Origin: a virus
Taxonomy: Duplodnaviria; Caudoviricetes
DNA length: 30,053 nt
Reading direction: 5' to 3' (one strand)
IMG/VR virus record: IMGVR_UViG_3300017912_003051
Coordinates: 1-30,053 of that record
The notes under the pieces are model-generated. The model saw only the letters and a list, made by a program, of their open reading frames with translations. It was not told where the DNA came from and ran no database searches. Below, piece by piece: positions 1 to 30,053 of this stretch. The translations under genes were made by a program, and so were the position numbers. Positions within the stretch are counted from its first letter, which is position 1. Every line of letters starts with the position of its first letter.

Positions 1-762
1 CAAATCCATTAGTTCGTGTGATTTCATTTTATCCATTTTACCACGAAAACTTTTCATCTTTGGATGATTGTAAATAGCTATAATCTCTTTAGCAGTTTTA
101 CCATTCATCCTAGTACCTGATACAGTACCGTACTTATTTTTGTCTGCTAGATTCTGAATAGATTTTATTGTTTTTGATTCTTCATTTACTGATTCAGCTG
201 GATTCATAATGTAATCACGAGATTTACCGACGTAATCTTTAGCTAATGTAATCTTATCAGTCCACCAACTTGGTAGCGAGTCCTCATTGGATAAACCACG
301 TAAAGCATTAAGTGTATCCATAGCATCTTTCATAATCAGTTTGAGTTTTCTCTCAGCTGATGCTACGTCTGTGTGTCCGTCTTCATTTATCGATTCATTT
401 TTCTTCATGAACTTATCCTTTAATCTTTGGAATATACCCTTTGACTTTTTATGTAGTTTATGGTCTTTATCACGAAGTGGTGTGATAGCAGATACTTTTT
501 TACCCGTGTCAGGATTTTGTAACTGCATCATCGCCATAGCTGCTGCGGCTGATGCTGCAGGGTTTTCACTCATCAAATACTCTCTTACCTTGTTAGGTAA
601 ATCATCATGTTTAGTTGATGCAAAATCTTTAGTTGACTTTTTCTTCATTGATTTAGCTGCATCCTTTACCGCTTGACTGACTTGACTAGCTGGAACCTCA
701 CCCTTTTTGTAGGCGTGAACCAATCCCATAAATCTTTGTTGTGCTTTACTTACTGATGGCAT
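1..762 (-). CDS. Multi-module probable internal head protein with an N-terminal DUF3008-like module; runs off the left edge (partial)
   Basis: Absent from the ORF track. ATG at 762-760 overlaps the upstream stop (TAATG) and the frame is open to position 1. Translation begins MPSVSKAQQRFMGLVHAYKKGEV...KDFASTKHDDLP, resembling DUF3008 as I recall it. Further modules follow LMSE, SINE and SVNE. Confidence 0.8.
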   Translation of the reverse strand, partial: MPSVSKAQQRFMGLVHAYKKGEVPASQVSQAVKDAAKSMKKKSTKDFASTKHDDLPNKVREYLMSENPAASAAAAMAMMQLQNPDTGKKVSAITPLRDKDHKLHKKSKGIFQRLKDKFMKKNESINEDGHTDVASAERKLKLIMKDAMDTLNALRGLSNEDSLPSWWTDKITLAKDYVGKSRDYIMNPAESVNEESKTIKSIQNLADKNKYGTVSGTRMNGKTAKEIIAIYNHPKMKSFRGKMDKMKSHELMDL

Positions 763-1244
763 TATTCTTCTTCTTGTTTATCAGCTATCTTAATACTATC
801 TTTTCTGTTTATGATTTCCATAATATGAAGTTTTAGAAAGCTTGTATCCCTCTCAAAGTCATCATTAGTCATACCAGCGATACGACCTAATTGATAAGAT
901 ACTATATTGATTAAGTCCACACCCATGTTAATTGGGTCGTGGTCTAACTCTTCACCCCTAACTACCTGTTTTTCCATCTCAAAAAGGTGGTCAAGTTTTT
1001 TAGCTGAACTTACGATTAAATCCTGTGCATCGGTGTTATCAACATCCTTTACTAATCTTTGATAAAGTATTACGGCTGAACGACAAATATCAAAGTGTTC
1101 TGTCTGGTAATCCAAAATCTTTATATTTTCACCACCACCGAAATGGTCTGGCTCTTCTTGTTCTAACCTTAGTGTTGGTAATGGTTCACCAAACTTACGA
1201 CCAGTCCAATAATTTTCGTTCATTATGTTTTTTAACTTAATCAT
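762..1244 (-). CDS. Hypothetical phage protein, probable internal head protein
   Basis: 160 aa, translationally coupled to both neighbours. Starts with the 10-aa leader MIKLKNIMNE. Lies in the head gene cluster. Confidence 0.75.
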   Translation of the reverse strand: MIKLKNIMNENYWTGRKFGEPLPTLRLEQEEPDHFGGGENIKILDYQTEHFDICRSAVILYQRLVKDVDNTDAQDLIVSSAKKLDHLFEMEKQVVRGEELDHDPINMGVDLINIVSYQLGRIAGMTNDDFERDTSFLKLHIMEIINRKDSIKIADKQEEE

Positions 1245-1486
1245 TTTAATTTCTTTCTTAGTTTAATCATCTCTCTCATAAACTTCGTAACCGTGTCCTT
1301 GTAAACCTTTTTAATATCTTTTGCTAGTTTTACATTTTCAGGTCTAGCATCCCTCAAAAAAATCTGTTCTAACTTTAACATTCTCTCACGAAGTTTTGCT
1401 TCAGCTTTTACTAAACGTTGAACCTCTTTATCAGCAGGTCTCTGTTCTTCTGGCCCCTCGTTTAAAAAATCAACTAATTTAATCAC
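1241..1486 (-). CDS. Small helical protein, probable internal head protein
   Basis: 81 aa, GTG start overlapping the upstream TGA (GTGA). Starts with the 10-aa leader MIKLVDFLNE. Confidence 0.75.
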   Translation of the reverse strand: MIKLVDFLNEGPEEQRPADKEVQRLVKAEAKLRERMLKLEQIFLRDARPENVKLAKDIKKVYKDTVTKFMREMIKLRKKLK

Positions 1487-1749
1487 GTGTTTTTCCGTCT
1501 AAAATCAGATAGTTTTACTTGTAATTCAATAAAATTTCTTTTATACAATTTTTGTAGTTCTAATATTTCTTTCTTGTAGTCACCATCACGGTCTCTTGAT
1601 AAATCCTTTATGAGTGTTTTAATATTATCACCCACCCTTTTAAGATTCTTTTCGATTATGTTAAAATAGCTGTCGTAGCCTGATGGGATAGTTTCCTCAT
1701 GTAATCTCCACTCATTCCACTTTTTCCACATTTTTAAAGAGTCTTTCAT
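1483..1749 (-). CDS. Small helical hypothetical protein
   Basis: 88 aa, directly after the prohead protease stop, coiled-coil-like composition. Confidence 0.75.
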   Translation of the reverse strand: MKDSLKMWKKWNEWRLHEETIPSGYDSYFNIIEKNLKRVGDNIKTLIKDLSRDRDGDYKKEILELQKLYKRNFIELQVKLSDFRRKNT

Positions 1750-2358
1750 TTAGCCTCTCATTATATCGTTGATAATTGACTCAACCTTACAATATTCATC
1801 ACAACTTCTGTCTTGTGTTTTATCAACAGACTCATTTACTGGATACATAAATGCTCCGTGGGTTGATGGATTTGAAACAAAGTCAAAAGCTATAAGTTCA
1901 AAATCAGGTTGTACCTCTTGTGCTTCCGCACCATTCTCATTCACGGTCTCAACCGAACCCATACCACGTGAAGATATACCGAGTTTGATACCTGCTTTAA
2001 ATAACTCTTTTAAAATATTACCACTTGGTGTTGGTAATACCTCTACCTCACCCATAAGATTGTCACCCTCAAAGTGCATTTTTCTTACATTGTGAGAAAC
2101 GTTCTGTAGATTAACAACTGATGATTCTGGATGGTCTAACTCACCCATAGCTCTACGTTGATTTATAAACTCATCTGTATATTTTTTAGCTTCTCTTACC
2201 AAAATATCTTTTGGATATACACGTCCATTTTGATTTTTTGATTCAGCTCTTTGTAGTACACCACGAACAATAACTTTACCGCCGTTCTCTTTCATCGACT
2301 CGTTAATCTGGTCTGGTTCTACTTCAAATGGTAAGTAATCTACTAATAGTTTTTTCAC
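1750..2358 (-). CDS. Prohead (capsid maturation) protease, T4 gp21-like
   Basis: Motifs NQNGRVYP, GELDHP (catalytic His), GISSRGMGS (catalytic Ser) and FDFVSNPST. GGAG site before a GTG start. Downstream of the portal. Confidence 0.95.
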   Translation of the reverse strand: MKKLLVDYLPFEVEPDQINESMKENGGKVIVRGVLQRAESKNQNGRVYPKDILVREAKKYTDEFINQRRAMGELDHPESSVVNLQNVSHNVRKMHFEGDNLMGEVEVLPTPSGNILKELFKAGIKLGISSRGMGSVETVNENGAEAQEVQPDFELIAFDFVSNPSTHGAFMYPVNESVDKTQDRSCDEYCKVESIINDIMRG

Positions 2359-2369
2359 GATTGACTCCG

Positions 2370-2813
2370 TTAATATAGTTGGCCAACTTTGTTGGCTAGT
2401 TTTACTAATCTTTCACTAATTTTTTTCATCGCCGCGTGGGTTCTCTTCCAATATGTTTTGGAATCCACATTAAGTTCATTTTTAAGTCTTACATTTATCT
2501 TAACAAGTTTATCAAGTTCATTTAACTTATCACGAACTTCTCTCATAGATAAACCAATTTTTTGCTTAGCAGTCATTGATTCGTCATTACGATAGTTATG
2601 ATATTGTCCCTCATTCACTTTTGTATATCCACCAGCTTGTGTAATCTTTTTTTCCTTTTCTTTATCTTTTTTAGATTTAGGTTTAGATTGAAACATATAC
2701 GGAGTTTTTGGAGGCCCTGCTCCACCATCAAGATTACCCGTCATAGAAGCCTCTTCCATTTCTTTACGTATTAATCTTCTGATAATTTCTTTAATCTTGT
2801 CGTTTGTGGACAT
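2370..2813 (-). CDS. Hypothetical head-cluster protein
   Basis: 147 aa between portal and protease. Helical leader ending EMEE, a GGAGPPKTP module, then VNE and a helical C-terminus. Confidence 0.75.
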   Translation of the reverse strand: MSTNDKIKEIIRRLIRKEMEEASMTGNLDGGAGPPKTPYMFQSKPKSKKDKEKEKKITQAGGYTKVNEGQYHNYRNDESMTAKQKIGLSMREVRDKLNELDKLVKINVRLKNELNVDSKTYWKRTHAAMKKISERLVKLANKVGQLY

Positions 2814-3666
2814 TCTCTATCTCCTTGACCAATTCATAGTATCTCATTAAGGTTAAAACTTGCTTTTCTTCGATAACTATACCCTTTGTTAAATTTTCTA
2901 TCTGATTTACAGCCTCGTATAATTTTATTTTTGTTACCTTATCTTGTACTTTTGGTAGATGATATTGTAATACTTTCTTAACCTTACCAACCTCCTCATT
3001 AACAAACTGCCTCATTTGATTTGTATTACTAATATTATTAATATAATTTTTCAATAAACCTCTTTGGGACTCATCTAGCTTTTTATACTTTTTATTAAAT
3101 TTATCCACCAATATTTTATAGGTTAATAATCTTAAATCCTTATCTTTTTTAGAATATTCTCTCAAGACCTTATCACTGACCTTAGCTTTTTCTAAATTAT
3201 TATTCGTAATGTGTTCAAGCACAGTAAATTTAGAATTCATAACCTGTTCGGCATTATACTCATCTTGTGACGTTTCATTTTGAAACACGTTATATATGGA
3301 TGCTAATAATTTGTAATTAGGTATTCTACCATTGAAAAAATCTGTTGCGTTGTATGCTTCATTTATTTTTTTGATTAGATTATATTTTTCTGTTCTGATT
3401 TTAGAATTAGATATTCTTTTTCTTGAATTGAGGACTATTTCAAGTATGGTATTTGCCTTACTTTCTGTTTGTGCTCTCTTTTCAGTTAAAAGCTTATATA
3501 ATTGTAGCTCTTTACCTAATGATGTGTTTTGATTGAACGATTCTTTGACTATTTTTATAGCCTTTGAATCTACACCGTTTAACACGTCAACAGTGATTTG
3601 TCTGGTTAATAATTCATATAGAATACCAGTATTCTTTATTTTAGTGTGCTTTAATTTTTTGCCCAT
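2791..3666 (-). CDS. Hypothetical helical protein following the portal
   Basis: Long Lys-rich ORF. Start moved from 3681 to the ATG at 3666 (MGKKLKH) because GGAG lies 8 nt upstream of it. Confidence 0.8.
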   Translation of the reverse strand: MGKKLKHTKIKNTGILYELLTRQITVDVLNGVDSKAIKIVKESFNQNTSLGKELQLYKLLTEKRAQTESKANTILEIVLNSRKRISNSKIRTEKYNLIKKINEAYNATDFFNGRIPNYKLLASIYNVFQNETSQDEYNAEQVMNSKFTVLEHITNNNLEKAKVSDKVLREYSKKDKDLRLLTYKILVDKFNKKYKKLDESQRGLLKNYINNISNTNQMRQFVNEEVGKVKKVLQYHLPKVQDKVTKIKLYEAVNQIENLTKGIVIEEKQVLTLMRYYELVKEIENVHKRQD

Positions 3667-3702
3667 TACGAAAAGCTCCATTTAGTATATATATGGTTAA
3701 TT

Positions 3703-3709
3703 ATAAATA
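3703..3709 (-). promoter_or_regulatory. Putative phage promoter motif TATTTAT
   Basis: TA(T/A)TTAT recurs on the coding strand in each of the larger intergenic gaps of the window. Confidence 0.5.
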
Positions 3710-3724
3710 TAAAGTAAAGTGATT

Positions 3725-5539
3725 TTATTCATTTGTTAACGAATCAACTTCTTGATTATATTCATTTTCAAGTTCATTTGTCTCAGTCAAAATCTTGACC
3801 TCATTATCTAATTTCATAGATTTTTTTAATCTATCAAAGTGTGCTAGTGCCAGAGTAGCATTTGGTTTCGTTGCATTCTTTCTATCAACATTACCCAAAG
3901 GGTCTCTACCTCTTGCGCTGAAATCCTTACCATATTTAGGTATTTCTTTCGGACGACCAGCTCCCTCAAAACCACCCTCTGGCGCTCCACCCTTATCATC
4001 TAACTCATGTCCAGTTCTACCCATAGCCATATCAGATGGTGTACCTTGTGCTTCACCACTCTCTTGTGGGTCATTACCCTCATTTTCTATCTGAGAACGT
4101 CTAAATTTTTGTTTAAAGTCATCTATAATACCCTTATCTTCACTTTTAATTTCTTCGTCAGTGAAATTAAATATGTTTTTGTAAATCCACTCTGAAGATA
4201 ATAACCCATCTTGTATCATGGATGAAGCTAGTCTTGTTTTAGAATCCCATAATTCTATTTTTTCTTGCTCATATATTGTAGACGGACTTGTTAGTTTTAA
4301 ATCAAAGTTAATTAAATCTGAATCTTGATATCCTTGTGCATATAAGTGAACAATAGCTATTTTTGTCAACTCACTAATAGAAATCCTTTGTATTCTTTCT
4401 ATTGTTCTAGCAAATCTGACATCCTCAGCTGCTAATGTCGCTTTGGAACCAACATTTTCTTCAAAACCTAAGAAAGCTTTTGGAATTCTCAATGATGATA
4501 ATAGTTTATTTTTTAAATACTCTATATCCTCTGTAGCTTCATATGTTAAACCTGGTAAAGAATCAATGCTTGTACCACTATCACCACCTCTTACTGGTAG
4601 GAAAAAATCCTCGGTGATATTTTGCATATTATAACGTAGGTTGTAATCACCTGTGGTCTCATCGATTATCGGAGTCTTTTTCATTTTATTGATAACTTGT
4701 TGCATGTAGTTATCAACTTCTGCTGGTGGAATATTACCAATGTCTAATTTAAATACCCTTTTTTCTGGCGCTCTCATTATACGATGAATTAACATAGCAT
4801 CTTCCATAAGGGTCAATTGTTTAAATATCTTTCTTGCACCCTCAATCTGAGATTTACCATAGGGTAAATAATTAGAGTCAGATAATAACCTAAAGTGGGC
4901 TACTTGAAAGTTTTCTAACTCTTCCTTGACGGCTGAATCTTGTCTCTTGTATCTTGAGGCCTGACTACTTGATTCAATTACAAATTTTACAAACTCAGGA
5001 TTTTCAGGGTCTAACCCTTCTAATCTTGATACGTCATAAACTGGTAAAGGAACAACGTTAGTGATACCATACTTTTCATCAATTTCAAGTTTCAAAAAGA
5101 AATCACCATACTTACACATATTACGAATCCATGGCCATAGGTTAAATTCTATGTTGAGTATATCATAAAAAAGATTGTGTAGAATTTTTTTGATTTGGTC
5201 ATTGTCAGAGTTGATTGTTAAAACTTCACCATACTCTGATTTCATTGTGGATTCGTCTGAGTAAATATCTAAAGCGGAGGATATTATCGCATCAGCGTCC
5301 ATGGCTTCATAATCTTGAAATAAATTTAATCTCATAGATTTTGTTGTTAGTGAGTCCGAATACCCACTCATACCTGCACCAGCATATATTTTTTGATACC
5401 TATCTACCAAATTACTTCTTGAATATGCTTGTGTCCTACTTGTGTCTGCAACACGTAGTTTTTTTCCACCGACGTTTCTTACTATGACGTTAGTAGAAAA
5501 TAATCTTTGTAATCTTCCAAATAAGCTTGTATCAGCCAT
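3725..5539 (-). CDS. Portal protein, T4 gp20-like
   Basis: 604 aa with QLTLMEDAMLIHRIMRAPEKRVFKLDIGN and EDFFLPVRGG, typical of gp20. Directly follows the terminase. Confidence 0.95.
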   Translation of the reverse strand: MADTSLFGRLQRLFSTNVIVRNVGGKKLRVADTSRTQAYSRSNLVDRYQKIYAGAGMSGYSDSLTTKSMRLNLFQDYEAMDADAIISSALDIYSDESTMKSEYGEVLTINSDNDQIKKILHNLFYDILNIEFNLWPWIRNMCKYGDFFLKLEIDEKYGITNVVPLPVYDVSRLEGLDPENPEFVKFVIESSSQASRYKRQDSAVKEELENFQVAHFRLLSDSNYLPYGKSQIEGARKIFKQLTLMEDAMLIHRIMRAPEKRVFKLDIGNIPPAEVDNYMQQVINKMKKTPIIDETTGDYNLRYNMQNITEDFFLPVRGGDSGTSIDSLPGLTYEATEDIEYLKNKLLSSLRIPKAFLGFEENVGSKATLAAEDVRFARTIERIQRISISELTKIAIVHLYAQGYQDSDLINFDLKLTSPSTIYEQEKIELWDSKTRLASSMIQDGLLSSEWIYKNIFNFTDEEIKSEDKGIIDDFKQKFRRSQIENEGNDPQESGEAQGTPSDMAMGRTGHELDDKGGAPEGGFEGAGRPKEIPKYGKDFSARGRDPLGNVDRKNATKPNATLALAHFDRLKKSMKLDNEVKILTETNELENEYNQEVDSLTNE

Positions 5540-5547
5540 TTTTTACC

Positions 5548-7131
5548 TCACTTAATTAACCAATCCAATGACTCTTGTTGTTTACCAACTTTCCACTCCC
5601 AAGAATCATTTTTTTGGATATCATTTGTATAAATACCTTTATGTGAATTTATACTTGTTATTGCTGTTTTTTGTAATTCTATTCCCTCTGCTCTTAATCG
5701 TAGCGCAGTCTCTCTTATCCAAAGTCCCATGGAGAAAGACATCACCAAGTCATCATTATATCCTCTCATCGCTTCGGCTCTATTTCCGTTATATATAAAT
5801 ACAAACAACTCGTCAATTAATCGTTGAGAATGAACTATCACAGATTTTTCTCTAAAAAACTCCTCTAACTTCGCTATTACTAAGGGTCTTGTTTTCGATG
5901 TCAGCGTAAAACCAGGCACTAAACCCTTTTCCATTCTATTGATTTTATTATTGACTTGTCTATGTACATCAACTACCTGTAAATCTTTACTCATATAAAA
6001 TAAGTTTTCATATCCTCTATCTATAACTTGTTGTATCGTAGCCCAACCAATATTGTTATTTTCAATGACTAACAATGCGTTATTATATTCTGTTGAGATG
6101 TTCACCAATAAATTACCATAATCTCTTGTGGACATCCTACCTTTATATTCGGCTACCTGTTCTAAAGATTCAATATCCAATACATGAAAAGCTGAGTAGT
6201 CAGTCGAATCTCCACGACTTACGTCCGCACACACTATGTAATCTTTTGTATAGTTAGGTGGTTGCCAAATCCAAACGTTACTATCCACTCCTCTTTTTTC
6301 TATTGGTTCTTGTAAATGTTTTTGTCTATACTCCTCTAATATGATACCATCAACGACCGATTGACCAGATGTTATAAAGTCACAATCACACTCTTGAGCA
6401 GCCAATGATGGGCCGAGTAACTTAGTTTGTTCATCTCTCCATTCCTCTCCTCTATCTGGATGTACAGTCCAATGTAGTCTAGTAAAGTTAAAATCATTTA
6501 GACCATCTTCAGCATCCATCCACGTCCTATGAAACCAATTACCCACACCATTAGGCGTTGATAAAGCTATACATTGTCCACCAGTCGATAAGGTCTGTGA
6601 TGCGGCGGCCCATATACCATCAATCTTTTCTATAAACGCTGCTTCGTCAAGTACGAGTAAAGACAATGCTTCCGACCTACCAGAATCTTCACCACTTGAC
6701 ACAGCTTTTATCTGTGAACCATTCGTATAACGAAGACTAAGTTTGTTATCTTCAACACATCTTTGTTTTAACCAACCAGGCAAACCAGCGTGCATGACCC
6801 TTACTTTTGTTACCAAATTTTTTGCTACCTCTTGTTTTGTAGCTATAACTAAAATATTTTTATCTTGATGAAAAGTCATCATCCATAAAGAATATCCAGC
6901 GGTCAAAGTTGATATACCTAATTGTCTTGCTTTTAAAATAATATTAAATCTATTAGTAACAAAGTCACTAACTGTTTTTTCTTGAAAGTCATAAAGATGA
7001 AATGGTATTTTACCCTTTATAGGATGTTGTATGAAACAATACTTTTTTAAAAAATAAACCGGGTCAGAAGCACACTTTACGTACTCTGTTTTTATTACTT
7101 CTTTTAACTGACCTTGTTTGTTTCTTTCCAT
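5548..7131 (-). CDS. terL: Terminase large subunit, T4 gp17-like
   Basis: Adenine-binding LYDFQ, Walker A-region KARQLGIST, Walker B LLVLDEAAF, coupling motif STPNG, and RNase H-like nuclease motifs CADVSRG, IENN and DDLVMS. Confidence 0.95.
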   Translation of the reverse strand: MERNKQGQLKEVIKTEYVKCASDPVYFLKKYCFIQHPIKGKIPFHLYDFQEKTVSDFVTNRFNIILKARQLGISTLTAGYSLWMMTFHQDKNILVIATKQEVAKNLVTKVRVMHAGLPGWLKQRCVEDNKLSLRYTNGSQIKAVSSGEDSGRSEALSLLVLDEAAFIEKIDGIWAAASQTLSTGGQCIALSTPNGVGNWFHRTWMDAEDGLNDFNFTRLHWTVHPDRGEEWRDEQTKLLGPSLAAQECDCDFITSGQSVVDGIILEEYRQKHLQEPIEKRGVDSNVWIWQPPNYTKDYIVCADVSRGDSTDYSAFHVLDIESLEQVAEYKGRMSTRDYGNLLVNISTEYNNALLVIENNNIGWATIQQVIDRGYENLFYMSKDLQVVDVHRQVNNKINRMEKGLVPGFTLTSKTRPLVIAKLEEFFREKSVIVHSQRLIDELFVFIYNGNRAEAMRGYNDDLVMSFSMGLWIRETALRLRAEGIELQKTAITSINSHKGIYTNDIQKNDSWEWKVGKQQESLDWLIK

Positions 7132-7397
7132 TATTCCTTAGTGGGATATTTTAATCCCACCCTTTCCATGATATCATTTAAGGTGTATGTCCCCATTATC
7201 TCACATAAATCGATTTCAGAAAATATATCAGACTTCAAAACATCAGTATACAATTTGTCAAAATCATCGGCTATCGCATAGCCAGAACCAGTTTCTTCAG
7301 CGTAATCAGATGCTATATCTCTTAGGTCTTCTATAAGCTCAATAAGTTTTATAATTTTTTTACCACTTATTATATATGACCTATCGCTTTCTAACAT
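7131..7397 (-). CDS. Small acidic hypothetical protein
   Basis: 88 aa, coupled to terL through TAATG. Confidence 0.7.
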   Translation of the reverse strand: MLESDRSYIISGKKIIKLIELIEDLRDIASDYAEETGSGYAIADDFDKLYTDVLKSDIFSEIDLCEIMGTYTLNDIMERVGLKYPTKE

Positions 7398-7398
7398 A

Positions 7399-7920
7399 TT
7401 ACTTTAATTCTTTTTCTAGCTCGTTCAGATATTCTAATGCTTCCTCTGCTTTTTTATCTAATTCTTGACTATCGTTAGTCCATTTTTCTTTTAATAGTTG
7501 TTGGCCATCTGGATTAATCTGATTGTATACCGATGGTGCTTTTTGATTTCTCCAAGCCTCAATCGATTCTCTTTGTTCTTTAATCCAAGCTATCTTATTT
7601 TCTTTTTCTTTATTTTTTATCCAATCATCATATGTACCATTTACCCTCATCTTGTGTTCTTCTTGAATTTGACACTCAAAGCAATGATTATATAAAAGCC
7701 ACATCTTATTATCTAACCTTTTTTTCATGACCTTTTTACAACTTGGACAAAACCAAGGCATTCTGGCCTCTTTCATAATATCAGATAATCTATCTATCTG
7801 GTCTCCACTTTTCTCTTCCTTTTTATCGAAACCAACCATTACCCTTTTTTCAGGTGTCTCACCTCTTAAAATAGCCTGCATAGCCTTGTTTTGTCTTACT
7901 TCTTCTTTACTTCTTGCCAT
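7399..7920 (-). CDS. Zinc-finger-containing hypothetical protein
   Basis: 173 aa with CPSC...HCFEC. GAGG site upstream. Two genes before terL. Confidence 0.8.
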   Translation of the reverse strand: MARSKEEVRQNKAMQAILRGETPEKRVMVGFDKKEEKSGDQIDRLSDIMKEARMPWFCPSCKKVMKKRLDNKMWLLYNHCFECQIQEEHKMRVNGTYDDWIKNKEKENKIAWIKEQRESIEAWRNQKAPSVYNQINPDGQQLLKEKWTNDSQELDKKAEEALEYLNELEKELK

Positions 7921-7929
7921 TTGTAACCT

Positions 7930-10900
7930 CTAAAAGTTTAATAATCCTAATATTTGATTTACTGGTGCGAATGCGCCTGTAAATTTATAAGTCTTTCCTT
8001 TGTATTTAAAAACAATTCCCTCGGTAGGTACTATTGATGATAATCCACCTATCTTTTCTAACTTACTTAATTGTAGTTTAAGTGTCTCTATCTTTTTTAT
8101 ATCACCACCAGCTTTTATTGTCTTGATTGCACTAATTACATCTTTTCTAATTTTTTGCACTGCTTTATCTGGCGATGCTACCAAATAGCCACTTATATTT
8201 TTTAGAATTTCAGAACCGACATCAAAGAACAATACTTCAAATGGTTTCATATTATCCTTAATATATTTTTTATGGTCTGTTTTATCGAATGATAAAGCCC
8301 AATCTAAAAACTTTTCATTATCAATCTCTTTTCTCATTTGTTGAACTGAATATGATTTATCTAAGAAAGCCCATCTTTTGGTTAGATTTACCAAAATTTT
8401 ATTTGGTATCTTATACCTATATTGTTTAGCCGCATTAAAGATAAACTCTATCCAAAACTTTTGATGATATAGAGATAGAGTATCATTGTCTTTTAAAGCG
8501 TATTGTCTTTTTAATTTATCTAATCTTGCCAAGTATGTTTTTTTCTTTGTACCGAAATTTTGTGTCTTTGGTACGTTTAAGAATAAGGGTTTACCTATTT
8601 TAAAATGCTTTTGTATATTCTGATTGACTTGTTTTATCATACCAGCCAACATTCTAGCAGAGTCTTTTGGTTGTCCAATAGCCTTACCACTTTCATCGTA
8701 TTCCAAAGTGCCATGAAAAATAATTTCAGATTTATCATAATCTATCACATTAGCCGATGCTGGATATATAACCTCTAAGTTCATCCACCTCTTACCATTA
8801 CCGAAAACTTTTTCTTTTTGTGCGTCAGTTAATTTTCCAACTGCTTTACTTAGGTCTTTCATAGCGAAAACAAAAGCATTTTTGATGTCCCCTCTACCTG
8901 CAAATTTAGAGGCTACACCAGCTGTGTCCATAGCAGTCGCACCATAATTTTTCAACTGACCTTTATTTCTAGCGGTGACCAATTTACCATTGACCCACGA
9001 AATCATAAGATTTTGTCCATCTAATTTTTCTGTAACGTTATCTTCCCTATTTAGTTCACCACCGAGTCCATTAATAATTATCTGCTTTAAATCTGAAAAC
9101 TTAAGATTTTTATCATCAAACGGATGATTCATGTGTCCATAAGCACCACCCTCTATTATAAGTTGAACTTCCTCTTTTAAATCTAATTTATCAAGTTCGG
9201 TATTAGCCACGTTGTCCTTTCCAACACCACCAACAACGGGAGTCTCTACTTCTACACCTGTATATGACTTTCCATCAGGCGTAATACCCATCCACTTGAT
9301 TAGTTCATACCCAAGATTTCTTAAAACCACATCATTTATGTAAGCCTTATATGAGTCTATCGGACTATCCACACCAAACCTTGAACCATAGTCACCAGTT
9401 TGTGAATGACCATATGCTACAGCAGGCACAGTGCTATAACTTAGGGTATAATCATAATCTGGATTGATAGCGTGTCTTGATAAAATATAATTTATCACTT
9501 CCCAACCTTGACCAGCGTACATATCATCCAACCATTGTTTTGAATATTTTTTGTAATCTGCGAATCCTCTGTGAAATGTTGGTGGCCCATCATCCGTAGG
9601 AGATAACGCGGTCATGCTTCCCTCTGATATAATATCACTTATGTCTTTACTGACTAAAAAACTATCAATAGACTCAAATAGTTTTTTGAATTTGTTAGTC
9701 ATCATATTATAGATACCATTATCAAAATACCCAAAAGCTTGTTTAAATAATTTTTTTCTATCCGCTTCGTAATTAGGTGAACCCAACAATTGTCTCATTA
9801 CCGTACCGCTGACCTCATTACCAGCTACTTTTACCGATTGATGTGGTGCTGTAAGAACGTATCCGTTTTCCTCATAACCCTTGAAATTATCCTTATTCTT
9901 TTTGTAATCTTGAAAATATTTCCCACCTTTTAATCTACCAGCATCCTTAGCCCCAAAAATGTAGACCACGGCGGTGGTGTCTTTATCATATTTTTTTAAA
10001 ACGTTTTTAGCCACATAGGGTGATTTTTCTTGAATGATACGATTTTTTGGAATACCCATCTTGACCATGTGTCTTACCTTTTCCTTAAAATCCATTGGGT
10101 GTCTTGGTGGTTGTTTAATATTTGATGTGGTTATATATGCATCATCTACCCTTGCCTTCAACCACTCATAAGTTTTTTTGTGATGTGGGCCAAATGGTTG
10201 GAATCTGCCACCATAGATACCAACTACTTTTTTTATCTGTTTTTGTTCTTTTATTTTTTCGTAACCGCTACCATAGGGGACTGAGCTATGTCCTTTTTTT
10301 TTCATCTTCTTTACGAGTTTTCTACTTGGTGATGGGATTGTTCCGTCAAAACTAAAGGTCTCTGTCTTACCTGTATCAGTTTTAAAAAAAGGCCCTCTTC
10401 TAAGCGTTCTAAACCTAACAGGTACCTCTTGTCCAAATAATTTTTTAGGTGCTAAAATTCTGAGTGTAACTAATTCTTTAGGATTATCTACTTTAATTAC
10501 TTCAAACTCTATCTCTTTATATCTTTTACCTTGATGTTTCAGATTCTTACCAGTAATAAATTTTTCTATCTTGTTACCTCTAACAGCAAATGCCTCTTTA
10601 ATACCTTGTTTTCTAAGTAGTTTTTCTTTTCTCATCCAACTTTTTGCATTTTTATTTTTTATCGGTTTTTTAATAAACCTCGCGATACCTTTTTTAACCA
10701 ACATCTCAAACTTTTTCTGTGAGGCTTTCTCATCTAAAAACTTTGAGTTATCAACTATAAGAAAGTTACCTTTAAAGAGTGATTGAAACTTACCAAGATT
10801 AGCTTGAACATCCTTCCAAGAATCACTAACAATGTTCTTTGGTAAGACCCTATCCCTTTCTTGATTACGCTTTTGTGCGACATCTAAAGACGTATTTACA

Positions 10901-11805
10901 AAAACCATAAATGTATCATAACCTAATTCCTCTAATTCTGCTTTTTGTGATGCTATCTTATTAAAGTTGTGACCAGTACCATCTACAATAACACCTAATC
11001 TACCTTTTACATATAATTTTAATCTTTGTTTGTTCAGCTCTTTCGCAAACTTTCTTAAACCACTTCCGTCAGGTCCTGTTAAATCATCAAACACCTCATC
11101 AGGCATCTTATCTAAATCCGTTCCGAATCCAAACTTCTTCAATAAAAACTTCAGTTCTTTATCCTGATTAATCATCTTCATGCCAGTCTGAGATACATTT
11201 ACTCTATCTGGTATTCCGAACAAACCTTTTGCTACATAGGTCTTTCCACTACCTGGCCCACCTGCTAAAAATACAGCCTTAAATATACCAGGGTCATTAA
11301 TACCCTCATTCACGTTTTCTTTTTTCAATACCCTAAATGTAGTAATCTTTTTACCATTAATAGTTGGCATTCCATGTTCATCTTTATCGATTGATTTTAC
11401 AACAACCTTTTTATTCTTAAATCTACCTGTAAGAATGGTGTCACCTATTTTGACTGGTATATTGATATCCTCATTTTTTTTCTTGGTCTTTGCCTTCATC
11501 TTATTTATGTATCTACGATATACAGCCGCTTGGGATTTCTTACCCATTTCACGAGCCCTTTGTTCCATAGCTACGGCGGCTTGTATCTTATGGGCATGGG
11601 AACGACCACTCGACTTAATTTTACGTACGGATGCCTCAGCGTCTTTTACCGTTGCAAATTTAAGACCCTTGATGGTTCCTTTTGGATTTTCGTCCGTGTA
11701 TAAATCGGAGTGAGATTTGGAACCTCGATGTTGTCCCTTTTTTCTTGGGACTCTTGGTGCCTCAGATAGTATTGATTCTACTAACCACTTTGATAGTTTA
11801 TTCAT
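7930..11805 (-). CDS. Multidomain protein: zeta-toxin-like P-loop kinase, HIGH-type nucleotidyltransferase and ATP-dependent ligase-like domain, plus small modules
   Basis: 1291 aa. Kinase: KAVFLAGGPGSGKT, IVDGTG, KRNQER. Nucleotidyltransferase: IYGGRFQPFGPHH...SGTVMR. Ligase motifs: TEKLDG, NLEVI, EGIVF, YKFTG. Confidence 0.85.
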   Translation of the reverse strand: MNKLSKWLVESILSEAPRVPRKKGQHRGSKSHSDLYTDENPKGTIKGLKFATVKDAEASVRKIKSSGRSHAHKIQAAVAMEQRAREMGKKSQAAVYRRYINKMKAKTKKKNEDINIPVKIGDTILTGRFKNKKVVVKSIDKDEHGMPTINGKKITTFRVLKKENVNEGINDPGIFKAVFLAGGPGSGKTYVAKGLFGIPDRVNVSQTGMKMINQDKELKFLLKKFGFGTDLDKMPDEVFDDLTGPDGSGLRKFAKELNKQRLKLYVKGRLGVIVDGTGHNFNKIASQKAELEELGYDTFMVFVNTSLDVAQKRNQERDRVLPKNIVSDSWKDVQANLGKFQSLFKGNFLIVDNSKFLDEKASQKKFEMLVKKGIARFIKKPIKNKNAKSWMRKEKLLRKQGIKEAFAVRGNKIEKFITGKNLKHQGKRYKEIEFEVIKVDNPKELVTLRILAPKKLFGQEVPVRFRTLRRGPFFKTDTGKTETFSFDGTIPSPSRKLVKKMKKKGHSSVPYGSGYEKIKEQKQIKKVVGIYGGRFQPFGPHHKKTYEWLKARVDDAYITTSNIKQPPRHPMDFKEKVRHMVKMGIPKNRIIQEKSPYVAKNVLKKYDKDTTAVVYIFGAKDAGRLKGGKYFQDYKKNKDNFKGYEENGYVLTAPHQSVKVAGNEVSGTVMRQLLGSPNYEADRKKLFKQAFGYFDNGIYNMMTNKFKKLFESIDSFLVSKDISDIISEGSMTALSPTDDGPPTFHRGFADYKKYSKQWLDDMYAGQGWEVINYILSRHAINPDYDYTLSYSTVPAVAYGHSQTGDYGSRFGVDSPIDSYKAYINDVVLRNLGYELIKWMGITPDGKSYTGVEVETPVVGGVGKDNVANTELDKLDLKEEVQLIIEGGAYGHMNHPFDDKNLKFSDLKQIIINGLGGELNREDNVTEKLDGQNLMISWVNGKLVTARNKGQLKNYGATAMDTAGVASKFAGRGDIKNAFVFAMKDLSKAVGKLTDAQKEKVFGNGKRWMNLEVIYPASANVIDYDKSEIIFHGTLEYDESGKAIGQPKDSARMLAGMIKQVNQNIQKHFKIGKPLFLNVPKTQNFGTKKKTYLARLDKLKRQYALKDNDTLSLYHQKFWIEFIFNAAKQYRYKIPNKILVNLTKRWAFLDKSYSVQQMRKEIDNEKFLDWALSFDKTDHKKYIKDNMKPFEVLFFDVGSEILKNISGYLVASPDKAVQKIRKDVISAIKTIKAGGDIKKIETLKLQLSKLEKIGGLSSIVPTEGIVFKYKGKTYKFTGAFAPVNQILGLLNF

Positions 11806-11806
11806 T

Positions 11807-12088
11807 TTAGAATACTACGTGAACTGTCCCACTACCACTAACTTTAGAAACTCCTATTTCGTATAAGGTTTTTGCCGTAAATGCTGAAGCCGCTACCGCG
11901 TTTCCTTCAGTCGGAGTTATTACAGAAGAACCAGCACTTTCAACAATAAATCCACTTGTGCCAGATAAAGAACCTGTAAATTCTAATTCCTCGGTTGCAG
12001 TAGTACGAATTTTACTAAACTTAGCTTTATCTATGTTGTTAGCGAGAGTTCGACCACTTATGCCGCTTGTTTGGGTTCGTGTTGCCAT
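11807..12088 (-). CDS. Small beta-rich hypothetical protein, possibly structural
   Basis: 93 aa, Ser/Thr/Gly-rich, with AGGAG site upstream. Confidence 0.75.
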   Translation of the reverse strand: MATRTQTSGISGRTLANNIDKAKFSKIRTTATEELEFTGSLSGTSGFIVESAGSSVITPTEGNAVAASAFTAKTLYEIGVSKVSGSGTVHVVF

Positions 12089-12098
12089 TTATTTTCTC

Positions 12099-12596
12099 CT
12101 AAACTGAGAGAGCTCTCTTATACCATCCGTATATGAATCTCTCTTGTTCTGGTTTCTTGTTTACTAAATCATAATAATGTTTAAGACGATAACAACGAAC
12201 CCTATCGGTGGAGGGTTTGTATTTAGCCAAGGCACCCTTTGTGCCTGGCCCGAATCCACCGTCAACTTTTAAATCACCACCTTTACCGTTGATAGCTCGT
12301 TGTAATATTTTTACTGCAGTACCCCTACCTTGATTCACACACATATCGAAGAATATATGTTTTAGTTCATCAGGTAATTCGTCCACCTTATTCTTATCCC
12401 AATAATCCTTCTTGTAAATTTCTTTAGCACCCTCTTCTGTAAGGTTCTTGATATCCACATCAGGATAAAATCTTTTCGCTATTCCGTAGTTAGTCTCACC
12501 ACCTAAATCCTTTGGGTCGTGTACGTATCCACCCTCGTGGTCTAATGTAATCTGAATAATCTCATCAAACGTTGTTAAAACTTTGTCACTTTTCAT
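12099..12596 (-). CDS. Endolysin, glycoside hydrolase family 108 with a peptidoglycan-binding region
   Basis: HEGGYV, DLGGETNYGI, FDMCVNQG and VDGGFGPGT. Start moved from 12650 to 12596 (MKSDKV) because GGGAG lies 7 nt upstream. Confidence 0.92.
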   Translation of the reverse strand: MKSDKVLTTFDEIIQITLDHEGGYVHDPKDLGGETNYGIAKRFYPDVDIKNLTEEGAKEIYKKDYWDKNKVDELPDELKHIFFDMCVNQGRGTAVKILQRAINGKGGDLKVDGGFGPGTKGALAKYKPSTDRVRCYRLKHYYDLVNKKPEQERFIYGWYKRALSV

Positions 12597-12652
12597 AGGT
12601 TTGCTCCCTAATAACTCTATTATAAATTTGAAAATGTTGTATATATTCATTA

Positions 12653-12659
12653 ATAAATA
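12653..12659 (-). promoter_or_regulatory. Putative phage promoter motif TATTTAT
   Basis: ATATTTATTA in the gap upstream of the endolysin; same motif as at 3703 and 21353. Confidence 0.5.
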
Positions 12660-12674
12660 TCTGTTTGGTTTTTT

Positions 12675-15600
12675 TTACCTATCAATTCTACCATCATGAA
12701 TCAATACACCATCCGCATAGAAGTTTTTATTCTTGGTTATTACCGTATAGGTGTCACTATCTTGACCTACCTCACTTATACTAACAATTTTGCGTAGACC
12801 ATTTGTTGTCATAATTTTATCACCCAAGTTCAGTTTAGTTGAACCAAGTTTTTCATTTGGTATTATACTTAATAAATTATCATTCTCGGCTATAATTGGA
12901 TGACTATCTGTAATTAGTATCTCGGTCTCATCCTCTAGTCCAACATTATAAACATAGTGTGGGCCTCTGATAATATCCTCTATCTCTACATATTCATCGG
13001 TCTTTGTCTCCATGTTATAGGTTCTTACCATATCACCGATTGACACATCATCTACATACATCATACCATTTTTCATATTTAACATCATGGTTACATCAAT
13101 ACATTTTTGGTCATCACCGCCACCGCCACCAGGTGCACCACCACCACTACCCGCGCCAATTGTAAATCTTATTGTATTATCACCTGTATCGATATTACCA
13201 TTTTGATTTCTAAACAGAACTCCTAAGTCTAAATCACCTTGAGATTCACTATCCATCAACCTAAAGAATCTTATTCTAATATCATTTGCATCTCCAAGGT
13301 TAAATGTATGTACTGAGTCGGCATCTGGTACAGTCGTAAGACCAGAGGCGGTTGTATTTGGGTCTGTGCCGTTTGTTGTTAATTTAAATCTGAAACTATC
13401 ATCATTAGTGCTATTTGTAAGCATTTGTACATTCGTGCTGTTTCTATCTTGTGAAGTCACCCTAATAACAGTACCGTGATGAACAGTTCCGACTGTGTCT
13501 TCAGTATATTGTGTATCTGTATTGATACCTGTTGGAGACCTTGAAATTGTGGGTTCTGCAGTTGTGGCATTCAATACCGAACTCAACGCCGTCTCATTAC
13601 TAGCATTTGTGGCGGTTAATTGAAAATGAAATGTAGTACCATCAGCTAAACCTGTCTGACTAATTGTTTGTGAAGTTGTTGTTGTCGATAATATTGTTGC
13701 CACGTTATCTGTCATGTTAGCAGCAGTAGCTCTTTTTATAACCACTGCACCAGATGTAGTTTTTACATTACTGACACTATAACTAATATCAATACGACCC
13801 CTTATAGCGTTTGCAGTTACAGAGAAAGAGTCCACAGATGGAACAGGAGCATTCATGACGAAATTACTATTCAATGTTAAATCATTTGGTAGGGCTATTT
13901 CATTTGCAGTCCTATCTACATCTACTATTTTCAAGGCTCTCGCAACGGTATCAACGGTAGCATTACTGTTAATTGTAAAATTTGTGTTACCAGGTCCCCC
14001 ATTTGCTTGACCACCATGACTGATTGTGGTCGTTCCTGTTATAGCCTCAAATGAACCATCTGATAACTGCCTTTCTAATCTAGCTCTTTTTACAAAATCA
14101 ACCTGTGTGGTGACCGTGACCGTCGCTCCGACTCTTAATCCATCATTAAGTGTATCTGTCACTGCAGAATCAAAATTCTTTGTTATTGAGTCCATCGTAA
14201 CAGAAAATCCATCTGTAGCTGATGTGCTATTACTTGCTACTTGTAAACTATTACTCTTGGAACCAGCTGAATTAAACGTTCCTTGGATTGCACCTGCTGT
14301 ATTTGCATTACCACTTGTAAAACTAAAACCAGAAGCCATACTATAGGTAAATCCTAAACTTGTTCCTACGGCAGTAGGTGTAAAGGTAAAAGTTGTTGGT
14401 GATATTCCGTGTGATGTTGAACTGATAGAAACGCCATCGGTGTCAGCGGTTGGTATACCTGTTGCGGCACTTTTTGCAACTGACACGGTTGGGTTTACAG
14501 TAATCTCATCGGAAGCATCACTTGTTTGACCAAAAGATGCGTCTCCATCATAAGATATCGTATAAATACCATTTAGAGTGCCTGGTGAAAGTGTCGCGGT
14601 ATTAGTTCCACTTCCCTTGTCAGGCGAACTCGTGATAACTACATTGACATTATGACCAACGATGCTACTTATATCTAATGCTCTTGTTTCGTTTACATTT
14701 ATGGTTACATCACCAGGTGTGTTATAACTGAAAGCTGGAGCTACTTGGAATGATGAACCAGCAGTCACTCCGATAGTGCCATCTGTTATATCTGCTTTGG
14801 GAAAAAAAGTTTCTAATGACGTGCCACTTTCTAACGTTCTTGTAAATGCTTGGGTTTGTATGCTTGAGGTGAATCTAGTATCAGATATGCTTTTGTTTTG
14901 AAAACCAGTATAGGTTGTGTTATTATTTGCCTCACCAAAACCCATTCTCAATGTTTTACTTTGAACACCAGCGACAGTCGCACTGATTGTAAATTCCTGC
15001 CCACTATTTATTGTCGCATCATCTACACCGACACTACTAATTGCATTTGCTAATTCGACATCTATATTTTTATCAGCTGTGGCGGTCTGATTGGTTCTAC
15101 CGAATAAAGATAATCTTACGGTTTTATTTTGTTGGACTGTATCAAAACGAACTGTTGGATGAGATTGGTCAGTCAAATCTATGATAGAAACACTATCATC
15201 TGAAAATCCATCGGTATCACCAGCACTTGCATTACCAGATTGAACACTCATATTACCAGTGCCTTGATTAGACCACTGATATCCAACGATATTATCTGTG
15301 ACATCGTTAGCGACATCCAAAGTTATATTTGTATTTACCTTGACCGATGATGCACCAAATGATAAATCGTTAGCATCAAACTGTTGGGATATAAGTGGAT
15401 AGATGTTGAATGCATTTGATATAGCTTGGTCTGAACCATCAAATGCTCTTATCTTAACACCCAAAGTGCTATCTGTTTGTGCTGGTGCAGTAAACGTTTT
15501 GTTATATGCAGTGACAGATTGCCTTGAATCAGTCGTATCATCATTTTCTAATAGTGTACTATTATTATCAGACCTAATCAAATCAACATCAATACCACTA

Positions 15601-16493
15601 CTAAATCCTTGGTGTTCACCTATGGCTGTGATTGTTGAACCCTCATTTAAACTACTTGGATTATTTACCGTAATGGATTTAGAAAAATCTATTCGGTGTG
15701 TTACCTGTGCAGCGGTGGACGAGTTTCTGGCTTGAGAGGGTGTTCCATCAACCCTACAATCAATCGTAAATATTCCGACACCTGTATATGAAACAGTAGG
15801 TGACCTATCACTTGAGTTTGTGATATTGGATGGTGCACTACCAGGTCCAGATGATTTTCCAAATGTCCAATTTATATCATTGAATGCATTATCATTTGTA
15901 ATTGATATTTGATGTTCTATATTTGTTGTAGCTGAATTGTTTGCAACCGTAGTGTCACTTGGGTCAGTTATTGTGATAGTTCCTATGGCATCATGATGTG
16001 TAAATGTTTGGTCATCATTTACCACATTAAAAGTATTAAATTCAACTTGTGGTCTGTAGGTGTCCTCTGTTAAACTTAAATTTGAAAATGTGACTGTTCC
16101 TGCACCACTCCTTGTTGTGGATGCGTCGGTATTACCACCCGAGTCAAGTAATCTGACAGTATAAGTTCCTGATTGTCCATTGGTTGTAAATGCTACATCT
16201 AAATCTTCACCGTCTACCGTATCAGTACCACCTGCTGTGGTGAACGTGATACCAGTTATAATAGAACTTGGAAAGTTAGCACCCCTAAATTCTGATAACG
16301 CATGTGGTGCTGTATTTAAAGCTACTCTATCCGCATCTAAATTACCTGTGCCATTACCATCGGCATCACCAACTATTGATGCACTTGCAAATCGTATTGA
16401 TTCTGTTCGTAAAGATAAATTGGACAGACTGGCTGAACTATTATTATTTGCTATGGCTGATAATGATATTGGGCCTGAGGTAGGTAGTGTCAT
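12675..16493 (-). CDS. Large adhesin or tail-associated protein with Ig/PKD/FN3-like domains and a C-terminal Hint domain
   Basis: 1272 aa, rich in Thr/Ser/Asn/Gly. PKD-like NWTFG...PTVSY and FN3-like GLADGTTFHFQLTATN. A Gly linker precedes Hint motifs CIDVT, ITDSHP and NFYADGVLIHD. Confidence 0.85.
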   Translation of the reverse strand: MTLPTSGPISLSAIANNNSSASLSNLSLRTESIRFASASIVGDADGNGTGNLDADRVALNTAPHALSEFRGANFPSSIITGITFTTAGGTDTVDGEDLDVAFTTNGQSGTYTVRLLDSGGNTDASTTRSGAGTVTFSNLSLTEDTYRPQVEFNTFNVVNDDQTFTHHDAIGTITITDPSDTTVANNSATTNIEHQISITNDNAFNDINWTFGKSSGPGSAPSNITNSSDRSPTVSYTGVGIFTIDCRVDGTPSQARNSSTAAQVTHRIDFSKSITVNNPSSLNEGSTITAIGEHQGFSSGIDVDLIRSDNNSTLLENDDTTDSRQSVTAYNKTFTAPAQTDSTLGVKIRAFDGSDQAISNAFNIYPLISQQFDANDLSFGASSVKVNTNITLDVANDVTDNIVGYQWSNQGTGNMSVQSGNASAGDTDGFSDDSVSIIDLTDQSHPTVRFDTVQQNKTVRLSLFGRTNQTATADKNIDVELANAISSVGVDDATINSGQEFTISATVAGVQSKTLRMGFGEANNNTTYTGFQNKSISDTRFTSSIQTQAFTRTLESGTSLETFFPKADITDGTIGVTAGSSFQVAPAFSYNTPGDVTINVNETRALDISSIVGHNVNVVITSSPDKGSGTNTATLSPGTLNGIYTISYDGDASFGQTSDASDEITVNPTVSVAKSAATGIPTADTDGVSISSTSHGISPTTFTFTPTAVGTSLGFTYSMASGFSFTSGNANTAGAIQGTFNSAGSKSNSLQVASNSTSATDGFSVTMDSITKNFDSAVTDTLNDGLRVGATVTVTTQVDFVKRARLERQLSDGSFEAITGTTTISHGGQANGGPGNTNFTINSNATVDTVARALKIVDVDRTANEIALPNDLTLNSNFVMNAPVPSVDSFSVTANAIRGRIDISYSVSNVKTTSGAVVIKRATAANMTDNVATILSTTTTSQTISQTGLADGTTFHFQLTATNASNETALSSVLNATTAEPTISRSPTGINTDTQYTEDTVGTVHHGTVIRVTSQDRNSTNVQMLTNSTNDDSFRFKLTTNGTDPNTTASGLTTVPDADSVHTFNLGDANDIRIRFFRLMDSESQGDLDLGVLFRNQNGNIDTGDNTIRFTIGAGSGGGAPGGGGGDDQKCIDVTMMLNMKNGMMYVDDVSIGDMVRTYNMETKTDEYVEIEDIIRGPHYVYNVGLEDETEILITDSHPIIAENDNLLSIIPNEKLGSTKLNLGDKIMTTNGLRKIVSISEVGQDSDTYTVITKNKNFYADGVLIHDGRIDR

Positions 16494-19400
16494 TACAACT
16501 CCTCAAGTTTCTTCTTTAATTCATCTATCTGCTTTTGTTGGTCTTTTATAGATTCTATAAGTAATGGTACAAGTTTTTCATATTTAACTGCTTTGTAACC
16601 GTTACTGTTATCTCTGACTAATTCAGGCATTATCTGTTCAACCTCTTGTGCAATTACACCAACATCGTGACCTTTATAAATATCTTGTTTATCATTCCAA
16701 TCAAATTCATAACCATTTATCTGTTTTACTTTTTCTATTGGATTTAATATGTGGGTAAGGTTATCTTTCAATCTTTCATCCGAGGATTGAAACGCTACGA
16801 TGTCACCACTTGAGTTTATAAGTGAACCTGATATAGTTGTTGATAATATTGGGCCAAAAGAAGAACCACTTATCGTTCCTTTAACGTGTAATTCTGTAGC
16901 TGGTCTGTAATTATTTATACCAACCCTACCTTTGAAAGTATTATCAAGACCACCATCTATATCATTTGGATATGCGACTAAAACATAATCACTATCTGTT
17001 ACAGAATTACCATGTGTTTTTTCATTATTATCCTCTCTACCAAATACATCACCTACAACAAATCTCCCCCCATGAAAGACACCACTAAAACTACTTCTAT
17101 CTGTTTTTAGTGGGGTCGCTAAAACCGCAGTAGAACCAGCACCACCATTGACAAGTGCGTAAAGACCAGCACCTCTAAAACTAAATAGGTTTGAATCTAA
17201 CGTGTTAGTCGTTTGACTTTGATAAGCAAATAACCCTGCATTGATATTATGTCCGTTGTTAGAGCCACTTCTATTACTACTATTAGCACCATATATTGGA
17301 GCACTTATCAATCTACTTCGATTACCAGCTTCAGTCAATCCACCTTGAACACTAAACTCATCTGCAGTCGGTGCAGTCTCAGTTCTGAAACCTCGTATCA
17401 CACCTGGATTTACAAATAAAGAACTTGTCGCATTTGTGACAATCATTATATCATCAATAGAACTTGATATGGTTGGGCCTGGTCTTGGGTCATTACCTTG
17501 TATACCAAACTCCGTATATAAAAACTCACAAGCCACCGTGCCTGGTGTGCCTGTACTACTACCATCCTTATCTATTAACTGAATACTTTGAGAGCCTTCA
17601 GTACCTTTGATAATAACACCTTCACCAGCTATATTATCATCCGTAATTGAAAATCCACCAATCGCTCCACTTGTAGCAGTAATCTTACCACTAACATTAG
17701 CGTTAGATGCAGTGATATCATTAACTATAACATCACCACTTTCTTGTAAATGAAACTTAGAAGAACTTATTTGTAAATTACTATTAGAACCACTTACAAA
17801 AGTTGAATTCAAATCTCCTAATAAAAATCTCGGTGCTTCCAACTTGATATTCGAACCTGATAAAAATGCGGTTTCGGTCATTAATCCAAAACCAGTAAAA
17901 TCAGCAGGTATATTTCTTGTACCAGCCACACCACTTAAATCACCCAATCTGGTTTTTAATTCTACATCATATAAACCAGCACCCGTTCTTTCAACAATAT
18001 CCATAAATGGTGTGGATATGTCATTCGGATTAGCATTTAATCTTATATAACCAGTATTTGTTCTACCTGTTGATACGATTACCTGTGAACCACTATATGA
18101 TTGAGCTGCACCAGGTGAATCTCCTAACGAACCACTTATACCAGTTGTTCCATTACCAAACCCACGAGTAACAAATAGATTACCTGAAGCATCTACTTCA
18201 CTACTTGGGTCGTTTCTTGAAGAACTATTAATTAGAATATATTCGGTAGAAAAGCCAGTTGGACTTACCTTTTTGATTATAGCTATCTCTCCGTTTACAA
18301 AACCAGATGCGTTTTCAACTGACATTGTTGTTTGTGTAGATTCATGTATATTATTTGGGTTTATAGCAGAAGAGGTTAGCACTGTTGAATTAGCTACATA
18401 TAACTGACCACCAACAGCATTCACGCTCTCCTTTTCGAATGTTGTTGTTCTTAGTGTTCCTCTTATTTTAGCGCTTTCAACTTCTAATGTACCACCATTA
18501 GCCGCGGTCAACCTAAATCCACTACCAGCTTCATTTGGTCTAAAATCAGAAGACCTAATTGTACCATCCGCATCTAAGACCAACTTACCTCCAGTTATGG
18601 TGTCGCTACCTAATGTAAAACCACCGATTTTACCACCTGTAAATAAGACTTGAGAGCCAGTTATTTTTCCGTTGTTACCTCTGAGGATTAGAAGACCTGA
18701 GTCTGATTGTAACTCGTTTGCATTTATGTTGAACCCACCGATAGTACCACCTGCTTCAGCAGTGATTGTACCTTGCATAACAACATCACCATCGTTTTGT
18801 AGATGAAAGTTTGAAGAACTTATCTCGATGTTACCGAGACTACCGCTTATAAATTGACCCCCACCACCTAAGAAAAATCTTGATGTTTTTAAATCAAATG
18901 TACTATTGTTTGCATTATCTGCATCATCAGTTCTAAATTTAAAAAAGGATTCATTAACGCCTGTGTTCCCATCATGTATTTCTAAACCTGCTCCATTATA
19001 ATTATCTTGTGTTTCACCGCCTGGCGCTACCGAACCACTCCATAGAAAAAATCCACCACCAGTCCCAGCTCTTGCATCGGTAAAGCCCGTGTAACCGACA
19101 GCCCTTATAAATGCTGAATTACCACCTTTTATCTCAACACCCTCACCTTGAACATTTCCTACAGTAACAGTACCTTTTACTAAATTGTCATCACCTTGTA
19201 TAAGCAATGATTGTCCCTCGACATCTACATCATCTACTAAAGTGACCTCCTCTGCTTCATTGTTATTGACATCGTAATATTGAAGTATAAATTGAAACTT
19301 GTCAGGTCGTTGTGAGTTTGTTGGTATTGGAACTCTAACGCTAACATTATCAGGAGAAAAACCTGTATCAAGTGCTGGTCTTAAAGATATATCAGAAATA

Positions 19401-21334
19401 AACCATTCGCCAGATTCTACTCTAAATTGAAAAATTGTATCCGAGTTAGTCACCCTGCTTTTCTTGAACGGTATTTTAAAAGTATGAGATACTTTTCCAT
19501 AATCAACCTTTTCGGGCGATTCTTCATTTAATTCTAATCCGACCACGTTACCATATTCATCCTTGATAGTTCCACCAAAAGAATTAGGTTCGGAGTATTT
19601 AGGATTACTGTCTGGTGAAATATTTGAGCCAGATACATGAAATTTTATTTTAGCTGATTTCTTAGTTGTGTCATCACTTTGTACTTTTATACCCTTTTTA
19701 CCAACTATTCTCATGGATATCGTATACACAACATCCTTATTGACCTCAAAATTATATGCGGACTTTAAAGAAAATCTACCAGTATCATTTTTCTGACTCA
19801 AACTACCCGATAATTTTACCGCGTCTATTAATTCTGTCGAGTTGAATGTTGGTGTCAGATTGGAACTATTCTCCCAATATTTTGTTATGTGAGCTTGACT
19901 TTGTATATAGCCAGTCCGTAACACACCTGATGGTGAATTTGAATCAATTAAAAGTTGTGGTGATTCTAATACGGTATCCAATAATACTGGAAAATCGCTG
20001 ATTTGTGTTTTACTACCACCCGATACCCTTAGTCTATAAACATCTCCACTAAAGGTTCTTAAATTTTTGATATTGAAATCTAAAAAAGAATCAAAAGCAA
20101 ATGATGATGTCTCTGCGGTTGTGGTCTCTATAAAGGACATGAAAAAGTCCGCACGTGGAGAACCAGCCACATCTATCGGAGCATACGGATGATTACCGAA
20201 ATCTGCTAAATAATATTTCGCATCTGCCCCAACACCATATTGGAACCAAAATGGCTCCTTAACGTGTATCTCTTTGTCATTGACTACACGTTCTATCGAA
20301 GCTGTGTAATCTGGAATAAATATCTCAGCTCCCTCTAACTCAGGACCTGCAGCGTGGTCTAATTTAGCAGGAAATGTTTGAAAGCCTGTTCCAATCCCTA
20401 CATTACCTTCACCTATATATTGTTTCGGATTATATACTATTATAGATTGTGAGGGAATTCTTATCTCCCCACCAACCATATCGGATGTAAATAAAGAACC
20501 AGTTGAAAATATCTTCATAGTAGGTGGTTCTTCTGATGAGAATAATTCAAATTTATTAGCCTTTGCTAATATCTTGGGTGTTCTCACCTCACCAGTCTTA
20601 AATGACTTTAGATTTACTAATTCAGTAAAGTCACCACCAGGAGCTTCTTTTATTGTAGAAGTCTCTTGTTGTGTATCGGTTGTATCTGTATTAGGTGGTG
20701 TCTCACCAACTGTCCCCCTAACTATTTTAGATGCGTCTGGATAATATCTGTCACCTGCATTTAAAGGAAAGCCCGAAATACCACTACCTGAAATTACCCT
20801 CGTTATTGTTGTGTTACTACCACGTGGGACTAATCGTTTTTTTACTATTTCAGTTGTAGTGACTGATGGTTTTTTATAAAATAATATTGGTGAATCATTA
20901 ATAGTTTTTGCCACATCAATGTTAATCGTTTTTCTAAACTTAACATTGTATCTACCTACAAATTCTTGTGGTACATTTATTTTTTCATTATCAAGCTCAC
21001 CTAATATTATTAACTCAGCTTTACCACCGACATTAATTGGTGGAGAATAAACTTCTACTGTGAAATATGTGTAGGGTAATGTTGGTAAACCACCATTGTA
21101 ACGGTAGGTAACAGGTGTTATGAATATAGGAGTGCCGGCAGAATCTAATATTTCCGCTCTAAGTTTAACACCTTGTTTAAGGAAATCAGAACCAAATACC
21201 TTGAACGACGAACGACCTTGTCCAAAGGTATCAGGCAAGTCTTGCACGACAATAAATTCATTGTTATCGTCTTGTAAGAATACTTCTACTTGATTTAAAT
21301 TCTGTTTGATTAGGCGGCGGGGTAATACTCCCAT
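16493..21334 (-). CDS. Long tail fibre/spike protein with a C-terminal peptidase S74 intramolecular chaperone
   Basis: 1613 aa. SDERLK...GVIAQEVE...YKAVKYEKLVPLLIESIK plus coiled coil at 16493-16783. Gly/Ser-rich internal repeats. AGGAG site upstream. Confidence 0.9.
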   Translation of the reverse strand: MGVLPRRLIKQNLNQVEVFLQDDNNEFIVVQDLPDTFGQGRSSFKVFGSDFLKQGVKLRAEILDSAGTPIFITPVTYRYNGGLPTLPYTYFTVEVYSPPINVGGKAELIILGELDNEKINVPQEFVGRYNVKFRKTINIDVAKTINDSPILFYKKPSVTTTEIVKKRLVPRGSNTTITRVISGSGISGFPLNAGDRYYPDASKIVRGTVGETPPNTDTTDTQQETSTIKEAPGGDFTELVNLKSFKTGEVRTPKILAKANKFELFSSEEPPTMKIFSTGSLFTSDMVGGEIRIPSQSIIVYNPKQYIGEGNVGIGTGFQTFPAKLDHAAGPELEGAEIFIPDYTASIERVVNDKEIHVKEPFWFQYGVGADAKYYLADFGNHPYAPIDVAGSPRADFFMSFIETTTAETSSFAFDSFLDFNIKNLRTFSGDVYRLRVSGGSKTQISDFPVLLDTVLESPQLLIDSNSPSGVLRTGYIQSQAHITKYWENSSNLTPTFNSTELIDAVKLSGSLSQKNDTGRFSLKSAYNFEVNKDVVYTISMRIVGKKGIKVQSDDTTKKSAKIKFHVSGSNISPDSNPKYSEPNSFGGTIKDEYGNVVGLELNEESPEKVDYGKVSHTFKIPFKKSRVTNSDTIFQFRVESGEWFISDISLRPALDTGFSPDNVSVRVPIPTNSQRPDKFQFILQYYDVNNNEAEEVTLVDDVDVEGQSLLIQGDDNLVKGTVTVGNVQGEGVEIKGGNSAFIRAVGYTGFTDARAGTGGGFFLWSGSVAPGGETQDNYNGAGLEIHDGNTGVNESFFKFRTDDADNANNSTFDLKTSRFFLGGGGQFISGSLGNIEISSSNFHLQNDGDVVMQGTITAEAGGTIGGFNINANELQSDSGLLILRGNNGKITGSQVLFTGGKIGGFTLGSDTITGGKLVLDADGTIRSSDFRPNEAGSGFRLTAANGGTLEVESAKIRGTLRTTTFEKESVNAVGGQLYVANSTVLTSSAINPNNIHESTQTTMSVENASGFVNGEIAIIKKVSPTGFSTEYILINSSSRNDPSSEVDASGNLFVTRGFGNGTTGISGSLGDSPGAAQSYSGSQVIVSTGRTNTGYIRLNANPNDISTPFMDIVERTGAGLYDVELKTRLGDLSGVAGTRNIPADFTGFGLMTETAFLSGSNIKLEAPRFLLGDLNSTFVSGSNSNLQISSSKFHLQESGDVIVNDITASNANVSGKITATSGAIGGFSITDDNIAGEGVIIKGTEGSQSIQLIDKDGSSTGTPGTVACEFLYTEFGIQGNDPRPGPTISSSIDDIMIVTNATSSLFVNPGVIRGFRTETAPTADEFSVQGGLTEAGNRSRLISAPIYGANSSNRSGSNNGHNINAGLFAYQSQTTNTLDSNLFSFRGAGLYALVNGGAGSTAVLATPLKTDRSSFSGVFHGGRFVVGDVFGREDNNEKTHGNSVTDSDYVLVAYPNDIDGGLDNTFKGRVGINNYRPATELHVKGTISGSSFGPILSTTISGSLINSSGDIVAFQSSDERLKDNLTHILNPIEKVKQINGYEFDWNDKQDIYKGHDVGVIAQEVEQIMPELVRDNSNGYKAVKYEKLVPLLIESIKDQQKQIDELKKKLEEL
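17640..18880 (-). repeat. Degenerate ~55-aa internal repeat in the tail fibre (two copies plus a partial one)
   Basis: FFLG...FISGSLGNIEISSSNFHLQNDGDV...ITAEAGGTIGGFNI (~18720-18880) matches FLLG...FVSGSNSNLQISSSKFHLQESGDV...ITATSGAIGGFSI (~17640-17830). A third GKIGGFTL lies near 18620. Boundaries are approximate. Confidence 0.75.
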
Positions 21335-21352
21335 TAAAAACTCCTATTTTAA

Positions 21353-21359
21353 ATAAATA
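21353..21359 (-). promoter_or_regulatory. Putative phage promoter motif TATTTAT
   Basis: ATATTTATTT just upstream of the AGGAG site of the tail fibre gene. Confidence 0.5.
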
Positions 21360-21419
21360 TTTGTTTTTAATTTTATCGAGAAAATATAGTAAAAAAGTAG
21401 TTAAATTATAGTTATTTAT

Positions 21420-21572
21420 ATGGAAGACTTCGTAACAATAAAAATTAGAAAAGAGTTTAGAGACTTACTCAAGGAACATTGTAAAAAACGTGGCATAAAA
21501 ATGTATGCTTTACTCGAACAATTGATTAAAGAAAAGTGTACAAAGACAATATTATACTCTAACCAAAGTTAA
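21420..21572 (+). CDS. Small ribbon-helix-helix-like DNA-binding protein
   Basis: Below the ORF-track cutoff. 50 aa, MEDFVTIKIRKEFRDLLKEHCKKRGIKMYALLEQLIKEK..., with an alternating beta strand, helix, G-I-x-M turn and second helix. It fills the gap between the tail and recombination genes. Confidence 0.75.
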   Translation: MEDFVTIKIRKEFRDLLKEHCKKRGIKMYALLEQLIKEKCTKTILYSNQS

Positions 21573-24500
21573 TATTACTGAATCCGTTCTCTTTTTTAAC
21601 CTCTAACAACGTATCTACTGCATCTCTCATTGAATCTATATGCGACACAATCAATGTGAATTGAAATTGTGATTTCAGATATTGAAAAAGATTGTATACC
21701 GAATTAAGATTATCAGAATCCATCGTGCCCCAACCCTCATCAATAGCCAAGAAATTACTTCGTGGAAGATTAGATACATTTATCAAACCTACACGAATAG
21801 CTAGTGAAGATATGAATCTTTCCATACCACTTGATAGTTCTAATGGCCAAACATTATCATTATCATAAACAATATAATTATTTATGTTTTTTCCATCCAT
21901 TTCAAAAACCATCTGAAAGTCAACTAATTGAGATAAGATATTATTTACCTCTCCCTCGATAGTGGGTAGAGCTTTTGTAATCAGTTCATAGGGAACACCG
22001 TCACGTTTCACCGCATCAAGATAATACTCATAAGCCTCATATTTCTTTTCGAGGTCTGCTACTTTATCTATGTTATCCAATATATTTTTTCTCTTAGTAT
22101 CCAATACCTTAATTTCAGCGTAGACAGAGTTTATCTCACGATTTACCTTATCTAATTTATAATTTGTATCGCTTAACTCATTTTCAGTTGTCTTGATTTC
22201 TTTTTCTATATTAGAGTTATAAACTATATCTTTTTCTTGTTCGTAATATTTTTGTATCTTCTCCTCATTAAAATTTAATTGATTCACATAATTATTTTTC
22301 TTTTCATCTAATAGCTGTGTGGATTGCTTTGACTCATTAATCAAAGGTGTAATTTTTTCCAAAGCATTTTTAGTTTCTTGAAAATTTGTATGAGCGTTTT
22401 GAATTTTTTTCCAATCATTATTATACCACTTGTTATAACCATCAATCCTTATCAATAAATCCTTGACTTTTTCCTTATCATCATCTATTGATTTTTTTGT
22501 TTCAATAGCATCAAGTGTAAACGGATTTTTCATACAATAATCACAATCCTCATCATATTCTAAATCACCGAGTCTTTTTATTTTTTCAATTTTGACACTA
22601 ACTTTTTGTTTTAATTTTTCTAAATCAGTTTTCAGCTCAGAACCTTTTTTATCAATCTCTACAGCCTCGTTATATTCATTTATAATATTATTCTGTTCAT
22701 AATGATTTATTCTTGATTCTAACTCAGTTTTAGTTTGTATTCTTTCTTGATACTTTTCGTCTGCCTGAATATGTTGATTCTTTATAGAATCAATAGAATT
22801 ATTGAGATTATCCCTCTCATCTTCAAGCTCCTCAATATTTGATATTGATTCGTCTATTGATTTTAACTTTCTTGTTAACTCTCTAACAGTATCTTCTTGT
22901 AGCTTTTTATTTTTATCTATGACATCTTGTGCTTCTAAAAGTTTTTCATGTTTTTCCTCAAAATCCTCTTTATTATTTTTAATATCAGAAAGTTCCCTTT
23001 CCCAATCATTTCTTTTAAAATTCTTGAGTATGGCAGATACCTCTCTGATTTCCTCATTTGCAGATGTCCACAGTTTATCAAAAATTTCAAGACCCATAAA
23101 TTGAGCTAATAGAGTCTTTTTTTCTTTTTGTGTTTTTTCAATAAACACGGAGTTATTTGTTTGTGATGATAGTGCGGTTAGAATAAAATCATCATAGGTA
23201 CCTATAACTTTTCTTATATTTACTTGGGTAGTCCTACGTTGGTCACCATTCATGGATACCTTTTCACCTGTATCATCTATGGTATAAAAATCTATGTCTA
23301 CTTTTACATTACCTTTCCGATGTTTTTTTGCTGTTTTTTCGATAAAGTAGTCTTGACCATCAACTTCAAAATTAAGTTTACAATAAAAGTTTTTCTTCTT
23401 ATTGTTTAGTACGTTCTCTGCACGAAATGCTCTTGTACAAGTATCGAACAGACAAAATGATAATGCGTCTAATAAAGATGATTTACCTGAGGCGTTTGGC
23501 GCAAACATTCCAACTATACCATTCAACTTTCTAAAGTCAACCTTATTGGATTCACCATAGCTGAACATATTATCGAATTCAAATGTTTTTATTTTCCAAT
23601 TGACATTACGATATACATCTTCTTCAGGTATGGATTGATTGAGTGATTCATTTATATTTTTTATCTTGAGCATAACCTCATCAGTAACGTGATGATTACT
23701 ATCGAGATATTCACGTATAAGATTGAATTGCACATCTGAGTCACTTACATCACCGATTGTTATTGTTTTATTTCGTACCCTATCATTATTGTATATAGCG
23801 TCGGTTCTTGACACCATCATTTCTTTTATACCATAGGTCTTATGTAGAATAGCTAGACACTTTTTTAATTCTGTCGGTGTTGTGTTAGAAACACGAACTC
23901 TTAATCTTGCTTTTTTGGGCATCTTATCTATCTGTGGTAATTCGCCACCATCGATGTTAATAGTTACATAGCCATAATCGTTTGGTATTTCTATATATTC
24001 TGATTTACGTTTTGGCACATCCCATAGTAGATATCCATGTGAAAGTCCTTCTCCATGGTTTTGTTGAACAAGAGAACCACAATAAGCAATTGTTTCTTCT
24101 TTATCTAAAAATTGTTTTTTATGTATATCACCAAGCAATCCTAAATCATAACCTTTAAATTTATCTATATGAACATCAGATGGTAGATGAAAACCTAAAT
24201 CTGTTTCTGCTCTATCTACCGTTCCATGGAATAGGACGACCTTAGTATCACCCTCGACATCATCCGCTAATATGAAGTCCTCTTCTTTTGTCCAACAATC
24301 CCAAACAACAAAAGATACATCAGCACATTTATATACTCCACTATCTTTTAGATAATGTAGGTTTGGATGATTTAAATTATTTACGATGGGGGTAAGCACA
24401 TCTAAACGAGATAAGTTGTTTAGATTACAATCATGATTACCAGCTATAATAATCGTTGGACAAATATCTGATAAGTTCTTGAATAACCTTGAAAGTTGGT

Positions 24501-24708
24501 CAACTAATTCAGGCGACATATCTGTTTTCGAGTGAGCTATATCACCACCGATATAGACGACGGCATTATCTTTATTTTTTTCTATCTCTCGATAGGTTCT
24601 TTCAAAAACTTCTTCGTATTCTTTATGCCGTTTAAGATTACGAATTTGTATATCACTTATGTGGTGTATGTATTTTAATTTTTGAAATGGAACATTTATT
24701 TTTTGCAA
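21559..24708 (-). CDS. Fused Mre11/SbcD nuclease and Rad50/SbcC ATPase (T4 gp47-gp46-like)
   Basis: 1049 aa. Phosphoesterase motifs HISDIQ, GGDIAH, AGNHD, FHG and GDIH. Walker A APNASGKSS, coiled coil with CDYC zinc hook, signature SSGMER, Walker B AIDEG and IVSH. Confidence 0.93.
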   Translation of the reverse strand: MQKINVPFQKLKYIHHISDIQIRNLKRHKEYEEVFERTYREIEKNKDNAVVYIGGDIAHSKTDMSPELVDQLSRLFKNLSDICPTIIIAGNHDCNLNNLSRLDVLTPIVNNLNHPNLHYLKDSGVYKCADVSFVVWDCWTKEEDFILADDVEGDTKVVLFHGTVDRAETDLGFHLPSDVHIDKFKGYDLGLLGDIHKKQFLDKEETIAYCGSLVQQNHGEGLSHGYLLWDVPKRKSEYIEIPNDYGYVTINIDGGELPQIDKMPKKARLRVRVSNTTPTELKKCLAILHKTYGIKEMMVSRTDAIYNNDRVRNKTITIGDVSDSDVQFNLIREYLDSNHHVTDEVMLKIKNINESLNQSIPEEDVYRNVNWKIKTFEFDNMFSYGESNKVDFRKLNGIVGMFAPNASGKSSLLDALSFCLFDTCTRAFRAENVLNNKKKNFYCKLNFEVDGQDYFIEKTAKKHRKGNVKVDIDFYTIDDTGEKVSMNGDQRRTTQVNIRKVIGTYDDFILTALSSQTNNSVFIEKTQKEKKTLLAQFMGLEIFDKLWTSANEEIREVSAILKNFKRNDWERELSDIKNNKEDFEEKHEKLLEAQDVIDKNKKLQEDTVRELTRKLKSIDESISNIEELEDERDNLNNSIDSIKNQHIQADEKYQERIQTKTELESRINHYEQNNIINEYNEAVEIDKKGSELKTDLEKLKQKVSVKIEKIKRLGDLEYDEDCDYCMKNPFTLDAIETKKSIDDDKEKVKDLLIRIDGYNKWYNNDWKKIQNAHTNFQETKNALEKITPLINESKQSTQLLDEKKNNYVNQLNFNEEKIQKYYEQEKDIVYNSNIEKEIKTTENELSDTNYKLDKVNREINSVYAEIKVLDTKRKNILDNIDKVADLEKKYEAYEYYLDAVKRDGVPYELITKALPTIEGEVNNILSQLVDFQMVFEMDGKNINNYIVYDNDNVWPLELSSGMERFISSLAIRVGLINVSNLPRSNFLAIDEGWGTMDSDNLNSVYNLFQYLKSQFQFTLIVSHIDSMRDAVDTLLEVKKENGFSNINFG

Positions 24709-24719
24709 ACTATAACCCT

Positions 24720-25562
24720 TTATAAAAACATATAAACATATGGTTCCTCTTTTAAATAATTATCATCAGATTTTTTAATTTCAATTTTTTTTATCATATC
24801 AAAATCAACCTCGATTGATAGTGATTTTAATTTATTTCTTTTGTTAACCCAAGTGTCAGAATCGATATCGGCTAGATTATTTTGTGTATTTAGAGTATCT
24901 AAAATAGCATGGGATTTTTGTCTAATTAACGAACGAGCGGTTGTGTATATCTGAAAATCATATTTTTTCATCTCCTCTATAAAAACGTCTATTGGATAAT
25001 CTATTCCTTTATTAGCTTGCTCTACCAATTTTTGAACACCACTCCTACTTAACACATATGCATGCGCACAAAAGAAACCTGCACCATATTTCATTTCGTG
25101 TAAATCTTCAGGAAAATTACTAACACCATCGACGTATTCTTGATAGTTATTCGGATTGGTTCTATGATTGATTATATCCACGGTCTGTTTACCCAAAAAA
25201 ACAACATCCCAACCGTTTAATTTTTTTATATTATCAAAAGCTGAATTTAACGTATTGATGTGTGTATCCAAAAAAACATCATCCTCTAAAATAAGAGCCA
25301 TATCGTGACCCTCATCAATTATTTTTTTCCAGACGTTGAGATGTGATAAAGCGCAACCTATTACACCTTTGGTCATGATGCCAGTCAAAGGTGATTTTAT
25401 ACAATCTGATATAACGTTATCTTGTACTAACTTTTTGATGTCTAACTCTTCACCCTTTACCGCATCATAGTATTCATAATCAAATTCCTTGAAGTTACTA
25501 TTTAGGGCAGTCCTTCTATCAAATCTTTCTTTAAGACCGATTATATACGTTTTAATTTCCAT
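24720..25562 (-). CDS. Glycosyltransferase family 25
   Basis: YIIGL..RFDRR, DAVKG, GVIGCALSHLNVWKKI, LILEDD, AHAYVLS and YPID. Confidence 0.9.
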   Translation of the reverse strand: MEIKTYIIGLKERFDRRTALNSNFKEFDYEYYDAVKGEELDIKKLVQDNVISDCIKSPLTGIMTKGVIGCALSHLNVWKKIIDEGHDMALILEDDVFLDTHINTLNSAFDNIKKLNGWDVVFLGKQTVDIINHRTNPNNYQEYVDGVSNFPEDLHEMKYGAGFFCAHAYVLSRSGVQKLVEQANKGIDYPIDVFIEEMKKYDFQIYTTARSLIRQKSHAILDTLNTQNNLADIDSDTWVNKRNKLKSLSIEVDFDMIKKIEIKKSDDNYLKEEPYVYMFL

Positions 25563-26469
25563 ATAATTTATACTTCATTAAATCTAAAAAATTAGTCTCC
25601 TCAGTTTCACCTAGCATCTTCGTCAATTTTTTAAAACCAATATCATTAGGGTCACCATTTTTTAAGTCAATCTTTCTAACATCTATGCCCTCGTTCATCA
25701 ATTTTTCACTTATCTTCATAGCATCTAATTGTGCATCATCATCTAAAGCCAAGAATACTTTTTTAACTTTTTGTTGTAATATTTTTTTATGTAATCTTTT
25801 TGACATCGTCTTTCCAAATAAAGGGATAGCGTTACGTTTGAAAGACATCGCATCAAAAACACCCTCACATAATATAATCGGTTCATCCCAATTTATAAAC
25901 AAATCAAATCCAATAACATCCTTTGACGTAAATGAATTAAGATATTTAAGTTTACTTTTATAAAAATCCCTACCCACGAAGAAGTTGAGCTGACCATCAG
26001 AATCGTAGGATGGGATTATAATTCTGTTAGAATATTTACCCTCGTCACAATAACCGATATTATGTTTTAAAATATCATTATCGGTAAAACCCCTCTTATA
26101 CATATAAGTCAAAGCATGCCTTTTTACTATTCCATCACCACCATTCCATAACGGTTTATATTCATCTGGCAATCTTACTAAATTTTTTTTATCCTGCTTT
26201 TTTACCCTTGAATATTTAGGTTCACCAACTAACTCTACTAACTCATTAAATTGTTCCCTTGATGCATTTACCCTTTTAAATAACTGAAATAGATTTCTAC
26301 CGCCTGTGTTTGAAACCCAACAATGCCACTTTTGTGTTTGGATATTGACTTGTAGCTTTCTTTTATGATGTGTTATGAATGGAGACCAATACATGAACTC
26401 ATTTTGTTTTTTGAGCTTTACACCACTATCACCCAAAACACGATTCAATAAATTTACTATTTTATTCAT
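25552..26469 (-). CDS. DnaG-type (TOPRIM) DNA primase
   Basis: YMYKRG, RIIIP, FVGR, KYLNS, LCEGVFDA, LDDDA and DPND. The N-terminal zinc domain is degenerate. Confidence 0.92.
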   Translation of the reverse strand: MNKIVNLLNRVLGDSGVKLKKQNEFMYWSPFITHHKRKLQVNIQTQKWHCWVSNTGGRNLFQLFKRVNASREQFNELVELVGEPKYSRVKKQDKKNLVRLPDEYKPLWNGGDGIVKRHALTYMYKRGFTDNDILKHNIGYCDEGKYSNRIIIPSYDSDGQLNFFVGRDFYKSKLKYLNSFTSKDVIGFDLFINWDEPIILCEGVFDAMSFKRNAIPLFGKTMSKRLHKKILQQKVKKVFLALDDDAQLDAMKISEKLMNEGIDVRKIDLKNGDPNDIGFKKLTKMLGETEETNFLDLMKYKLYGN

Positions 26470-26797
26470 TTAATAATTTTAATAACTCATTTAGTTCTAA
26501 AACCGCATAGGTCTTAGTTCTGTTTCTTTTAAATATCAACAGTGGTGTATGCTTTCCACTATTATTTTCAGCTTGTTCTAACGAAGACCATATGTTTAGT
26601 TTTTCTTGATTTTTACATTCAACACTAAATGGAAATAACCTACGTGCAGCTGGAGATAAAAGTATATCTTCTCCACTATCACCCATGGTTGTTGAACGAA
26701 CATCATCTTCTTCTAATTGTTGGAATTTTTCGAGGAGCAGGTCTCTGACCTGATTTTGTAACCGTTTTCCCTTGTTCTTTGCGGAACGAGATTTCAT
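26462..26797 (-). CDS. PD-(D/E)XK nuclease, Holliday junction resolvase-like
   Basis: 111 aa with KNKGKRLQ, GEDILLS and SVECKN. Adjacent to the primase. Confidence 0.8.
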   Translation of the reverse strand: MKSRSAKNKGKRLQNQVRDLLLEKFQQLEEDDVRSTTMGDSGEDILLSPAARRLFPFSVECKNQEKLNIWSSLEQAENNSGKHTPLLIFKRNRTKTYAVLELNELLKLLNE

Positions 26798-26832
26798 CTA
26801 TATATTATTTTCTTTCTTGGTTTTTAAAAGTA

Positions 26833-26846
26833 ACCTATAATAATTA
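26833..26846 (-). promoter_or_regulatory. Putative promoter, TAATTATTATAGGT
   Basis: This 14-mer is identical to 29480-29493. Both copies are intergenic and upstream of minus-strand genes. Confidence 0.55.
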
Positions 26847-26864
26847 GTATAAAAAAAACGTAAA

Positions 26865-27737
26865 TTAAATTTTATTTTTCAGCTTTTGATATTCTATTTT
26901 ACCCCATCTCTCAGCTATTTCTTCGAACTTATTATCGTCGTGAAAATCACCACCCTTTTGCACAGCCATCTCACCAGCCATGGCATAAGCACGTTCATAT
27001 TTTTTCACACCCATCTTTTTTCTATCTAAGGCATGTTTAATTTCGTGCAGTACAGTAATTAAGAATTCTTTGACCGTTGGATAGGATGGTCTAAGATTGA
27101 TTGTATCTGTAACCCAATCATAGTCAGCCATATTCTTACCACGTGTAAATTTTACTTTTGATTTTAGACCATACTTTTTTACCAATTGTTTAGCTGTATC
27201 CATCAAATCCACTCTTTCTAATAATAAATAACCTGTCGTGTCTGTAATTGATTTTTTTAGTGACCTAAGTTTAGCTGGCCACTCTTCTGGCTTTATAAAA
27301 CCTGTGGCCCCTTTAACACCCTTAATGTTTGCTGTTTGAGAAGCTTCGTATAATTTGTCCATTATGGGTGTAATTCTTTCATCGAAAGGTTGTGGTAAAC
27401 TCATAATATTATAATAACCCCATGCCATATGTTCGTGTCCTATACGTGGCACAAATTTCTTATCACCTTGACAAATAAAGATGTGATAATCACCACCTTT
27501 ACTCTTTTTTGCCACGTGAGATAATTTTATTTCTTTATTTAGTATGATTTGAGTTTCTTCTGTGAATTCTCGATGTGCACCATCTTCTGGTGTCTCGTCT
27601 TTTTTACGATGTCCCTTTGGTATTTCCCATCTACCATTTGTATTTTGGACACATAATAATTCATCATCAACGATGTAGGCTATACCAGCTGCATGTTCAG
27701 AGTCCTTTTGTTCATTTATATGTTGTAGTTTAATCAT
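26865..27737 (-). CDS. Nudix hydrolase fused to a HExxH zinc-metallopeptidase-like domain
   Basis: Nudix box GHRKKDETPEDGAHREFTEET and C-terminal VLHEIKHALD...FEEIA. Start placed at ATG 27737 (MIKLQHINE), matching the leaders of the head-cluster genes. Confidence 0.85.
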   Translation of the reverse strand: MIKLQHINEQKDSEHAAGIAYIVDDELLCVQNTNGRWEIPKGHRKKDETPEDGAHREFTEETQIILNKEIKLSHVAKKSKGGDYHIFICQGDKKFVPRIGHEHMAWGYYNIMSLPQPFDERITPIMDKLYEASQTANIKGVKGATGFIKPEEWPAKLRSLKKSITDTTGYLLLERVDLMDTAKQLVKKYGLKSKVKFTRGKNMADYDWVTDTINLRPSYPTVKEFLITVLHEIKHALDRKKMGVKKYERAYAMAGEMAVQKGGDFHDDNKFEEIAERWGKIEYQKLKNKI

Positions 27738-27951
27738 TACAATGGTCACAAGAACACGTACGTAATTCCTCTGGCAGTTCTGTCCTTGTTATCTCCTCTC
27801 CGTTCTCATACTTAAATGTCATATTACTCGAATTAGCCCACTTTGGTTTTATAAGAATATCTTCAATTTTTAAATCTTCAATATGAGATTTACAAATATT
27901 GCATATTTTCGAAATTTGTTGACCACTACTGGTGAACTTGACTTGTATCAT
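27730..27951 (-). CDS. Small Cys-rich putative zinc-binding protein
   Basis: 73 aa from the ATG at 27951, right after the upstream stop. Contains CNIC and CSCDHC. Confidence 0.7.
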   Translation of the reverse strand: MIQVKFTSSGQQISKICNICKSHIEDLKIEDILIKPKWANSSNMTFKYENGEEITRTELPEELRTCSCDHCND

Positions 27952-27952
27952 T

Positions 27953-28381
27953 TTACCAAGTTCTACAAGCCCAATATCGTGCCTTGTGTTTTGGGCCAGG
28001 ATTATCACAATTGTGTCTAGCTCTAAAAGATTTTCTTCTTTCTGGATTTGATTTTTTGATACGCATTGTCTTTTCACCACCTTTACCCTTATGTCCAAAA
28101 TTAACCTTGACAACGTTACCTTTTGGATTCTTTACGTAGACCTTGAACTTCTTAACATCACCTTGCATGATTTTGTTAAGTTTTACTTTTCTGCCTTGAT
28201 ACTCAGCCTCTTCCATTGGTTGTTTTTCAAATTCAAAGGTATATCCACATCCCTCACCTAATTCTGTTTCCCAATAGATGTCAACGATTTCCTTGACACA
28301 ATTAGGAACCATTCTATTACCCTTTTTCTTCATACCAATTTGCTGATATCCTACCCAACAAGTTCCACGTTTTTCGTTCAT
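27953..28381 (-). CDS. Basic two-module phage protein (CW.GY...VPNCV module and a DUF6321-like domain)
   Basis: ATG at 28381 follows the upstream stop. Contains CWVGYQQIGMKKKGNRMVPNCVKE, then AEYQGRKV...KVNFG...RRKSFRARHNC...ARYWAC. The family name is from memory. Confidence 0.8.
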   Translation of the reverse strand: MNEKRGTCWVGYQQIGMKKKGNRMVPNCVKEIVDIYWETELGEGCGYTFEFEKQPMEEAEYQGRKVKLNKIMQGDVKKFKVYVKNPKGNVVKVNFGHKGKGGEKTMRIKKSNPERRKSFRARHNCDNPGPKHKARYWACRTW

Positions 28382-28383
28382 GT

Positions 28384-28836
28384 TTACCCTTTCTTCCAAC
28401 TACCGCCAGCAGCTTTATATTTTTTAGCTGCCCAAGCATTAGCATACGCTGATGGATAAACATCAAACTTCTTTTTAGCCTGAGACTTGTAATAAGACCA
28501 CTTACTTGGGTCTGTCGGCACATTCTTTTCAAGGAACATATCAAGCTTTTCCTCTAAGAACGCTTCTTTGACTATTTTTTTAAGTTGTTCGATTTTCACT
28601 TTTTTTCTCTTTTTTCTTGGATGAGAGTGACTCGATTCATCTGTAGGATTTAATCTGTCAACACTCACATTTTTATATAGTTTATTACCAAATTTTATAT
28701 CAACTATTTCAACCTTACCATCTTCATTAAGGGAATGCCAGACTACTTTACCGACACCCTCATTTTTTCGCTTAGGAGACCCCCAAGTCGCATGGTGGAA
28801 TCATTGATGTTGTATGGATTTATTATAAGTGTCCAT
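28384..28836 (-). CDS. Candidate selenoprotein, 150 aa, with an in-frame TGA at codon 12
   Basis: AAGGAGTTAAC-ATG at 28836. Reads MDTYNKSIQHQ-TGA(28803-28801)-FHHATWGSPKRKNEGVGKVVWHSLNEDGKVEIVDIKFGNKLYKN and continues in frame into the 28384..28668 ORF. A SECIS-like hairpin follows the TGA. Confidence 0.75.
28769..28790 (-). promoter_or_regulatory. Bacterial-type SECIS-like hairpin
   Basis: CG-A-CUUGGG [GGUCU] CCUAAG-CG: 8 pairs including one G-U, one bulged A, starting 10 nt after the UGA. The E. coli fdhF SECIS loop also contains GGUCU. Confidence 0.7.
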
Positions 28837-28837
28837 G

Positions 28838-29020
28838 TTAACTCCTTTTTTTCTTTTTTCTTCCTGCACAATGTGCTTTTTGACTGAATCCTTTAGGGTT
28901 ACTACAATCTATACTCTTCTTGTATTTTTGACTCCACTTTTTTTCCTTTATTACTTCGTATAAGTGAAGACAACCACAATCAAATTTTTCTACGAGATAT
29001 CTATGCACCTGTTTTGACAT
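28838..29020 (-). CDS. Small basic Cys-containing protein
   Basis: 60 aa. Leader ending VIKE, then KWSQKYKKSIDCSNPKGFSQKAHCAGRKK. Confidence 0.75.
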   Translation of the reverse strand: MSKQVHRYLVEKFDCGCLHLYEVIKEKKWSQKYKKSIDCSNPKGFSQKAHCAGRKKKKRS

Positions 29021-29363
29021 TTACGGACTTTTGTCCTTTCTTTCTTTCACCACCCTTTTTCGCATCACCAGCTTTTTTCTGTGCCGCTCTTTTTCTTTTG
29101 ACAAAGGATGCTCTACCCTTTGGGCCTAACTTTGCAGCTTTTGCTTTTGACAAACAGGCTGAATATGGTGCACCTTTTTCTGCATCACCACATTTACCTA
29201 ATCTCTTACCAGTAGATGAATACCTATCCCAACCACCACCACCTGCACCGCCAGCACCACCTTTACCAAACCACTTTCTTAAATCTTCATTGGTTGGTAT
29301 GCCACAAAAGATACAACAATTATCTTTTATTAAACGTATTGCTTCTTGAGTTTTTTGATTCAT
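29001..29363 (-). CDS. Small basic Gly/Lys-rich protein
   Basis: 120 aa. Leader with CCIFC ending PTNE, then DLRKWFG...GWDR...KCG...CLSKAKA...KRKRAAQ. Confidence 0.8.
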   Translation of the reverse strand: MNQKTQEAIRLIKDNCCIFCGIPTNEDLRKWFGKGGAGGAGGGGWDRYSSTGKRLGKCGDAEKGAPYSACLSKAKAAKLGPKGRASFVKRKRAAQKKAGDAKKGGERKKGQKSVNVKTGA

Positions 29364-29472
29364 TTTTTTCTAACCATTTTTTATATTGTTTAGCCGTTCT
29401 ACCTTGTTGGGCCAACTTTTTATTAGTCAAAATTCTTTTTCTTTTTCTATCTTTTGCACCTCTATTTGGCAT
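29320..29472 (-). CDS. Very basic 50-aa protein
   Basis: Below the ORF-track cutoff. MPNRGAKDRKRKRILTNKKLAQQGRTAKQYKKWLEKNESKNSRSNTFNKR, with AGGA and the promoter-like 14-mer upstream. It fills an otherwise empty gap. Confidence 0.7.
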   Translation of the reverse strand: MPNRGAKDRKRKRILTNKKLAQQGRTAKQYKKWLEKNESKNSRSNTFNKR

Positions 29473-29479
29473 ATGTCCT

Positions 29480-29493
29480 ACCTATAATAATTA
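29480..29493 (-). promoter_or_regulatory. Putative promoter, TAATTATTATAGGT
   Basis: Identical to 26833-26846 and heads the small basic gene cluster. Confidence 0.55.
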
Positions 29494-29502
29494 TCATTCT
29501 TG

Positions 29503-29742
29503 TTAACTTTTATTGTCCGACTTGCTACCCATCACCTTTTCAACACCAGCGATACCAAAACACCCAAGAGTAATGTATAGGAAACTATTATAAACAAAGT
29601 CATTAATAGGTAATTCTAATCCCATGTAACCTGTTATTAAGTCCACTGCACTATACATTCCCATAATTGTAAATGATAAGAATCCAATAATTGTTTTTTC
29701 GTTGAACTCGTTTTCATCTTTAAATATATCCTTGAAAGCCAT
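29503..29742 (-). CDS. Small two-TM membrane protein, putative holin
   Basis: 79 aa with two hydrophobic segments and a charged C-terminus. Confidence 0.6.
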   Translation of the reverse strand: MAFKDIFKDENEFNEKTIIGFLSFTIMGMYSAVDLITGYMGLELPINDFVYNSFLYITLGCFGIAGVEKVMGSKSDNKS

Positions 29743-29743
29743 T

Positions 29744-30052
29744 TTATCTCCAATCCCTAAGTTTTACTAAGTTGTATGTTATTCCAAATCCCCAAATCGG
29801 TTCTGTTAAACCTGTCACTTGGTTATATGTAACTCCAACCATTGGCCCAAAAGATATTTGGTTTCGTGGTGGTTTTATTTCTAATGGTTTACCCCTACCA
29901 CCGATTAACTTCAAACCATCAAATGATTTATCTGTTATAAATGGTGTATAGGTGTCACCAACTTTCTCTATTTCAGGCACTCCCATCTTTATCTCACCAT
30001 CAAAAGATAGGTTTGTTTCATAATCAACCACCTTATCGTTTTTGATGTTTAC
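29744..30052 (-). CDS. C-terminal part of a hypothetical protein (partial), possibly spanin-like or outer-membrane anchored
   Basis: The frame stays open to the right edge, so the track's GTG start is internal. It ends in amphipathic beta strands (SFGPMVGVTYN...WGFGITYNL) and sits next to the holin-like gene. Confidence 0.55.
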   Translation of the reverse strand, partial: VNIKNDKVVDYETNLSFDGEIKMGVPEIEKVGDTYTPFITDKSFDGLKLIGGRGKPLEIKPPRNQISFGPMVGVTYNQVTGLTEPIWGFGITYNLVKLRDWR

Positions 30053-30053
30053 G

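Follow-up and report, generated by a model that had tools for sequence, protein, structure and literature searches.

Does a bacteriophage gene interrupted by TGA at its twelfth codon encode a selenoprotein? The question is raised by a stretch of 30,053 nucleotides (the window), a piece of a T4-like phage genome encoding a terminase, a T4-type portal, an S77 head protease, a GH108 endolysin, and a primase; sequences close to it are found mainly in marine metagenome runs, from 14 studies. On re-reading the sequence, all the coordinates proposed for the gene in the initial annotation proved right: the upstream ORF stops with TAA at 28840-28838, the ATG at 28836 follows one base on with AAGGAG (28847-28842) before it, the TGA occupies 28803-28801, and 138 sense codons separate this codon 12 from the TAA at 28386-28384 (Table 1). 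The non-coding gap expected if the TGA were a stop also exists, but it measures 132 nt instead of the suggested ∼135 nt, the next in-frame start under table 11 being a GTG at 28668. A loosely defined Shine-Dalgarno-like motif lies upstream of 77 of the 86 distinct relatives. A metatranscriptome contig spans 28442-28969 and, among the variants listed, none falls on 28801-28803, an observation to which we give no weight as evidence.

From our comparative analysis, we consider it highly probable that the UGA of this phage gene is decoded as selenocysteine (Sec). Two comparative tests support the Sec reading of codon 12, namely the alignment column shared by TGA and Cys and the hairpin that is found only in TGA forms. 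In the proposed mechanism, the SelB/Sec-tRNA system of the host would read the UGA, guided by a bacterial-type SECIS hairpin located just 3' of it, and the product would be a 150-residue protein whose N-terminal domain may bind a metal via four His residues and Sec.

Table 1. Features of the candidate selenoprotein gene and its neighbors in the window.
Feature	Position	Strand	Basis or remark
Whole gene, 150 residues with UGA read as Sec	28384..28836	-	Sequence; full-length relatives with 77-89% identity and TGA at codon 12
Shine-Dalgarno AAGGAG, overlapping the 3' end of the upstream gene	28842..28847	-	Sequence; SD-like motif in relatives
In-frame TGA, codon 12, predicted Sec; column of the Cys of the H-x-C motif in distant homologs	28801..28803	-	Comparisons
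Putative bacterial-type SECIS hairpin, covering positions 14-35 counted from the U of UGA, with a conserved core at 28787-28771 and GGUCU as apical loop at 28781-28777	28769..28790	-	Folding and conservation
N-terminal domain, residues 1-74, predicted SH3/KOW-like beta-barrel; conserved H10, U12, H34, H70, H72; likely metal site	28615..28836	-	
Basic C-terminal module of exchangeable kind, in whose place relatives have other modules; matches DUF5872 weakly, under the cut-off	28387..28539	-	This module in 38/86 distinct genes
Upstream basic protein; at least 8/86 relatives carry its module fused after the Sec domain	29001..29363	-	
Downstream basic protein; some relatives (L178, L181) have long Sec-domain fusions that terminate in its C-terminal module	27953..28381	-	

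Codon 12 across relatives

Codon 12 is TGA in all 115 anchored loci of the close relatives (subfamily A), which are not independent but reduce to 79 distinct domain sequences. The same codon was found in the anchored loci of two distant subfamilies, B (5/5, outside which a sixth locus matched in its N-terminal part only) and C (10/10), so that the three subfamilies together give TGA in 130/130 anchored loci and no TGG allele. TGA is likewise present in 9/9 full-length viral loci and in 33/33 viral contigs, which were the same 33 whether the search pattern fixed TGA or left the codon free. It is also present in 80/80 metagenome loci, the best 80 of 169 matches, which were chosen on peptides excluding codon 12 and from which seven spurious regex matches in other frames were set aside. 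Between -33 and +51, two metagenome loci do not differ from the window. An assembly error, which the initial annotation had named as a refuting result, is ruled out by the TGA of these viral contigs and of the best 80 of 169 metagenome loci.

A recent nonsense mutation and a genome-wide reassignment of UGA (table 4 or 25), together with assembly error, are the explanations to which we give the least credence of all. Reassignment would account for the tryptophan that appears at this position in database translations; nevertheless, TGA works as an ordinary stop with short read-on in two relatives, ending 42/164 long ORFs of the complete relative G002 (median of 7 codons to the next stop) and 21/149 of G001 (median of 4). 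UGA is otherwise a stop in the window too, where TGA ends 3/28 ORFs, closing the terminase and two ATGA/GTGA overlaps, and where the 28 ORFs hold 88 TGG codons. No tRNA with a TCA anticodon was found in seven phage records. As for a nonsense mutation or an assembly error, a TGA common to 79 distinct sequences and to three subfamilies speaks against either. No further convincing Sec gene was found in the seven records, in which six other TGA-hairpin matches resemble non-coding frames by eye.

The conserved TGA could also be a true stop after a short leader peptide, followed by re-initiation, with the hairpin regulating the downstream gene. Gene callers do yield such shortened products (52/125 database proteins start late), and in subfamily C an ATG directly follows the UGA (TGA-ATG). 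However, a true stop would be expected to drift to TAA or TAG, as it does at the gene's own end, where the 86 distinct complete genes of subfamily A carry TAA in 60, TGA in 13, and TAG in 13. The terminal stop varies and codon 12 never does, which is indicative that codon 12 is not free to turn into another stop. In addition, subfamily A has no conserved start after its TGA while codons 13-19 are invariant, and termination at codon 12 would part H10 from H34, H70, and H72, which lie on one chain in the Cys forms. The amino acids of codons 1-11 are kept, with synonymous variation as in the rest of the domain. We therefore regard the leader-peptide explanation as very improbable and retain decoding of the UGA as Sec.

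The hairpin downstream of the UGA

Refolding reproduced the element that had been described in the window, an 8-bp bulged stem with GGUCU at 23-27: it is 22 nt long with 14 G+C, has 2+6 bp with A16 bulged, and folds at -8.5 kcal/mol, its spacing from the UGA being 19 nt and its apical loop 5 nt. In the available text of PMC13188914, bacterial SECIS elements are defined by an apical loop of 3-9 nt, a stem of 4-16 bp, G in the first two loop positions, a distance of 16-37 nt from the UGA, and an MFE <= -7.5 kcal/mol; the window agrees with the four criteria published there (5-nt loop GGUCU, 6+2 bp, 19 nt) and with the energy limit (-8.5 kcal/mol). By the same energy limit, 40/51 sequences of subfamily A, 3/4 of B, and 5/7 of C pass and 11/51, 1/4, and 2/7 miss it, in a 33-nt fold that differs from the bSECISearch procedure. 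Against dinucleotide shuffles the window hairpin was not significant (z = -0.72, -0.29, -0.57, +0.35). Among 500 synonymous recodings of the window peptide, 4.8% equalled its SECIS-like hairpin and 1.8% reached its MFE; in the subfamilies, the share of 500 draws that matched the observed hairpin had a median of 2% in A, 0% in B, and 0.2% in C. The hairpin by itself is unexceptional, and it is its conservation that carries the evidence.

A SECIS-like hairpin was found in 62/62 distinct TGA sequences (51/51 in A, 4/4 in B, and 7/7 in C) by a filter of our own, devised after the element was seen and passed by the G002 copy only once loosened. In all three TGA subfamilies a stem with a G-G/G-U loop stands 18-20 nt past the UGA, built from different sequences, and the loop of the 62 starts at position 22-24. 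Among the Cys genes with anchored DNA, 0/7 have a hairpin of negative energy. Codon usage is also constrained: Thr17 is ACT and Gly19 is GGG in 79/79 distinct subfamily-A sequences, both lying in the stem/loop, while the other fully conserved multi-codon residues of the subfamily (TGA apart) all vary in codon, and GGG is rare in the window (28/611 Gly codons). The stem is kept despite amino-acid changes (SP to DS, K to E).

Hairpin covariation restricted to TGA-bearing copies had been put forward as a check of the Sec reading. The restriction itself holds, and so does covariation in part: subfamily B keeps the same stem register and the same GUCU with other bases, pairs 17-33, 18-32, and 22-28 differing on both sides from A, and subfamily C, with loop AGUU and G23-U24, has three pairs changed on both sides, such two-sided changes also occurring among its own members. 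Within subfamily A, however, pair changes are one-sided only and of a tolerated kind (G-C/G-U, U-A/U-G), and pair 17-33 is broken in 6/44. The bulge A16 of the window is not kept in relatives.

The gene resembles the bacterial selenoprotein genes with an in-ORF SECIS, of which E. coli fdhF is the prototype, in its in-frame UGA, the hairpin within the coding sequence, the 5-nt loop starting with G, the 19-nt spacing, and the Cys homologs. It differs from them in being a phage gene for which no cellular homolog was found, in lacking a bulged U17, and in placing G-U at 24-25 in A and B (23-24 in C). The bulged U17 is given as a feature of the E. coli fdhF SECIS in the accessible part of PMC8659212, whereas position 17 is here a paired C in A and A in B and C. 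Consequently, the description 'fdhF-like' is apt for the loop position and the presence of a G-U but not for the bulge, and the G23/U24 register cited for fdhF in the initial annotation does not hold for the window: the strict combination of bulged U17, G23, and U24 is absent, and G23-U24 is exact only in C. Under a strict filter 8/1274 TGA triplets of the window pass, of which 28803 alone is in addition preceded by an ATG and continues into a long open frame. Rfam gave no SECIS match near the site, only two chance matches.

Cysteine homologs and tryptophan entries

Protein homologs span the whole product with up to 90% identity and carry W in column 12, or R once. A profile with X at column 12 recovered 89 representatives, and this column is Cys in 32, Trp in 38, and Arg in 1 of the 125 core-motif proteins fetched, with 52 that start too late (shortly before the HSL motif) and 2 unassigned. 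The Cys forms comprise 12 loci, of which 7 were anchored and 5 were missed by the anchoring pattern; all 7 anchored loci read TGT or TGC. Cys occupies the same column in the cultured cyanophages P-SSM7, S-ShM2, P-HM1, and P-HM2, and a profile comparison (hhalign) of the TGA and Cys groups gave 98.4% with E 8e-15 and aligned X on C. The expectation that homologs would have Cys or TGA at position 12 was thus borne out, by TGA in every anchored locus of the three subfamilies and by TGT/TGC in 7/7 Cys forms.

Homologs with Trp had conversely been proposed as a refuting result, and in protein databases they do exist (38 W and 1 R of 125); wherever the DNA of their subfamilies was read, however, the codon was TGA. 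The DNA of two distant groups with W or late-starting proteins has TGA again and never TGG, a read that covers neither the W-forms P0128, P0145, P0195, and P0208 nor the R-form P0003 (a close protein); a DNA search for P0195 and P0208 found none. Because the DNA of the same subfamilies has TGA and never TGG, the W in protein databases most likely originates from table-4 gene calling on short contigs. This exposes a systematic annotation error, in that among P0002-P0224 the databases hold the gene either shortened (52 entries) or with Trp (38 entries).

The tryptophan entries and the single R are also what would be cited for programmed readthrough without selenium, in which, with the help of the hairpin, UGA is read at low frequency by a near-cognate tRNA for Trp or Cys, limiting the amount of protein. 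A hint of type IX secretion in one relative, described below, could likewise mean a host without Sec. Yet no TGG occurs in 130 TGA-group loci, although this would be an easy fix if Trp served, the homologs carry Cys and not Trp, and all three hairpins, unrelated in sequence, agree with the SelB-binding consensus in their loop and spacing. We judge such readthrough to be improbable, though it is the least improbable of the alternatives to Sec insertion.

A tree of 36 domains (67 columns, with the Sec column masked) had an unresolved backbone, and therefore it does not show how often, or in which direction, Cys and Sec were exchanged. According to the accessible part of a 2006 survey (PMC1794560), the Sec trait was missing from Cyanobacteria, which fits the Cys of the cyanophage homologs. 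No cultured phage with the TGA form was found among 50,697 records.

The cyanophage T4-like proteins share the domain by sequence and predicted fold, with H-x-C, H-x-L-x-E-x-G, and H-x-H, and include PSSM7_192 of P-SSM7 (T4-GC715), PHM1_163 of P-HM1 (T4-GC534), and SShM2_183 of S-ShM2 (T4-GC1138). They differ from the window gene in having Cys (TGT/TGC) and no hairpin. The P-SSM7 homolog, like the window gene, lies a few genes upstream of the primase. These proteins belong to PHROG 764 and are labelled 'possible cytitidyltransferase' or hypothetical; the cytidyltransferase label is ill-suited to a 70-residue domain and seems to have been carried over from a neighboring or fused gene. The corresponding PHROG 764 match of our family was rejected as weak (best E 0.0015, 17/18 members), and it mirrors the cyanophage homologs.

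Protein, host and comparison with known systems

The predicted fold of residues 1-74 is mostly beta (mean pLDDT 84.1, pTM 0.65). H10, Sec/Cys, H34, H70, and H72 are conserved across groups, H15 in most, and H-x-H is present in 43/49. A His/Cys pattern of such kind suggests a metal site, and a site on four His and Cys/Sec in the N-terminal domain appears reasonably probable from this conservation. A fold search of the PDB returned nothing at E<=1e-3; its best match (NusG KOW, Z 5.1, rmsd 2.3, 50 aligned) is not above background, and the SH3/KOW arrangement is thus generic only. A structure search gave 7 matches at E<=1e-3, the significant ones viral and mostly the cyanophage homologs, and the look-alikes of one Cys homolog in the Atlas were 100% viral, in unnamed clusters. 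In Pfam and NCBIfam none of 29 members passes a cut-off or points consistently to one family, and the sequence search of the PDB gave no family. No cellular homolog was found, the sole GTDB match being a phage-like contig. The superoxide reductase centre II, Fe(His)4(Cys) according to the accessible part of bioRxiv 10.1101/2022.12.19.521142, offers an analogy in having the same candidate ligand count of four His and one Cys/Sec; it differs in showing no sequence match and in being absent from the listed fold matches, the domain being predicted as SH3/KOW-like.

The domain is fused to interchangeable basic modules: of 86 genes, 38 have the module found in the window gene, 22 a short tail, 8 that of the upstream neighbor, and 18 others. 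The small basic Cys/His modules encoded at 27953-29363 of the window are separate genes there and occur in fusions of 200-470 residues in L097, L102, L162, L178, and L181, while the subfamily-B genes L220, L221, and L224 end in a Gly-Ser-Cys-Ser tail that is absent from L222 and L223. The window gene has in common with T4 internal proteins and gp21-processed head cargo that small basic modules are shuffled among neighbors and that the phage encodes an S77 protease and a T4-type portal. Conceivably, the domain is packaged in the head within basic proteins of shuffled make-up that serve as cargo, a proposal that we hold tentatively, at slightly less than even chances. In the available part of a cyanophage virion table (PMC3037559), the clusters holding the domain are not listed, while the neighboring GC190, 119, 425, and 426 were detected. 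The weakest step of the mechanism concerns the job of the protein, which would most likely be to provide a metal centre, redox-active or resistant to oxidation, that travels with the phage DNA or protects it.

All these readings may be joined into one: a phage-only SH3-like domain with a redox metal on four His and a selenolate (a superoxide-reductase-like centre in a new fold), loaded into the head with basic cargo and toggling between Sec and Cys by the Sec ability of the host, in several lineages of abundant marine T4-like phages. As a whole this combination is rather unlikely. If the toggling were true, the codon would predict the host type and tie oceanic selenium to viral particles.

Reliance on sel genes of the host is very likely, its support being their absence from related phages. 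No selA, selB, or selD was found in G001, G002, G003, G006, and G007, searched among records of which only two are >=95% complete, both from distant subfamilies, and no tRNA-Sec in nine related records, the candidates in related phages being Leu and Asn tRNAs. The best host hint comes from G007, whose domain is 91% identical to that of the window: its locus L291 (G007:C1:49840-57881) is a block of envelope-type genes, one of which encodes a 932-aa protein whose C-terminal domain, of the type IX secretion kind, scores above cut-off, and this cargo gene points to a host of the Bacteroidota/FCB group. The accessible part of the 2006 survey gives Bacteroidetes as lacking the Sec trait (PMC1794560), and so the hint was counted against the Sec reading, for which the nature of the host is the main risk. 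In four relatives, SD-like sites precede 17-22 of the 32-58 long ORFs. Such sites presumably argue against Flavobacteria as host, and Marinisomatota would, we assume, fit. The TGA gene also occurs on L242 (NHHP01000001.1), the single GTDB match, a 72-kb contig in the bin 'Candidatus Pelagibacter sp. TMED166', which has the phage gene order of the window (RusA-like, primase, SbcC-like) and is probably a phage contig mis-binned into a bacterial genome; no selB over cut-off was found in that bin.

The claim that few if any phage selenoproteins have been characterized agrees with our survey, as no described bacteriophage selenoprotein was found in the literature searched, a body from which subscription journals mostly fall out. 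Huge phages with Sec tRNA genes have been reported, with phage selenoproteins merely suggested in the accessible text (PMC10747093). Neither 'phage' nor 'virus' occurs in the accessible text of two 2026 selenoprotein compilations (PMC13188914, PMC13326102), and the H-x-U motif and the family are absent, by name and by motif, from the 119-family table of the former as far as it is available. In the accessible GOS supplements of a 2008 marine survey (PMC2398784), five motif strings of the family are absent, and GOS_A, GOS_B, and GOS_C were found to be other proteins. The only proven viral selenoproteins, according to the available part of a 2019 review (PMC6769590), are those of poxviruses (molluscum contagiosum MC066L GPX1 and fowlpox GPX4), which are alike in being viral genes relying on the host Sec machinery but are captured host peroxidases with a eukaryotic SECIS, in contrast to the bacterial-type SECIS and phage-only fold of the present gene. 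The mechanism proposed here is the known bacterial one, and it is the phage as bearer of the signal, together with the protein family, that is new within the literature searched.

The case is unusually well supported, with three TGA subfamilies, differing hairpin sequences, and cultured Cys controls. If true, it would mean that Sec codons and SECIS elements of their own arise in phages and are maintained there in a phage-specific protein, beyond captured host genes. It also makes a host-range prediction, namely that the TGA forms need Sec-decoding hosts, and the His/Sec site of the family is small, new, and readily testable.

Other genes of the window, all on the minus strand, have unusual domain combinations. 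A 1291-aa protein (7930-11805), located just before the terminase, has AAA/kinase-like and cytidylyltransferase-like domains, and its N-terminus weakly matches PHROG 727, as does the basic module gene at 27953-28381. A metallophosphoesterase and an SbcC-like ATPase lie on one chain (SbcD-SbcC) at 21559-24708, an arrangement present in L242 too, and a Nudix hydrolase at 26865-27749 has a C-terminal HEIKH zincin-like segment fused to it (weak Pfam match).
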